Assembly: GCA_963708075.1 (NCBI GenBank)
Contig: OY970194.1
Location: forward strand, 6,336,001 to 6,400,000
Length of the DNA stretch: 64,000 nt
From: Sedimentisphaerales bacterium
GTDB lineage: Bacteria > Planctomycetota > Phycisphaerae > Sedimentisphaerales > Anaerobacaceae
Reading direction: 5' to 3'
How positions within the stretch are numbered: the stretch's first letter is position 1; the number at the start of each line of letters is the position of its first letter. Shown here one piece after another: positions 1 through 64,000 of the stretch. The notes beneath the pieces are model-generated. The model did not search any database and was not told the DNA's origin. It saw only the letters and a program-made list of their open reading frames with translations. The translations under genes and the position numbers were made by a program.

Positions 1-2346
1 GCCTATTTCGAGGGTGGCCTTCGATACCCGGCAGGCGAAGAGACTGAAGGCCCATTTGTATTTCAGTGCAAGTTCATTGAATCGGCAAATGCAGCAGGGG
101 CAAAACCCAGGAAGCCTATTCTCAAAGCGGCGAGACAAGAGGCGGGGCGAATCAGAGAGCACCTCAAGAGTGGCAACTGGACTAGAGCACCGAGATGTTA
201 CGCTCTATTTACTAACGCGCCATTTACACCTGCGATGCGCGACACGGCGCGCAGTGTGTTTGCCGATGTCCTTCCAGGCACAAGTGTCTTGATTCACGAC
301 GGGAACGACATTTGTCAGTGGCTTCGGAATACCCCGCAGATTGCACGCAGCTTTCCTCAGCTACTTTCGCTTCGGGATCTCCAGGAGCTTCTGCGAGATG
401 CAGTTCATTCAGACATCATTGCTCGCAGCGAACAAGCGATAGTTATGGCCCAGACGTACGCGCAGGCTTTCGTGCCCACGAGCGCTTACGCTTTGGCACA
501 AGATAAACTTGCCGCCAATGGTTTTGTTGTCTTGGAAGGTCCACCGGAGATGGGAAAGACAACAATCGGGCGCATTATAGCTTTAGCTCAGATAGCCTGT
601 GGATGGGAGGGCATCGAATGCCGCTCGCCTGCTGACATCCTGAAAATGTATCGGCGTGACCGGCGTCAAGTCTTTGTCGCTGATGATTTCTTCGGTCGAA
701 CCGAATACGAGCCGATGCGTGTGAGCGAATGGCAAGCGGAGCTTGGATACATCCTACCGCTGCTTGGCCGCACACATTGGCTAATCTTGACGTGTCGTGC
801 TCACCTGCTGCAAATGGCCAAGGCTAGCCTCGACATCGCAAATCAGCACAACCGGTTTCCAGAGCTTGGTGAAGTCGTCGTGAATGCGGGGAGTCTGAGT
901 CCCTTGGAAAAGGCGCGTATTGTATATCGCCATGCAAAGGCGGTCGCTTTGGGATATTCAGCAAAAGAGGTAATAAGAACACATGCTACACAGATTGTCG
1001 GGCATCCACACTTCACACCCGAAAGAGTACGTCGGCTGATAGAAGAGCTTTCGGTGGAGTATAACGACAAACAGGGGGGATTGATAACAGAGTTGGTAGA
1101 GTCCAGAACGGGTGTTGCTCACTGCAAAGAATCTCTAGAGTTCATGACGCGACTCCAGAAGGTTCTTAGTAATCCAACACAACAGATGCGAGTTAGCTTC
1201 CGCAGACTCCCAGCCTGTCATCGCTGGCTGCTCTTCTCGCTCCTTGAAATAGACCAAAATACGAATATCTTCGAGGTAGGTTATCGTGAATTACGGGCCC
1301 GATATGATGCTTTATGTCCTGCCGAGGTTCATGAGCGATACGAACATGTACTTACTGAATTGACAGAGGCGTTTGTCCGGAAGTCGACTGGCTCATTTGG
1401 TGACAGAGTGAATTGGATCCATCCGAGTTGCCGTGATTTGAGTATCGATGAATTATCAGAGCACGCCCGCGACCGAGCACAATTCTTGGCAAATTGCGAC
1501 GAGTCTGGACTTACCCTAGCAATTTCCCTGGCAGGAGGTGCGGAAGGCCTGCGGCAATTGCCGCTTCTGCAAACAGAAAGCGATTGGAAGTGTTTCGTCA
1601 TTCACGCTCGCCAACTCGTCCAGGAGAAAGCCCACGTCTTTTGTGCGATCTGGCAAAGCTATCAGGTTATAAAGAAACAGATTGAGCCTAAGCCCGCACT
1701 GCGCGGTGCAGTTGCACGTCTGACCAAAATGATAAGAGAAGAGTTGGCGGATCTTGCTGCTTCGAAGCTGGGGCAATCAGGTTATTCTGATTTGGAATCG
1801 CTCAAAATGTTTCCTCATATCTGTGATGAGTTGCTGATCTCCCCTTCAATTGACTTCACTGGAGCGTGGGCAGATTGTGCGGAGGATGTGAAACGCTGGG
1901 TAGAGGAGCCGGACGTGATATGGGAAGATAGTAGAGTCCCGGCACGAGTTGCCACCTTTTGGAAAATCCTGAACGAATCCTTCCCCGCTTTTTTCGCAAA
2001 CGCTGATATACGACAACAGCTAAACGATATGCTCGATGCAATCCTAGATCGCACGGCGACTGACGACAATTCGTCTTACGACCCCCCGAAGGATTCAGAT
2101 GAGGCCGCAAATCGCGCAAGTGGTCTTGAGAACCAGCACAAGTCCTTTAAGAAACTCGCCGAGATTCCCATGTGGACTCAACGTCAGCAGAAAGCGTTGA
2201 GACAGTGTGCGGCTCACTTCAAAGCTGAGGCCGATTCATTATGGGAAGAGGTTCCTTCCGAGCAGGACTGCGATGACTGGAGGGATCAGCATCCCCCGTT
2301 ACCCGACGTAGACGTCAACATCGAGGGTCTCTTTTGTGACCTATGA
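1..2346 (+). CDS. Restriction-endonuclease-like domain fused to STAND-class (nSTAND3-like) NTPase, 5' truncated by the window edge; putative defence protein
   Basis: Frame 1 is open from base 1 (AYFEG...FVFQCKF...YALFTN, Mrr/PD-(D/E)xK-like QxK motif) into ORF 235..2346, which has Walker A GPPEMGKTT and Walker B FVADDFFG; visibly more AT-rich than neighbours. Confidence 0.7.
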   Translation, partial: AYFEGGLRYPAGEETEGPFVFQCKFIESANAAGAKPRKPILKAARQEAGRIREHLKSGNWTRAPRCYALFTNAPFTPAMRDTARSVFADVLPGTSVLIHDGNDICQWLRNTPQIARSFPQLLSLRDLQELLRDAVHSDIIARSEQAIVMAQTYAQAFVPTSAYALAQDKLAANGFVVLEGPPEMGKTTIGRIIALAQIACGWEGIECRSPADILKMYRRDRRQVFVADDFFGRTEYEPMRVSEWQAELGYILPLLGRTHWLILTCRAHLLQMAKASLDIANQHNRFPELGEVVVNAGSLSPLEKARIVYRHAKAVALGYSAKEVIRTHATQIVGHPHFTPERVRRLIEELSVEYNDKQGGLITELVESRTGVAHCKESLEFMTRLQKVLSNPTQQMRVSFRRLPACHRWLLFSLLEIDQNTNIFEVGYRELRARYDALCPAEVHERYEHVLTELTEAFVRKSTGSFGDRVNWIHPSCRDLSIDELSEHARDRAQFLANCDESGLTLAISLAGGAEGLRQLPLLQTESDWKCFVIHARQLVQEKAHVFCAIWQSYQVIKKQIEPKPALRGAVARLTKMIREELADLAASKLGQSGYSDLESLKMFPHICDELLISPSIDFTGAWADCAEDVKRWVEEPDVIWEDSRVPARVATFWKILNESFPAFFANADIRQQLNDMLDAILDRTATDDNSSYDPPKDSDEAANRASGLENQHKSFKKLAEIPMWTQRQQKALRQCAAHFKAEADSLWEEVPSEQDCDDWRDQHPPLPDVDVNIEGLFCDL

Positions 2347-2376
2347 TATCACCTTACGGCGTCACTACGAGCGGGC

Positions 2377-3889
2377 TCAGATATAGACCTTGTCCATCAT
2401 TCTGGGGAAGGGGATGCACTGGCGGATGTGCTTTTCGCCGGTGATCCAGGCGACGGTTCGCTCGACGCCGAGGCCGAAGCCGCCGTGCGGGACGGAGCCG
2501 TACTTGCGCAGGTCCAGGTACCAGTCGTAGGTTTCGGGGTTGAGGCCCTGGTCTTTGATCTTGGCCAGGAGGCGGTCGTAGTCGTCCTCGCGGACGGAGC
2601 CGCCGATGATCTCGCCGAAGCCGGCGGGGGCCAGCAGGTCGAAGTTCTCCACGACCTTCTCGTTCTGGCGGTCGGTCCGCATGTAGAAGGCCTTGGCCTC
2701 GCGCGGGTAGTGCGTCACGAAGACCGGCTTGTCGTGCATCTGGGAGATGATCGTCTCGTCGGAGCCGCCGAGGTCCTTGCCCCACTCGAACTCGGCCGCA
2801 AGTTGGGCGTGCTTCGGGTTGTTCTCGATTCGCGTATTGACCTCTTCCAGGTCGCCTCGCAGCTCGATCAGCTCGGCGGCGATCTTGTCCTTCTGCCACT
2901 GCTTGATCTGGCCCGCCTGCTCCTTTTCGAGCTCGGCGATCCGGCCTTCGATCCGCTGCTTTTCGCTCTGCAGCTCGCTCAGCTCGCGGGCGAGGAACTC
3001 CTTCGCCTTCGGGCCCTTGAGAATCTCCACGGCTTGCGTGTACGTCAGGCGGTAGAAGGGCGGCGCGATTCGCTCCAGGGCCGGGATGTCCGCTCCGAGC
3101 GTCTGCAGCTCGCTGCGGTTGTCCTGCAGGACGCGGGCGGCGATGGAGGAGACGAGCCCCTCGGCCAGGTGGAGCAGGCCGTCGAGGTCGATGAACGCGA
3201 CCTCCGGCTCGACCATCCAGAACTCGGTCAGGTGCCGGCGGGTCTTGCTCTTTTCCGCGCGGAAGGTCGGGCCGAAGCAATAGACCCGGCCGTAAGCTCA
3301 TCGCCGCCGATTCCAGGTAGAGCTGGCCGGTCTGCGTCAGGTGCAGCGGCCGGCCGAAGTAGTCCACCTCGAACAGCGACGTCTGGTCCTCGCCGACGAT
3401 GGTCGTGAAGATCGGCGTATCGACGAGGATGAAGCCGTTGTCGTTGAAGTAGCGGCGGATCGCGTCGATCACGGTGTGGCGGACCTTGCCGATGGCCCAC
3501 TGCCTCTGCGAGCGCAGGTGCAGGTGGCGGTGCCTCATCAGGAATTCGACGCCGTGCGGCTTGGGCGTGATCGGATAGCCCTCGGCCGCAGCGACGACCT
3601 GGGCGCCGGTGACCGACATTTCGTAGCCGCCGACGCTTCGCTCATCGGCCCGGATCGTTCCCGTCACCGACAGCGATGACTCCTGCCCCAGCCGCTTAAG
3701 CTGCTCGAAGACCTCGTCAGGCACCTTGCCCTTCTCCACGATACACTGGCACAGCCCGGTGCCGTCGCGGATGATGAGAAACAGAATCTTGCCGCTGGCC
3801 CGGCTGTTATACAGCCAGCCGTGAAGTGTTACTTCCTGCCCGACATGATCCTTCAGTTCATTGATATAGACGTTCCTGCTCTCGGTCAT
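2377..3889 (-). CDS. asnS: Asparagine--tRNA ligase (one apparent sequencing frameshift near 3294)
   Basis: N-terminal OB fold ([24 protein letters not shown]), [42 protein letters not shown] across ORFs 2354..3889 and 2377..3216. Confidence 0.93.
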
Positions 3890-3927
3890 TTCTCTGGTTC
3901 CTTATTGGCATTGGGTCCAACCAACAT

Positions 3928-4002
3928 GTAGGGTGGGTTCTCAACCCACGCGGCGGTTTGCGCTTCGACTGGGTAACCGCGTGGGTCAAGGACCCACCCT
4001 AC
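3928..4002. repeat. GTAG-type REP-like inverted pair
   Basis: GTAGGGTGGGTTCTCAACCCACGCG ... CGCGTGGGTCAAGGACCCACCCTAC; each arm has an internal palindrome. Confidence 0.8.
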
Positions 4003-4005
4003 GAA

Positions 4006-5085
4006 TCATGGAGCCTTTATACCATATTGCGGCCAGAGGGGATAGTCGTCGGCCTTGCCTTGGTCTGATCCGTTTTCGTCAGTCCGATTTAGGCCCCTGG
4101 CGTAAAGGAGGAACGTGCCGTTGGACACTCTCCTATATACGAAGGTTCGTTCCGTGAACGGGTCGATCAGGGCCTGCTCCGGGACGAGCGTCTTGATCTC
4201 GTCGAGGCTGTCGGGCAAGCGGCTGTTCGCGTTGTAGTAGTGCTGCAGTCCCACCAGGACGCGCACACCCCGGCGGAGCGACAGCAAACGCAGATAGTAC
4301 TCCGCAATGCGTTGCTCCAGTTCCTCCTCGCGAGGAAATATGCCTAGGAACTTCTGCCCCCATTCCTCGATCCGATCCAGCGGAGCCTGTTTCGCCAGAT
4401 AGATCTTGGTGAAGATGGGCAGAGCCTCCGCCAGCGGCGCATATGCCTGCTCAAAGTCGTTGTCCAGGTCGCCTGCCATGGCCTCGGCTGTTCTAAGAAG
4501 CTCTTGCGGCGCGTCCGGGCGCATGACTGACTCGCAAAGTGTGCCCCATGCACTTGCCTCGATCTCCATGCCCGCACAGAAATCGGCCGGTGTAAGCTGC
4601 TGCCGAAGATGGCGTCCCATCTGGACCATACAGCGCAGCTTCTCGGCAGCGGCATCGATGCGGCCGTCGCCGATGTCCTTGGCGGCCGCACTGGCCAGCG
4701 CGCGGGCCCATTCTCGCATCGGGACGAAACGCGCACCATAATCCTTGGAGCCTAGCTCGGCGAGCGACAGGGGGAACCAGCAGAAGTCCATCTTTGATGC
4801 CTCGATCAGCATCCCAAAAGTGGCAGGGCCCAGGTTTGGATCGGCCGCATTCCCTGCCGGTACATAGGTGGCGGCCAATCGATCGTAGATCGTAGCGGCG
4901 TTCTTCTCAGGAGGCAGGGCGCGACGGGCATCCATCGCCGCGATCCGCTGCGCCAGCGACTTCCGAGACGGACGTGGGCCAAGAAAGACAGCCAGTGCCA
5001 ACAGGCATGCCAGGAGCACTATGCCAACAAGAACGTATCGCCTGTTGACCCATGACTTCTGCGGACTGCGATCATTCGACTTCAT
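4006..5085 (-). CDS. Membrane-anchored hypothetical protein, paralog 1 of 4, GspG-like C-terminal motif
   Basis: Basic N-terminus plus TM helix; LPPEKNAATIY, CWFP, LPDSLDEI..LIDPFT..FLLYARGLNRTDENG..DD shared with neighbours. Confidence 0.8.
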   Translation of the reverse strand: MKSNDRSPQKSWVNRRYVLVGIVLLACLLALAVFLGPRPSRKSLAQRIAAMDARRALPPEKNAATIYDRLAATYVPAGNAADPNLGPATFGMLIEASKMDFCWFPLSLAELGSKDYGARFVPMREWARALASAAAKDIGDGRIDAAAEKLRCMVQMGRHLRQQLTPADFCAGMEIEASAWGTLCESVMRPDAPQELLRTAEAMAGDLDNDFEQAYAPLAEALPIFTKIYLAKQAPLDRIEEWGQKFLGIFPREEELEQRIAEYYLRLLSLRRGVRVLVGLQHYYNANSRLPDSLDEIKTLVPEQALIDPFTERTFVYRRVSNGTFLLYARGLNRTDENGSDQGKADDYPLWPQYGIKAP

Positions 5086-6173
5086 GGAACCTCCTGGCCA
5101 GTTGGCTGAGGAGACGTCATACGACGCGGAAGCCAGATTTGGAAATCATCGGCCTTTTCGTGGTGCTGTCCGTTGTCATCTCGCCGGTTCGGCCCTTTCG
5201 AATAAAGAAGGAACTCGTCCGCCTCCCTTCGATAGATGAACATCTGTCCGGTGTAGGGGTCGATCAGGGCTTGCTCAGGGACGAGTGTTCGGATCTCCTC
5301 CAGGCTGTCCGGCCAGCGCCCATTCGCGTTGTGGTAGCGCCGCAGTCCCACCAGGAGGCGCGCGCCGCGGCGCTGCGACAGCAGACGCAGATAGGCCTCC
5401 TCGATCCTTTGGCCATCGCTCTTTTCCCCTCGCGATCGCCACCGGTTCTCCATCTGTTGTCGCAGAGTCCATTCTGCCGAGATGGTTCTCCAAACGAGAG
5501 GCTGGACCTCCAGAGTCAATTTCGCGACTTCTTTATAGTTGTTCTCAAGCTCCCGGGGCATCGCCTCGGCCATGCTCAGAAGTTCCTCCGAGGCGTCCGG
5601 CTGCATGACAAACTCGCCTAACGGAGTCCAAGCCCGCCCCTCGATCCCCGTGCCCGCCAGGAAGTCAGCCAGGAGGGCCTGCTGTTGAAGATGGTCTCCC
5701 ATCCGGACAAGACAAAGCAGCTTCTCGGTGGCGGCATCGATATGACCATCGGCGACATCCCGCCGGACGGCATTGACGAGCACGCCGGCCCACGCCCACA
5801 TGGGGTTAATGTGCTTCATATGGTTCATGTAGCACTGCTGGCCGGGCGACAGCGGGAACCAGCAGGATTCCACTTTCGATGCCTCGATCAGTCCTGAGAG
5901 GGCGGCGGGAGTAAGCTTTGTATCAGGTGACTCGCCTGTCAGCGTCTTTGTCGCGACGAGTTGGTCGTAGATCGTGGCGGCATTCTCCTCGGGCGCCAAG
6001 GTATGGGCAGCGTTGATCTCCGCGATGCGCTGCGCCAGCAACTCGCGGGATGGGCTGTGGCTGAAGATGAGAACCACCGCCGCGATTCCAAGGCAAGCCA
6101 GAAGAACGATACCGAGCAGGATGTATCGCCTGTTCGCCCGCAATTTCTTCAGATGCCCATGGCCTGGCTTCAT
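5082..6173 (-). CDS. Membrane-anchored hypothetical protein, paralog 2 of 4
   Basis: Same motifs (PEENAATIY, CWFP, GRWPDSLEEI..LIDPYT..FLLYSKGPNRRDDNG); ATGA overlap with paralog 1. Confidence 0.8.
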   Translation of the reverse strand: MKPGHGHLKKLRANRRYILLGIVLLACLGIAAVVLIFSHSPSRELLAQRIAEINAAHTLAPEENAATIYDQLVATKTLTGESPDTKLTPAALSGLIEASKVESCWFPLSPGQQCYMNHMKHINPMWAWAGVLVNAVRRDVADGHIDAATEKLLCLVRMGDHLQQQALLADFLAGTGIEGRAWTPLGEFVMQPDASEELLSMAEAMPRELENNYKEVAKLTLEVQPLVWRTISAEWTLRQQMENRWRSRGEKSDGQRIEEAYLRLLSQRRGARLLVGLRRYHNANGRWPDSLEEIRTLVPEQALIDPYTGQMFIYRREADEFLLYSKGPNRRDDNGQHHEKADDFQIWLPRRMTSPQPTGQEVP

Positions 6174-6185
6174 TGTGCCTCCGGA

Positions 6186-6883
6186 CTATGACTTGCGCAG
6201 CATGACTGCTTCCAGGTTCTTGAACTGCTTTTCCTGCAGCCATTCCCAGATGCCTCGCCGGGGCCAGATTCCATAATCATCCCCGGCGGGCTCCTTTCTG
6301 CCGTTGGGTCCCGTGCTGTAGAGAAAGAACGCGTCACCGTCCGGGCGACGCAATGCAGCTTCTCCCTTGCGGCATCGAGCCGGCCCTGATCCAGATCGTC
6401 CAGGGCGGCCGCCATGATTGACCACGCCACCTGACGCATCACGCTCGTTCGCTTAAAGGTGGTGCTCCGCATCCATCTCATGGCCGCAACGGGTCCGGCG
6501 CCGTCGCAAAGTGCCGGGAAGAAGCACCGTGGCCGCGTGGCGGCCTCCAGGAGCACTCTCATACGTTCTTCCTCGCTGAACAGCAGAGAAGAAATAGTGT
6601 TGGAGTCCGTCGGCAGGCCCGCGGTAGGCACTCTCAGTTCCTTCCGCAGATAAGCCGTCAGCAGCCGGTTGTAGATCGTGGCAGCGTTCTCCTCCGGCGG
6701 CAGGACGCGGGCCGCATAGATGGCCGCGAGGCGATGCTCAACCGATCTCCGTCGCCACCCAGGGCCGAGACAGAGGACGGCAAGAATCGCCAACCCCAAA
6801 ACCACGGCCACAACGATCCATCGCCCGCGCCGAGGCCGTTTGAACCTTCCGGAGTCCCTGTTCTCTCGTGTTCGCTCCGCCAT
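6186..6883 (-). pseudogene. Paralog 3 of 4, internally deleted and out of frame
   Basis: N-terminal half (LPPEENAATIY, CFFP, DAAREKLHCVAR) is in ORF 6170..6904; the family C-terminal end (RRPDGDAFFLYSTGPNG..DDYGIWP) is in another frame (6186..6425); the middle section present in the paralogs is missing. Confidence 0.7.
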
Positions 6884-6994
6884 GCCTGTGCTCCGAATGA
6901 CCACCTGCGGGAATAGATCATATGCGGAAAACTGGTGGCAGGAAAGTCCTTTTTGTTGCAGGCAAACCTGTCATCAAGACTTGGCGCGCGCAGG

Positions 6995-8209
6995 CTATTC
7001 GTTGGTATCTTGCTGTCCTGCTTCGGGGTCTCGGCCTCGCGAGGGCCAGATGGGCCAGTCGTCCGGGCCGTTCGGATCGTGTTGGCCGTTTTCGTCGATG
7101 CTGTTCCTGCCTTTCGAGTAGAGTGAGAATACGTCGGCCGCTGGTTTGTAGACGAACGGGCCGCAGTTGAGGGGATCGGTAAGAACCTCTTCAGGCAGCG
7201 ACGCCTTGATCTCGTTCAGGCTCGTGGGCCAGTGGCCGGTCGTGCTCCTGTATCGTTTCATCGCGATGAGGGTCCGGATCCCTCGCCCGGTCGCTATGCA
7301 ACGAAGATCCGCCTGGCGCGTCGTCTCATCGGTATCAGGCCCCTTAAGTGTCCCGAACACGGCATGATTGAAGCGGTATCGAAAGATGTGCGCACTGATG
7401 CGATCCAGGGGACCAAGGCCCTCCATCATCCTTTGTTCCTTGAGCCGGCTGACTTCCCGGATCTCCTGGATATCCCTGGCTGTACCGTCCGCTATTGGCA
7501 AGGGCATCGCTTCAAGCCTCCGGAGATGTGCGTCCGTTGGGTCGTCTTCGAGGATGAACCGGGCCATGCCCTCCAAAGCCAGTCTCTGGATGGAACTACC
7601 GACGAAGTGATCTGTAGGCACTGGTTGCTGCAAGAGGTGGTCCCCGATCCGAAGAAGGCATTGCCATTTCACCATGGCAGCGTCAAGGCGTCCCTCGGCG
7701 ATATCATTGTTCGCCGCCGCGCGTAGCAGGAATCCCCACCAACGCATTGGCGCCGCCCGATCCATGGAACTCGTGTCTCTGATATCGATGCTGATGGGGA
7801 ACCGGCATTTCTCGAATCGTGCGGCCTCCAGGAGTCTGTCGATGATATACCGGTGCTCCTTGAGCCATGCATCCGTCTCGGGCTGATCCCTGCTGAGCCA
7901 GGGCCCATGAAGCACGCGGTCAGAGAGCAGCGGCTCGCCGGCTTGAGAAGAGGCGTCTGACAACGACGTAGCCTTGGAATCGCGCAACAATTCGTTGTAG
8001 ATCATCGCCGCATTTTCGGAATCCGGGATCGCACGGGCGGCTTCTATTTCCGCGAGGCGATCATCGGCACTGTGCGACTTTGGCCAGAAGGCGGCCGCTC
8101 CAAGGATGCAGACGACGATGGCCGCAAGAGAGATAATAGCGGCGACGAGCCACACGCGTTTTCTGCGTCTGGCCTGTGGCTTGCCGGCGATTACAGGGCG
8201 ATCATCCAT
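6995..8209 (-). CDS. Membrane-anchored hypothetical protein, paralog 4 of 4
   Basis: IPDSENAAMIY, CRFP, GHWPTSLNEI..LTDPLN..FSLYSKGRNSIDENG..DDWPIWP; start at MDDRPV with AGGAGA SD. Confidence 0.8.
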   Translation of the reverse strand: MDDRPVIAGKPQARRRKRVWLVAAIISLAAIVVCILGAAAFWPKSHSADDRLAEIEAARAIPDSENAAMIYNELLRDSKATSLSDASSQAGEPLLSDRVLHGPWLSRDQPETDAWLKEHRYIIDRLLEAARFEKCRFPISIDIRDTSSMDRAAPMRWWGFLLRAAANNDIAEGRLDAAMVKWQCLLRIGDHLLQQPVPTDHFVGSSIQRLALEGMARFILEDDPTDAHLRRLEAMPLPIADGTARDIQEIREVSRLKEQRMMEGLGPLDRISAHIFRYRFNHAVFGTLKGPDTDETTRQADLRCIATGRGIRTLIAMKRYRSTTGHWPTSLNEIKASLPEEVLTDPLNCGPFVYKPAADVFSLYSKGRNSIDENGQHDPNGPDDWPIWPSRGRDPEAGQQDTNE

Positions 8210-8240
8210 GGCTGCGTCTCCTATCTGAGCATACCTCAGG

Positions 8241-8265
8241 GACAGACGCATGGAAAGATGGTTTC
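8241..8265 (-). promoter_or_regulatory. Possible ECF-type promoter (GAAAC-N16-TGTC) for the four-paralog array
   Basis: Motif and spacing resemble ECF promoters; lies just upstream of the SD of paralog 4. Confidence 0.3.
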
Positions 8266-8456
8266 TTCGAGGGAATCGCTGTCGTTTGGACGCGGTTCTC
8301 TTCGTGCCGGAGCACAGGGGTGTTGGCTATTATCGGCCCGGCTGTTGGCGTGGTGGGTGGGGGGATAGAAATCGTGTGGTTTTCCTCAATTGCCCCCGCC
8401 TCGACGCCGATAATACGGATGAAAATGGAAAATCATAGAACCTAAGGAGACCGAGT

Positions 8457-8792
8457 ATGGGGATTCAGAACTGGTCTGAGGATATCATTCTCGTCGATCT
8501 GCCGTCTGAGCCGGAGATGGGGGATGAGCTTAAGACTGTCACGGAAATGGTGCGGGACCGAGGCGATTGCGAGGTCGTCGTGGATTTCGCGAGGATCGAT
8601 ATCATCACGTCTTCGAGCCTCTCGAAGTTGTTGAAGTTGCGAAAACTGGTCGGTGACTGCGGCCACAGGCTCGTGTTCTGCAGCGTTGCCCCGGCGACAA
8701 AGGGGATTTTTACGGTCACGGGTCTTGACGGCGTCTTCGAAATCGTGGACGATAAGTTCATTGCCTTGGCCAGTCTGCAAATGGTCGGGTAG
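8457..8792 (+). CDS. STAS-domain anti-sigma-factor antagonist
   Basis: VVVDFARIDIITSSSLSKLLKL..LVFCSV..IFTVTGLD STAS pattern; AAGGAG SD. Confidence 0.85.
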   Translation: MGIQNWSEDIILVDLPSEPEMGDELKTVTEMVRDRGDCEVVVDFARIDIITSSSLSKLLKLRKLVGDCGHRLVFCSVAPATKGIFTVTGLDGVFEIVDDKFIALASLQMVG

Positions 8793-8997
8793 TTGATCCG
8801 GCCTGTCGGATGCCTGAGGCCGGACCAGTGTAGTCGCTTGGATGCAAGGGATCGGGCAAAGGCACGCATGGGTCGTGCCTGCCCGTTGCCCGTGGAGCGG
8901 GTCACGAACATCGCTCGAAGGACCGATATTCGTCATCTGCTCGCGGGATATATGGGTATCCGCTGGGATACCGTATTCGGGTGTGGTCTTTTGTCAG

Positions 8998-9712
8998 ATG
9001 GATATAGACGTTCTGCACCAGGTCGAGCAGGTTCTTGGACATGAATTCACCGATGAGGCGTTGATCGCCAAGGCCTTCACGCACTCCTCCGCGGTCGACA
9101 ACCGGCTCGAGAGCAACGAGCGGCTCGAATTCCTCGGTGATGCGGTTCTCTCCCTGGTGATTTGCCAGAGCCTGTTTGAGAAATTCCGCGAGTACCCGGA
9201 AGGCGAGCTGACGAAGATGAAGAGTATGCTGGTTTCCCGCGGGACCTGCGCGGGTGGCCCGCCGCATGGGCCTGCCGACGTACCTGTCGGTCGGTAAGGG
9301 TATGGTCTCCAGCAAGGCGTTGCCCGGGTCGCTGGCCGCCGGTTTGCTGGAGGCGGTCATCGCCGCCATCTACACCGACGGGGGATTCGAGGCGGCCCGC
9401 GGTTTCATCCTGCGCAATTTCGCCCCGCTCATCGAGCAGATGAATGCCGAGGAGGCGCACGGCAACTACAAATCCCTTTTGCAGCAGTATGCCCAGGAGC
9501 AGTTCAACGTGGCTCCGATGTACGTGCTGCTGGACGAGAAGGGTCCCGATCACAACAAATGCTTCGAGTCGGAAGTGGTGGTCGACCAGCGGCATTTTCC
9601 CAGCGCCTGGGGGGCCAACAAGAAGGAGGCGGAGCAGAAGGCCGCCTACAACGCCCTGGTGGAGCTGGGGGTCTTGAACCGGGCCGAAGTGCTGGAAGAC
9701 GGGTCGTACTAA
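8998..9712 (+). CDS. rnc: Ribonuclease III (apparent frameshift near 9250)
   Basis: AFTHSS..NERLEFLGDAVL signature; dsRBD NYKSLLQQYAQ..GPDH..KKEAEQKAA in the second frame. Confidence 0.93.
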
Positions 9713-10002
9713 AAGGCGGATTTGTTCAAGAGGGTGGGCAGTTGGTCCGTCATGATCCAGGTCACGCCGTACAGGACCAGCGCGATCACAATGATGAATG
9801 CGAGAATCGACCCGAACAGAACCGCGGATTCTCTGATAAAAGGATACGGCCGGATCTTGTAGACCTTTGTGGCCTTGTAGACCACCACGAAGGACACCAG
9901 CAGGGGCAGCAGCCACAGCATCGATGCCGGGTTCGTATCGACGTGCATCGGAGTGGTGAAGCTCGCCAACAGCATCTCGTTGAAGGCCGTCATGTCAGTC
10001 AT
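9709..10002 (-). CDS. Small membrane protein, unknown function
   Basis: 97 aa, two hydrophobic segments, coupled to the upstream gene. Confidence 0.65.
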   Translation of the reverse strand: MTDMTAFNEMLLASFTTPMHVDTNPASMLWLLPLLVSFVVVYKATKVYKIRPYPFIRESAVLFGSILAFIIVIALVLYGVTWIMTDQLPTLLNKSAF

Positions 10003-10396
10003 CCGTCCCTTCCGTCACTCGCATGTGGGCCATGTGAATCGCGTTCACGATACACAGGAGATTCAGCAGGCCGGCCGTGCTCGTGTAGATTTGCCCGATT
10101 TCATTGGGCCTGCCGTACACCGGAAAAGTCCCCGTCGCACTGAGGCGGCCGAGGAGGAAAACGACAGGGGAGTTCATGATCTGTGCGACGTACCAGGGCT
10201 TGGCGCCCACGGGATCGATGACGCCGATCGACCCGACGTACAAGCCGACCAGAAATGTCAGGATAATGGTCGCGCCGATGACGGCCGCCCGCCTGCGATC
10301 GTTCAACATGAGATGCCCCGCCCCCGGCATGAGCCACGCCAGCAGCCCGATGGTGACGAGATACAAGGCGTGATTGTCCTTCCACGACTGGGCCAT
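9995..10396 (-). CDS. Membrane protein, DUF6677-like
   Basis: MAQSWKDN..LAWLMPGAGH..GQIYTSTAGLLNLLCIVNA; TAATG overlap with the upstream gene. Confidence 0.6.
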   Translation of the reverse strand: MAQSWKDNHALYLVTIGLLAWLMPGAGHLMLNDRRRAAVIGATIILTFLVGLYVGSIGVIDPVGAKPWYVAQIMNSPVVFLLGRLSATGTFPVYGRPNEIGQIYTSTAGLLNLLCIVNAIHMAHMRVTEGTDD

Positions 10397-12636
10397 TATG
10401 CTGCATCCTTGGATTTCTGTTCGGCCGTATCCGCTTCCTGCGCCGGCTCTTCCGCCGGCCGGGCGGGCCTGTAGTTCAAACGCTTCAGGATGTTTGCGGG
10501 ATTGAAGTGCACAACCGCCAGGTTCTGTGTCTGGATGAAATCCTCCTGCTGCAGAAGCATGCCCTTCATACTGTCGTACTGCTGCTGATCGAGCCATTTG
10601 ACCGAGACGCTCTTGACCGCGTAGAAGCTCTGGCTGGGCTTGAACTCCAGGATCTGAGGCAGGTTCGCCGCCGAGTCCGCGTTGGCCGGTACGAGTGAGT
10701 AGAACCGGTCGATAAGCTGTTTCTCCGTCTGGGTCTGGTTGGCGATCATCGCCGCCGCCGGATTGCCGAGGGTCTGGGTGGCGACCACTTGCAGTTGGGC
10801 GTTGGAGATCCTCTGCAGGCCGTTCAGGTTGTCGAGCTTGAACACGTTCGGATCGTTCGGGTCCTTCTTGGCTTGCTTGCCGTAGAGATCGTTGAACTTG
10901 GTGATGGCGGGGTTCCAGCCCTCTGTCTTCGCCAGGGCGACGAATTCCTCGGCCCTGCTCTTGGTGGTATCCCACGCCGTCAGCCTCTGCACGTCTTCGG
11001 TCACCTTTTCGCGGACGGAATAGACATCGTCCTTCTTCGCGGAGGCATCCCCCAGATCGATCGTCCGGGTAGTGAAGATGACATTGAGGTTTTCCGGCTC
11101 CGCGGTCTTGCTGACGCCGGTGATCTTCACGACCATCATGATTTGCCCGGACAGGTCGGGGCTCATCGTCACCATGGGATCGCTGGCGGGCCCTATCGTC
11201 GTGTGCATCCTGGGCGCCTGAGCGAACATGAGAATGGCCGCGTTCTCTCCGAGGTCCTTGACGGAGAAGAGGAGCTGGCTCAGGCGAAGCGAGCTGGTGG
11301 CTCCCTGGCTCGATACGACCAGCCTGCCGAGGTACTTGTCCATCTGCATGTCCACCGCGTTCAGCCAGCCGGTCTGGCCGTTGAACATGGGGATGCTATA
11401 CTTGACGGTGAGCTCCTTAGTAATCCCGTCGTACTGGCCGGCCTTGTCCTTCAACTGTTCGACGCTCGGTTCCTTGCCTTCCACCGTGAGTTCCGCCAGT
11501 TTGGCGTCGGCTGTGGTCCGGACTTCCTCGAGGATCTGCGTCGCCTTGGTGATAATCCTCTCCTTGCGAAGCTGCTCCATGATCGTCTCGGCGACCTCCG
11601 CATAGCTGGTCACCTGCTGAGTCTTCGGCGAATTCGGATCGTTCGGATCGGAGGGCACCTCCCGGGTGTAAAGGCGCTGGCGATTCTGGCGATAGTGTAC
11701 CTCCGCCTCTTCCTGAGTAGGCGCCGGCACAATTCCGGCCACGTCCTGAAGCTTCAGGGCGACATACTCGAGTTGAAGGCGGTCCGGCAGCTTGTATCCG
11801 AAACCGAATGGATTATCCTGCGTTACCGCTCCGGGGAAACTGCCCTTGTACTTGTCGAACTGGGCCTGCAGTACATCGTCGGCGGGTTGATTCTGCTTAT
11901 CGACAAAGGTCTGGGCCGGCAGTTGAACGATTTCCGCGTCCAGGGTGCTGCCGCTGCGGCTGGCCATATGCGTCAACTGCGGGATCGTCACATCTTCAAC
12001 GGAGCAGATGGTCTGGGCGTACTGCAGCACGGCGAGCAGCTTGCCGAATACCTCCAGGATGTCCTCTTCCGAGACTCGGAACCGGTTGACCAAACCATTC
12101 ATTACAGTCTGATAGTTTTGGCCCTTGAAAAGCTGAGGGATGAGACGGCGGCCGAGCAGGTCACCCACGTCCGTCGTCGGTATCCGGATTCCTGCAGACT
12201 CTGCCTCTTGGGTCAGAAGGATCCAGTACACGGCGGGCAACGCCGTGCGATCGTACATCTCGCCCAGTTGTTTGTCGCTGATGAGGAACTGGTTCCTGCG
12301 AATCATCTGCATGACCTGGTTCATCAGGGCCGGCGAGTTCCGGCTCTGCGAAAACAGCAGCTCGCCCAGCAGAATCCCCCGAAGGTCCTGCTGTTGCAGC
12401 ACGGCATCGGCCTGCAACGCCTGCAGGATCTCGATCTCCGCATTGGCCTCGCCCACCATCATGTGCGTGATTCTTGCCTTCTTGCCGTAGAAGGCGTACG
12501 TGTTCTTGATGCCGCCGCTGGGTTGAAGAAGGTATTCCAGTGCCGAGCCGCCGACAAAGGCGAACATCAGCACGATGACGACCACCGCCATGATCTTCTT
12601 ATTGTTCCTTCTCAGCCACTTGATAGGATGACTCAT
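10396..12636 (-). CDS. Large membrane-anchored periplasmic protein, SurA-N/PpiD-like chaperone
   Basis: IKWLRRNNKKIMAVVVIVLMFAF N-terminal anchor, helical body, YKLPDRLQLEYV motif reminiscent of PpiD. Confidence 0.6.
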   Translation of the reverse strand: MSHPIKWLRRNNKKIMAVVVIVLMFAFVGGSALEYLLQPSGGIKNTYAFYGKKARITHMMVGEANAEIEILQALQADAVLQQQDLRGILLGELLFSQSRNSPALMNQVMQMIRRNQFLISDKQLGEMYDRTALPAVYWILLTQEAESAGIRIPTTDVGDLLGRRLIPQLFKGQNYQTVMNGLVNRFRVSEEDILEVFGKLLAVLQYAQTICSVEDVTIPQLTHMASRSGSTLDAEIVQLPAQTFVDKQNQPADDVLQAQFDKYKGSFPGAVTQDNPFGFGYKLPDRLQLEYVALKLQDVAGIVPAPTQEEAEVHYRQNRQRLYTREVPSDPNDPNSPKTQQVTSYAEVAETIMEQLRKERIITKATQILEEVRTTADAKLAELTVEGKEPSVEQLKDKAGQYDGITKELTVKYSIPMFNGQTGWLNAVDMQMDKYLGRLVVSSQGATSSLRLSQLLFSVKDLGENAAILMFAQAPRMHTTIGPASDPMVTMSPDLSGQIMMVVKITGVSKTAEPENLNVIFTTRTIDLGDASAKKDDVYSVREKVTEDVQRLTAWDTTKSRAEEFVALAKTEGWNPAITKFNDLYGKQAKKDPNDPNVFKLDNLNGLQRISNAQLQVVATQTLGNPAAAMIANQTQTEKQLIDRFYSLVPANADSAANLPQILEFKPSQSFYAVKSVSVKWLDQQQYDSMKGMLLQQEDFIQTQNLAVVHFNPANILKRLNYRPARPAEEPAQEADTAEQKSKDAA

Positions 12637-12839
12637 TGCTCTGCTCCAGGTTGTAACGACGCCTGTTATCCTCTGAAACACAAAGGGCTTAACATTACTG
12701 TAAGGCCCCGCGGTTTGCAAGAAAAACGTTGAATTTACTGCCCATGATTTGCAATTGACAATCCCGGGCGAATCGTTGATATGTACCCTTTACGATCCGG
12801 CATCTATGGCTGTTTGCCGGGAAACCCAACAGTCCCTCA

Positions 12840-12874
12840 TAAATGGTAAATCGTAAATGGTAAATCGTAAATCC
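12840..12874 (+). repeat. Heptamer tandem repeat (TAAATGG/TAAATCG) x5 overlapping the hemL start
   Basis: taaatgg taaatcg taaatgg taaatcg taaatcc. Confidence 0.85.
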
Positions 12875-14155
12875 CAAGAGGCCTTTGCACAGGCCTGTCG
12901 GTATATCCCGGGCGGCGTCAACTCGCCGGTCCGTGCGTTCGGCGGTGTGGACCTCAAGCCCCTGTTCATCGCCTCGGCCAAAGGGTCCAGGATCTTCGAC
13001 ATCGACGGCAACGAGTACATTGACTACGTCGGCTCGTGGGGCCCGATGATCCTGGGCCATGCCCACCCGGCGGTGGTTGCCGCGATTCGAAAGGCGGCCG
13101 AGAAGGGGGCCTCCTTCGGCGCCCCGACCCTTGCGGAGACGGAATTAGCTACCCGCATTGTCGGCGCGTTCGGCTCGATCGAGAAGGTGCGGCTGCTGAG
13201 CAGCGGGACCGAGGCGGTGATGACCGCCATCCGGCTGGCCCGCGCCCATACCGGCCGGGACCTGATCGTCAAAATGGCCGGTTGTTACCACGGGCACAGT
13301 GATTCGCTGCTGGCCCTGGCCGGCTCCGGTCTGGCCGAGCGTGGCGTCGCCGCCAGTCCCGGCGTGCCGGATGCCTTGGCCAATCTCACGGTCGTGCTGC
13401 CCTATAACGATATCGAGGCGATCAGGCAGGCCTTCGCCAAGCACCGGGACAGGATTGCCGCTGTGCTGATCGAGCCCGTGGCTGCCAACATGGGGCTTGT
13501 CCTGCCCTTGCCGGACTATCTGGAAACGATTCGCAGCTTGTGCGACGAGCACGGCGCTGTGTTGATCTTTGACGAGGTGATCTCAGGGTTCCGCGTGGCG
13601 TACGGCGGGGCCCAGGAACGCTACGCCATCAAGGCAGACCTCACCTGCCTGGGCAAGATTGTGGGCGGCGGGCTGCCCCTGGCCGCATGTGGAGGTAAAG
13701 CCGAGATCCTGGATTTGCTGGCGCCGGTCGGTCGGGTGTACCAGGCCGGCACGTTGAGCGGCAATCCTATCGCGACGGCCGCCGCGATTGCCACACTGGA
13801 TATCCTTGCGGAAGGGCGGTGCTATCGCGAGCTGGAATCCGCCGCGGCCAACCTGGAGGCTGGACTGGCCCGGGCCGCCTCCGAGGCCGGCGTGCCCATC
13901 ACGATCAACCGAATCGGCTCCCTTTTGAGCTGCTTCTTCACGGATAAGGCCGTGCGGAACTTCGACGATGTCCGGGCGACCGACATCGCCGCTTTCAAGA
14001 AGTTCTTTGCCGAGATGCTCCAGCGGGGCATCTACCTTGCCCCGAGCGCCTACGAGGCCATGTTCCTTTCCCTCGCCCACACGAAGGACGATATCGAGCG
14101 GACCATTGAGGCCGCCGGCGAGAGCTTTCGGGCGGTTGCAGGAATGAAAGAGTAG
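12857..14155 (+). CDS. hemL: Glutamate-1-semialdehyde 2,1-aminomutase
   Basis: PGGVNSPVRAF, YVGSWGPMILGH, SGTEAVMTAIRLAR, FDEVISGFR, LGKIVGGGLP, YQAGTLSGNP. Confidence 0.97.
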   Translation: MVNRKSQEAFAQACRYIPGGVNSPVRAFGGVDLKPLFIASAKGSRIFDIDGNEYIDYVGSWGPMILGHAHPAVVAAIRKAAEKGASFGAPTLAETELATRIVGAFGSIEKVRLLSSGTEAVMTAIRLARAHTGRDLIVKMAGCYHGHSDSLLALAGSGLAERGVAASPGVPDALANLTVVLPYNDIEAIRQAFAKHRDRIAAVLIEPVAANMGLVLPLPDYLETIRSLCDEHGAVLIFDEVISGFRVAYGGAQERYAIKADLTCLGKIVGGGLPLAACGGKAEILDLLAPVGRVYQAGTLSGNPIATAAAIATLDILAEGRCYRELESAAANLEAGLARAASEAGVPITINRIGSLLSCFFTDKAVRNFDDVRATDIAAFKKFFAEMLQRGIYLAPSAYEAMFLSLAHTKDDIERTIEAAGESFRAVAGMKE

Positions 14156-14188
14156 GACCTATAGGACTTATGGGACTGATAGGACCTA
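14153..14188. repeat. Palindromic 9-mer tandem repeat (TAGGACCTA) x4
   Basis: taggaccta taggactta tgggactga taggaccta. Confidence 0.8.
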
Positions 14189-15285
14189 TAATCACGATCT
14201 TTTCCATTGTGTTGCTGAGCGTTGCTCAGTTGACCGGCGCAAAGGAACTGCCGGATGTCGTGGGCGTCACGCACGTGGCCGGGCGATACTACCTCACCGA
14301 GAAGGACTTCCTCAACGAGGGCGCTGATCAGATTCTGGCCCTGGGCTCGCGGGTCATCAAGGTCTGGTTCTACGGCAAGCGCCACGAGCATCCGATGGCT
14401 GCGTACTCCTACAACTCGCAGTGGCCCAACGTCGATTCGCTCGTCGAGGGCGCACAGATCCCGTACTTCAGGCAATTGTTCGGTAAGCCGTTCACCACGT
14501 ACATCATGGTCGTCACTTCGCTGGGCCGCGACGATGGCTATTGGCGCAACGGCATCAGCGAGGAGCAGAAGCGGGATGAGCAGCGACAATTCTACGAGCT
14601 CGCCAAGCATCTGCTGACGGAGTACAAGGGCACGGGCAAGACCTTCGTGCTCCAGCACTGGGAAGGCGACTGGATGGCTCGCGGCAATTTCGACGCCAAG
14701 GTCGAGCCGACGCCGCTGGCGCTCCAGAGCATGATCGAATGGCTCAACGCCCGCCAGGCGGGAGTCAACCAGGCCCGGCAGGAGGTGGGGGAACAGGGTG
14801 TCCACGTGTACCATGCGACCGAGGTCAACCTCGTGGTTCAGTCGATGCGGAATGGCGTCGCCGGCGTGGTCAACAAGGTCCTGCCGCACACACAGTTGGA
14901 TCTGGTCTCTTACTCGGCGTGGGACTCGGCCACCTCGCACTACAGCGATCCAAACGTCCTGCGGGACGCCCTGGATTTCATCGCGGCCAATGCCCCCGAC
15001 AGTCCCGCCTTCGGCAATCGCAACGTCTATCTGGGCGAATACGGGATGCCGGAGAACAACTACTCGCTCGCACAGATCCAGACGGCCATACCGAACGCCG
15101 TGCAGACCAGCCTCAAGTGGGGCTGTCCCTATATCGTCTATTGGCAGCTCTACTGCAACGAGCTGAAAGACCCCAGCATCAAGCCGCCGGTGAAGACCAA
15201 CGACGCCGTCCGAGGCTTCTGGCTCATCCGTCCCGACGGCACGAAGTCCTGGGTCTGGGACTACTTCCACGATCTGCTCGACTAA
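14170..15285 (+). CDS. Secreted hypothetical protein, possible clan GH-A TIM-barrel glycoside hydrolase
   Basis: Signal-peptide-like N-terminus; QHWEGDW, DLVSYSAWD, YLGEYG and YIVYWQLY placed like GH-A catalytic strands. Confidence 0.5.
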   Translation: MGLIGPIITIFSIVLLSVAQLTGAKELPDVVGVTHVAGRYYLTEKDFLNEGADQILALGSRVIKVWFYGKRHEHPMAAYSYNSQWPNVDSLVEGAQIPYFRQLFGKPFTTYIMVVTSLGRDDGYWRNGISEEQKRDEQRQFYELAKHLLTEYKGTGKTFVLQHWEGDWMARGNFDAKVEPTPLALQSMIEWLNARQAGVNQARQEVGEQGVHVYHATEVNLVVQSMRNGVAGVVNKVLPHTQLDLVSYSAWDSATSHYSDPNVLRDALDFIAANAPDSPAFGNRNVYLGEYGMPENNYSLAQIQTAIPNAVQTSLKWGCPYIVYWQLYCNELKDPSIKPPVKTNDAVRGFWLIRPDGTKSWVWDYFHDLLD

Positions 15286-17432
15286 TCGTCGAGTATGAAG
15301 TCCCAGATAAAGCCTCGGCTGATGCTGCCATCCTCGTTGACCTCGTCGATTCGCCAGAAGTGCGTCACGACCAACTCGGGCGGTGGTTCGGGCATGTAGC
15401 TTGTGTCGCTCAGGCGGCCGCGATAGATCCCCGTCGTATCCGAGACAGTCGCCTCGCTGACGGCGGCACGGTCGTCGCTCAGGTAGATGTCATGTGCGAT
15501 CGCCTTGTCGCCCGCCTGCCATGTCATCGGCAAAGCCTTGGACACGTCCATCCTGGCGCCACTCCCGGGCCATGGGTCCCATGCGAGCCACGGATCGGTG
15601 CGCATGGCGGCCTGGACTTGTGCTTCAGTCAGGGCCTTGTTGTAGATGCGAATCTCATCGATCAAACCATCCCAGGAGAAGCCGGAGAGATCCTTGCTGG
15701 CCCTGCCGACAATCATCGTGGAGTAACCCGCCAACCGTCCTGCGGCAGCACCGCTGGTGAAGGTGGGAGAATCGAGTTCCCCGTTGATGTAGAGCTGCAG
15801 AGCCTGCCCGCTGGCCCAGACCAGCGCCAGGTGCTGCCAATCTGTAGTCTGGCTGTCGTTCGAGCTTTCCAGTTGGAGGGTGGTGTCTGCACCGTCGGCG
15901 GAGATAGTGACGCCCACCTTGATTACGTTCACGCCGCCTCCGGTTATGCCTGCCGCATCATATCGCATATCCCTGTCGTCGTTGCCTATGGGCGGCTCGA
16001 AAATGAGGAAACCCTTGTCGGTATCCGTCACCTTTGACTTGACCCAGGCCGTGATTGTCAATGCGTCGAGTCCGTTAAGGAACGAGCCATCCTCGTACAC
16101 GGCACTTTCCCCGTTACCCGCAAACAGCAGGGCGCCGCCAAAGAACCCTGTGGCCCACGCTGGAGCGGGATCGGCGAACCGCGCATGGCGGCGGTGGCCG
16201 GACCAGTCCGCGGATTTGGCGCCCAGGCCTTCGTCCATCTTCCACCAGCCGAGCAGATTCGGATCCGTGATAGGGATGCTCCGAACCGTGCTGAAGGACC
16301 ACACCGGGCCGGCTTGCCTGGTGTCGTCAGCGGCGACCTCATCGACGCGCCAGAAGTAGGTCACGTCCATCTCAAGGGCCGGCGGCTTCCATGATGTATG
16401 GTGGGTGGTCTCCTGAAGGACACTCGCGGCGCCGCTTTCGACAGCGGCCTTGTCCGTGCCGAAGTACAGATCGTGCATGACGGTGTCCATGCCGGCCTTC
16501 CAGCTCAGCGTCGTGTCCAGGTCCATCCATGGAGTCCCGTCCGCCGGGACAGGATCGTAGGCGGTGAGGGACATGGCCTCGAAGGTCCATACGTCGCCCG
16601 TGTGGACCGTCGTCATATCCGCCTCGATCTCGTCCACACGCCAGTAGTATGTGACGCCGGGAGCCAAGTCCGGGCCGTATTGAAAAGAAGAGACCGACAG
16701 GCTTGGACCGACGAGATCGGCCTGGCCGAGTTCGGGACCCGTGCCTACGTACAGATTGTGCAAGGCCGCGCCAATTCCCGGAGTCCATTGCAGCAGGGGG
16801 GGAGCCACCACCGGAGCGCCATCGGCGGGCACGGGGTTCGTCGCCGTGGCGACCAATTTGGCCGCTACTCCATACATGTTCCTGTCGTAAGGGTTGCCGC
16901 CGGACCAATCGTTTTGAGCCTTCAGAACGATCACGCGGGGCATCACCTGCAACGAGAACACGGCGTAGTAGTTGTCGACGGTCCCATTGGCGTTTTCATC
17001 GATCGCCAACTTCATGCCCGTATCCACAAAGCCGAGCTCGGCGACCCAGTTCATTCCGGCGGCCGCGGGATTTGCGGTGGCTGTTGGCCCGCGGATACCG
17101 GTGCCAACGCGGACATCGATGTACAGGTACAGCGTCCCGGCTTGACCGATAGTGATGTGCAATTCGTGGTTGGGATTGTATTTATCCTCGTTGGACGTCA
17201 GGACGTACTGGGCGCCGATCATGGTCTTCGGTACGTTCTTCATTACATGGACTCGGTCTGCATAGAGCCTGGCGCCCTCCGCCAGCGGCTGCGGGGAGAG
17301 CCGCACCTGGGCCGCACTGCTGGCGGAATTGGGGTTACGGCGACTGACGTTGGTGATGACTTGCGCATTCGCCGGGAGCACAGCGGCCGCCGCGACCAGC
17401 ACGACAAACAGGGTGATGAGTCCTCTACTCAT
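15282..17432 (-). CDS. Secreted LamG-like jelly-roll protein with three Ig/FN3-like (YYWRVDE) repeats
   Basis: Signal peptide; three A-x-(N/D)P-x-P...L-x-W...H-x-(L/I)Y...Y(Y/F)WR(V/I)DE repeats; LamG WWKMDEG...WQHLALVW...GLIDEIRIYNKALT. Confidence 0.85.
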   Translation of the reverse strand: MSRGLITLFVVLVAAAAVLPANAQVITNVSRRNPNSASSAAQVRLSPQPLAEGARLYADRVHVMKNVPKTMIGAQYVLTSNEDKYNPNHELHITIGQAGTLYLYIDVRVGTGIRGPTATANPAAAGMNWVAELGFVDTGMKLAIDENANGTVDNYYAVFSLQVMPRVIVLKAQNDWSGGNPYDRNMYGVAAKLVATATNPVPADGAPVVAPPLLQWTPGIGAALHNLYVGTGPELGQADLVGPSLSVSSFQYGPDLAPGVTYYWRVDEIEADMTTVHTGDVWTFEAMSLTAYDPVPADGTPWMDLDTTLSWKAGMDTVMHDLYFGTDKAAVESGAASVLQETTHHTSWKPPALEMDVTYFWRVDEVAADDTRQAGPVWSFSTVRSIPITDPNLLGWWKMDEGLGAKSADWSGHRRHARFADPAPAWATGFFGGALLFAGNGESAVYEDGSFLNGLDALTITAWVKSKVTDTDKGFLIFEPPIGNDDRDMRYDAAGITGGGVNVIKVGVTISADGADTTLQLESSNDSQTTDWQHLALVWASGQALQLYINGELDSPTFTSGAAAGRLAGYSTMIVGRASKDLSGFSWDGLIDEIRIYNKALTEAQVQAAMRTDPWLAWDPWPGSGARMDVSKALPMTWQAGDKAIAHDIYLSDDRAAVSEATVSDTTGIYRGRLSDTSYMPEPPPELVVTHFWRIDEVNEDGSISRGFIWDFILDD

Positions 17433-17623
17433 GGCAATCCTCCGTAGTAGCTGTGAACAAGAGTCTCTCGCCGACCTGGCACAGCAAGCGCATACATCAT
17501 GCGCTCATTCTCTCAGATGCTTATCTCGTCCTCCACATCCTCGCACCTCCTTATTCCTCTGCACGCCGGACCGTGACCCAATCGGTGCCTCTGGGCCAAA
17601 ACCCGCCGGTGCGAACAGAACCA

Positions 17624-17652
17624 AGTATAGCACACGGCGGGTCCACAGTCAA
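17624..17652 (-). promoter_or_regulatory. Sigma70-type promoter TTGACT-N17-TATACT with TG extension, upstream of the LamG gene
   Basis: Near-consensus hexamers, 17-nt spacer. Confidence 0.6.
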
Positions 17653-17701
17653 GGATGATACCGACCCGCATCCACCCCGGGTGCGACTGTGATACGGATA
17701 T

Positions 17702-20700
17702 CTATGGCAGCCGGGAGGTGAATTTGTAGGTGCCGGAGCCGACCTCAAAGACGGCGGCGTTGCCCTGCATTTCACGGAACTTGACGCCGGCTGACTTTGC
17801 CGCAGGCCTGAGGCTCTCTCGGACGGCCGCCGCATCCTTCGCGGGGATATAGACCGTCGCGACGGTATTCGTCGGGATCGTCACATTGAGCGAGAACGCG
17901 CCATCCTGCACCCTCCAATCCGTGGCAATCCTGCCCTGAATGGAGTCATAGGCGGTTTTGGCCCAGGAGACTCGTCCGCCCGGCTGGGGGTGGATGATGA
18001 TTCGCTGGTAGGCGCTGTCCTCGGTGTCGATGCCGCCGATGGTCTTGAACATCCACTCGGCGACAGCGCCGAAGGAGTAGTGGGCGAAGGAATTCATGCC
18101 GGCGTCCTGGAAGCCCTTTTCGGGGGTCCAGCCGTCCCAGCGCTCCCAGATGCTCGTCGCCCCGTGCTTGATGGAGAAGCCCCAGGAGGGGAAGCTCTCG
18201 TTGTGGAACAGGTGATAGGCCACGTTCGTCTGGCCGAAGCGAGTCAGCGTGGTCATCAGGTCCTTGGTGCCGACGAAGCCGGTGGACAGGTGCCAGTTGC
18301 GATCGCGGATGTTGGCCACGAGGTATTTCGTGGCGGTCTCTCTCTTTTCTTTGGGGAGCAGATCGAAGGCCAGCGCCAGGACGTAAACGGTCTGGGTGTC
18401 GCCCTTGATCCGGCCGTCCTCGGCGACATAGGCATCATTGAACGCCTGCCGGATGTCCTCGAACAACTGCTCGTACTTCTGAGCGTCGTCCTTCTTGCCG
18501 AGCACGGCGGCGATCTCGGCCACCAGCTTGGTGCTGCGGGCGAAGTAGGCGGTCGCCAGCACGTCCTTGGGCGTATCGGCCTGGATGCTCAGCCAGTCGC
18601 CATACCCTTCGGCCGGCCGGAGCAGGCCCTGCGAGGCGCCCTTGCAGTACTCGATCCACTTTTGCATCGCGTCGTAATGCTCAGCGAGCACGCGGGTATC
18701 GCCGTAGACTTTGTAGATTGTCCACGGGCAGATGACGCCGGCGTCGCCCCAGGCGGCAGTGCCCCCGCCAACCGCGACCTTTCGTGGCGAGACATCGGAG
18801 AATGCGCCGTTTTCAAGCTGTGCGTCCTCTACGTCCACGAGCCACTTTGTGAAGAACGCGGATACGTCGGTGTTGTAGGTGGCGGTGCGGACGTAGATCT
18901 GGGCGTCGCCCATCCAGCCAAGCCGCTCATCGCGCTGCGGGCAGTCCGTCGGGATGTCGATAAAGTTCGCCCGCTGCGTCTGGCAGATGTTGCGATACAG
19001 CGTGTTCGCCAGCGTGTCGGAGCACTCAAAGCTGCCGGTCACGGGCGTGGCCGACGTCAATTCCACACCAAGGATTGAATCGAGATCGGGCTTGCCCGGA
19101 TAGCCGGTGATCTCCACGTACTGGAATCCATGGAACGTGAATCGGGGCTGCCAGATTTCGGCGCCCTTGCCCTTGCAGATGTACGTATCGGTGGCCCGCG
19201 CGCTGCGCAGGTTGGTCGTGTAGATGGTGCCGTCGGTGTTCAGCCGCTCGGCAAAACGCAGCACGATCTTCTGGTCCGGCTTGGCATTGGCGACCTTCAG
19301 GCGAACGAAGCCTGCGAAGTTGGTCCCCATGTCATAGACAAACGCGCCCGGCTCCGGCTCCTTGATGCTTAGCGGCCTGATCTGCCGGAACTGGCGCACG
19401 AGCACGCTGGGATAGGCCTCGATCGCGGCGGGGGTAGCCTCCACGACTTTGACCGGCTTCCATTGGCCGGCGTCGAAGTCTGCCGTGCTCCAGCCGGGCA
19501 TCTCCCGGCGGGCGTCGTACGTCTCGCCCATCAGGAAGTCGCCCTCGAGGATCGGTCCTGTGGCGGCGGTCCAGGTCTTGTCCGTGACGACGATCTCGGA
19601 CGTGCCGTCGGTGTACTCGACGTGCAGTTGGGCCATGAACCGCGGGTCTTTGCCGTAGTGGTCGCGAATGTGCATCCATCCGATGTGGCCGCTGTACCAG
19701 CCGTCGGCCAGGATGCCGCCAACCACGTTGAAGCCCCTGCGGAGCAGGCCGGTGACATCGAACGTGTTGTAATAGACCCGGACGTTGTAGTCGGTCCAGC
19801 CGGGCGTGAAGTAGGCGTCGCCCACCTGCCGGCCGTTGATGTGCAGCTCGTAATTGCCGAGGGCGGAGGCGTAAATCGTCGCCCGCTTGATCGGCTTCTC
19901 CAGGCTGAATTGCTTTCGCAGGTATTGTGCGGGCGGCAGGAACAAGTCGCCCGAAACAACATTCAACTCGCCCCAGGGCGCGGCGCCGTAAGCGCCGACG
20001 ACCTGCGCGCTGCGCCAGTTGCGAGCGTCGAAATCGACGTTCATCCAATCGGCCCCGGCAGACTCCGAAGCACGCCAGGTGGTGTCGGACACGAGGGTCG
20101 CGGATCCACCGTCGGTGAACTGAAGCCTCAGGATTGCCAGGACGCCCGCGGGGTTCGGGGCATCGCCCTCATTCCTTGCCTCGATCGCCACCACGTTCTT
20201 TCCCGGCAGCATGTGCTCCTTGACGTCGCCTGTCACGAGCTGTTTGAAGTTGTTTCCGTTGCGGATTCTGCGGCCGTTCAGAAACATTCTGAAGCTGTTG
20301 TCGGCCGTGACGGCGCAGTTGGCGGACAGGAGCTCGCGGGTCTGTGGAATGACGAATTCGTTGCGGAAGTACCGCGTGCCGATGGGGGCGCCCGCGGCGG
20401 CATTGCCCTCGCCGTACCAGATCCACTTCGCCTTGGACAGATCGAGTTTCTGGACCCCTTCAGGGCGCCGGCGGGAGGCGTCGAAGGCGATCCACCGGGC
20501 CCTCCAGTCGTCCGGACTGAGCAATCCCATCGTCCAGTAGGCCGGCTTGCTCCAAGGCGAAGGTTGGCCGTCTTCATCCCAGACGCGGACCTTCCAGTAG
20601 CACCGCATCTGTGATATCAGCGGAGCGCCGTCGTAGGCGATCTGGATCGACCCGTTCGACATGACCTTGCCGCTGTCCCAGAGATCGCCGGTGTCCCTCG

Positions 20701-20956
20701 TGAGGCGCCTGGGGTCGCCGGCCACGAGAATCTGGAATGCGCTCTGGGCCTTCGCGCGTCCGGTGGACTGGGTTGTCCAGCTCAGCCGGGGCTGGGCTTC
20801 GTCGATTCCGAGTGGATTGACCAGGTATTCACACCGCAGGTCTTCCGGCGTCAGCGCGCGTGCCTGCGCGACAGATCCGGGAACAAAACAGCCCAGGAAA
20901 CCCACTACGACCGCCAGGAGAATTGCACTACGCGTTCCCATGATGATGACCTCCAA
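17702..20956 (-). CDS. Alpha-L-rhamnosidase, GH78 family
   Basis: LRCEYLVNPLGID..PRLSW, PRFTFHGFQYVE, IPTDCPQRDERLGWMGD, GATSIWERWD, MNSFAHYSFGAV. Confidence 0.93.
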   Translation of the reverse strand: MEVIIMGTRSAILLAVVVGFLGCFVPGSVAQARALTPEDLRCEYLVNPLGIDEAQPRLSWTTQSTGRAKAQSAFQILVAGDPRRLTRDTGDLWDSGKVMSNGSIQIAYDGAPLISQMRCYWKVRVWDEDGQPSPWSKPAYWTMGLLSPDDWRARWIAFDASRRRPEGVQKLDLSKAKWIWYGEGNAAAGAPIGTRYFRNEFVIPQTRELLSANCAVTADNSFRMFLNGRRIRNGNNFKQLVTGDVKEHMLPGKNVVAIEARNEGDAPNPAGVLAILRLQFTDGGSATLVSDTTWRASESAGADWMNVDFDARNWRSAQVVGAYGAAPWGELNVVSGDLFLPPAQYLRKQFSLEKPIKRATIYASALGNYELHINGRQVGDAYFTPGWTDYNVRVYYNTFDVTGLLRRGFNVVGGILADGWYSGHIGWMHIRDHYGKDPRFMAQLHVEYTDGTSEIVVTDKTWTAATGPILEGDFLMGETYDARREMPGWSTADFDAGQWKPVKVVEATPAAIEAYPSVLVRQFRQIRPLSIKEPEPGAFVYDMGTNFAGFVRLKVANAKPDQKIVLRFAERLNTDGTIYTTNLRSARATDTYICKGKGAEIWQPRFTFHGFQYVEITGYPGKPDLDSILGVELTSATPVTGSFECSDTLANTLYRNICQTQRANFIDIPTDCPQRDERLGWMGDAQIYVRTATYNTDVSAFFTKWLVDVEDAQLENGAFSDVSPRKVAVGGGTAAWGDAGVICPWTIYKVYGDTRVLAEHYDAMQKWIEYCKGASQGLLRPAEGYGDWLSIQADTPKDVLATAYFARSTKLVAEIAAVLGKKDDAQKYEQLFEDIRQAFNDAYVAEDGRIKGDTQTVYVLALAFDLLPKEKRETATKYLVANIRDRNWHLSTGFVGTKDLMTTLTRFGQTNVAYHLFHNESFPSWGFSIKHGATSIWERWDGWTPEKGFQDAGMNSFAHYSFGAVAEWMFKTIGGIDTEDSAYQRIIIHPQPGGRVSWAKTAYDSIQGRIATDWRVQDGAFSLNVTIPTNTVATVYIPAKDAAAVRESLRPAAKSAGVKFREMQGNAAVFEVGSGTYKFTSRLP

Positions 20957-20962
20957 AAAGAG

Positions 20963-21044
20963 AGTGTGAAGTCTTAAGTGCGAAGTGTAAAGCCTCCAAT
21001 CCTGTAACGTTGGACTTCACACTTCAAACTTCACACTTCAAACT
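20963..21044. repeat. Inverted pair of heptamer tandem arrays (AGTGTGA-type x4 / ACTTCAC-ACTTCAA x4)
   Basis: agtgtga agtctta agtgcga agtgtaa ... acttcac acttcaa acttcac acttcaa. Confidence 0.75.
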
Positions 21045-21056
21045 CGATCAATCACT

Positions 21057-22722
21057 TCACCCTGGACCCCGATTCGGGGCCGCAGTCTTGTCCTGCTCGA
21101 CTCCATCCGGGGGCGGTTCCGTCTTCCCCGTGCCGCCGCAGATGAAGCGCATCTGGCCGACGTTGGGAATCCATCGCAAGGAGACGAGTCCATGGGCCAG
21201 GCGTATCAGAGGGTTCCTGGCGTTCTGCATGAGGAAGGCTTTTACGCCCTGGGGCCAGGGAAATTCGAAACCGCTGGGCCAATAGACGAACAGGGCTCTG
21301 CCGACCATGTAGTAGCGTGGCACGATGCCGGCCCTCGGGGGCTGCCATCCGCGGTTGGCCACGGAGGGCTGGTACCACCACCGGCCATCCTCGCTGTTGG
21401 GACTGTTGTCGCCGAGGACAAAGAACTCGTCCTCGTGGAGTGTGAATGGATTGCCTTCGATGGCCCTGGCGCTGCGGCTGGCCTGGCCGTCGCCCGTGTA
21501 GTAGATGTCCCGGAAGACCGCCACGTGCGACAGCGTCAGTTTGCCGCTGCCGAAGATCGCCGCGCGGGGCGATGGCTCCGTACCGCGCTCCATCGCATCG
21601 GGGGAACGGCCCATGTCCACCGACAATTGGCTGCCGTTGCATTCGAACAGCAACTGGTGGTCCACGACGGCGAATTTGACCGGGGCAAACGCTCCCGCCG
21701 ACGGGGCATTCACGTCCCTGCGCTCCAGGACCGTTTCCTGTCCATCGCTGACTTTGCTGAGCACTATCTCGCCGGAGAAATCCAGCCGGGCATTATAGAT
21801 GATGCCGTTCTTGCTCAGCGCGATGCCGATCTGTCCCTGTTCACTGCCCGGCTGCAGGTAAAAGCGGACCATCAGATCGCTGCATTCCGGCTTACGGTAG
21901 TACCTGCGGACGTCGTTGTATGCATAGGTAATATTGAACCCGTTGGCCGAGGGGGCCCCGTACGTCAGCACGTTGACCTTCTCGGCCGGGGAGTCCAGCA
22001 CGAACTGCGTGGGATTGGCCGGATTGACCTTCCAGTCGGACTGGCCAAAATCGAAGGGCGGCTGCCATTGGTCCCCGTTGAACGCGCCCCGCTGGTTCGG
22101 GTGCACCGGCTGATAGTCATGGTCGTAGACAGGCATCCACAGCTCCTGCTGCACCCGGCCCGGTTTGCGCGATCTGGCCGTCGATGTAGATGTCGCCGTC
22201 GATGATCTCGATCGTATCGCCCGGCAGCCCGATCAGCCGCTTGATGTAGTTCTCAGAGGGGTTGATCGGGTTCTTGAAGACCACGACATCCCACCGATTC
22301 GGCTCTTTGAACTGGTAGATGCATTTGAGCACGAGGATCCGATCCCCGTTCGCCACCGGCATCACCTTGGTGGTCGGCGTGAAATACCCGCAACTGGGAC
22401 ACCGGGTCTGCTCACCGACCTGTATCGGCCCCGGAGGGATCGTGTCCTCCGGCAGGCCGTACAGTGGATTCGTCGGAACGAATCCATACTCATACCGGTA
22501 CCCGCACTCGGGACAACGCATCCGAAAATGCGCCCCCATCAGGGTGTCGGCCATGCTTCCGGTGGGGATGCGAAAGGCCTCCATCACGAATGCCCGGAAC
22601 ACGAAGGCCAGAATGAAGGCCGTAATGAGCCACTCAAAGGCATTCGCGATCTCCGTCGCCCGATCCCTTTTCCTCTGTGCCGGTTTGGTCCCATCCGGTT
22701 TGGGAGTCTTGCTTGCAGTCAT
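21057..22722 (-). CDS. lepB: Signal peptidase I, long planctomycete-like form with CxxC pairs (apparent frameshift near 22168)
   Basis: EAFRIPTGSM (Ser), GDRILVLK, RWDVVVFK, NYIKRLIGLPGD (Lys), FVLGDNSPNSEDGR across two ORFs. Confidence 0.88.
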
Positions 22723-22860
22723 TACCGTCGATCCCGTTTACAGGCAGCCACATTGCCGGCGGTCGAATGGCGTTGAAGGATGGCTTCCTCGCCGCCTTCT
22801 ATCGCACCTGGGCTCGCCGGACGATTGCTGCTCGCCCGGCGGCGTCCCTACAAGCGTGCC

Positions 22861-22889
22861 ATTATGCCGTTGAGAACGCATCCGGTCAA
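22861..22889 (-). promoter_or_regulatory. Sigma70-type promoter TTGACC-N17-CATAAT for lepB
   Basis: Near-consensus, 17-nt spacer, divergent intergenic region. Confidence 0.55.
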
Positions 22890-22962
22890 CCTCAGTGTGT
22901 CAATCGTGACCTTGATTTTCCGCCCGCGAGGACGGGCGTAAATTTTTTTTGACCAAAAGCGC

Positions 22963-22991
22963 TTGCCGCATCGAAGTCTTTGCTGTATAGT
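22963..22991 (+). promoter_or_regulatory. Sigma70-type promoter TTGCCG-N17-TATAGT for the HU gene
   Basis: Near-consensus, 17-nt spacer. Confidence 0.5.
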
Positions 22992-23215
22992 AGTTTGCAG
23001 AAGTTTGTCCTTTCCATTCCGGTGGTCTTTGCCTGGGAGTTGCCTGTGGAAGTCGTGGGCCAAGTCGCCGGAAAGGGCGTTTGTCGGCTATGAGGGTTCA
23101 GATGGCCCTGAATTGCTGTTGGGTAGGCCGGAGAAAATGCGTGTTGGACAGCAGCGCGCCGCACAGGGCCCGGGCCCTATCTCCTAATCGCTCTTCCCTT
23201 CAAGTGAGGTAATCT

Positions 23216-23530
23216 ATGGCGACAGTTACGAAGAAAGAACTCATCGACCGAATCGCGGAACATACGCAGGCCAAGCGTGTCTCGGTCAAGCGTATCGTTC
23301 AAGCTTTTCTCGACGAGGTGATCAAGGAACTGTGTCAAGACAACCGCTTGGAGTTCAGAGACTTTGGCGTGTTTGAAACGCGGACGCGGGCCTCGCGCAC
23401 CGCACAGAACCCGAAGACGCTGGAACGCGTGGACGTGCCGACGAAGCGCACCGTCAAGTTCAAGATGGGCCGGCTGATGCGGGAGCACCTGATGGCCGCC
23501 GCGGCAGCGCAGGCAAAACGGGGGATGTAG
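23216..23530 (+). CDS. HU/IHF family DNA-binding protein
   Basis: [35 protein letters not shown]. Confidence 0.92.
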
Positions 23531-23631
23531 AAGCCGAGCCGGCGGCCCGTGGCGGCACTGGATGGGCATCCGGCCGTCCGCCGCGAGAGCCGATGCAAAC
23601 ATTGCTGGAAGTCTTCCAAGAGGAGTTGCTC

Positions 23632-23856
23632 ATGGTGGAAGGGAAGGTCAAGTGGTTCAACCCGCGCAAGGGGTATGGATTCATTGGGACCACCGATGGC
23701 CGGGACGTGTTTGTTCATTATTCCAGCATTGCCAGCGAGGGATTCAAGACTCTGGACGAGGGCGACTGCGTGCTGTTTGACGTGGCCGAGGGTGAAAAGG
23801 GACTGCGGGCCACAAATGTCGTGCTGAAGTCCCCCGCAGAGAAGCAAACGCCGTAA
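23632..23856 (+). CDS. Cold-shock domain protein
   Basis: [39 protein letters not shown]. Confidence 0.93.
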
Positions 23857-23962
23857 GGCGATCGAGGGGAGTAGTGTTCGCCCGCTCATTTATGTTGGCA
23901 TCGGGCCCTTGCATCGGAGAAGCGGCCCGGGTATGATGAGTGGCGAATCGTGAGAAAAGACT

Positions 23963-24598
23963 ATGATCGGCGCCAGTTGCCAATCCGGACTTGATTGCAG
24001 CGTGCTGGTGCTTAACAAGCACTACATGGCCATCCGTATAGTCGGCGCAAGGCGGGCATTCTCGCTCCTGTGCCGGGATCTGGCCGAGGTCGTCGCCCTC
24101 GAGAAGGACAGCTACACCAACTATGATTTCCGGAGTTGGTGCGAAGTCAGCCGGTTCCGGCATGAGTTCGAGCCGGACGCCTATGACTGGGTCTCGACCG
24201 TCAACCTCTATGTGGCCGTGCCGAGAATCATCCGCCTGCTGTTTTACGATCGGCTGCCTCGCACCGAGGTCAAGTTCAACCGGCGCAACATCTACGCCCG
24301 CGACAAGAACCACTGCCAGTACTGCGGCAAGCGATTCCCCACCCCTGAGCTTTCGCTCGATCACGTCATCCCCCGCACCATGGGTGGCAAGGCCACCTGG
24401 GACAATATCGTCTGTGCCTGCTCGCAGTGCAACGCAAGAAAGGGCGGCCGGACCCCCAAGCAGGCCAACATGACCCTCATCCAAAAACCGATCAAACCCA
24501 AGCACAGCCCGCTCCTGCACATCCACCTCGGCCACCAGCGATACCACTCCTGGAAGCAGTTCCTCGACCACGCCTACTGGTCGGTCGAGCTGAAATAG
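23963..24598 (+). CDS. HNH endonuclease (McrA-like)
   Basis: RRNIYARDKNHCQYCG..LDHVIPR..GG..WDNIVCACSQCNARKG. Confidence 0.9.
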   Translation: MIGASCQSGLDCSVLVLNKHYMAIRIVGARRAFSLLCRDLAEVVALEKDSYTNYDFRSWCEVSRFRHEFEPDAYDWVSTVNLYVAVPRIIRLLFYDRLPRTEVKFNRRNIYARDKNHCQYCGKRFPTPELSLDHVIPRTMGGKATWDNIVCACSQCNARKGGRTPKQANMTLIQKPIKPKHSPLLHIHLGHQRYHSWKQFLDHAYWSVELK

Positions 24599-24649
24599 CC
24601 GTTTCGGGCAGCAGCCTCAATCTGCACGTCGGTTTCCACCGCCATAATT

Positions 24650-24675
24650 TGTCACCTTTGAGCCGCGTCTGCACT
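24650..24675 (+). promoter_or_regulatory. Candidate ECF promoter TGTCAC-N16-CACT
   Basis: About 45 nt upstream of the ECF gene start; ECF-like spacing. Confidence 0.35.
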
Positions 24676-24718
24676 CTATGATAGTAGAATCCTATTGACG
24701 ATCTCGGAGCGATCGCAG

Positions 24719-26603
24719 ATGAACAACTTGGCAGGTGAAAACGAATTGCTGCAGGCCAGCCTGGCAGGAAGCAGAGAGGCTTTCGGTGCGGTTGTTGAGC
24801 GGTACCAGTCGCTGGTTTGCGCCATTGCTTATAGCGCCACCGGCGATATCGGCAAGAGCGAGGAACTGGCCCAGGAGACCTTCCTGCGGGCATGGCGGAA
24901 CCTGGGGCAACTGGAGGATGCGACGAAGTTTCGGGCCTGGCTGTGTACCATCGCGAGAAACCTCGCCAGGACCTCGCTTCGAGGCGGCTCGAAGGATGCC
25001 ATCGACGCAGCCGGGCCTCTGGAAGACGCCGATGCCATGGCGGCTCCCATACCGGATCCCGGTCAGGCGGCAATCGACAGGGAGCTGCAGGAAATCGTCT
25101 GGGCGGCGGTCGGACGCGTGCCGCAGAAGTACCGCGAGCCGCTCGTGCTCTTCTATCGTGAGCAGCGGTCCGTCAGTCAGGTGGCCGCCGACCTCGGCTT
25201 GTCCGAGCCCATGGTCCGCCAGAGGCTCCACCGCGGCCGGCGGTTCATTCGGGCCGAGATCGCTTCGCTCGTCGAGGATACGCTCACCCGCTCCGGGCCG
25301 GGCAAGGCCTTTACCCTCGCCGTTGTCGCCGCGCTGCCTGCGATCATTACACCAACCGCCGGCGCTGCCGTCGTCGGTATCGCCGCCAAGGGGACCCCGG
25401 CCGCAAAGACGGTCCTTGCCGCCGGTTCTCAGCGGCGCGACCCTTGGCTCGATCATTGGACTGCTCGGCGGCATCCTCGGCTCGATCATTGGAGTGCTCG
25501 GGGGCATCCTGGGTACACAGGCCAGCATCAGGAGAACGAAATCCCCCCATGAGCGTCGGTTCGTGATCCGGATATCGCTGTTCGGTTGGCTGCTGGTGAG
25601 CGTGTTGATTGTCTTGCCGGTGAGCCTGTCCATTGCCGGGATTATTCCTTGGTGGGTCTACTGGTCGTGTTGGGGTACATTCTTCGTCCTCCTGCTGCCT
25701 CTGATCTCTTGGGGCAATGCGCATCAGCACCGGATCCAGATCGAGGATGGCACGTACCGCCCTCCCGAACCGCCGCCGGCATACGCTGCTCGGTTGGGCA
25801 CCCGTCAGAGCTTCGTCGGCAAAATCTTCGGCCCTCTGATCTGGGTGTTCATCCCCGCAGCGATCACGGAGGACTGGATCACGGCTTTCGTCGTCTTAGT
25901 GTTGGCCTTCCTGGTGTTATTCATCACTCGCCGGGTTTCTGCGGCTCGACCCGAGCGGCCCTTTCTCGCGCTACTGGTTGCCTTGCTGGGCGTCGGAGCC
26001 ATCAGTCTCGGCGTGGTCTGCTTGCGCTGGCGGGCTTGGCAACAGGTCGCGGCGTTCAACGAGATGGGCGGGGCGGTCCCATTCTGGCTTGTGGCCCTGC
26101 TCGTCGTTGGCTGCGTGGCTGTCATGGCGATCAGCGTCATTGTGATGGATCGCCGACGCGCGACGCCCCCGACACACCCACTCGACGCCGGCTACGCCTC
26201 CAGGTCGGGATCTTCCGAGGCGCTTGCCGGCGCTGTCTTCGGGTCGGTGGCCTGGCTGTTCATGATGTCGCTGATGGCCCGCGACTGGATCGCCGTCGTC
26301 GTGGTGCTCTATGCTGTCGTTGTCTTCTTCATCAGTGCCGCGATTTGTGCCGCTCGGCCACACCGACTTTGGCCCGTCTTTCTGACAGACGTCGCGGCCC
26401 TGTACGTGCTGCACCTGCTCGTCTTGAACCTTCGCTGGAGTCGCTGGATGGCGTCCTTCGGGCACACCGGGCATCAGGCTCTGTACCACGAGGTCTCCTT
26501 GACAGAGGTGAATGTCATTGTTACCGCTGTGGCCGTGGCCGTGGCTCTGTTCTGCGCCCTGCACTGGGCTGCCGACCGACGGCGGCACAGGGCAGAGAGA
26601 TGA
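24719..26603 (+). CDS. ECF sigma factor fused to a multi-pass transmembrane C-terminal extension (apparent frameshift near 25426)
   Basis: Sigma2 EELAQETFLRAW..FRAWLCTIARN, sigma4 YREPLVLFY..VRQRLHRGR; removing one T at 25426 joins it to the hydrophobic C-terminal part of ORF 24735..26603. Confidence 0.75.
25443..25508 (+). repeat. 33-bp in-frame tandem duplication (LGSIIGLLGGI / LGSIIGVLGGI)
   Basis: cttggctcgatcattggactgctcggcggcatc / ctcggctcgatcattggagtgctcgggggcatc. Confidence 0.85.
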
Positions 26604-26633
26604 ATCGTGTCGGTTGTCCGGATTGCGAAAAGG

Positions 26634-26981
26634 TCACCGCATTAGGTGCTCGTCGTGGGGATCGCAGGGACCCTGGCGCGAGGGGAATAAGATCGATTTG
26701 CCGCAGGTCTTGATCCAGGTCCAGTGCAGAATGAGGTGGACGAGGATCAGAGAGATGAACACGAGAGCCAGGGTGAAGTGAATGTCGCCCCAGTCGTGTC
26801 GGCCGAGACCGAGCAGCTCTTTGACCTCACCGGGGTCGCGGCCGCCGCGAAAGCCGTGACCCTGCCCGCCCCCTGAGCCCGGCGGCAGCACCCATCTCAT
26901 AATCGTCCCCGTCGCCGCTAGCGAGAGCAGATTCAGAAAGCTGATCGTATCCAGGATGAGATTCCATGTCGTGCGTTTCAT
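26634..26981 (-). CDS. DUF4405-like membrane protein with conserved His residues
   Basis: TG..LPPG..LGLGRHDWGDIH..LILVHLILHWTWI. Confidence 0.75.
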   Translation of the reverse strand: MKRTTWNLILDTISFLNLLSLAATGTIMRWVLPPGSGGGQGHGFRGGRDPGEVKELLGLGRHDWGDIHFTLALVFISLILVHLILHWTWIKTCGKSILFPSRQGPCDPHDEHLMR

Positions 26982-27079
26982 CCGTGTGCCTCGCAATTGT
27001 ATCATCTTCGTTTGCATCCTCGCAGGCTACGGCCGGTCCTTCTATCTTACGCGTTTCGGGAGATTCTTCAATTCCTGCT

Positions 27080-27104
27080 TGAACGCGTCCGCCGAAACGC
27101 CATC
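27080..27104 (+). promoter_or_regulatory. Candidate ECF promoter TGAAC-N16-CATC
   Basis: Upstream of the cassette 1 sigma; ECF-like spacing. Confidence 0.4.
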
Positions 27105-27148
27105 CTTATAGGTAGAAGACAAGATCTTGTCAGCAGTGAGGGCGTCAG

Positions 27149-27688
27149 ATGGATTTCGAGGGCCAGTTGCAGGATGTGGTCCGCCGTTGCCAGCGTGGCG
27201 AGCGGGCGGCGTTTGAGGCGATCTTCCGGCAGTTTCAGCCGAGGCTTCGATACTATCTTCGACGCCTGGACACCGGCGGCGACCATATCGATGACACGCT
27301 CCAGGATATCTGGGTCAAAGTTGTTCGCCGGATCGGCTCCCTGCGCGATTCCACGGCCTTCGTAGCCTGGCTCTACACCATTGCTCGCAATGAGGTGTAT
27401 GGCCGGGCAAAGGCCAGGGACCCGTTCGTGGGACTGACGGATGAGCATCTGGAATTGGTCGCGGATGATCATGAGCCCGTGTTCGGCGATGAAGAGGCGG
27501 CCCGCATCCATGTGGCCCTTGGGAGACTCCCGCCGGCGCATCGCGAAATCCTGACGCTGCATTTTCTCGAAGATCTCCCGCCCAAGCAGATCGCCGGGAT
27601 CCTCGGCCTCCGTGCCGGCACTGTCAGGTCCCGCATCTATTACGCCAAACAGGCTCTTCGTAAAGAACTGGAGAAAGATAATGGATAA
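27149..27688 (+). CDS. ECF sigma factor (cassette 1)
   Basis: DDTLQDIWVKV..FVAWLYTIARN; LPPAHREILTLHF..GTVRSRIYYAK. Confidence 0.92.
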   Translation: MDFEGQLQDVVRRCQRGERAAFEAIFRQFQPRLRYYLRRLDTGGDHIDDTLQDIWVKVVRRIGSLRDSTAFVAWLYTIARNEVYGRAKARDPFVGLTDEHLELVADDHEPVFGDEEAARIHVALGRLPPAHREILTLHFLEDLPPKQIAGILGLRAGTVRSRIYYAKQALRKELEKDNG

Positions 27689-29481
27689 TCGTGAAATCCT
27701 TCGAGACAAGCTGCTGCGTGCCGATGGCATCGATCCATCGGCATCGCCCGAGACCGAGATGGTCCGGTTCCGGCAGCTTCTGGACGGAACGAAATCGGTC
27801 GAATTGTCATGGAGAAAAGCCATGAAGACTCCCATAATGAAGTTTGCAGTTGCCGCTGGCGTCGTGCTGGCCGTCCTGCTCGGGATGTATTTTCTCGGCG
27901 GGACCTCCAGCACCACCTGGGCGGCCGTGCTGAATAAAGTGATGGACTTCGATACCTGTGTATCTCGCAGCCGCGACGTCGACACGACTGGCCCCCGGCC
28001 CGATGGTTTCGAATTTGCGTCCGAACACACCGCCACGATCTATTACTCGGAACAATACGGACGGTACTCCGAAGGCCACAAGAACGGTGAACTCTTCTCC
28101 CGCAGCTACACGCTGCTCCAGGACAACGAGTTTGTGTTCATCTGCTACCCGCTCAAGATCTACAAGCGGGCTCCGCTCACCGAGGAGCAGATTCGCGAGT
28201 TCCACGAAAAGAGTCCGAAACAGATCATCGCGAAGATCCTCGAACACGACTACACCGAGCTCGGGGACTCGACGATGGAAGGAAGGCGCGTGCGGGGGCT
28301 TGAGCTGCGCGATCCCAATGCGCTTTCCGACGGTCAGTCGCTAGCGCCGCTGCTCGATGATTTCAGCGCCCGGTTTTGGATCGACGTGGACACGCAGTTG
28401 CCCGTGTGGGTGGAGGTCAGCTTCGTGCCCAAGGGGTCGAAGATGCGGCACACCGGGGTCTGGGACCAGTTCCAATGGGGCGTGGCGCTGGACCCGAACC
28501 TGTTCAAACCGACGGTCCCCGCTGACTTCGAGGCCGATGCCATGGGGGACGGGCCGCGTCCTGATTCCGCCCCCAAGACACAGCCGGCGGAAGCCTTTGC
28601 CGCCAACACGCAGGCTGAGCCATACTTGCGCGACTTCGATCATCTCAAGCTCCCGGACCTGAGCAAGCTGGTGCTCCTCGGCGTGGACGTGAACATCCCC
28701 AGGGACAATGTGCGCCTCCTCTCCCACAGCCAGATCTGGGAGTTCCAGGACAAGGTCATGGCCACGTGGCCGGCCTTCGAGCAGGTCCAGGCCCAACTGC
28801 ACCGCGAGCTCCAGGAGAAACTCGGCATTGAACAGCTTGGCGTCGATGACCTTGTCACGACGGGAATCGCCCTGCGCGAGCGATTTTGGGAATTAGCCGG
28901 GTGTTTCTCCGAGAACCTCCTATCCTTACGCCTATGCTGCTCGGATCGTGACGGAAATGGCGCACGAGAAAGCCCCGGACAACCTCGCCGTGATGGACCA
29001 GTTCGTCGAGTCGATCACCACCTATGCCGTGACACGGACCTGGCATGAGGACGAGAGCCAGGCGGTGAGGAATCCCATCTACTCCGGCCTGTTGACCGAC
29101 CTTCGCCTGGCCCAGTTTGAGCAGATCAAGAGCGAAGTCGCCCGGGGACACGTCCCCACGTGGAAGGACTTCGTCCGCATGCACGATCTGGTCATACTGC
29201 TCAACGCGAGTCGCAAGGATTACAGGCAGGCGACACAGGTCGCCCAGTGGCTGATCGAGCAGGCGCCCACCGCAGGCTGGACGTACTACCTCGCCTCGCT
29301 CAAGGAAATGGAGCAGGCCTTCTCAAAAGGAGAGAGCTATAAGAGCGGCCTCTTCATGCACGGCTCGGACGTCTTCCCCGCGGAGTACCAGTACTCGCGT
29401 CGTCTCTTCTCGTTCCAAGGCCCGCGCCAGCGAGCCGAAACGCTCTGGCCGGTACACCTGCGCCACCTCAAAGGCTGGTAG
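27681..29481 (+). CDS. Anti-sigma-like protein, cassette 1: short cytoplasmic N-terminus, TM/signal, LolA-like domain, unknown C-terminal domain (apparent frameshift near 28914)
   Basis: Overlaps the sigma stop; ORFs 27612..29048 and 28948..29481 together align with the intact paralogs at 34581 and 37446. Confidence 0.8.
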
Positions 29482-29511
29482 CCACCGACGTCGTCTCCTA
29501 TCACAACCGAA

Positions 29512-29541
29512 AAAGGGCCGGACCCACACGTCCGGCCCTTT
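29512..29541. terminator. Intrinsic terminator-like hairpin
   Basis: AAAGGGCCGGAC-ccacac-GTCCGGCCCTTT. Confidence 0.7.
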
Positions 29542-29976
29542 GCCTGTTCCACCTCACATCGATGCGCGAAACCGGCAGTTCGAGGACCTCCGGCCGCAAC
29601 CGGCGGCACGTAAACCCGTGACACGTATGGATTTACAGTTGGCAATCTGCCTCCGAACCGAACCTGGTATCATTGGAGATTTATACACGAAATTACGTAT
29701 TTCTACGGATTGACAAAATCAGTCGAACGTGGGAGTCTGGTCCATGTAGCCAGGCAAGTGTTCGCCTCATTCGAGGTTGGTTCAGGCAGGCAGTGACACG
29801 ATTACGATCCAGATCCAGTGCACTGCGCCGGGTGGATTCCGGCGCGCAGCATGGCTCGCCTGCTCGGGAACACTTAACGGGAAAGGAGGTGACAGCGCGA
29901 TCCGATATTCACGAGACGTCGTTCCACGAACGGATTCGAATCAGGGATGTCGAAACGAGAAGGGAGTCGGTGAATT

Positions 29977-31314
29977 ATGAAGTACAGGATGGAAGGCAGG
30001 AGATTTTGGGCCGGGATAGCATTCGCGGTGATTTTGACGTTGATCTTGGGACCCGTGTTGCAGGCTCGCCCGGATCGGGCATTTTCCGTGGCAATCAGTC
30101 CGACGACGGCCACCGTCGGTGAGACCAAACCCTACACGATCACCATCACGAACGAGGGCTCCGGCGGCGGGGCCTCAGCAAACCTCGGCTCAGCCACAAT
30201 CCAGGTCCCGGCCGGCTTCACGGTGGTGGTGCCGCCCGCATTGAGCGTGACGACCTCTCCCACCAAGTCGTGGACGGCTGCCCTGAATGGGGCGGGCACG
30301 GAGATCCTGCTCTGCGGTGACCAGGGCAACGACACATTCTCCGGCGGCGACTATGTGGCCGTCACATTCACCGCCACAGCGCCAGGTACACCGGGCGTCT
30401 GCGAGTGGACGACTACGCTGCGAAAGAACACGAACTGGCATGGTCCCACGCCGGCCTTGGTGGGCACGCAACCAGTAGTGACCGTGCAGGACGATGTGAC
30501 GCCCCCTGATCCCGAGGGCCCAGCATCGATCTGCGGCGCCAAATTCTATGATACGGACACTGACGGTGTTTGGGAGGAAGGCGAACCCGGGATTGAGGGC
30601 TGGAAGATCCATCTGGTCGGCGACACCGTCAACGCGTATGCCTTCACCAATAGCGACGGCGAGTTCTGCTTCCCGGACCTCGAAGCGGGCAGTTATGTCG
30701 CCAGTGAAGTCTTTCCGCTGATGCCTCCGACGTGGATACCGACCACGGAGACATCGTTCAGCACGACAGTGGACGATTGCGAGATCGATGTTGGTGACTT
30801 TGGCAACGTCTGCCTGGGCGCCGGCGGCGGGCACACGCTCGGCTACTGGTCGAACAAGAACGGCCATGCGAGCATGACAACATACGGCTTGTCCTCTGCA
30901 TGGTCGGCACTCGCGGATCTGAACCTGGTCAACGGCAGTGGGGCACCGTTCAATCCGGCCGGATACCCAGCGTTCCGGACCTGGCTGCTCAGTGCGACGG
31001 CCACGAACATGGCCTACATGCTCTCGGCCCAGCTCGCGGCGATGAAACTCAACGTCCTCACCGAATTCGTGGATGGCGATGCCCTGGTCTACGCGCCGGG
31101 CGTGCCGGGTACAAATCCGGCCGGATTCATCTCCGTGAACGCTCTGATCACCGCAGCGAACACCAGCTTGGGAGCAGACGGCTACACGCCCGCTGATGAC
31201 CCGAATCGCAGCGTGCAGGAGAGCATCAAGAACGCACTCGACCAGGCGAACAATAACCAGAACTTCGTCAGCCCAGCGCCCTGTTTGCCTATAGTATATA
31301 TCGTAATACTGTAA
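29977..31314 (+). CDS. Secreted Thr/Gly-rich surface protein with SdrD-B/Cna-B-like domain
   Basis: Signal peptide; ICGAKFYDTDTDGVWEEGEPGIEGWKI..TNSDGEFCF..L.AGSY..SE; GHTLGYWSN. Confidence 0.7.
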   Translation: MKYRMEGRRFWAGIAFAVILTLILGPVLQARPDRAFSVAISPTTATVGETKPYTITITNEGSGGGASANLGSATIQVPAGFTVVVPPALSVTTSPTKSWTAALNGAGTEILLCGDQGNDTFSGGDYVAVTFTATAPGTPGVCEWTTTLRKNTNWHGPTPALVGTQPVVTVQDDVTPPDPEGPASICGAKFYDTDTDGVWEEGEPGIEGWKIHLVGDTVNAYAFTNSDGEFCFPDLEAGSYVASEVFPLMPPTWIPTTETSFSTTVDDCEIDVGDFGNVCLGAGGGHTLGYWSNKNGHASMTTYGLSSAWSALADLNLVNGSGAPFNPAGYPAFRTWLLSATATNMAYMLSAQLAAMKLNVLTEFVDGDALVYAPGVPGTNPAGFISVNALITAANTSLGADGYTPADDPNRSVQESIKNALDQANNNQNFVSPAPCLPIVYIVIL

Positions 31315-31392
31315 AGGCGCAGCGCGGCTGTTAAGTATTGCTCAGGACAACGTAGGCCGGGACACTGTCCGGCCGCGGCTCCGAAATATCGT

Positions 31393-31435
31393 CATTCGGA
31401 AGGCAGAGGCTCACATGCGCTCTGCCTTCCGAATG
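31393..31435. terminator. Perfect 16-bp hairpin downstream of the surface-protein gene
   Basis: CATTCGGAAGGCAGAG-11nt-CTCTGCCTTCCGAATG; no U-tract. Confidence 0.45.
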
Positions 31436-31763
31436 CGCTGTCATACACCCGATTCATGGAAGCTCTGATCCATCTGGATCCTGGCGGCCGGAAAGATCCG
31501 CCCACGATCATAATGTGCACCCCTTGAGACAAGAATTCCTGAAAACTCATTGCACCACTTGAACAAAAGGATAGCATGAGACATTGTCCCGGCAGGGATT
31601 CGTGCGCCGTTTGCTGAAGGAGCTGCCAGACGCAGGCTCCACGCCTTTTTCGTCATGATACATCTGACCGCTGAGTAGCAGGACACACAGTCATGTTGCG
31701 GCTCACGTCGATGTCGCGACAACTTAGTGGATATCGTGGAAGTCTGGCTTGAAAGGAGCATGT

Positions 31764-32504
31764 ATGCCTCTGAACAAACGGTTGGCAGCGGAGACGATAG
31801 GTACATTCTGGCTCGTGTTTGGCGGCTGCGGCAGCGCCGTGCTCGCAGCAGCATTCCCCGAGGTGGGTATCGGCCTGCTCGGCGTAGCCCTGGCATTCGG
31901 ATTGACCGTGCTGACGATGGCCTTTGCCATCGGCCACATCTCCGGGTGCCATCTCAACCCGGCGGTGACGCTGGGTCTGGCCACGGGCCGGCGCTTCCCG
32001 TGGAACGAGGTGATTCCCTACATGATCGCACAGGTTATCGGTGCAGCGGTGGGGGCCTTGGTGCTGTACGTGATCGCCAGCGGCAAGGAGGGGTTCAGCC
32101 TGAGCGGAGGCTTCGCCGCAAACGGTTACGGCCTGCACTCGCCCGGCGGCTATACGCTGACGGCCGCCCTTGTGACCGAGGTCGTTCTGACCTTCATGTT
32201 CCTGATGATCATCCTGGGAGCGACGGATTCGCGGGCTCCGGCCGGCTTTGCGCCGATCGCCATCGGTCTGGGATTGACGCTGATCCACCTCATCGGCATC
32301 CCGGTGACGAACCTGTCGGTGAACCCGGCCCGCAGCACCGGACCGGCCTTGTTCGTAGGCGGATGGGCGATTGCACAACTGTGGCTGTTCTGGCTGGCTC
32401 CGCTGCTCGGGGCGTTCCTGGCCGGGCTGGCCTATCCGGCAGTTGCCGGTGAGGGCGTCACGCTCCCCGCAAAAGTTCCATCCCCGGTGCTGACTGCGGA
32501 CTAG
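31764..32504 (+). CDS. aqpZ: Aquaporin Z
   Basis: [41 protein letters not shown]. Confidence 0.95.
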
Positions 32505-33029
32505 GCCACCCATCGACAGCGGCATGCGCTACGAACATAGTCCTGGAGGGATAACGGCCTCGGTTGATCGTCCTGATTCCTCCGACGGCGACGACTGCAG
32601 CGAAGTTGACGTACCATGAATCGATTCGGCCGAAAGGACCCCTGAGAAACGCCGGAACCCTCTGCGTTTTCGGGACCGAGAACGCAGGAAGAGGTCGGCA
32701 TGGGGGTTCTTCAGCCGAATCACCGGTCAAGCTCTGATCTCACAAGTGCCGAGCCGGCCTCTCACCAGTAAGGTGGGCTCCGCACGTCCAGTTCCCTCCT
32801 CATGTTGCCCTCTCAATACCCTGCATCGGTAACCCTCCAACCATTTCTTGGGCCGGCGGATTCTCCCCGGATTTCCATCCACATCCACCCACTGTCAATC
32901 GCCATATAAGAGGACAGAATGTGCCGTGGTCCTGTGCTCTGGCCACGTCATGCGCTGTGCGGAGAAATGAACGTGACACCGTCTCATCCTCAGCAGGCCC
33001 TGGAGGACCATTGTTGGGTATCCACCGGA

Positions 33030-33776
33030 ATGAATCGCATAACCCTTCGCAACCAGTTCGACTCTCTGGCGTCAGTCCCGGCGTCTGCAGAGCCGGCCCA
33101 GAAGCGTCATCGAGGCCAGCAATTCGAGGGACTGTTGGAGATGCTGCTTGAAGCGGACGGCTTGTCACCTCATATCCACGTCAGACCTGATGGCGAGGAG
33201 ATAGACGGGTCATTCCTGCTGAACGATCGTGCGTTCCTCCTGGAGGCGAAGTGGCACGCCGCCCCTTTGCCGGCCTCCACAATCTATCAGTTCAAGTGCA
33301 AGGTGGATGGAAAACTCGTTGGCACCCTGGGGGTGTTCATCTCCGTCTCCGGTTTCAGTACGGACGCTGTGGAGGCTCTGATCGCCGGCAAAACCATGAA
33401 CGTGGTCCTCTTCGACAGACGGGATGTCGAAGCGGCCATCGATAGACCGAATGGCTTCAGAACCGTCCTCCTTGCCAAGTTGCGGATGGCCGCTGAAGAA
33501 GGCACGGTCTATTGGCCATTCCGGTCCGTGCTCACAACTCCCAAGTCATCCGAAGTCAGGGTGGTACAAGAGGGGGGGCAAGCAGCACCACACCGCATTG
33601 TTGTCATAGAAGAGGAACACGCCGAGGACGCGATATTGGCGGACCTGATACGAAGAATCATCCGGCACAAGAGTCTTGGGAACGGCGGGCTTGATTCCGG
33701 CGGTGGGTCGCACGGGTCCACGATGTCTGTTCGGCCTGAAGGCCTCTCTCTTCCGCCATCGCCTCCGGCACAGTGA
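33030..33776 (+). CDS. Mrr-like restriction endonuclease domain protein, possibly C-terminally truncated
   Basis: RGQQFE..EEIDGSF..FLLEAKW..GVFISVSGFS PD-(D/E)xK pattern. Confidence 0.7.
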   Translation: MNRITLRNQFDSLASVPASAEPAQKRHRGQQFEGLLEMLLEADGLSPHIHVRPDGEEIDGSFLLNDRAFLLEAKWHAAPLPASTIYQFKCKVDGKLVGTLGVFISVSGFSTDAVEALIAGKTMNVVLFDRRDVEAAIDRPNGFRTVLLAKLRMAAEEGTVYWPFRSVLTTPKSSEVRVVQEGGQAAPHRIVVIEEEHAEDAILADLIRRIIRHKSLGNGGLDSGGGSHGSTMSVRPEGLSLPPSPPAQ

Positions 33777-33935
33777 CGGCCAGGTCAAACCGCCGTCGTG
33801 AGGCTATTCCCTCGCTGCCCTACCCGCACGCCGAGATCGCAGGCGGGAGCCCAGGGATGTACCGTGTGACCCCTGGCCCGCCCCTGGGGGATATGCTCCG
33901 GCCCGCAGGGTGCACACGGGCCGGTTGGAGGAGAG

Positions 33936-33961
33936 GTTTACATTCTGCGGGGTGGCGCGTC
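33936..33961 (+). promoter_or_regulatory. Candidate ECF promoter GTTTAC-N16-CGTC
   Basis: Upstream of the cassette 2 sigma. Confidence 0.4.
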
Positions 33962-34035
33962 TTTTCTTAGAGCACAATCGCCGGGCTGCTCGTCTATTGG
34001 CGATTGAACGTTCGATCGGAATCGGCTGTGTGACG

Positions 34036-34578
34036 ATGTTGACACTCGAAGATCGGCTATTGCTGAGACAACTGAACCACGGCAGCAGGCACGCCTTGCG
34101 CCGGGTCTACCTGAAGTACAGGCGCGAGCTGTTCACGATTGGCGTGGCACTCGTCGGCGACAGGGACCTGGCAGAGGACTGCCTGCAGGATGTGTTCGTC
34201 CGCCTGGCGGAGTCGGCCGGCCGGATCGGAGTGGCCGGCAATCTCAAGGCGTATCTGGCTAGTTGCATGGTCAACCGGGCCCGGGACCAGATCCGGCGCA
34301 ACGTAAGGCGGGCCGGCGGGCCGGCGGAGCATCTTGGCTGTCGGGCCTCGGTGCCGAGCCCGCCTCAGCAACTGGTAAACGATGAACGCACGGCGGCGCT
34401 GCTGCATGCGATTGGGCAACTGCCGTACGAGCAGCGGGAGGTTTTCGTGCTGCATGCCCAGGCCGGCCTGTCGTTCCGGGATATCGCAGTGACTCAGGGC
34501 GTGCCCCTGCGGACGACGCACAGCCGCTACAGGTATGCAATCCTGAAACTTCGTGAGCTTCTGCAAGAAGGGATATAG
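34036..34578 (+). CDS. ECF sigma factor (cassette 2)
   Basis: AEDCLQDVFVRL..LKAYL...NRARD; LPYEQREVFVLH..TTHSRYRYA. Confidence 0.92.
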   Translation: MLTLEDRLLLRQLNHGSRHALRRVYLKYRRELFTIGVALVGDRDLAEDCLQDVFVRLAESAGRIGVAGNLKAYLASCMVNRARDQIRRNVRRAGGPAEHLGCRASVPSPPQQLVNDERTAALLHAIGQLPYEQREVFVLHAQAGLSFRDIAVTQGVPLRTTHSRYRYAILKLRELLQEGI

Positions 34579-34580
34579 CC

Positions 34581-36398
34581 ATGAAACGGGCCAAAGAGAT
34601 CGAATCGCTGGCGAAAAGGACGCAGTTCGAGCCGGATGCCTCGGCGGATCAGCGAATCCTGTCTGCGGCAGAAGCGGCATTGGACCGACGAATGGATGTT
34701 TCGCGTGCCGGCGAGGCATGCCTAACAGGGAGGATAACTATGAAGAGTACGATAGCAAAGCTGGCAATCGTCGCGGCGGTGGTCGTGGCTGCGCTGCTGG
34801 GAATTCATTTCTTCGCGGGTACCTCCGGCACAAGCTGGGCGGCCGTGCTGGAGAGAGTGAACGGCTTCGACACATGCGTCTACCGCAGCCGCGAAGTTGA
34901 AACGACAGGCCCCCGGCTCAATGGGTTTGAGTTCGCGACCGAGAATGAATCCAAGAACTACCGCTCCGAAATCTACGGAACATTCAGCGAGAACTACAAG
35001 AACGGCAAACTCTCCGTGCGGCACTACATGCTTCTCCAGGAGGGACAACATATCTCGATTGGCGGTTACGACAGCGAGCATAAGCTGTGCCTTCGCACGG
35101 CTGTGACTGACAGGAGCCTCCGGGAGTTTCACGACGGCGACCCGCGACGGATGATTGCGAAGATTCTCGCAGGCAATTACGTTGAGATTGGGGAAGACAC
35201 CATCGAGGGCCGGCGCGTCCGGGGCGTCGAACTGCGAGATCCGAACGTCCTCGCCGCTGAAGGCAAGAAGATTCCCCCGCTGGACGATTTCTCTTCGCGG
35301 TTCTGGATCGAGGTCCAGACAGGACTACCGGTGTGGATGGAACTCAGTTTTGTGCCCAAGGATTCGGCACAGCGGACCACGATGATCTGGGACCAGTTCG
35401 AGTGGGGCGTGCCTCTGGAGGCGAGCCTGTTCGAGCCGGAGATTCCGGCCGATGCTGAGGTTGTGGATGATGATGGCAAGGTACCGGATTCGACGCCTAT
35501 GACCGATGTCGCAGAAGCATTTGCGCAGCAGACCCAGGCTGAGCCGTTCCTCGGCGAGTTCGACCATCTTCCGCTGCCGGACGTGAGCGGCCTGACCCTG
35601 CTCGGTGTCGATACGAGCGCCCCGAAACCACAGGTGCGGCTGCTCGGCTCGGATGAGATTCGGGTGGCTCAGGACGCCTGCGTGGCGAAATGGCCGCCAT
35701 ACGAGCAGGTGCAGGCTCAACTGCGCCAGGAACTCCAAGCCAAACTCGACATCAACGCAAAAGATGTGGACGGGCTCATGACAACAGGGATTGCCTTGCG
35801 CAACCGGTTCTGGGAGATGGGCGGTACCCTGTCCGATGTGGCATACCCGTACATCTATGCGGCCCGGCTGGCGGACGAGATTGCCCATGAGAAGGCCCCC
35901 GACAACCCGGCGGTCACAGACCAACTGGTCGAATCGATCATAGCCTACGAAGTGATGTACTACTGGCAACTCCCGCAGACCGACGGACCCTCAAGACGAA
36001 ATCCTGTTTACCGTGGGCTGATAGCCGATCTGCGCCGGCAGCAGTACGAGCAGATCAAGACCCGTGTCGGCGAGGGCTACACGCCGACCTGGAGGGACTT
36101 CGTACGATGTTGCGATTTCGCCTATCTGTGGAGCCGGACGGACCGTGACGCGGCGCTGGAAGCGACACGCCTGCTCATCGACCTGGCCCCGAAGACCGGC
36201 TGGACCTTTTATCTCGATGATCTCAGGCGTGCAGAAGAAAGGCTTGTCGGCGGCGAGAGCTGCTACGTATCCACGTTCATTGGCGGCCATCAGGGCGTGT
36301 ACCTCGATCAATACAGTCGCCGGCTGTGGTCCTTCCAGGGACCGCAGGAGTACAGGCAGCAGCGGACAGCGACGCACCTGAAAGATCTCAAGAAGTGA
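34581..36398 (+). CDS. Anti-sigma-like protein, cassette 2
   Basis: 605 aa; TM segment, RFWIEVQTGLPVW..FEWGVPLEASLFEPEIP (LolA-like end), conserved C-terminal domain. Confidence 0.85.
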   Translation: MKRAKEIESLAKRTQFEPDASADQRILSAAEAALDRRMDVSRAGEACLTGRITMKSTIAKLAIVAAVVVAALLGIHFFAGTSGTSWAAVLERVNGFDTCVYRSREVETTGPRLNGFEFATENESKNYRSEIYGTFSENYKNGKLSVRHYMLLQEGQHISIGGYDSEHKLCLRTAVTDRSLREFHDGDPRRMIAKILAGNYVEIGEDTIEGRRVRGVELRDPNVLAAEGKKIPPLDDFSSRFWIEVQTGLPVWMELSFVPKDSAQRTTMIWDQFEWGVPLEASLFEPEIPADAEVVDDDGKVPDSTPMTDVAEAFAQQTQAEPFLGEFDHLPLPDVSGLTLLGVDTSAPKPQVRLLGSDEIRVAQDACVAKWPPYEQVQAQLRQELQAKLDINAKDVDGLMTTGIALRNRFWEMGGTLSDVAYPYIYAARLADEIAHEKAPDNPAVTDQLVESIIAYEVMYYWQLPQTDGPSRRNPVYRGLIADLRRQQYEQIKTRVGEGYTPTWRDFVRCCDFAYLWSRTDRDAALEATRLLIDLAPKTGWTFYLDDLRRAEERLVGGESCYVSTFIGGHQGVYLDQYSRRLWSFQGPQEYRQQRTATHLKDLKK

Positions 36399-36441
36399 TG
36401 ACCTCCTTCTCGGCCTTCGGGCCGAAGGGAAACCATGCACA

Positions 36442-36473
36442 GGCCGGGCTGCCCACGCGCCCGGCCCTTTTTT
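36442..36473 (+). terminator. Intrinsic terminator
   Basis: GGCCGGGC-loop-GCCCGGCC followed by CTTTTTT. Confidence 0.75.
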
Positions 36474-36554
36474 GTTCGTGGACCTCCAAGCACAGCGGTC
36501 AGGGTGTGGTCGGAATTCGGTGGCGGCGTGTAGCCGCCGTGTGCGGACTGCGCC

Positions 36555-36767
36555 TCTTTCGTCCCTTACGGGACTGGCTTTTGTCCTCGGCCCCGGTTCC
36601 CAGCGATGAATCGCTGGGCTATTCTCTATCGCCCTGCGGGCTTGGACTTCGCTCCAGTCCTCTTGCGTCGGCCCGTCCGCCCCACGGGGGCGATCGACAC
36701 TAGCCCACCGTTTCAACGGTGGGTACGATAGTCAATCCTATCTCAAAGCCCCGTAGGGGCGAAAGAA
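36555..36767. repeat. Inverted pair of ~88-bp three-hairpin REP-like units
   Basis: 36555..36642 (reverse) and 36679..36767 share GCCC..GGGCGAT, TAGCCCA(palindrome)TGGG and CCCGTA.GGG.CGAAAGA. Confidence 0.7.
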
Positions 36768-36925
36768 GACTGGGCTGCGCTCTTGTGTCGGGTGGAATCC
36801 GAATCCGCCACCGAAGGCCGACCGCACCCAGCGGTCATCTGATCCGGTTTTGAATAGACGCAAACACGTCCTTGGATTGTTATATTGGTGAAAAGACGTC
36901 TTTTCGAGATCGGACTTGCGAGCCC

Positions 36926-37456
36926 ATGGAAGACAGGTTGCTGGTATTGCGGTGCAAGCGGGGCAGCGCCGGGGCGATGACGCGGATCTATGAGAAGTAC
37001 CGCAAGGATCTGCTGATTCTGGCGATAGCCCTGCTCAACGACAAGGCGGCGGCCGAGGACATCGTGCACGATGTCTTCGTCAGCTTCGTGGAGAGTCTTG
37101 CCCAATTCCGACTCACGGGCAGTCTACGTGCGTACCTGATGACCTGCACGGCCAACCGGGCTCGCAATCACAACAAGACAAAACAAAGGCCGGATTCACC
37201 GCAGGAAGTCATCTGTGAAGAGCAACCCGTCGAGCGTCTCGTGAGCAACGAGCGGCTTGCGAGGCTGGCTGCGGCGATGGAACAACTGCCCTACGAGCAG
37301 AGAGAGATTCTGATGCTCCACTCGTACGGCGGCCTGACTCTGCGGGCCATCGCCAAAACCTCCGGACTGCCGGCGAATACGGTCATGAGCCGCTATCGCT
37401 ACGGCATCGACAAGCTGCGGCATCTGCTCAATGGAGAGTGTGACCATGAAACCTGA
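36926..37456 (+). CDS. ECF sigma factor (cassette 3)
   Basis: AEDIVHDVFVSF..LRAYL...NRARN; LPYEQREILMLH..NTVMSRYRYG. Confidence 0.92.
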   Translation: MEDRLLVLRCKRGSAGAMTRIYEKYRKDLLILAIALLNDKAAAEDIVHDVFVSFVESLAQFRLTGSLRAYLMTCTANRARNHNKTKQRPDSPQEVICEEQPVERLVSNERLARLAAAMEQLPYEQREILMLHSYGGLTLRAIAKTSGLPANTVMSRYRYGIDKLRHLLNGECDHET

Positions 37457-39266
37457 GGATGCACTCAATCGCGTCTTTCACGAGTTGGACGTGCGCGTGG
37501 ACCCTCGCGTGGATGAGCGAATCCTGCAGGACACGTTGCACCGTCTCAAGGAATCGACAGAGACACCCCCGGCCGACTCTCGGCCGATGCGATGGAGAAC
37601 AGTCATGAAATACCCACTGGCAAAACTTGCGATCGCGGCGGCGGTCATCGTCACCTCGCTGCTTGGCATCCACTTCTTCAGCAGGACCTCCGGCACAAGC
37701 TGGGCGGCCGTGCTGGACAAGGTGAACGGCTTCGACACCTGCGTCTATCGTGTCCGCGAAGTGGAGACGACCGGACCCAGGCCCGACGGCTTCGAATTTG
37801 CGACCGAGGCGGAACACAAGCACTATCGCTCGGAGACATATGGCTGCTTCCGCGAGACCTACAAGAAGGGCAAAGCTACCGAGTGGCAGTATTTGCTCCT
37901 GCAGGAGAAGCAGCACGTCGCCATCTACAGCGAGATGTCCTTGTGTCTTCGCAGCCCCATCGATGAGAAAATCCTTCACACGTTCTACACGGAAGACCCC
38001 GCGAAGCTCGTGGCGCAGATCCTCGGCGGGTCTTACGTGGAGATCGGCAGCAATGTCATCGAGGGTAAACCGGTGCGAGGTGTCGAATTGCGCGACCCGA
38101 ATGTGCTGGCGCCCGAGGGAGAAAAAGTGCCTCCGGTGGCTGATTTTGCTCTGCGGTTCTGGATCGATGTCCGGACGGAGCTGCCGGTGTGGATGGAGAT
38201 GAGCATTGTCCTCGAGGGCTCGCAGGTGCGTCAGACGACGATCTGGGATCAATTCCAGTGGGGCGTGCCCCTGGAGGCAAGCCTGTTCAAGCCGGAGATC
38301 CCGGCTGATTACGAGGTCGTGGATCGTGACGGCACTCACAAGGCACCGGATACAACCCCCAAGACCACCGTGGAGGAAGCCTTTGCCCAACAGACCCAGG
38401 CCGAACCCTACCTGGGCGACTTTGATGCTCTGCCTCTGCCGGACGTGAGCAGCCTGTCCCTGCTTGGCACCGATCCGAAGGCTCCCAAGCCGCAGGTGCG
38501 TCTGCTCGGTGGGAAGGAGATCCAAAGGGCCCTCGACACCTGTGTTGGGAAATGGCCTCCTTACGAGCAGGCAAAGGCCCAACTGCGCGAGGAGCTCCAG
38601 AACAAGCTCAACATCGAAGCCATGGATGTGAACGGGCTTGTGACGACAGCGATCGTGCTGCGGAACCTGTTCTGGAAGCTTGGCGGGTGCCTGTCCGACA
38701 CGGCGTATCCCTACATTTATGGCGCCAGGCTCCTCGACGAAATCGCCCATGAGAAGGCCCCGGACAATCCGGCCGTCATCGACCAGCTTCTCGAATCCAT
38801 CGGGTCTTACGAAGTGCTGTACTACGCGGACGACCCGCCCCAGGACCCTGTCCGGCGAAATCCCATCTATGCGGGGGTCGTCGCCGATCTCTGCTATGAG
38901 CAGTGGGCCTTGTTGAAGGCCAGAATGAACGGGAATTACACGCCGACCTGGAAGGACTTCGTGCGCTGCAGCGATATCGCGACGGCCAGTCGCATCCGAA
39001 AGGACCCGGCCACGAACCTGGAGGTGATTCGCCTGCTGATCGAGCAGGCCCCGAAGGCCGGCTGGACCACTTACCTTGACGATCTGAAGCGCGGCGAGCA
39101 AAGGCTGCTTGCCGGTGAGGTCTACAAGGGCCCGGGGGCCTTCATGGGCGGAATCGGGGACATCAACCTGGAGCAATACGCCCGTCGCCTGTGGTCCTTC
39201 CAGGGGCCGCAGGAATACAGGGATCAGCGAACCCCGCTGCACCTGAGGCACCTCAAGGGCTGGTAG
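37446..39266 (+). CDS. Anti-sigma-like protein, cassette 3
   Basis: Overlaps the sigma 3' end; same architecture as cassettes 1 and 2; ends HLRHLKGW. Confidence 0.85.
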   Translation: MKPEDALNRVFHELDVRVDPRVDERILQDTLHRLKESTETPPADSRPMRWRTVMKYPLAKLAIAAAVIVTSLLGIHFFSRTSGTSWAAVLDKVNGFDTCVYRVREVETTGPRPDGFEFATEAEHKHYRSETYGCFRETYKKGKATEWQYLLLQEKQHVAIYSEMSLCLRSPIDEKILHTFYTEDPAKLVAQILGGSYVEIGSNVIEGKPVRGVELRDPNVLAPEGEKVPPVADFALRFWIDVRTELPVWMEMSIVLEGSQVRQTTIWDQFQWGVPLEASLFKPEIPADYEVVDRDGTHKAPDTTPKTTVEEAFAQQTQAEPYLGDFDALPLPDVSSLSLLGTDPKAPKPQVRLLGGKEIQRALDTCVGKWPPYEQAKAQLREELQNKLNIEAMDVNGLVTTAIVLRNLFWKLGGCLSDTAYPYIYGARLLDEIAHEKAPDNPAVIDQLLESIGSYEVLYYADDPPQDPVRRNPIYAGVVADLCYEQWALLKARMNGNYTPTWKDFVRCSDIATASRIRKDPATNLEVIRLLIEQAPKAGWTTYLDDLKRGEQRLLAGEVYKGPGAFMGGIGDINLEQYARRLWSFQGPQEYRDQRTPLHLRHLKGW

Positions 39267-39300
39267 AGAACTTCCCTCCTTCAATCGGGATGAAGCAAAC

Positions 39301-39328
39301 CGGGGCGGTCTGTGCAAGGCCGCCCCGG
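39301..39328 (+). terminator. GC-rich hairpin, copy 1 of a direct repeat
   Basis: CGGGGCGGTCTGTGCAAGGCCGCCCCGG. Confidence 0.6.
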
Positions 39329-39434
39329 TGTAGTTCCGTGGTCGCGGTGAATTCCTCAACCCCTCAACTTAGCCTCCAGATGTTGCGGCGGAACGCGGGA
39401 AAACAGGCTGATTTGCGACGGAATTGGCCTTTCG

Positions 39435-39461
39435 GGTAACGTCAAGCGAGGGTAGAACGTC
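39435..39461 (+). promoter_or_regulatory. Candidate ECF promoter GGTAAC-N17-CGTC
   Basis: AAC...CGTC ECF pattern about 55 nt upstream of the permease start. Confidence 0.45.
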
Positions 39462-39515
39462 TATTTAAGGAGACCACTGAATTCAGTCGGGTACGTTCAG
39501 CTTTGAGGGGATACG

Positions 39516-41912
39516 ATGGAAACGATAGGGCAGGATGTTCGGCTTGGGTTCCGGATGATTGCCAGGAATCCCGGCTTCACGGCGGTGGTGGTTCTGATCC
39601 TGGCGGTGGGAATCGGGGCGAATACGGCGGTGTTCAGCGTAGTCAACGCTGTGATCCTTCGGCCTCTGCCGTACAGGGATCCTCACAACCTCGTGACGCT
39701 CTGGCAGCAGACCAAGTACGGGGAGAGACGCCCCCATCATCAGGCCTTTCTCGCCTGGCGACAGCAGCAATCCCCGGTGTTCGAGACCCTGGCCGGATAC
39801 GGGCGTCAGCGGTTCTACGTCACCGGGATAGAGAGAGGTCGTGAGATCTGGGCGCATAGCGTGTCATCCGATCTCTTTCCACTGCTGGGTGCTGCGCCTC
39901 TGCTGGGCCGGGGATTCCTGCCGCAGGATGAACAGCCGGGGAATGAGCGGGTTGTCATTCTGAGCCACGCCTTCTGGCAGAGCGACCTGAGCGGGACGCC
40001 GGACGTGCTTGGCAGGACCGTGAATCTCGACGCCACGGGCTACACGGTCGTAGGGGTCATGCCTCCCGGCTTCAAGTGGCCCTTCACGCAACCGTCTCTG
40101 TTCTGGGTGCCTCTGACGCTTCAACGAGACGATATATGGCCGCACGGGCGCCCCGTGGCTCCCCTGGCTCGTTTGAAGAAGGGTGTGTCGCTGGAGCAGG
40201 CCCGCGCGGCGATGGCCGTGGTTGCGGATCGCATGAAGCAGGCAGACCCTGCGGCCGACGCCGAGTGGGCGATCGGTGTCGATCGGCTTTCGAACAAGGT
40301 CCTGGCCGGAGATCGCAAGATGCTGCTGCTGCTACTGCTCGGTGCGGCAGCGTTTGTGCTGCTGATCGCGGCCAGCAATGTCGCCAACCTGTTCCTGGCG
40401 CGTGCTACGATGCGACAGCGAGAGATCGTGATGCGTGTCGCCCTGGGGGCCTCGCGGGGCCGCGTCGTGCGGCAGATGCTGACCGAGAGCCTGGTTTTGA
40501 GCCTGGGAGCGGGCTTGCTGGCTCTTTTGGTGACATTCGTGACGATCAAGGGATTGGTGCATCTGTGTCCCGCCGATATCCCGCGGTTAAAGGAGGCGGG
40601 GGTGGATCTATCGGTTCTGGCCTTCACGCTGGGAACATCCGTGCTGACGGGGCTGCTGTTTGGCGTGATGCCCGCCTGGCGTGCCTCCGATATTCGCATG
40701 GGCCAAGCTCTCAAAGAAGGATGGGGAAGATCCGGGACCGGGCGCGGATGGCGGCGTGTGCACAGCGGGCTGGTCGTCTCACAAATCGGACTGTCTCTGA
40801 TTCTGCTCGTTGGGGCGGCCCTGCTGGTTCGCAGTCTGATCGCCCTTCAAAGGCTGGACTTGGGTTTTCGGCCTGAGCACGTGCTGGCTGTCGAGATGCG
40901 ACTGCCGACGGCGAAGTATCCCGAGATGGAGCACTGCACCGCCTTTTACGATGAGTTGCTGTCGCGCGTCCGGGTCCTTCCGGATGTACAGTCTGCGGCG
41001 TTAGTCATGACCGCCCTTCAATTGGGAGCTCTCGACATGGACCTTCCCTTCTCCGTTGCAGGTCGCCCGCTCGCCAATCCGGAGGAGCCGCCCGTGGCAA
41101 AATGGACCAGCGTCAACCCTGCCTTCTTCGAGACCATGGGCATCCGGCTGCTGCGCGGCCGCATGCTTACCGACGAGGATGGGAGCGACGTGGTACTCGT
41201 AGATGAATACCTGGCTCGCAAGTACCTCCCCGATATCGATCCCATCGGGCAGAAGCTCACTCATGACACGTGGGTCGTCATGACTATCGTGGGAGTGGTG
41301 GGCACGACCAGAGACCTTCAGACGACAGATCCATCCAATGGCTCGATCTACATGCGGCTTCGCGAGAGCCTTCAAGGAATGGTTCTGGTCGTGCGGACGG
41401 GCGGCGATCCCATGCGATTGGCCGGCGCGCTTCGTGCCCAGGTCGCCGCATTGGAGAAAGACGATGTTATTGTGAAGCTGGAATCCATGGAGACGACGCT
41501 CTCCGGAATGCTCTCGCCCCGGCGGTTCAGCATGATCCTGTTGACCCTCTTTGCAGGCATCGCCCTCATCGTGGCGACCATCGGTATCTACGGCCTGCTG
41601 CAATACAGCACGACGCAGCAGACCCGCGATATCGGCATACGCATGGCGCTGGGCGCCCGGAAGAGCGATATCTTGCGGGCGATCCTGGGGCGGGGGCTCT
41701 TGCTCGCCGGCATCGGGGTGGTCGCCGGCCTGGCCGGGGCATCGGCCCTGACGCGGGTCCTTTCCAGCCTGTTGTATGACGTGACACCGACCGACCCGCC
41801 GACACTCGCATGCATGTCGCTCCTGTTGATCGGCATCGCCTTGGCGGCCAGCTATATCCCCGCCCATCGGGCGGCGAAGATCGACCCTCTGATCGCACTG
41901 AGGTACGAATAG
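39516..41912 (+). CDS. Duplicated MacB/FtsX-type ABC permease (ADOP-like, no ATPase adjacent)
   Basis: QDVRLGFRMIARNPGFT..GIGANTAVFS..LRPLPY; two FtsX halves (R.ALGA x2); AAKIDPLIALRYE. Confidence 0.9.
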   Translation: METIGQDVRLGFRMIARNPGFTAVVVLILAVGIGANTAVFSVVNAVILRPLPYRDPHNLVTLWQQTKYGERRPHHQAFLAWRQQQSPVFETLAGYGRQRFYVTGIERGREIWAHSVSSDLFPLLGAAPLLGRGFLPQDEQPGNERVVILSHAFWQSDLSGTPDVLGRTVNLDATGYTVVGVMPPGFKWPFTQPSLFWVPLTLQRDDIWPHGRPVAPLARLKKGVSLEQARAAMAVVADRMKQADPAADAEWAIGVDRLSNKVLAGDRKMLLLLLLGAAAFVLLIAASNVANLFLARATMRQREIVMRVALGASRGRVVRQMLTESLVLSLGAGLLALLVTFVTIKGLVHLCPADIPRLKEAGVDLSVLAFTLGTSVLTGLLFGVMPAWRASDIRMGQALKEGWGRSGTGRGWRRVHSGLVVSQIGLSLILLVGAALLVRSLIALQRLDLGFRPEHVLAVEMRLPTAKYPEMEHCTAFYDELLSRVRVLPDVQSAALVMTALQLGALDMDLPFSVAGRPLANPEEPPVAKWTSVNPAFFETMGIRLLRGRMLTDEDGSDVVLVDEYLARKYLPDIDPIGQKLTHDTWVVMTIVGVVGTTRDLQTTDPSNGSIYMRLRESLQGMVLVVRTGGDPMRLAGALRAQVAALEKDDVIVKLESMETTLSGMLSPRRFSMILLTLFAGIALIVATIGIYGLLQYSTTQQTRDIGIRMALGARKSDILRAILGRGLLLAGIGVVAGLAGASALTRVLSSLLYDVTPTDPPTLACMSLLLIGIALAASYIPAHRAAKIDPLIALRYE

Positions 41913-41959
41913 GTGAGTGACGCAAACCTTCCGACGCTGCAATCTGGGCAAAAGCGAAG

Positions 41960-41987
41960 CGGGGCGGTCTGTGAAAGGCCGCCCCGG
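41960..41987 (+). terminator. GC-rich hairpin, copy 2 of a direct repeat
   Basis: CGGGGCGGTCTGTGAAAGGCCGCCCCGG. Confidence 0.6.
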
Positions 41988-42014
41988 GGTATTTCTACAA
42001 TCTATGTGAGCCCG

Positions 42015-42869
42015 TTAGTCTTTCAACTCGCGGACCCAGATGTTGCGGTAGCGGACGGGGTTGCCGTGGTCCTGGAGTTGGATCGGGCCCTTGTCGCCGT
42101 GGGCCTTGTAGTCGGTGATGGTGTGGGCGTTGATCCAGCCGGTGCCGCCCGTCAGCTCGACGTGGTCTTGGATGAGGACGCCGTTGTGGAAGACGGTGAA
42201 CGTGGCCTTCCGCGTGACCTTGCCATCCTTGTCGAAGAGCGGGCGATGATAGATGATGTCATAGTTTTGCCACTCGCCCGGCTTGCGGCAGGCGTTGACC
42301 AGCGGCACGGCACGGCCGTACAGTGCCCCGCACTGGCCGTCCGGATAGGTCTTGTTCTCATAGGAATCGAGGACCTGGACCTCGTATTGTCCCTGGAGGA
42401 ACACGCCGCTATTGCCGCGACCCTGGCTGGTGCCTTGCACCTTCTCCGGCGTCGCAAACTCTACGTGCAGTTGGCATGAGCCGAATTCCTGCTTCGTCTG
42501 GATGTAGCCGGCGCCTTTGACCGACTCCATGTACCCATCGCCGACGATCCATTTGGAGGGTGCCTTCTCCTTCGTCGTGTCTGTCCAGTTGGCCATGGAT
42601 TCCGGCTTCCCGTCGAAGAGCACAATCGCATCGGAGGGGGGGCTGCTGCGTCTGCCGCCGGGGGTGATGATCGGCGGGGCTGGACGATTCTCATCATGGA
42701 TCATCCACCGGCCCGTCGGTGTCTCCACATACTGGACCGTCGGCTTCTGCTCGGCGGCCGCTGCCGGCTCGACCTTTGCTGCTGCGGGCTTGGCCCCTTC
42801 GTTTGTGGCACATCCGGTGATCATCGCCACCATGCAAATGCCCGCCACCACCAATAACGTCCTGTTCAT
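42015..42869 (-). CDS. DUF1080 (3-keto-disaccharide hydrolase-like) lipoprotein
   Basis: ITGC lipobox; PPSDAIVLFDG, GRGNSGVFL..YEVQVLDS, LQDHGNPVRYRNIW. Confidence 0.88.
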   Translation of the reverse strand: MNRTLLVVAGICMVAMITGCATNEGAKPAAAKVEPAAAAEQKPTVQYVETPTGRWMIHDENRPAPPIITPGGRRSSPPSDAIVLFDGKPESMANWTDTTKEKAPSKWIVGDGYMESVKGAGYIQTKQEFGSCQLHVEFATPEKVQGTSQGRGNSGVFLQGQYEVQVLDSYENKTYPDGQCGALYGRAVPLVNACRKPGEWQNYDIIYHRPLFDKDGKVTRKATFTVFHNGVLIQDHVELTGGTGWINAHTITDYKAHGDKGPIQLQDHGNPVRYRNIWVRELKD

Positions 42870-42888
42870 GCTTGCTCCTTTTTGCATC

Positions 42889-42916
42889 TACGATTTACAA
42901 GTTACGATTTACGATT
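42889..42916 (-). repeat. Heptamer tandem repeat (TAAATCG family on the minus strand)
   Basis: tacgatt tacaagt tacgatt tacgatt, the reverse complement of the hemL-associated unit. Confidence 0.7.
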
Positions 42917-43009
42917 GTCCCCGGCGGGTCCAAAGCCCGCCACGGGAGCCAGATCATAAGTCGTGACTCAAGGAACGTCAATCCCGGGGGCTGGCCTCAT
43001 CACACGAGA

Positions 43010-44801
43010 TCAGTTCTTTGCCTGCTCTACCGCCTTCTCCAACGCTTCGAAGCCGTCCTGCCACTCGTTGAGCCGGGTGACGTTCTTCTTGCGGGCGATG
43101 GCCATGAACTGATCGCAGGTCTCCCTGGCGGATTGCGGCATCGGCCAGTCGGCGGTGGCGATCTTTGCGGCCTCGCGCATTTCGTTCCAGCGTGCGATGA
43201 ATACGTACATCGTCGGAAGCTGGGCCACCTGGACGCGGAATCGCAGGTCGGGACTATCCTGCACTGCCGCCTCGGCCGCTTTCAGGTGCTGCCAGCCGCG
43301 CGAAAGCGTGTCGAAGGAGAGGAACTTGGCGTTGGACTCCTGGAAGCAGCCGAGCCAGTCGCCGCTTTGCTCGACGGCGTCGTGCGTGACCTTCAGGTAC
43401 GCCTTCATGTGCGGTGCGGCGGGGCCGTAGTAGCCATCGATGAACTCATTGGTGAGAGCTTCGCCGTCACGATTGGGGTCCCACAGGAGCTTGGCCAGCA
43501 CCCACGCCCGCAGCTCTGCCATCTCCGCGCCGCTGGTCGTGTAGGCGCCCTGTTCGAAGATGCCCTTGACGTTGTGGTCGGCGAAGAACTTCACATTGGG
43601 GCCGAGGACTCGCAGATTCGGGTGCGGCATGATGTGGTGCCGGAAGTTTGTCGTGTAGTCCCAGATGTAAAGCCGCTGGCTCATCGGGGCCCAACCCACG
43701 ATGTCGTCGCGGAAGGCCTTATTGCGCTCGTCGGCCAGGGGTTTGCAGAAAGAACATTCGATGCTGCACAGTTGGACGATGACATTGTCCCGCGGCTTCG
43801 TGATCTTCGGAGGCTTACGCGTGTATTGATAGGCCAGCGTGCTGATCGCGACGTTCGGGAACTCCTGCTCGATATCGGCGGCGACCGCGTTGACGAATCG
43901 CAACATCAGTCCGGCCGGGCTGCCTTCCTCCTGCTCGATTGCAGCGCAGTTCTTGCACTTGCAGTTGCCGATCCAATCGTTTTGGGAGACCGATGCGATG
44001 GTCGCGGCCGGATTGTTCCGCAGCCGTTCCTTGAGGTTCTTGACCAGCTCCTTACGCATCTCTTCGTTAGTAAGACACAGTTGTGCATGATCGGTCGTCC
44101 GCTTGCCGTCGATCTCGCTGAACCACTCGGGATGGTCTGCGAAATACTTCTGCGGCGGGATCAGCGGGTAGAACGTGTGCACGAATCCTTCGTAGATGTG
44201 CTTACCGCCGTGCTTGGCCTCCAGGCGATGCGCCTGGCCGTTGCCCTTGTTCCGTGCCGCCCAGTTGCCGTCGAACGCATCGAACCAGAAGGGCGAGCGG
44301 TACTCCAGCACCGGTACGTACCGGACGTTCAACCCATCGATAGTGACCGTCGGCCTGGCGGGAATGGTACTCTCCGTGGACGACCACCAGCGGCAGCCCA
44401 ACTGGTCCTCAAGGAACGTGTAAACCGCATAGAGTGTCCCTCGTGGCTGTCCACCCGCGAGGACCAGATCGTCGCCGATGGTCCTGATGATGATGCCTTC
44501 CGCCCCGAGCCCATCCATCGAGAACCTGCTCATTGGCCCATTTCGCCGCCGCCGGTCCGACGAAGATGCAGGAAGCATCTTGCTTCTCCTGGCTGGCGGA
44601 TTCAAACTTCGCGCCGGTGATCTTCCCGAGGAACTCCCCAAGCTCTTTAGCCGCATACTGCTCCGGCTCCGGCGCATCCGCGGCAATCACGATGACGGCC
44701 TTTGCCTGGCCATCCTGCGAGATCGTCACAGCCGACAGCCCCAGCGACGTGCCAAGAGCGATGATAGCGAACGCACACCAGATTCGTCTTCTGCTCAGCA
44801 T
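43010..44801 (-). CDS. Secreted DUF4838-domain protein with GH20/GH67-like N-terminal domain (apparent frameshift near 44525)
   Basis: AAKELGEFLGKITG, RGTLYAVYTFLE..GCRW, HPEWFS..QLCLTN, CKCKNC, TLAYQYT. Confidence 0.8.
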
Positions 44802-44846
44802 GGTCTGTCACCTCCGAAGATTCCAGATTTCCACGAACATCATCAG

Positions 44847-46334
44847 CTACGTTGCCCGGTCCCACTCGCGACAAAGGCCTTCGAGATACTCCGTCACATC
44901 GGCGGATTCGGGCTTGCCGTAGAGGTTGACCTTTTCACCAGGATCGTTCTTGAGATTGTACAGGGCCCCGTCCTTGTCCGCCACCCGCTCGTCCATGAAC
45001 CAGATGAGCTTCCATTCCTTCGTGCGGACCATGATGCGCCGGCCGGTGTTGACCCGCAGTTCGTCGTACATGGACATGCTGTGGTCGATCTCGCAGAAAC
45101 ACGCCTCGCGCCACTCGGTGACGTCGCCTCGGATCAGGGGCATCAGGCTGCGGCCGTCGATCGTGTCGGGCACTCTCAGGCCGCTCAGGTCCATCAGTGT
45201 GGGGACAAAATCGAGCATTTCCACCGGCTCTTTGATGACTCTGCCCTTTGGCAGCAGGGCGGGGCAGCTCAGAATCAGCGGCGCCTTGACGTTGTCATCG
45301 TACAAGACGCGCTTCTTCCAGAGCCCGTGTTCGCCCAATTGCCAGCCCTGGTCGGAGTTGATCGCGATGATTGTGTTGTCCAGTTCGCCGACTTTCTTCA
45401 GATGATCTACGAGCCGGCCCACCTGGGCATCGACCAGCGAGACCATACCATAATAGGTGCCTCGCGCGATGCCGATCTGCTCGCGCGTCAGGTCCAGCCC
45501 GCCGGAATATACGCGCAACTGCTCCCGCTCGAATCGGGGCTTGCTCTTCAATTCCTCCTCGGTCGGCAGCGGCAGGTCGATTTTTGCCGGATCGATGAAA
45601 TAGGATTGCGGCACGAGGCACGGCACGTGTGGGGCGTGGAACGAGACGCGCAGGAAGAACGGCTCGCCTTTGTCGAGTAATCCCTTGAGGGTATCGAGGG
45701 CCAGGTCGCCGAGCTTGCCTGTGGTGACCTCGTGTGGCTCCAGTGGCACGGTCCCGCCGATGGCCCAGCCGTGCGTTTTCGTCACGACCTCGGGGTACTT
45801 GCTGCCGGCCTCTTTCAGCCGTGCCCTGATCTTCTCATCTCGTGGCTGGCCGGTGGCATCGAAGTCGACGGGAACGTCCTTCTGATAACCCCAGTCCCGC
45901 TGATAGACATGAGTCTTGCCGATGTTGATGGGCTGGATGCCGATCTCTTTCCAGGCATTGAGCAGGTTCGGGACATCGTGAGCCGTCTTCATATAGGCCG
46001 GCTCGACGGCGGCGGGCTTGCCCATGGCGGTTACGCCGAAGGTGTGCGGGTAGTGGCCTGATTTCATGGATATGCGTGATGGGACGCAGACAGGATTCTG
46101 CACGATGGCGGTTTCGAAGCGAACGCCGTTGGCGGCGATGGCGTCCATGTGCGGCGTCCTGGCCCAGCTTCGCCCGTAACAGGCGATGGTATCTGCCCGC
46201 CCATCGTCCATCATGATCCAGAGGATGTTCGGCCGCCGGGTGTTTGAATTGCTGTCTGCGAGGAGCCGGCTTGCCCCTGCGCTGCAGGCGAGCCCTGCTA
46301 CAACGCCGGTCTTGATGAACTCGCGTCGATCCAT
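44847..46334 (-). CDS. Tat-exported Cys-type sulfatase
   Basis: MDRREFIK Tat motif; PNILWIMMDD, CVPSR (CxPxR), SFHAPHVP, SDQG..LGEHG..KK. Confidence 0.9.
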   Translation of the reverse strand: MDRREFIKTGVVAGLACSAGASRLLADSNSNTRRPNILWIMMDDGRADTIACYGRSWARTPHMDAIAANGVRFETAIVQNPVCVPSRISMKSGHYPHTFGVTAMGKPAAVEPAYMKTAHDVPNLLNAWKEIGIQPINIGKTHVYQRDWGYQKDVPVDFDATGQPRDEKIRARLKEAGSKYPEVVTKTHGWAIGGTVPLEPHEVTTGKLGDLALDTLKGLLDKGEPFFLRVSFHAPHVPCLVPQSYFIDPAKIDLPLPTEEELKSKPRFEREQLRVYSGGLDLTREQIGIARGTYYGMVSLVDAQVGRLVDHLKKVGELDNTIIAINSDQGWQLGEHGLWKKRVLYDDNVKAPLILSCPALLPKGRVIKEPVEMLDFVPTLMDLSGLRVPDTIDGRSLMPLIRGDVTEWREACFCEIDHSMSMYDELRVNTGRRIMVRTKEWKLIWFMDERVADKDGALYNLKNDPGEKVNLYGKPESADVTEYLEGLCREWDRAT

Positions 46335-46362
46335 TCCTGGCCTCCGGAACTGGTCCATTCGA

Positions 46363-46398
46363 TAGGACGTATAGGACCGATAAGACCTATAGGACCTA
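46363..46398. repeat. Palindromic 9-mer tandem repeat (TAGGACCTA) x4, second locus
   Basis: taggacgta taggaccga taagaccta taggaccta. Confidence 0.8.
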
Positions 46399-46411
46399 TC
46401 CTTGCTGCCGC

Positions 46412-47206
46412 TCAGGTCGCGTAGCTGTGCAGGCCCGGGAACAGCCTGGACAGGTTGACCCAGAGCAGCGTGATTATGATAGCCGCCATGCCCGTGATTG
46501 CCCAGAGGCTGTTGATGCGAGAATGGATTTTGCCGAACATGTACCGCCAGTGGAAATAGCCGACGTACACCAGCCACGAGGCGAGCGACCAGAGTTCCTT
46601 CGGGTCCCAGCCCCAGTAGTCGCCCCAGGCGAGCTTGCCCCACCAACTGCCGAGGATGAGCCCGAGCGTCAGCAGGGGAAAGCCGATGGCGACCAGCTCG
46701 TACGTCGCCTGCTCCGTCGGCAGCAAGGTCCCGCTCGTCACGGGCCTCCTGCCGAGCAGTTGCTCGCCGGCTTGAAAGGCCGCCTTGGCCATAATCATGT
46801 AGGCGAGCATGTACACCGCCACATGCGGGGCAAACAGCCAGCTCTGCAGGGCCGGCGGAAGCTGCATCGGCTGAGCATTGAAGACAAAGCCGGCGGGAAC
46901 GAGCACGATGGCCCCGATGAGCATGTCCGCCCACTGGCCGCCGATCCGCAGAATATCCCGGCAGAACCGGGAGATTGGGTAGCAGACCATTCCGAGAAAG
47001 AGAAAAACCTCAAAGAGGTTTTGCAGGGGCACATGCCGCACGTCGTACCAGCGGTAGATGTAGGACAAGACCGCCAGGAGGAAGCCGGCGAAGAAGATGA
47101 GGCGGCCGGCCCGCGCCTGCCTCGCCACCGTGGCGATAAACGCCAGCAGATACGCGGCGATCGTTATATAGATGAGCAGACCTTGGGTTGTGTATTTGAT
47201 TTCCAT
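46412..47206 (-). CDS. ccsA: Cytochrome c biogenesis protein CcsA/ResC (System II)
   Basis: PALQSWLFAPHV, GSWWGKLAWGDYWGWDPKE (WWD domain), GLHSYA. Confidence 0.92.
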   Translation of the reverse strand: MEIKYTTQGLLIYITIAAYLLAFIATVARQARAGRLIFFAGFLLAVLSYIYRWYDVRHVPLQNLFEVFLFLGMVCYPISRFCRDILRIGGQWADMLIGAIVLVPAGFVFNAQPMQLPPALQSWLFAPHVAVYMLAYMIMAKAAFQAGEQLLGRRPVTSGTLLPTEQATYELVAIGFPLLTLGLILGSWWGKLAWGDYWGWDPKELWSLASWLVYVGYFHWRYMFGKIHSRINSLWAITGMAAIIITLLWVNLSRLFPGLHSYAT

Positions 47207-47215
47207 AAGAGCCTG

Positions 47216-48259
47216 TTATCCGTGCTCCGCCTGCGGTGTAATCATCCGACGGGTCTTGATTGCGATCAGCGTCCGGCGGCCCCAGAAGTGCCAGAAGACC
47301 CCGGCGATCAGCATGACATAGCCGCCATAAACGACGTTCAAGCCGGAATCGGAGACCACCTGCAGGATCGTGTATTGCCCGGCGGCATCTTCATCGAGCG
47401 AATGCTGATAGAGATGATAGCCGCCATAGTGGAGCGGGTGGTTGACCTCGACGGCCTTTGCCGCGACTGTCTTGCCGTCCACGACGATCTCGACCTCGCT
47501 GATGTAATCCTTGATCGTCCTTCGATACGTCGGCTCAAATCCGACGGCCTCCGGGAAAACCGGCGCGAAATTCTCAAAGATGTATCCCGCCGTGACGGTC
47601 CCATCGGGTTTTTCAACCAGGACTTGGACAGCCGGATTGGAGTCGCCGGGGGCGTCGTAGGGCACCTGCTTGCCATCCTCGACACGGAGCTTGAAGTTAG
47701 CGAAGGACTTCTGCACGGTGATTTTGCCTAATTCGCCCAGCGACACCTGGGCGCCGGGCTTTGCCGGGAGCCTCCAGACCTGCCCCTCGCGACCACGGAT
47801 GATGATTTCGCCCGGCTCGTAGTACTCCATGCGAAAGTCCTTGAGTCTGACGGCGAAACGCAACTCCCGGACGCTGTTGCTGTCTTCAACGACGACGTGG
47901 CTTATCGGCGCCTGGTCGCCGATTTTCAGCCGCAACTGGCCTCGCACCACCTTATCGATGCCGAAGAGCTGTTTCTGCATGACGTGTCCGGCCTTTGAAC
48001 CCCACATGCCGCCGAGCAGGATGAGGATACAGCCGAGGTGCGTCAGCAACAGCGAGGGGATCTGCAAAAGCCGGCGAAAGACCGCAAGCCCGACGATCAG
48101 CAAGGCCGTCAGCGCGAACCAGTAGACCGCCAGCGGCAACGAGTTGAAGAACGCCTGCGCCCGGTCGGCGCCGAGAAACGCGCCGTAAATTGACAGCAGA
48201 GTCAGCCATATGACGGCTATCAAAGCGGCCCAGAGCACGGCCCGCCTGAATCGGCTCAT
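47216..48259 (-). CDS. Cytochrome c biogenesis protein CcsB/ResB-like
   Basis: LLTHLG, VEVNHPLHYGGYHLYQ, DSGLNVVYGG; adjacent to ccsA. Confidence 0.8.
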   Translation of the reverse strand: MSRFRRAVLWAALIAVIWLTLLSIYGAFLGADRAQAFFNSLPLAVYWFALTALLIVGLAVFRRLLQIPSLLLTHLGCILILLGGMWGSKAGHVMQKQLFGIDKVVRGQLRLKIGDQAPISHVVVEDSNSVRELRFAVRLKDFRMEYYEPGEIIIRGREGQVWRLPAKPGAQVSLGELGKITVQKSFANFKLRVEDGKQVPYDAPGDSNPAVQVLVEKPDGTVTAGYIFENFAPVFPEAVGFEPTYRRTIKDYISEVEIVVDGKTVAAKAVEVNHPLHYGGYHLYQHSLDEDAAGQYTILQVVSDSGLNVVYGGYVMLIAGVFWHFWGRRTLIAIKTRRMITPQAEHG

Positions 48260-48511
48260 TTGATCTCCTTGAAACTCCAGCCAGATACTTTATGGGCTAA
48301 CCTATTACCCGAAAACCGGATTTGTTCGCAAGTTTATTCATCCGCCGTGGACAGCACCTCTTTGTGGCTCGGAGAATCCCGTATACAGCACTGCCCGGCG
48401 ATACGCATTTAGCATGCGGCCATTTGCGGGATTCACCTATGACTTGTTCCGCTGAATATGGATAGAAATGAGGCGGGACAAATCACTTGTGCGTGTCGGA
48501 AAGGAAAAATC

Positions 48512-49951
48512 ATGACTGCTGACTTTACATCTCCCAAAATGCGGAATCGTCGTTCCTATCGCTCCTCTTATGTCTGGACAACTGCGGGCATTGTGCTTAC
48601 CTCACTGATGCTTTGCGCAATCAGTATCGACTCGGCATGGTCGCAGTCCTCTCCGCGGCCGGAGCGGGTGCCTCCCACGGAGCAATCCCGTAAATCACGG
48701 CCCGAGCCAAAGAAGGAGAAGAAGGCGCCCCCGAGACGCGTGGCGCACGGGTCGGAGAACATGATCGAGCAGGGCAGGCAAATTTTCCGGTACGACACCT
48801 TCGGGGATGAAGCGTTTTGGGGAGAGACTCTGCGGCTGCATGAGGCCGTCGCCAAGCTTCCTCCGAGCAAGGCTCTGGAACTCGGTCTGAAGGTCGATGC
48901 CGAGGCGCTGCCCTCTGATGTCGTTCAACAGTTGAAAGCGGGCAAGCTGAACCTGAACGATCCGGCGGTCACTCTGACGCTGCTGAAATTGAATGCCGTG
49001 GTGGGTGTGACGGGCCATTTGGACCCGACCGGCAAGCACCTTGCGTCGATAGGGATTCAGTGTGCTTTGTGTCATTCCACCGTGGATGACTCCGCAGCCC
49101 CTGGTATTGGGCGCCGGCTTGACGGGTGGCCCAACCGCGACTTGAACGTTGGAGCGATTGTGGCGTCCGTGCCCGACCTGAGCTTTTTCACCAAACTGTT
49201 CCAACTCCCCCCCGAGAAAGTGCGTGAAGTGTTGATGGCCTGGGGTCCGGGCAAATTCGACGCGATCCTGGTGCTGGATGGCAAGGGCTTTCGCCCGGAT
49301 GGCAAGACGGCCGCCGTGCTGCTCCCGCCCGCCTATGGACTGACCGGCGTGAACCTGCACACGTGGACGGGCTGGGGCTCCGTTCCCTACTGGAATGCCT
49401 TCGTCGCCAACATCGAGATGCGTGGCAAAGGCGTGTTTCACGATTCGCGGCTGAACGACAAGAAATTCCCGATCTCTTCCGCCCACCCGGAGACCTTCGG
49501 TGAAAAGAAGGATGAGACGGACCTGATCACGCCCAAGCTGGCCGCCCTTCACATGTACCAGTTGTCTTTGACGCCTCCCGTTCCGCCCAAAGGCACATTC
49601 GATCCCGCCGCGGCAGATCGCGGCCGGCAGTTGTTCAATGGGAAGGCCCGCTGCGCCTCCTGCCATGTGCCCCCAATCTTCACGGATCCCGGCTTCAATA
49701 TGCATACGCCGGAAGAGATCGGCATCGACTCCTTCCAGGCGGACCGCTCGCCCAGCCAGCGAGCCATGTACCGCACGGCGCCGCTCGGCGGCTTGTGGGC
49801 GCGCCAAAAAGGCGGGTTCTACCACGACGGACGCTTCCCAACGTTGCTGGATGTGATCAACCACTACATCCCTGTCCTCAAGACCGAGCTAAGCGACGCG
49901 GAGAAGCAGGAGTTGGTTCAGTACCTGCTGTCTCTGCCGACCGAACCCTAA
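48512..49951 (+). CDS. Exported di-heme c-type cytochrome of unknown function (peroxidase/MauG-like C-terminal motifs)
   Basis: CALCH and CASCH heme motifs; RGRQLFNGKARCASCH, YRTAPLGGLW, FYHDGRF. Confidence 0.8.
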   Translation: MTADFTSPKMRNRRSYRSSYVWTTAGIVLTSLMLCAISIDSAWSQSSPRPERVPPTEQSRKSRPEPKKEKKAPPRRVAHGSENMIEQGRQIFRYDTFGDEAFWGETLRLHEAVAKLPPSKALELGLKVDAEALPSDVVQQLKAGKLNLNDPAVTLTLLKLNAVVGVTGHLDPTGKHLASIGIQCALCHSTVDDSAAPGIGRRLDGWPNRDLNVGAIVASVPDLSFFTKLFQLPPEKVREVLMAWGPGKFDAILVLDGKGFRPDGKTAAVLLPPAYGLTGVNLHTWTGWGSVPYWNAFVANIEMRGKGVFHDSRLNDKKFPISSAHPETFGEKKDETDLITPKLAALHMYQLSLTPPVPPKGTFDPAAADRGRQLFNGKARCASCHVPPIFTDPGFNMHTPEEIGIDSFQADRSPSQRAMYRTAPLGGLWARQKGGFYHDGRFPTLLDVINHYIPVLKTELSDAEKQELVQYLLSLPTEP

Positions 49952-50141
49952 TATGGTGAGACAGGCCCGTTCTCGGCATCAATAGGCTCAAACGACAGCC
50001 CAGCGGACTTGATTGTGGGCGTCGCCTGCGGTAAACTGGCCGCGGGCGGTATGCGTGTCCGGTACTGGCCCATCGTCCGGCAGTTGGAGGCCGTCGATTC
50101 GGCCCACAAGAGGTTTTCCTTTTCCGGGATAGAAGCACAGA

Positions 50142-51094
50142 ATGAAAAAACTGTTAACCGTTGCGACGCGCCGGGGAGATCTGGCTATGGTGCAGACCCG
50201 TGGCGTCATCGCCGCACTGAAGGCGAAGCATCCGGAAGTCGAGATCGGCATCAAGGAGATCACGACCGCCGGCGATAAGGATCGTCGTACCGCCCTGTGG
50301 GACCTGAAGGACACGGGCTTCTTCACATCGCAACTGGAAGAGGCGTTGCTGGCCGGCGAGGCGGATTTCGCCGTGCACAGCTTCAAGGATTTGCCGACGC
50401 ACCAGCCCGAGGGTCTGACCGTGACGGCCATTTGCGACCGGCGATGGCCCGAGGACAGTTTGCTGGCCAAGCAGCCGGTCAGTTCCATCGATGATTTGCC
50501 TCGCTCGGCCCGCGTGGGAACATCGAGCCTGCGGCGTGCGGCGCAATTGCGGCACCTGCGGCCGGACCTTGAACTGGTGCCCCTTCGTGGCAACGTCCAG
50601 ACGCGGATCAGGAAGCTCCATACCACCGACCTTGACGCCATCATTCTGGCGCGGGCGGGCCTGGAGCGGCTGGGACTGGCCGACCAGATCTCCGTCATCT
50701 TTGACCCCCGGCAATTCATCCCGGCCCCGGCCCAGGGGCGCTGGCGATCCAGACAAGAAGCGATGACAAGGAGACTGTGGCGGTCGTGGGGTCCATAGAC
50801 GATGAGCTGTCCAGGGCTCTCGCATCGGCAGAACGGCAGGTCCTCGCCACGATGCAGTGCGGCTGCCATGCCCCGGTGGGGGCTTTTGCGGAATCCCGCA
50901 ATGGCACGATGGAGCTCCATGCGTTCCTGTCGGACGTCGAGGGTCGCAACATCATCAAGCGGCAGACGAGCGGCCCGATAGCCCAGGCACTGCAATTGGG
51001 GGAACGACTTGCAGACGAGTTGCTCGACGCGGGCGGCCGGGAGATTCTTCGTGAGCTCGAAAAGGAGCAAGGCATAAATGAACGCGGGAGCTAA
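50142..51094 (+). CDS. hemC: Hydroxymethylbilane synthase (apparent frameshift near 50736)
   Basis: VATR..LA, AVHSFKDLP, GTSSLRR, RGNVQTR, PAPAQG, GCHAPVG. Confidence 0.93.
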
Positions 51095-52606
51095 GAAAGG
51101 CATGGCGTACCTGGTCGGCGCCGGGCCCGGGCGGACGGACCTGATCACACTGCGCGGGGCCGAGCTGCTCCGAATCGCCGACTGCATCATCGTTGACAAG
51201 CTGGCCAACCCGGCCCTGCTGGAGCTTGCCCGCAAGGACGCCGAGATTATCCACGTGCCCAAGCGGATCGGTCCCGGCTCGTTCACGCAGGACCAGATCA
51301 ACCAGATTCTCGTGGCCAAAGCACTGGAGGGCAAAATCGTCATCCGGCTCAAAGGCGGCGACCCGTGCATCTTCGGCCGATGTACGGAAGAGGCCGTCCT
51401 GTTGAATGAAGCCGGCGTCGATTTCGAGATCGTCCCGGGCATCACCGCCGCCATCGCCGCCTCCGAGTACACGGGCATCATGCTCACCGACCGTCGGTAC
51501 AGCTCGCAAGTGGCGTTCATCACCGGCCGCGAGGCCGAGGGCAAGGAGGATAGCAACATCGACTGGAACGTGCTGGCGCACTTTCCCGGCACGCTCGTGT
51601 TCTACATGGGCATCGGTACATTGCCCACAATTTCCGAGCAATTGATGGCCAACGGCAGGTCGGGCGAGACCCCGGTGGCGCTTGTAGCGAACGCGACCTT
51701 GCCGGGCCAGAGGGTCGTGCGGGCGACGCTGAGCGGGATCGTCGAGACGTGCAGCCGCGAGAAGATCGAGCCGCCGGCCCTGATCATTGTCGGCGAAGCG
51801 GCCCGCGGCGAGGCCGGCCTGAACTGGTTCATGCGAAAGCCCCTGTTCGGACACACGGTCCTTGTGACACGCGATACGGAAGGCAACTCCGAAGTGTCGC
51901 AGAAGATCGTCGCCCGCGGCGGAAATCCGGTGGAGTTTGCCACGATCGGGATCAAACCGATGACCGACCGTGACGAGTTCCTCCGAGTGCTGACGGAACT
52001 GACCGGCTGTGACTGGGTGATCTTCACGAGTCCAAACGGCGTCACCGTTTTCTTCGATGCGTTAGATGCTCTCGGCAAGGACGCAAGGGTCTTCGGCCCG
52101 GTCCGATTGGCGGCACTGGGTGATAAGACCGCCGCAAGCCTGGCGCGATACGGGATCAAAGCGGATTTCGTCCCGACCGTCTTCACGGGATACGAGCTTG
52201 GCGTTCAGCTTGCCGCCCTGGCGAATCTCCATGAGAAGAAGGTCCTGCTGTTGCGTTCGGAGCTGGCCTCGAAGGAGCTTGTGGAGGTCCTGCAGCAGGC
52301 GGGGCGCAGGTGCGCGATGTCCCGATTTACACGGCCGTGGCGCAGCAGGGCGATGCGGCGGGTCTCGAAGAGCAGATTCGTCAGGGCCGGATTCGCTGGC
52401 TGACCTTCGCCAGCCCATCCGCCGTCCGATCCTTCTTCGAGCAGGTTCGGCCGGAGGCGGTCAACACGGGCAGCGCGAAGGTCGCCTCTATCGGGCCCGT
52501 GACGTCTAAGGAGTTGATCAGGCTCGGCGTCCGAATCGACGTCGAAGCGACCGAGCACACGACCGACGGTATGTTCGACGCCATCGAGAACGCCGAACGC
52601 AGTTGA
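51078..52606 (+). CDS. cobA: Fused uroporphyrinogen-III C-methyltransferase / synthase (CobA-HemD) (apparent frameshift near 52302)
   Basis: LVGAGPG, RLKGGDP, VPGITA; HemD half FTSPNGV, FASPSAV, IGPVT. Confidence 0.9.
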
Positions 52607-52635
52607 AATCAAAGGTGTTTGTCGCGCCCAAGGTG

Positions 52636-52708
52636 TGGGTGCCATGCTTACGCTCGCGTAAGCATGTCTTAGCGTCGCATGTCCACGCAAGCGTGGACAT
52701 GGCACCCA
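52636..52708. repeat. REP-like inverted pair (GGGTGCCATG family)
   Basis: TGGGTGCCATGCTTACGCTCGCGTAAGCATG ... CATGTCCACGCAAGCGTGGACATGGCACCCA. Confidence 0.8.
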
Positions 52709-52781
52709 GTTGTTTGGGTGGCAGCGACAAGCGGGAGCTTGCCGATGGTCCTTTGCTATGAATGTTGATGGAGTATAGCAC

Positions 52782-53762
52782 ATGGGTTTTCCCGAGATTC
52801 GAATGCGGCGGCTTCGCACCAGCGCCACGATGAGGCGGATGGTGCGCGAGACCTCGCTCAGCGTAAATGACCTGATCTATCCGCTCTTTGTCCGCGCCGG
52901 GCAAGGCCTGAAGACGCCGATTGCGTCGATGACGGACTGCTACCACCTCTCGCCCGACCGGATTGCGGATGAGGCGGAGGAGGTCGCGAGCCTGGGCATC
53001 CCCGCGGTGCTCCTGTTCGGCCTGCCCGCGAAGAAGGACGAGAAAGGCTCTGAAGCCTGGGCCGAGGACGGCTCCGTGCAACTGGCGACTCGGGCAATCA
53101 AGGATCGCGTCCCCGATCTCCTGGTCGTTACCGACGTTTGCCTCTGCGAATACACCAGCACAGGTCATTGCGGCGTCATCAAGGATGGCAAGGTCGATAA
53201 CGACGCCACGCTGGAGCTGCTCGCGAAGATGGCGCTGTCGCACGCGCAGGCCGGGGCCGATATCGTGGCTCCATCGGACATGATGGACGGCCGGGTCCGC
53301 GCCATTCGCCAGGTGCTGGAGCATAATGGCTTCAATCACGTCGCGATCATGTCCTACGCCGCCAAGTTCGCCTCCTCCTTCTACGGCCCGTTCCGGGACG
53401 CCGCCGAATCCGCCCCCGCCTTCGGCGACCGCAAAGGCTACCAGATGGACCCCGCCAACGCCCGCGAGGCCATGCGCGAGATTGAGCTGGACATCCAGGA
53501 GGGCGCCGACATCGTGATGGTCAAGCCGGCCCTGAGTTTCCTCGACATCATTTATCGGGCGCGGGAGCGGTTCGACTGTCCCATTGCCGCCTACAACGTC
53601 AGCGGCGAGTACATGATGGTCAATGCCGCCGCCGATGCGGGCCTCCTGGACCGCGACGCCGCCATGATGGAGGTCTTGACCTCCATCAAGCGCGCCGGCG
53701 CCGACATGATCCTCACCTACTTCGCGAAAGCCGCGGCCAGGCGTCTGAGCCAGTCATCATAA
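52782..53762 (+). CDS. hemB: Porphobilinogen synthase (Zn-binding type)
   Basis: [45 protein letters not shown]. Confidence 0.97.
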
Positions 53763-54117
53763 GGTGGGAATGCCGGCGGACCCTCAGCAATAGTGCGTAT
53801 CAACCGAACTTTGCATTCCTGACAGGAGACGGCCCGTTCGGCCTGTTTTTACCTTTTTGCGCTTGCTTTTCACAACAAACGGGGTCACCATAACAGGGCC
53901 ACGGGCGAATGTCGCCCCGGCGTGGTCGCCTGACCGCGAAAACGTTGGTGCTGGGCATGCAGAAGTCCTCCTGAAACGGGTGATGACAGCGCCATCCTCG
54001 TTTTCCAGAGCGACGATACGTGCGGGCGATGAACGGTTGGAGAAAAGACGCGCTTTCATCGTGCCGAAAGACAGTTGTGGGTAGGTTTGACCGTAAGGGT
54101 CGGAAAGGCAGGTGCTT

Positions 54118-55338
54118 ATGGGAATGCGATACGTGAGGATTCTCGGTGTCCTCGTTACGGGACTGGCTCTGATCGGCACGGGGTGCAAGAAGTCGCCCGA
54201 GACGCCGCCGCCAGCGAAGACTGCAACACCGGCGAAGGCTCCGGCGACTCAGACGCCAGCGACGCCGATCAAGGTCGGCGCCATTTTCGCAGTCACCGGC
54301 CCGGCGTCATTCCTCGGGGCTCCTGAGCAGAAGACGGCGGAGATGCTCGTCGAGCAGATCAATCAGGCTGGTGGGATTGCTGGTCACAAGGTCACGCTGC
54401 TCGTCAAAGACTCGGGTGCTAAACCGGAAACAGCCATTTCCCTGGCCAAACAGCTCATTGACGAAGAGAAGGTCCTTGCGATTATCGGGCCTTCCACCAG
54501 TGGCGAAACCATGGCGATCAAGAACATCTGCCAGGAAGGCAAGACGATTCTCCTGTCATGCGCCGCGGCCGAGGACATCGTCAATCCGATCGCCAGCTAC
54601 GTGTTCAAGACCCCCCAGAAAGACAGCGACGCCGCCAGACGCATCTTCGAGACGATGAAGGAAAAAGGAATCGCCAAGGTCGGTGTCGTTTCCAGCAGTG
54701 ACGGTTTCGGAGTCGCGGGAGCCAAGCAACTCGCCGGCCTTGCCGCCGAGTATGGAGAGACAATCGCCATCTCCGAGACATACGACAAGGCGGAGACCGA
54801 TCTGACCGGCGTGCTCACCAAGCTCAAAGGCGCGGATATCCAGGCCGTGGTCAACTGGTCCATCGTCCCCGCCCAGAGCCTGGTGGCCAAGAACATGAAG
54901 CAGATCGACCTGAATGTCCCGCTGTTCCAGAGCCACGGATTCGGCAATATCAAATACGTCCAGGCGGGCGGCGAGGCGGCCAATGGCACCATATTCCCCT
55001 GCGGACGCCTGCTCGTAGCTGAAGTTCTGCCCGGCACCCATCCGCAGAAACAAGTCCTCCTGAAGTACAAGCAGGACTATGAGAGTCGATACAAGGAAGA
55101 CGCGAGCACCTTCGGCGGACACGCTTACGATGCGCTGTTGATCCTCGCTGAAGCGGTCAAGAAGGCCGGAAGCGTCGAGCCCGAGAAGGTTCGTGCGGCC
55201 ATCGAGACACTGCAGGGCGTTGTCGGGACAGGCGGCGTGTTCAACTTCTCCGCGACCGACCACAACGGGCTGGCCAAGGACGCGTTTGAGATGCTCACGG
55301 TGGAGAACGGCAAGTTCGCGGTGTACAACAAGAAATAA
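54118..55338 (+). CDS. HAAT (Liv-type) ABC transporter substrate-binding lipoprotein
   Basis: Lipobox GTGC; IKVGAIFAVTGPASFLG..INQAGGI.G. Confidence 0.9.
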   Translation: MGMRYVRILGVLVTGLALIGTGCKKSPETPPPAKTATPAKAPATQTPATPIKVGAIFAVTGPASFLGAPEQKTAEMLVEQINQAGGIAGHKVTLLVKDSGAKPETAISLAKQLIDEEKVLAIIGPSTSGETMAIKNICQEGKTILLSCAAAEDIVNPIASYVFKTPQKDSDAARRIFETMKEKGIAKVGVVSSSDGFGVAGAKQLAGLAAEYGETIAISETYDKAETDLTGVLTKLKGADIQAVVNWSIVPAQSLVAKNMKQIDLNVPLFQSHGFGNIKYVQAGGEAANGTIFPCGRLLVAEVLPGTHPQKQVLLKYKQDYESRYKEDASTFGGHAYDALLILAEAVKKAGSVEPEKVRAAIETLQGVVGTGGVFNFSATDHNGLAKDAFEMLTVENGKFAVYNKK

Positions 55339-55375
55339 CGTGAGCTGATGGATCAGCCGCAGGAGCCGAGCCAGA

Positions 55376-56265
55376 ATGAATTATCCCCTGATCGTGCAGT
55401 ACGGCCTCTCGGGTATCACCGTCGGCAGCATCTACGCTATCGTTGCCGTCGGCTTTAACATCATCTATAGCACGACCGGGATCATCAATTTTGCCCAAGG
55501 GGAATTCCTGATCATCGGCGCGATGATGGCCATCAGCCTGTACCAGGTCGTTCCACTGTGGCTTGCCATTGTCCTGGCGGTCATCGTGACGACGATTCTC
55601 GGCGGGCTGATGGAGATCGTCTTCATCCGGCCGGTGCGCAATGCCTCGGTCCTGCGGCTGATCGTCATTACCATTGGCCTCTCGATTCTGATTCGGGAGG
55701 CCATGCTGCATATCTGGGACGAGCAGGTCCGCTCCCTGCCGTATTTCACGGGTACATCCGTTTCTACGATCACGATTCTCGGCGCACATATCTCGCCGCA
55801 AGTGCTGTGGGTGCTCGGCGTCAGCGCCGTGATCGTCGGCGGGCTGACGATCTTCTTCCGGTTCACGCTGCTGGGCCGGGCCATGAGGGCTTGTGCGGAT
55901 GACCGCATGGCGGCGTGTCTGTGCGGCATCAACGACCGCTGGATGGTCACGCTCTCGTTCATGCTCAGCGCCGGCATCGGCGCCCTGGCCGGCTGCGTCA
56001 TCTCGCCCGTGACACAGACGCAGTACGATATGGGGGCGCCCTGGCGATCAAGGGCTTCACTGTGGCCATCTTGGGCGGCCTCGGCAACAGCATGGCCGCG
56101 GTCGTGGCGGGACTGCTCCTGGGACTGCTCGAAGCATTCGTGGTCAGCCAGTTCGCGTCGGCGTACAAGGAGGCCGTGGCGATTGTGGTCCTTCTGCTGG
56201 TCCTGGTCTTTCGGCCGACCGGGCTGTTCGTCCGTCGCGAGATCGGGGCCTTGAGGGCCGCATGA
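55376..56265 (+). CDS. Liv-type permease LivH-like (apparent frameshift near 56035-56040)
   Basis: GSIYAIVAVGF..INFAQGE, LGRAMRA, KGFTVAILGGLG. Confidence 0.85.
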
Positions 56266-57332
56266 TGCGACTGCGAAGATATTGGCCTGTCGCTGCCAGT
56301 GCCCTTGCGGTGATTGTGCTCCAGGTGGCGCTGTCTCTGACCGGCGCCACGTACTACATGACCCAGATCACCATGTCGGCCTACTACGCGATGGTGGTGA
56401 TCGGTCTGTGTCTGCTCATGGGCTATGCGGGCCAGGCGTCCCTGGGTCACGCGGGCTTTTTTGCCATCGGCGGCTACACGGTCGCTTACATGACGACGGT
56501 GAACCTTCTTGCCTATCGCGACACCGGCCTGATTCGTCTGCTGCACTCGCTGGGCTTGGTCGTTCAGTGGCGCGACCTGTACGGGGCGGACGTTCTGTCG
56601 TTCTCGGCTTGGCCGGCCTTTATCGCCGCCCTTGTGTTGACCGGCCTGATTGCCTTTCTGATCGGCGTTCCCGTGATTCGGCTCAAGGGACATTACCTGG
56701 CGATGGCGACGCTGGGTTTCGGCCTGATCGTCTACCGCGTCGTCCTGGGGACGAAGGGTCTTGGGCAGGCCGACGGCCTCTCGAACGTACCGCCGTTTCC
56801 CCTGATTCCGGGCCTCGAAGTGAACGGCAGGGCGCCGTTCCGAATTCAGAACTACTACATCGCGTGGGTGACGGTCCTGGTCGCCATGGTCCTGGCGATC
56901 AATCTCATCAACTCACGTGTCGGCAGAGCCCTTCGCTCCATTCATCAGAATGAGGAGGCGGCCCACTCCCTCGGGGTGAACACGTATCGCTACAAGCTGG
57001 CCGTTTTTGTACTCAGCGCCCTGTTTGCCGCCGTGGGCGGGGCTTTGATGACCCACTATAATGGCAGCATCGGGCCGTCCGAGGCGACGGTCATGAAATC
57101 CGTCCGGTATGTGGCTATTGTCGCCGCCGGCGGCATGGCGAACTTGTGGGGCGCGATGCTTATGGGGATCCTGCTGAACTTCCTGTCCCTGCGAGGCGTC
57201 TTCGGGACATTCGATGACGCCGTGTTTGGGGCCATCCTCATTCTCATCATGCTCTTCGCGCCGCAGGGCCTGCTGCGCGTGCCGAGGGTGTCGTCGCTTT
57301 CAGCTCTGTTGTCCAGGAGGCCGCATGGATAA
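56262..57332 (+). CDS. Liv-type permease LivM-like
   Basis: GYAGQASLGHAGFFAIG, RLKGHYLAMATLGF, SRVGRALRSI. Confidence 0.88.
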   Translation: MMRLRRYWPVAASALAVIVLQVALSLTGATYYMTQITMSAYYAMVVIGLCLLMGYAGQASLGHAGFFAIGGYTVAYMTTVNLLAYRDTGLIRLLHSLGLVVQWRDLYGADVLSFSAWPAFIAALVLTGLIAFLIGVPVIRLKGHYLAMATLGFGLIVYRVVLGTKGLGQADGLSNVPPFPLIPGLEVNGRAPFRIQNYYIAWVTVLVAMVLAINLINSRVGRALRSIHQNEEAAHSLGVNTYRYKLAVFVLSALFAAVGGALMTHYNGSIGPSEATVMKSVRYVAIVAAGGMANLWGAMLMGILLNFLSLRGVFGTFDDAVFGAILILIMLFAPQGLLRVPRVSSLSALLSRRPHG

Positions 57333-58109
57333 CGTACTCCTGGAGACGAAGAGCCTGCATCGATCCTTCGGCGGCGTGCTCGCGATCAAAGATGTCAGCA
57401 TGCAGGTACATCGAGGCGCGATCAAAGCTGTCATTGGCCCGAACGGCGCGGGCAAGACGACGCTGTTCAACCTGATCGCCGGGACGATCCCGCCGCAGAA
57501 GGGCGAGGTCGCGTTCCAGGGCAAACGGATCACGGCCTGGAAGCCGCACGCCGTCGCGGGACTGGGCATCGCCCGGACGTTCCAGACGACGAAGCTCTTT
57601 CCCCACATGAGTGTGCTCGAAAACGTGATGGTCGGCCGGCATCCGCGGACTCGATCAGGCTTCCTCGCTGGGATGTTGAATCTGCCGTGCACCTGGCGCG
57701 AGGATTGTGAAATCAGGGACAAGGCGTCGGAAATCCTCGAAGACCTGGGCTTGGCCAAGTACGCGGAGGAGACAGCGTCGAATCTCCCCTTTGGCCGGCA
57801 ACGCCTTGTGGAGTTTGCGCGGCGCTCGCCACGGAGCCGATTCTGCTGCTCCTGGACGAGCCTGCGGCGGGGCTCAATATCTACGAGACCAAAGAACTCT
57901 CGGAACTGATCCTGAAGATTCGCGATCGCGGCATCACCTGCCTCATCGTCGAGCACGATATGTCGCTCGTGATGAACATCTCCGACGATGTGGTCGTTCT
58001 GGACCAGGGGCAGAAGATCGCTGAGGGCCCCCCGCGGGTCATCCAGCGAAACCCCGAGGTCATCCGCATTTACCTGGGTGACGACTATGCTCAGAATTCT
58101 GAATCTTGA
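57325..58109 (+). CDS. Liv-type ATPase LivG-like (apparent frameshift near 57821)
   Basis: GPNGAGKTT, GIARTFQ; second frame LLLLDEPAAGLN..VEHDM..IYLG. Confidence 0.85.
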
Positions 58110-58827
58110 AGCCGGATACGGCCCGCTGCGGGTCCTCAAGGGAATCTCGCTGCACGTCTCCCCGGGTGAGATCGTCGCCCTGATTGGGGCCAACGGGGCG
58201 GGAAAAACGACCCTGCTCAAGACCATCGCGGGGATCCTGAAATGCCGCTCCGGCGCGATCGAATTCGACAAGCGGCAGATTCACGGCAAGTCCCCGGAGC
58301 GGATCGTCGAGTTCGGTTGCTGCCTCGTGCCCGAGGGCCGGCACGTCTTCAGCACGTTGAGCGTCCGGGAGAATCTCATCCTCGGCGCCTTCGCCCGCCG
58401 ACACAGGGATAACGGCGCAACCGTCGCCGCCGGGCTGGAGGAAGTGTACCAGCTTTTCGGCATCCTGAAGGAGCGCGAAAAGCAGCTTGCGGGCACGCTC
58501 TCGGGCGGCCAGCAGCAGATGCTCGCCATCGGCCGGGCATTGATGTCCAGGCCGAGGCTTCTGATGATGGATGAGCCGTCGCTCGGGGTCGCGCCGCTGA
58601 TCGCGAGGGACATTTTCCAAACCGTCGTCCGCCTCAAGCAGACGGGCCTGACGGTGCTGCTGGTCGAGCAGAATGCCCGGGCGGCCCTGGCCGTCGCCGA
58701 TCGCGGCTACGTTATTGAAACCGGACAGGTCGTCCTTGAGGGAACGGCCCAGGAGCTCTGTGACAACCCGGAGGTCCAGCGGGCCTATCTCGGCAAGGAA
58801 TACAAGACAATTGATGAGGATGAATAG
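58087..58827 (+). CDS. Liv-type ATPase LivF-like
   Basis: GANGAGKTT, VPEGR, LSGGQQQMLAIGRALM, DEPSLG, VEQN. Confidence 0.9.
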   Translation: MLRILNLEAGYGPLRVLKGISLHVSPGEIVALIGANGAGKTTLLKTIAGILKCRSGAIEFDKRQIHGKSPERIVEFGCCLVPEGRHVFSTLSVRENLILGAFARRHRDNGATVAAGLEEVYQLFGILKEREKQLAGTLSGGQQQMLAIGRALMSRPRLLMMDEPSLGVAPLIARDIFQTVVRLKQTGLTVLLVEQNARAALAVADRGYVIETGQVVLEGTAQELCDNPEVQRAYLGKEYKTIDEDE

Positions 58828-58983
58828 ATGGATAAGCGGGCAGGAATATCGGGTGGCAGCGTCAAGACCGAAGGTCTTGGCGATGGCGCTCTTGTATGCA
58901 GAGGGGGCCATCGCCAAGCTGCGCTTGACGCTGCCACCCAGGCACCCTCACGCTCCCACGCTTCGTGCTTGATTTAGGGTATA

Positions 58984-60303
58984 ATGATGGACCGCGCAAA
59001 CCTGTACAATCCGAAACATGAGACGATGCCGCGAGACGAGTTGGAGCAGCTCCAGATCGAGCGGCTGCAGTCCACGCTGAACCGGGTCTATCGCAACGTG
59101 GCGTTCTATCGCACCGCCTTCGACGCGCATCGCGTGAACCTGGAGCGGCTCAAGGAGGTCCGCGCATTGCGCGAGCTTCCCTTCACGACGCGCGAGGACC
59201 TGCGAAAGAGTTATCCCTACGACATGTTCGCCGTGCCGCTGCATGACATCGCGAGGATTCACTCGACGTCGGGCACAACCGGCGTGCCCATCGTCGTCGG
59301 GTACACTCGAAACGATCTCAGGGTCTGGACGGAGTGCACCGCTCGCCTGCTGGTTGCCGCCGGGGTCGCGCAGCATGACGTGGTGCAGATCGCGCTGAAC
59401 TACAGCCTGTTCGCCGGCGGATTCGGCTTTCACCAGGGCGTCGAGCAGATCGGGGCCACGGTGATTCCCGCCTCGCTGACCACGAATCTCGAAAAGCAGA
59501 TTGCCATCATGCGGGATTTCAAGGCGACGGTCCTGATCTCCACGCCCAGTCACGGCATCAACATCGTCGCCGGTCTCGAACGGTTGCAGATTCACCCCGA
59601 GCGGCTGCACCTGCGGCTGGGACTCTTCGGCGGCGAGCGGCTGAGCGATTCCCTTCGCCGGCAGCTTGAAGAGCAACTGCGCATCACCTCGATCGACACC
59701 TACGGCCTGACGGAGATCATGGGGCCCGGCGTCGCCGGGGAGTGCCAGGTCCGCGACGGCTTCCACATCAACGAGGACCACTTCATCGTCGAGGTCATCG
59801 ACCCCGGAACGCTCGAGCCCGTCCCGGTCGCAGAGCAGGGAGAGCTGGTCCTCACCACGATCACCAAGGAAGGTGTTCCCCTGATCCGGTATCGAACGGG
59901 GGACATCACTCAACTGAATCCCGAGCCGTGCTCTTGCGGCAGGACCTTCGTCCGCATGGCAAGGATCGCCGGCCGCACGGATGATCAGATCCTCTTTCGC
60001 GGCGTGGCCTTCTTCCCCTCCCAAATCGAGGAAATCCTCGCCGGCGTCGAGGCCACCAGCCCGTATTACCAGATCATTCTCGACGAGCAGGGCGGTATCG
60101 ACACCATCGAAGTCCGCGTCGAGATCTCGGACAAGATTCCGTTCCTCGATGAGGTCAAGGCCCTCGAAGCCCTGCGCGTGCAGATGGCCAATCGCATCAA
60201 GGCATCTCTCGATATCGAGGCAAAGGTGACATTCGTCGAGCCCCGGTCGTTACGCGAACTCACCGGCGGCAAAGACCGCGTCGTGGACAAGAGGCCGCGA
60301 TAA
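58984..60303 (+). CDS. paaK: Phenylacetate--CoA ligase family protein
   Basis: LPFTTREDLR..YPY, HSTSGTTG.P, YGLTEIMGPGVAGEC, PLIRYRTGD, GRTDD. Confidence 0.85.
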   Translation: MMDRANLYNPKHETMPRDELEQLQIERLQSTLNRVYRNVAFYRTAFDAHRVNLERLKEVRALRELPFTTREDLRKSYPYDMFAVPLHDIARIHSTSGTTGVPIVVGYTRNDLRVWTECTARLLVAAGVAQHDVVQIALNYSLFAGGFGFHQGVEQIGATVIPASLTTNLEKQIAIMRDFKATVLISTPSHGINIVAGLERLQIHPERLHLRLGLFGGERLSDSLRRQLEEQLRITSIDTYGLTEIMGPGVAGECQVRDGFHINEDHFIVEVIDPGTLEPVPVAEQGELVLTTITKEGVPLIRYRTGDITQLNPEPCSCGRTFVRMARIAGRTDDQILFRGVAFFPSQIEEILAGVEATSPYYQIILDEQGGIDTIEVRVEISDKIPFLDEVKALEALRVQMANRIKASLDIEAKVTFVEPRSLRELTGGKDRVVDKRPR

Positions 60304-60310
60304 AGATAAT

Positions 60311-60457
60311 ATCGAAATCCGAAGCACGAAATTCGAAAGAAGCACGAAATCCGAAAGGCTCAACGTCTCAAACATTCCGTGCGGCGTACTGTTTTGAATT
60401 TCGAATTTCGGTCTTTGGGATTTGTTTTGGATTTCGACATTCGGATTTCGGATTTGA
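60311..60457. repeat. Inverted heptamer arrays (CGAAATC-type / GATTTCG-type)
   Basis: cgaaatc cgaagca cgaaatt ... gaatttc gaatttc ... gatttcg acattcg gatttcg. Confidence 0.8.
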
Positions 60458-60481
60458 TATCTCATTAGAAGGAGCGTGGAG

Positions 60482-61279
60482 ATGACCATGAAGGGGAACA
60501 TTGGGATCGTGGCATGTGTGCTGATGGTGCTGTTCTGCGGCTGCGCAGGGAACCGGGACAAGTCGGGCGAGGCCCGCTGGATCAACCTGTTCAACGGCAA
60601 GAACCTCGACGGCTGGACGCCCAAGATCGCGGGCTATGACCTGGGGGACAACTACGGCAACACCTTCCGCGTCGAGGGCGGCGTCCTGAAGGTCGCGTAT
60701 GACCGATACGAGAAGTTCGACAACAGATTCGGCCACCTGTTCTATAAGGACTCGTTCTCGCACTACCGCATTCGCTTGGAGTACCGCTTTGTGGGTGAAC
60801 AAACTCCCGGCGGACCCGATTGGGCCTTCCGCAACAGCGGCATCATGGTGCACTGCCAGCCGCCCAAGACCATGACGAAGGACCAGAGCTTCCCCGTTTG
60901 CATCGAGGTCCAGCTCCTCGGCGCCGAGGGCACACGCGAGCGATCCACCGGCAACCTGTGCACGCCCGGCACGCACGTTGTGATAAAGGACAAGCTCGTC
61001 ACGCAGCACTGCATCGATTCGAGCTCAAAGAGTTATCCCGGCGACCAGTGGGTGACCGCGGAAGTGGAAGTCCACGGCAACGATCTCATCCGGCACATCA
61101 TCAATGGCCAGGTCGTCCTCGAATACGGCGAGCCCCAGCTCGATGAAAGCGACGCCGATGCGCAGAGGCTGCTCAAGGCCGGCGCCGAGAAAATGGTGCG
61201 CGAGGGCTACATCTCCCTCCAAGCCGAAAGCCACCCTGTCGAATTCCGAAAGATCGAGCTGCTGCCCCTGGAGGAGTAG
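60482..61279 (+). CDS. DUF1080 family protein (second copy), probable lipoprotein
   Basis: WINLFNGKNLDGW, RNSGIMVH, IEVQLL, GYISLQAESHPVEFRKI. Confidence 0.88.
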   Translation: MTMKGNIGIVACVLMVLFCGCAGNRDKSGEARWINLFNGKNLDGWTPKIAGYDLGDNYGNTFRVEGGVLKVAYDRYEKFDNRFGHLFYKDSFSHYRIRLEYRFVGEQTPGGPDWAFRNSGIMVHCQPPKTMTKDQSFPVCIEVQLLGAEGTRERSTGNLCTPGTHVVIKDKLVTQHCIDSSSKSYPGDQWVTAEVEVHGNDLIRHIINGQVVLEYGEPQLDESDADAQRLLKAGAEKMVREGYISLQAESHPVEFRKIELLPLEE

Positions 61280-61313
61280 GAGACTCGGTACAGATGGGCC
61301 GTCACAGAGCTGC

Positions 61314-62006
61314 TTAGGAAGCGTTCCAGTCCGGGGCGGCTTTGATGAACTTGTTCTGCAAGACGGCGCCGATGACCATGGGCACGAGCACCATGGCAGG
61401 TAGGAACCACAGGTTCTGCAGGACGAAGTCTTTGAATTCCGCTTGTGACAACAGGTGATGGCAGACAATGGCCAGGGCGCCGACGGCCAGGAGCACGCTG
61501 CCGCCGAGACTGGTGAAGAGAATGACGGCGATTTTGAAGACGATGAACGAGAGCATGCCTCCGGTGACCAGGCCGATGAGGCCACCGGCCCAGACGTACT
61601 CCTTGGGCAGACCCAGGGCTATCCACGCCCCGGCTGTGAGAATGGCGCCCGAAAGAGCCCCGAGGATACTGACGCCCCAGCGCATGAAGGGGATGGAAAG
61701 CACGGCGAAGAACACGGCGCAGATCAGTGCAAGCCAGAAGCTGTTGCCGTCGATAAGCTGTTGATTCGCCCAGATGCCCAGGGTCATGCCCAGCAGGCCG
61801 AACGAGATCGTGACGAGGATCTTGAAGATTCGCCAGCCGTAGAACAGCCAGACCGTGCCGAAGGCGATGAACGTCAATGCCTCGACCAGGTCGAGCGTGT
61901 TGACGTGTTGCCACAGGACATCGAAGGGCACGATGGGTTCGGGTTGTTGCGCGGACTCGGTCGCGGCCATGAGGACGGTTTGCAGAATGCTTAGCAGGCT
62001 ATTCAT
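61314..62006 (-). CDS. DUF4203-like multi-pass membrane protein
   Basis: LFYGWRIFK..ILFTSLGGS..GAVLQ pattern, several TM segments. Confidence 0.65.
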   Translation of the reverse strand: MNSLLSILQTVLMAATESAQQPEPIVPFDVLWQHVNTLDLVEALTFIAFGTVWLFYGWRIFKILVTISFGLLGMTLGIWANQQLIDGNSFWLALICAVFFAVLSIPFMRWGVSILGALSGAILTAGAWIALGLPKEYVWAGGLIGLVTGGMLSFIVFKIAVILFTSLGGSVLLAVGALAIVCHHLLSQAEFKDFVLQNLWFLPAMVLVPMVIGAVLQNKFIKAAPDWNAS

Positions 62007-62021
62007 TGTACATCCACCATC

Positions 62022-62828
62022 TTATCGATTGCGCCAGGATCGTTTCGATTCTTTCTTCGTCGATTTGGATTTGCCGGACTTTCCCTTTGATTCCTGCTGT
62101 CCGGCCCGACGGCACAAGGAGAGTTGTTCCAGCGTGCCGAATGCGGCCATGCCGGCAAAAACAAGGCTATAGAATGCCGGCCGGTCCGCCAGTCGCCCGA
62201 CGGGGGCGGTCCCTTTGAAAATCACTAGCAGCAGCAGCCCCGCGAAGATCATCACCGTCCCCAGGGTCGCACAGGACAATGCTCCGCCCAGCGACTGAAA
62301 CAACGCGCCCAGGGTCAGCATGCCGGCGGCTACGGCGGCGATGACTGCCCATCGGCCCGGCGTCAGTCTGCCGGCGGCGTGCCGAACGCCATCCATCACG
62401 TCAAGCCCATAGGCGTGAGCCACGCTCAGGCTGTCGCGCACCGACAATTTTGGACTTCGGCTAAGGTTCTCCCCGGCGACCAGCGTGCCGCGGTGTTCCT
62501 GGAGATATGGGTAGGCAAGGACCACGAAGCTGACGGCCAGCGACAGAATTCCCAGCAGCAGGGCGGTGAACGCACGCTGGAACATGGTGGCCAGAAATGC
62601 CGCCGCCAGCGCCGATGTCCCGGCGACTATGCCATTTTCACTCACAGCGAGCAAAGCCGTAACCCCTCCTGCAGCCGCGCCGAGCAGGGCGAACAAGACT
62701 CGCCGAAAGCCCAGTCCACCCAACCAGACGAACAATCCGAGAGCTACCAGCACGAGCCCCGGCACAATCAAGACCAGCGGATTGAACCGGCCTGCCACCT
62801 GCTCGAAGCTCTTGAAAACCTCAATCAT
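62022..62828 (-). CDS. Multi-pass membrane protein, possibly a distant relative of its neighbour
   Basis: 268 aa, hydrophobic, ends GTLEQ plus a basic tail. Confidence 0.6.
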   Translation of the reverse strand: MIEVFKSFEQVAGRFNPLVLIVPGLVLVALGLFVWLGGLGFRRVLFALLGAAAGGVTALLAVSENGIVAGTSALAAAFLATMFQRAFTALLLGILSLAVSFVVLAYPYLQEHRGTLVAGENLSRSPKLSVRDSLSVAHAYGLDVMDGVRHAAGRLTPGRWAVIAAVAAGMLTLGALFQSLGGALSCATLGTVMIFAGLLLLVIFKGTAPVGRLADRPAFYSLVFAGMAAFGTLEQLSLCRRAGQQESKGKSGKSKSTKKESKRSWRNR

Positions 62829-63037
62829 AACGTGCCGTCACAACTTCAGGTCGTACGGGCGCACAATCTCCACCCGCACACCTACACTCTTTATCGGCCT
62901 GTGACCCTGTTTTTCGTTAGACTTGTATGTCTCCAGACGCCGGGGCGGATGGCGCGAAGGCCAATTGATAGGCAAGAACGTCAGTGAAGACAGTCAGGTC
63001 CCCGCCACAGTAAGCCTCATGTACAGGCGACCGGTCA

Positions 63038-63415
63038 TCACATGGGTGTCAATCCGCAGGCCGAAGGCGACTGACCAAATGGAGGCCGAACTCGCGGCTT
63101 CGCAGGTCCATGACAGCCAGCCGACCCTCGTGGTTCCGGACGACGATGAAAAAGCGTGGATCGCTCTCTCGGCGAGACCTCGGCAGGTTCATACTGAGCG
63201 GCGAAACTCTTGACCCCTGTCCGCAGGGACTCAAGCTTATCGTCTGACAAGAACACGTAGCCGCGTTTATACAGAGCATCGACGAAGTGGTCAGCGATGG
63301 CTTCGCTGTGCGCCCTTCCGGGAGGGGGGTCCAGTTTCGCATCCATGGACTCGGCCCCATGGACCAAGCCTGCAAGTGCGGCGACTATCAGCAAAAGAAA
63401 GGGCCGGCCTGTCAT
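63038..63415 (-). CDS. Secreted hypothetical protein, possibly broken, directly downstream of tRNA-Leu
   Basis: Signal-peptide-like start MTGRPFLLLIVAALAGLVHG; protein-like sequence appears to switch frame near 63150. Confidence 0.4.
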   Translation of the reverse strand: MTGRPFLLLIVAALAGLVHGAESMDAKLDPPPGRAHSEAIADHFVDALYKRGYVFLSDDKLESLRTGVKSFAAQYEPAEVSPRERSTLFHRRPEPRGSAGCHGPAKPRVRPPFGQSPSACGLTPM

Positions 63416-63442
63416 GCGCAGTCTCCCTGATAGGCTGCTGAA

Positions 63443-63527
63443 TGCGGATGATAGGAATCGAACCTACACGGGCGTTAAGCCCACAGGCACCTGAAGCCTG
63501 CGCGTCTGCCAGTTCCGCCACATCCGC
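63443..63527 (-). tRNA. tRNA-Leu (CAG)
   Basis: GCGGATGTGGCGGAACTGGCAGACGCG CAGGC-TTCAGGT-GCCTG, long variable arm, GGTTCGATTCC; CCA not encoded. Confidence 0.96.
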
Positions 63528-63539
63528 GGGAACCTTATT

Positions 63540-63568
63540 ATTATCGCCGCACGAGGGGCATCCGTCAA
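63540..63568 (-). promoter_or_regulatory. Sigma70-type promoter TTGACG-N17-GATAAT for the tRNA
   Basis: Immediately upstream of the tRNA 5' end. Confidence 0.55.
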
Positions 63569-63743
63569 GCCCGTTCGGGTTCACTATTTTGCGATTTTTC
63601 GCGGGTGGCGGGATAAGCGGGAATGGAAAGGCAGGCACACCTTGCCAACGCCTGTCATCTCCGGTAAAATACCGGGGTAGAGGTTCACTCGAACAGACCT
63701 GAAGCTGCGACAGGCAGGATATCGGCTTGCTGGAGATCGTTCG

Positions 63744-64000
63744 ATGAGTGAAGTGGTGATAACCGACGTGACGCCGCAACTCGTGGTTGGGATGCGAAAG
63801 CGAGGCACGTATGCCCAGATCCGCCCGATGATGCTGACGCTTCGCGAGTACATCGCGGCCGCCGGGGCTGAGATCGTCGGGCCGCCCGCGTTTATCTGCC
63901 ATGAGAACCCCAAAAACGTGGTGAAAGCCAACCTGCAGCGCAACGCCGACGTGGAAGTGATCATCCCGGTCTCCAAGCGGATCGAGGAAGTCGAAGAGAT
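63744..64000 (+). CDS. GyrI-like small-molecule-binding protein, runs off the window
   Basis: MSEVVITDVTPQLVVGMRKRGTYAQI..YIAAAGAEIVGPPAFICHE..DVEVIIPV; GGAG SD. Confidence 0.7.
   Translation, partial: MSEVVITDVTPQLVVGMRKRGTYAQIRPMMLTLREYIAAAGAEIVGPPAFICHENPKNVVKANLQRNADVEVIIPVSKRIEEVEE

Follow-up and report, generated by a model that had tools for sequence, protein, structure and literature searches.

A conserved in-frame start signal inside three anti-sigma genes of a Sedimentisphaerales bacterium points to a second, sensor-only product

The window analyzed here is a 64,000-nucleotide stretch of DNA from a Sedimentisphaerales bacterium (assembly GCA_963708075.1, contig OY970194.1). It carries three gene pairs, all on the + strand, in which a gene for an ECF sigma factor is followed by a gene for a membrane anti-sigma protein.

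27149-27688, + strand: ECF sigma factor gene 1 (Pfam Sigma70_r2 and Sigma70_r4_2), stop codon TAA at 27686-27688
27681-29048, + strand: anti-sigma gene 1, long open reading frame (ORF), from translation
34033-34578, + strand: ECF sigma factor gene 2 (Sigma70_r2 and r4_2), stop codon TAG at 34576-34578
34581-36398, + strand: anti-sigma gene 2, long ORF, 605 aa
36926-37456, + strand: ECF sigma factor gene 3 (Sigma70_r2 and r4_2), stop codon TGA at 37454-37456
37446-39266, + strand: anti-sigma gene 3, long ORF, 606 aa

The C-terminal part of anti-sigma gene 1 is frameshifted and its homology carries on in an ORF at 28948-29481; a search of the same genome accordingly returned a split match covering residues 47-419 and 411-604, the latter with one TAG codon. 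Orthologs of anti-sigma gene 3 begin with the identical residues M-K-P-E-D. As the original prediction held, the start of each anti-sigma gene is coupled to the sigma gene before it, with an 8-nt overlap between sigma stop and anti-sigma start for gene 1, a 2-nt gap for gene 2, and an 11-nt overlap for gene 3. The same arrangement recurs in 13 of 13 paralogs, where the long ORF begins within or directly next to the stop end of an ECF-sigma-like ORF lying before it.

Each anti-sigma gene contains a second candidate start, located in frame and 47 to 53 codons downstream of the long start.

27811-27824, + strand: internal start signal 1, GGAG at 27811-27814, 7-nt spacer, ATG at 27822-27824; codons TGG AGA (W-R)
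34729-34742, + strand: internal start signal 2, GGAG at 34729-34732, 7-nt spacer, ATG at 34740-34742; codons GGG AGG (G-R)
37594-37607, + strand: internal start signal 3, GGAG at 37594-37597, 7-nt spacer, ATG at 37605-37607; codons TGG AGA (W-R)

The predicted arrangement, GGAG followed after exactly 7 nt by an in-frame ATG, was thus confirmed in all three genes. The 3′ end of the 16S rRNA is canonical (...CACCTCCTTTCT), so that the Shine-Dalgarno (SD) element is complementary to it, and the spacing is the one usual for this organism: when 4,281 long ORFs of the genome are surveyed at their first ATG, GGAG is most frequent at spacing 7 (4.72%), which is the modal SD spacing. By comparison, GGAG lies at spacing 7 before only 0.19% of 29,093 in-frame ATGs deep within ORFs of the same genome. 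The occurrence of GGAG-7-ATG at the three sites exceeds chance, with the proviso that the sites are paralogous and therefore not independent of one another. The pairing energy between SD and anti-SD is moderate (median −7.7 kcal/mol), and when spacing is ignored 12% of random deep-ATG windows equal it.

Conservation of the signal was examined among homologs, whose kinship means that the counts overstate independence. Of 65 unique ATG contexts from homologs, 62 have GGAG at a distance of exactly 7 nt, among them all 17 from the same genome and 45 of the 48 from other genomes and metagenomes; the three exceptions are L078, L069, and L059. The pattern NGGAGN-6nt-ATG is present in all 13 paralogs recovered by protein search, despite their identity to the window genes being only 21-30%, and in an alignment of these proteins with a mean column identity of 24% the internal Met occupies one of four invariant columns. 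GGAG precedes the internal site in 13 of 13 of these genes, versus 5 of 13 for the upstream (annotated) starts. Among 103 database homologs the internal Met is kept in 79, and its losses are concentrated in one clade.

The codons that carry the element vary in meaning while the element itself remains. Over the 65 contexts, codon −4 is TGG (33), GGG (15), AGG (13), CGG (1), or another codon (3), and codon −3 is AGA (52), AGG (5), AGT (5), AGC (2), or CGA (1). GGAG is thus spelled by NGG followed by AGN, in ten codon pairs that encode five residue pairs, to which one paralog from the same genome adds G-S (GGG AGT); the residues encountered are W-R, G-R, R-R, R-S, W-S, and G-S. Of the 58 Arg codons at position −3, 57 are AGA or AGG, although these codons account for only 13.2% of Arg codons genome-wide (AGA 4.6%, AGG 8.6%), and Gly at position −4 is GGG in 15 of 16 cases versus 17.7% of Gly codons genome-wide. 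The original argument that selection acts on the RNA, since residues change and the SD element stays, is borne out by these data, as are the Arg codon bias and the fixed spacing that were to be expected from it.

The start signal can shift register or start codon. One relative (L020) has GGAG in another codon register with a spacing of 8 (GAA GGA GTC), and one paralog has GGAG-7-GTG. A paralog without GGAG encodes W-R by TGG CGG, and its ATG is replaced by GTG. Judged from ten distant homologs at the phylum level, the signal fades: GGAG lies at 7 nt in three and at 8 nt in one, two have only partial SD-like runs, two have ATG without an SD, and two have no Met.

The mRNA around the internal ATG is AT-rich and weakly folded, and its synonymous sites are biased. 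The observed GC content is 0.432 and the minimum free energy −5.2 kcal/mol, whereas resampling codons for the same peptides gave 0.556±0.010 and −8.4±0.7, and none of 100 resamples attained the observed value; no such departure occurs 30 or 60 codons downstream. The trough of both folding energy and GC content is centered at +5, and the probability of being unpaired reaches its maximum of 0.58 at 0 to +10, versus 0.39 overall. The second codon of the internal frame is A-rich; where codon +2 encodes Arg, it does so 16 times with AGA or AGG and never with CGN.

One reading of these observations requires only a single protein. An SD-like GGAG might slow elongating ribosomes before the membrane segment and thereby aid targeting, with the ATG being incidental. 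The element does always lie directly before the hydrophobic segment, and in the clade that lacks the Met, where ATG has become TGG (four contexts) or TTG (one), GGGAGA persists in four of five contexts, which shows that SD-like letters can remain without a start, whether by inertia or for another reason. However, a pause needs neither the ATG, the fixed 7-nt spacing, the A-rich second codon, nor the open mRNA, all of which are conserved. Moreover, it would come before the membrane segment has been made, so that nothing would yet be exposed for targeting. Pausing at SD-like sequences is itself disputed. We regard this explanation as unlikely.

The segment upstream of the internal ATG bears on a second alternative, namely that translation begins solely at the internal ATG and the 47 to 53 codons before it are an untranslated leader, open by chance in a GC-rich genome. 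For gene 3 this segment is as follows.

37446-37604, + strand: long-form-only N-terminal 53 codons, predicted sigma-binding segment (pN/pS, complex model)

Long open frames often arise by chance in this genome, where many genuine signal-peptide starts are preceded by 40 or more open codons, and 10 of the 103 database entries begin at the internal Met, a choice of the gene caller that in some cases reflects truncated contigs. Nevertheless, the upstream segment is open in every locus examined, as originally claimed for the three genes, and in all 13 paralogs the frame stays open up to the sigma-coupled start. In 11 ortholog pairs its pN/pS is 0.24-0.57, versus 0.18-0.48 downstream, and in four pairs for gene 3 it is 0.37-0.57; by this measure the ~50 codons are coding. 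In several pairs the N-terminal segment shows less synonymous divergence than the downstream part (0.23 vs 0.58), a hint of further constraints or of gene conversion.

A complex model of the sigma factor with residues 1-53 points the same way, with an ipSAE of 0.67 versus 0.01 for the best control, although the predictor may be reproducing sigma/anti-sigma complexes that it was trained on. The ipSAE mark used is attained by 116 of 157 solved complexes but also by 2 of 215 mismatched pairs; because the alignments were author-built and solved sigma/anti-sigma complexes exist, passing it may reflect likeness. Contacts involve anti-sigma residues 3-38 and sigma residues 10-59 and 110-168. Runs share at least 83% of their contacts, and the pLDDT of the partners is at least 63. 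The upstream segment is therefore the predicted sigma-binding part, and a short form would lack every predicted sigma contact. A search for curated anti-sigma families (zf-HC2, RskA, and others) gave only sub-threshold NCBIfam matches and, at E up to 0.1, no Pfam match other than a sub-threshold one to DUF2635 (E 0.07) in the protein P0003. An HxxxCxxC motif was seen by eye in the upstream segment of one distant paralog. With coding potential, sigma coupling, this motif, and the model score against it, a sole internal start is quite unlikely.

The part of the protein that follows the internal Met is described for gene 3.

37614-37676, + strand: hydrophobic segment, residues 57-77 (AF2 helix 57-77, low confidence)
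37698-37706, + strand: S-W-A, a signal-peptidase-type −3/−1 motif (equivalents at 27915-27923 and 34833-34841)
37680-38333, + strand: periplasmic LolA/LprG/RseB-fold domain, residues 79-296 (Foldseek, VIA-align)
38439-39125, + strand: C-terminal helical TPR-like domain, residues 332-560 (AF2 pLDDT mostly >85)

The hydrophobic segment is predicted to anchor the long form in the membrane and to act in the short form as a signal-peptide-like core. The core of a cleavable Sec signal peptide has about 7-15 residues, and 18-20 is typical of an uncleaved anchor; in the three genes of the window the core has ~18-20 residues and is thus long for a cleaved signal peptide. The proposed cleavage of the short form after (S/T)WA would, on the other hand, agree with the rule of small residues at −3 and −1. 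In the 103 homologs, position −1 of the motif is A in 98 and S in 5, while 100 have A, V, T, or S at position −3; among the 13 paralogs, position −1 is A without exception. The AF2 model (pLDDT 82.9) forms the unclosed beta-barrel with an N-terminal helix that defines the fold. Foldseek matched it with probability 1.0 and E values from 7e-9 to 1e-5 (4mxt, E 7e-9; RseB 3m4w, E 3e-6), and VIA-align superposed 180-182 residues on LprF, LprG, and a LolA-like protein (Z 14.0, rmsd 3.7-4.4). The suggested likeness to RseB thus has a structural basis. Sequence profiles for LolA, RseB, and MucB gave no Pfam or NCBIfam match, and one homolog is named "outer membrane lipoprotein-sorting protein" by one source. 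The C-terminal domain has only weak TPR-type matches (Z ~8), which are not distinctive for helical repeats. With its positive tip, hydrophobic segment, and A-x-A motif, the part after the internal Met resembles in these models an export precursor whose mature protein has the LolA/RseB fold.

That layout could also be a relic, left when an exported LolA-like gene was joined behind a small anti-sigma ORF, with the old start now decaying and without present function. The ATG or SD has indeed been lost in one clade and in some distant homologs. Yet the signal is exact in paralogs that have diverged to 21-30% protein identity, all ten codon pairs preserve GGAG, and nearby synonymous sites are biased, whereas a neutral relic would by now have been erased; we consider this history very unlikely. 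Least probable of all is a protein-level W/G-R-x-x-M motif, needed on the cytoplasmic side of the membrane helix, whose likeness to a start site is coincidental: Arg is the commonest residue at −3 and positive residues are expected before a membrane helix (the positive-inside rule), but the reading is largely refuted by the codon data, in which chemically unlike W, G, or R at −4 and R or S at −3 share NGG and AGN codons, Arg is CGN only once, Gly is nearly always GGG, and the paralog that drops GGAG for TGG CGG also has GTG for ATG.

We therefore return to the reading that each gene has a selected internal translation start and makes both a long anti-sigma protein and a short, sensor-only form, which we consider probable on the sequence evidence. 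The original prediction is partly supported: its long and short isoforms came through the proposed computational tests of Arg codon usage, spacing, and Met conservation, and the two products themselves are what we infer. Each gene would have two starts in one frame. Because the first overlaps or abuts the sigma stop, the long protein would be made by ribosomes coming off the sigma gene, and would consist of ~50 sigma-binding residues, one membrane helix, the periplasmic LolA/RseB-fold domain, and the TPR-like domain. The second would be a complete initiation region under RNA-level selection, comprising GGAG, the 7-nt spacer, ATG, the A-rich second codon, and the AT-rich open window. Ribosomes that initiate there, as we infer they do, would yield a short protein with a positive tip, hydrophobic segment, and A-x-A motif but no predicted sigma contacts. 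Ribosomes elongating along the long ORF could, on the other hand, occlude the internal site. Most likely the short form would be membrane-anchored or released by signal peptidase and would tune signaling, with its sensor part alone, by cooperating or competing with the long form. If this is true, one gene yields both a full regulator and a shorter sensor protein unable to hold the sigma factor.

Internal in-frame starts that yield shortened proteoforms are known in cheA. Other N-terminally shortened proteoforms made in this way, as given in the excerpted passages of the 2026 review PMC13515050, come from infB (IF2), clpB, safA, rpoS, and the gene for a type III secretion sorting-platform protein. 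Like genes of the infB, clpB, safA, and rpoS type, the anti-sigma genes have an SD and an in-frame start inside an ORF, with products that would differ by an N-terminal functional part; unlike in those genes, the start lies at the junction of the sigma-binding and membrane/export segments, is family-wide, and has products that are predicted. Our literature search returned no anti-sigma gene described with such a start, and those excerpted passages of PMC13515050 that contain the word "sigma" mention sigma S only.

Escherichia coli RseA-RseB and Pseudomonas MucA-MucB similarly pair an ECF anti-sigma factor with a periplasmic LolA-fold protein, and model residues 79-295 match both RseB (2v42, Z 8.9) and MucB (6jau, Z 8.2). 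Unlike RseB and MucB, which have separate genes, the LolA-fold domain here is inside the anti-sigma polypeptide, and its best matches are not RseB but LprG, LprF, and LolA (Z 14). Bacillus subtilis RsiV, which controls sigma V, is a single-pass anti-sigma factor on which signal peptidase acts as the site-1 protease, cutting beside the membrane helix at a site that is helix-shielded until ligand binds (excerpts of PMC6066255). As far as those excerpts describe it, RsiV is alike in layout only, in that helix 83-94, which follows directly on the membrane segment here, opens with the A-x-A motif; the sensor fold differs, and the anti-sigma proteins have no Pfam match to DUF4179 (RsiV-type). The analogy offers a lead, namely that a signal-peptidase cut might activate the long form. 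Finally, the carriers LolA, LolB, LprG, and LppX resemble the model in the fold of residues 79-296 and in where the mature N-terminus lies, immediately behind a signal-peptidase-type motif; residue 1 of mature LolA chains (8orn_C; 6f3z_B) is matched by residue 84 of the model. Unlike in these carriers, the domain here is fused between a sigma-binding segment and a TPR-like domain, and it belongs to none of their sequence families.

The host genome is a single contig of 7.5 Mb with 60% GC, and within the window three ECF sigma genes, each matching Pfam Sigma70_r2 and r4_2, are each followed by a long ORF for an anti-sigma protein, with a start that either overlaps the stop codon of sigma or adjoins it. 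The six genes are as follows.

27149–27688, + strand: ECF sigma gene, Sigma70_r2 and r4_2
27681–29048, + strand: long downstream anti-sigma ORF (gene 1)
34033–34578, + strand: ECF sigma gene, Sigma70_r2 and r4_2
34581–36398, + strand: long downstream anti-sigma ORF (gene 2)
36926–37456, + strand: ECF sigma gene, Sigma70_r2 and r4_2
37446–39266, + strand: long downstream anti-sigma ORF (gene 3)

The proteins encoded by the three long ORFs are paralogs (44–50% identity to the first) and gave no above-threshold match in Pfam or NCBIfam. Similarity among them starts at an internal Met, and the preceding ~50 residues are far more divergent. The original prediction started from a GGAG seen in each gene at a fixed distance from this in-frame Met codon, and all three sites are exactly where it placed them, with GGAG at 27811, 34729, and 37594, a spacer of 7 nt, and ATG at 27822, 34740, and 37605. 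Gene 1 is disrupted near its 3′ end (28900–29481), where homology to genes 2 and 3 departs from the reading frame near residue 411 and resumes in an ORF (28948–29481) with one TAG inside; its internal start signal is still intact.

Because the three window sites share ancestry, we examined more distant copies. A search of the same genome with gene 2 yielded 13 full or partial paralogs with 21–30% identity to the window genes, all of them located 3′ of an ECF sigma-like ORF and having a coupled start 47–98 codons upstream of the internal Met. All 13 carry NGGAGN followed by six bases and ATG, encoding the residue pairs W-R (TGG AGA), G-R (GGG AGA or GGG AGG), and, once, G-S (GGG AGT). Only four columns of the 13-row alignment are invariant, namely the first Met, the internal Met, and two Ala residues. 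The upstream start, from which the long form would be made, has GGAG within 7–9 nt in only 5 of the 13. Four further distant sigma-linked genes share the signal with R-R or G-R (AGG AGA, GGG AGA), and one family member has GGAG, 7 nt, and GTG. Another encodes W-R as TGG CGG ahead of GTG and lacks GGAG, and one further copy has the ATG without GGAG. In the paralog L014:547–1944, whose internal ATG is at 6233530 in the genome, the N-terminal part spans 98 codons; it carries HxxxCxxC, resembling zinc-binding anti-sigma domains, and is linked to the shared W-R-x-x-M start module. Different sigma-binding heads thus occur on one start-plus-membrane module. Another paralog is split (L011/L012, genome 7451347–7452676), with a 151-residue ORF that stops early and the remaining homology in a second ORF.

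We also surveyed the neighbors of 67 sigma-like ORFs under a strict membrane-helix rule, which overlooked several known paralogs and makes the counts lower bounds: 11 had no downstream ORF, 25 had one without a helix, and 31 had one with a helix, of which 9 had Met plus GGAG, 5 had Met without GGAG, and 17 had no nearby Met. We use this survey solely to show that the internal start signal is absent from other anti-sigma types encoded in the genome.

Homologs from elsewhere permitted a larger count. A profile search of 401 genomes in the phylum, with up to five candidates scored per genome, matched 19 including the host genome; a metagenome contig search with a 46-row alignment gave 49 loci, and a genome-collection contig search with a single protein gave 4. 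Close homologs are labeled by their sources as Planctomycetota, from Phycisphaerae-type or Pirellulales MAGs. In these loci, 67 ORFs fit the family profile; 6 fell outside the site and 1 was unmappable, leaving 54 unique contexts after de-duplication. The aligned ATG is present in 48 of the 54, and GGAG lies exactly 7 nt upstream in 45 of these 48, the three exceptions being L078, L069, and L059. When 17 ATG sites from the host genome were pooled with these contexts (with one context realigned by a single codon and another excluded because its upstream DNA was too short), GGAG occurred at 7 nt in 62 of 65.

The two codons that carry GGAG, at positions −4 and −3 relative to the internal ATG, were then counted in the 65 contexts. 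Codon −4 is TGG in 33, GGG in 15, AGG in 13, CGG in 1, and another codon in 3, and codon −3 is AGA in 52, AGG and AGT in 5 each, AGC in 2, and CGA in 1, whereas genome-wide usage is 4.6% AGA and 8.6% AGG for Arg and 17.7% GGG for Gly. Two expectations of the original prediction were thereby borne out, namely a fixed SD–ATG spacing and an Arg at −3 biased to AGA/AGG. All four NGG and all four AGN codons are represented, with hardly any others, and the encoded residues drift (W, G, or R, then R or S) while the GGAG letters stay fixed. Among 103 database protein homologs, Met occupies the aligned column in 79; among the 69 whose upstream sequence is long enough, 65 have a residue pair compatible with NGG-AGN. 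Inspection by eye of ten more distant homologs found GGAG at 7 nt in 3, GGAG at 8 nt in another codon register (GAA GGA GTC) in 1, partial SD-like runs in 2, ATG without an SD in 2, and no Met in 2.

Background rates for such signals were obtained from the host genome, whose 16S rRNA has a canonical anti-SD 3′ end. Among 4,281 long ORFs, GGAG stands 4–10 nt ahead of the first ATG in 18%, and its spacing peaks at exactly 7 nt (4.72%), versus 0.19% at that spacing before 29,093 deep in-frame ATGs. A genome-wide scan for GGAG, 7 nt, and a start codon followed by a hydrophobic segment returned 42 sites. The majority mark normal starts of signal-peptide genes whose upstream frame happens to be open, so that an open upstream frame by itself is no proof in this genome. 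SD pairing energy at the internal sites is moderate, with 12% of random deep-ATG windows equally strong. The case for a candidate internal start is one of position and conservation, not of SD strength.

The mRNA around the internal ATG is also distinctive. Among 40-nt windows from −140 to +300 of the ATG, folding is weakest and GC lowest (0.42) at +5, and the unpaired probability is maximal at 0 to +10 (0.58 versus 0.39 overall). Synonymous codons were redrawn according to codon usage in this genome (100 resamples, seven offsets). The 42-nt window at the internal ATG had an observed GC of 0.432 versus 0.556 ± 0.010 resampled and an MFE of −5.2 versus −8.4 ± 0.7 kcal/mol; none of the 100 resamples attained the observed value, and windows 30 and 60 codons downstream exhibited no such bias. 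AAA or AAG occupies the second codon in 36 of the 65 contexts, and Arg at this position is spelled AGA/AGG 16 times and never CGN. A sigma-70-type scan of 26900–39500 for an internal promoter found 2 sites (3.3 ± 1.9 expected), none common to the three genes. One metatranscriptome run contains short contigs with 90–99% likeness over parts of 36900–39300, one spanning 37451–37602; contigs of this kind reveal neither where transcripts end nor what is translated.

The upstream ~50 codons, which had been described as open, look like real protein as far as sequence tells. They are open in every locus examined, with no stop between the upstream and downstream parts in any locus whose ORF covers the site, and their pN/pS of 0.24–0.57 in 11 ortholog pairs is similar to the downstream 0.18–0.48. 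A complex model of the cognate sigma with residues 1–53 gave an ipSAE of 0.67, whereas the highest score among three controls was 0.01. The mark passed by the model is one that solved complexes reach in 116 of 157 cases and mismatched pairs in 2 of 215; this pass may show likeness, not binding, because our own alignments were supplied and solved sigma/anti-sigma complexes exist. Runs share at least 83% of contacts, with partner pLDDT of at least 63. Partner residues 3–38 are predicted to touch sigma residues 10–59 and 110–168, so that every predicted sigma contact precedes the internal Met. In several pairs compared with orthologs L049–L055, the N-terminal 46–53 codons have diverged less at synonymous sites than the next 250 (e.g., 0.23 versus 0.58 and 0.16 versus 0.51), which suggests either extra RNA constraint there or gene conversion.

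Downstream of the internal Met, the AF2 model of gene 3 (pLDDT 82.9, with residues 1–81 below 50) has a LolA/LprG/LppX/RseB fold at residues 79–296. Foldseek matched this part to 4mxt (E 7e-9) and to RseB (3m4w, E 3e-6), and VIA-align gave Z 14.0 with 180–182 residues aligned, along with Z 8.9 for RseB and Z 8.2 for MucB. Residues 332–560 form a TPR-like C-terminal domain with weak match scores. Model residue 84 aligns to residue 1 of mature LolA chains and is directly preceded by S/T-W-A, and therefore the protein from the internal Met onward is laid out as an exported LolA-like precursor. A signal-peptidase-type motif recurs in the 103 homologs, with A or S at −1 in all 103 and A, V, T, or S at −3 in 100, and A is found at −1 in all 13 paralogs. 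By the model, the long form is a predicted sigma-binding peptide grafted ahead of a LolA-like precursor layout. The hydrophobic core spans 18–20 residues, more than is usual for a signal peptide that is cleaved, and the short form may therefore stay anchored.

The internal Met is missing from 24 of the 103 homologs, mostly one clade (including P0044, P0046, P0047, and P0051, and loci L048, L063, L064, L087, L088, and L097). Arg and Lys break the hydrophobic segment of these proteins, leaving only about 12 uncharged residues, and hence loss of the start accompanies an altered membrane segment. In five DNA contexts from this clade, ATG is replaced by TGG (4) or TTG (1), and GGGAGA is retained in 4. 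The surrounding 42 nt have 61% GC, versus 44% where ATG is present. The AT-rich window therefore tracks the ATG, and SD-like letters can outlast it.

The signal could instead be read as a motif kept for the protein only, as a fusion relic, as the sole start of these genes, or as a pause site, and each of these readings fails at least one measured feature. The sequence evidence for an internal start is strong, and from it we infer two products. The most probable scheme has the long form synthesized in concert with sigma via the overlapping start and holding sigma at the membrane. Independent ribosome loading at the internal start would yield a sensor-only protein, which might act as a partner, compete for ligand or protease, or be released into the periplasm.

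In RsiV, the ligand-gated first cut is made by signal peptidase (PMC6066255), and the A-x-A motif here likewise stands at the start of a membrane-adjoining helix, a lead only. We consider unlikely a joint reading in which one hydrophobic segment has two jobs depending on the start used. The long form would have it as a stable anchor keeping sigma at the membrane; the short form would have it as a signal peptide cut at A-x-A, releasing to the periplasm a soluble LolA/RseB-like protein that guards or competes with the long-form sensor domain. In the long form, A-x-A would be a ligand-gated signal peptidase site-1 cut as in RsiV. If true, this arrangement would mean that, throughout a family of planctomycete ECF systems, a single reading frame encodes a whole RseA-plus-RseB-type module.

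In-frame internal starts are a known device (PMC13515050). Our full-text literature searches returned none described in an anti-sigma gene, and PMC3420878 and PMC12772443, in the parts available, concern other subjects. Membrane anti-sigma factors are usually viewed as single proteins in which a sensor and a sigma-binding domain are linked. If a conserved second start breaks that link, ECF signaling would gain a new control point, and sensor levels could be set by the cell without a matching change in the sigma-holding protein. Such a start would also rank, among examples of an internal ribosome-binding site under selection, with the clearest from comparative analysis.

There is also a practical aspect, since annotation pipelines pick either start for this anti-sigma family: 10 of the 103 database entries begin at the internal Met, some of them on truncated contigs. 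Sigma and anti-sigma are in one ORF in L059 (149–2309, 720 residues; also one of the ATG contexts without GGAG) and in P0034 (707 residues, listed with a Sigma70_r2 domain), representing either real fusions or sequencing frameshifts. Tandem arrays are seen as well, with three sigma/anti-sigma pairs within 12 kb in the window (27149–39266) and three anti-sigma family ORFs in each of the metagenome contigs L089, L090, and L091.
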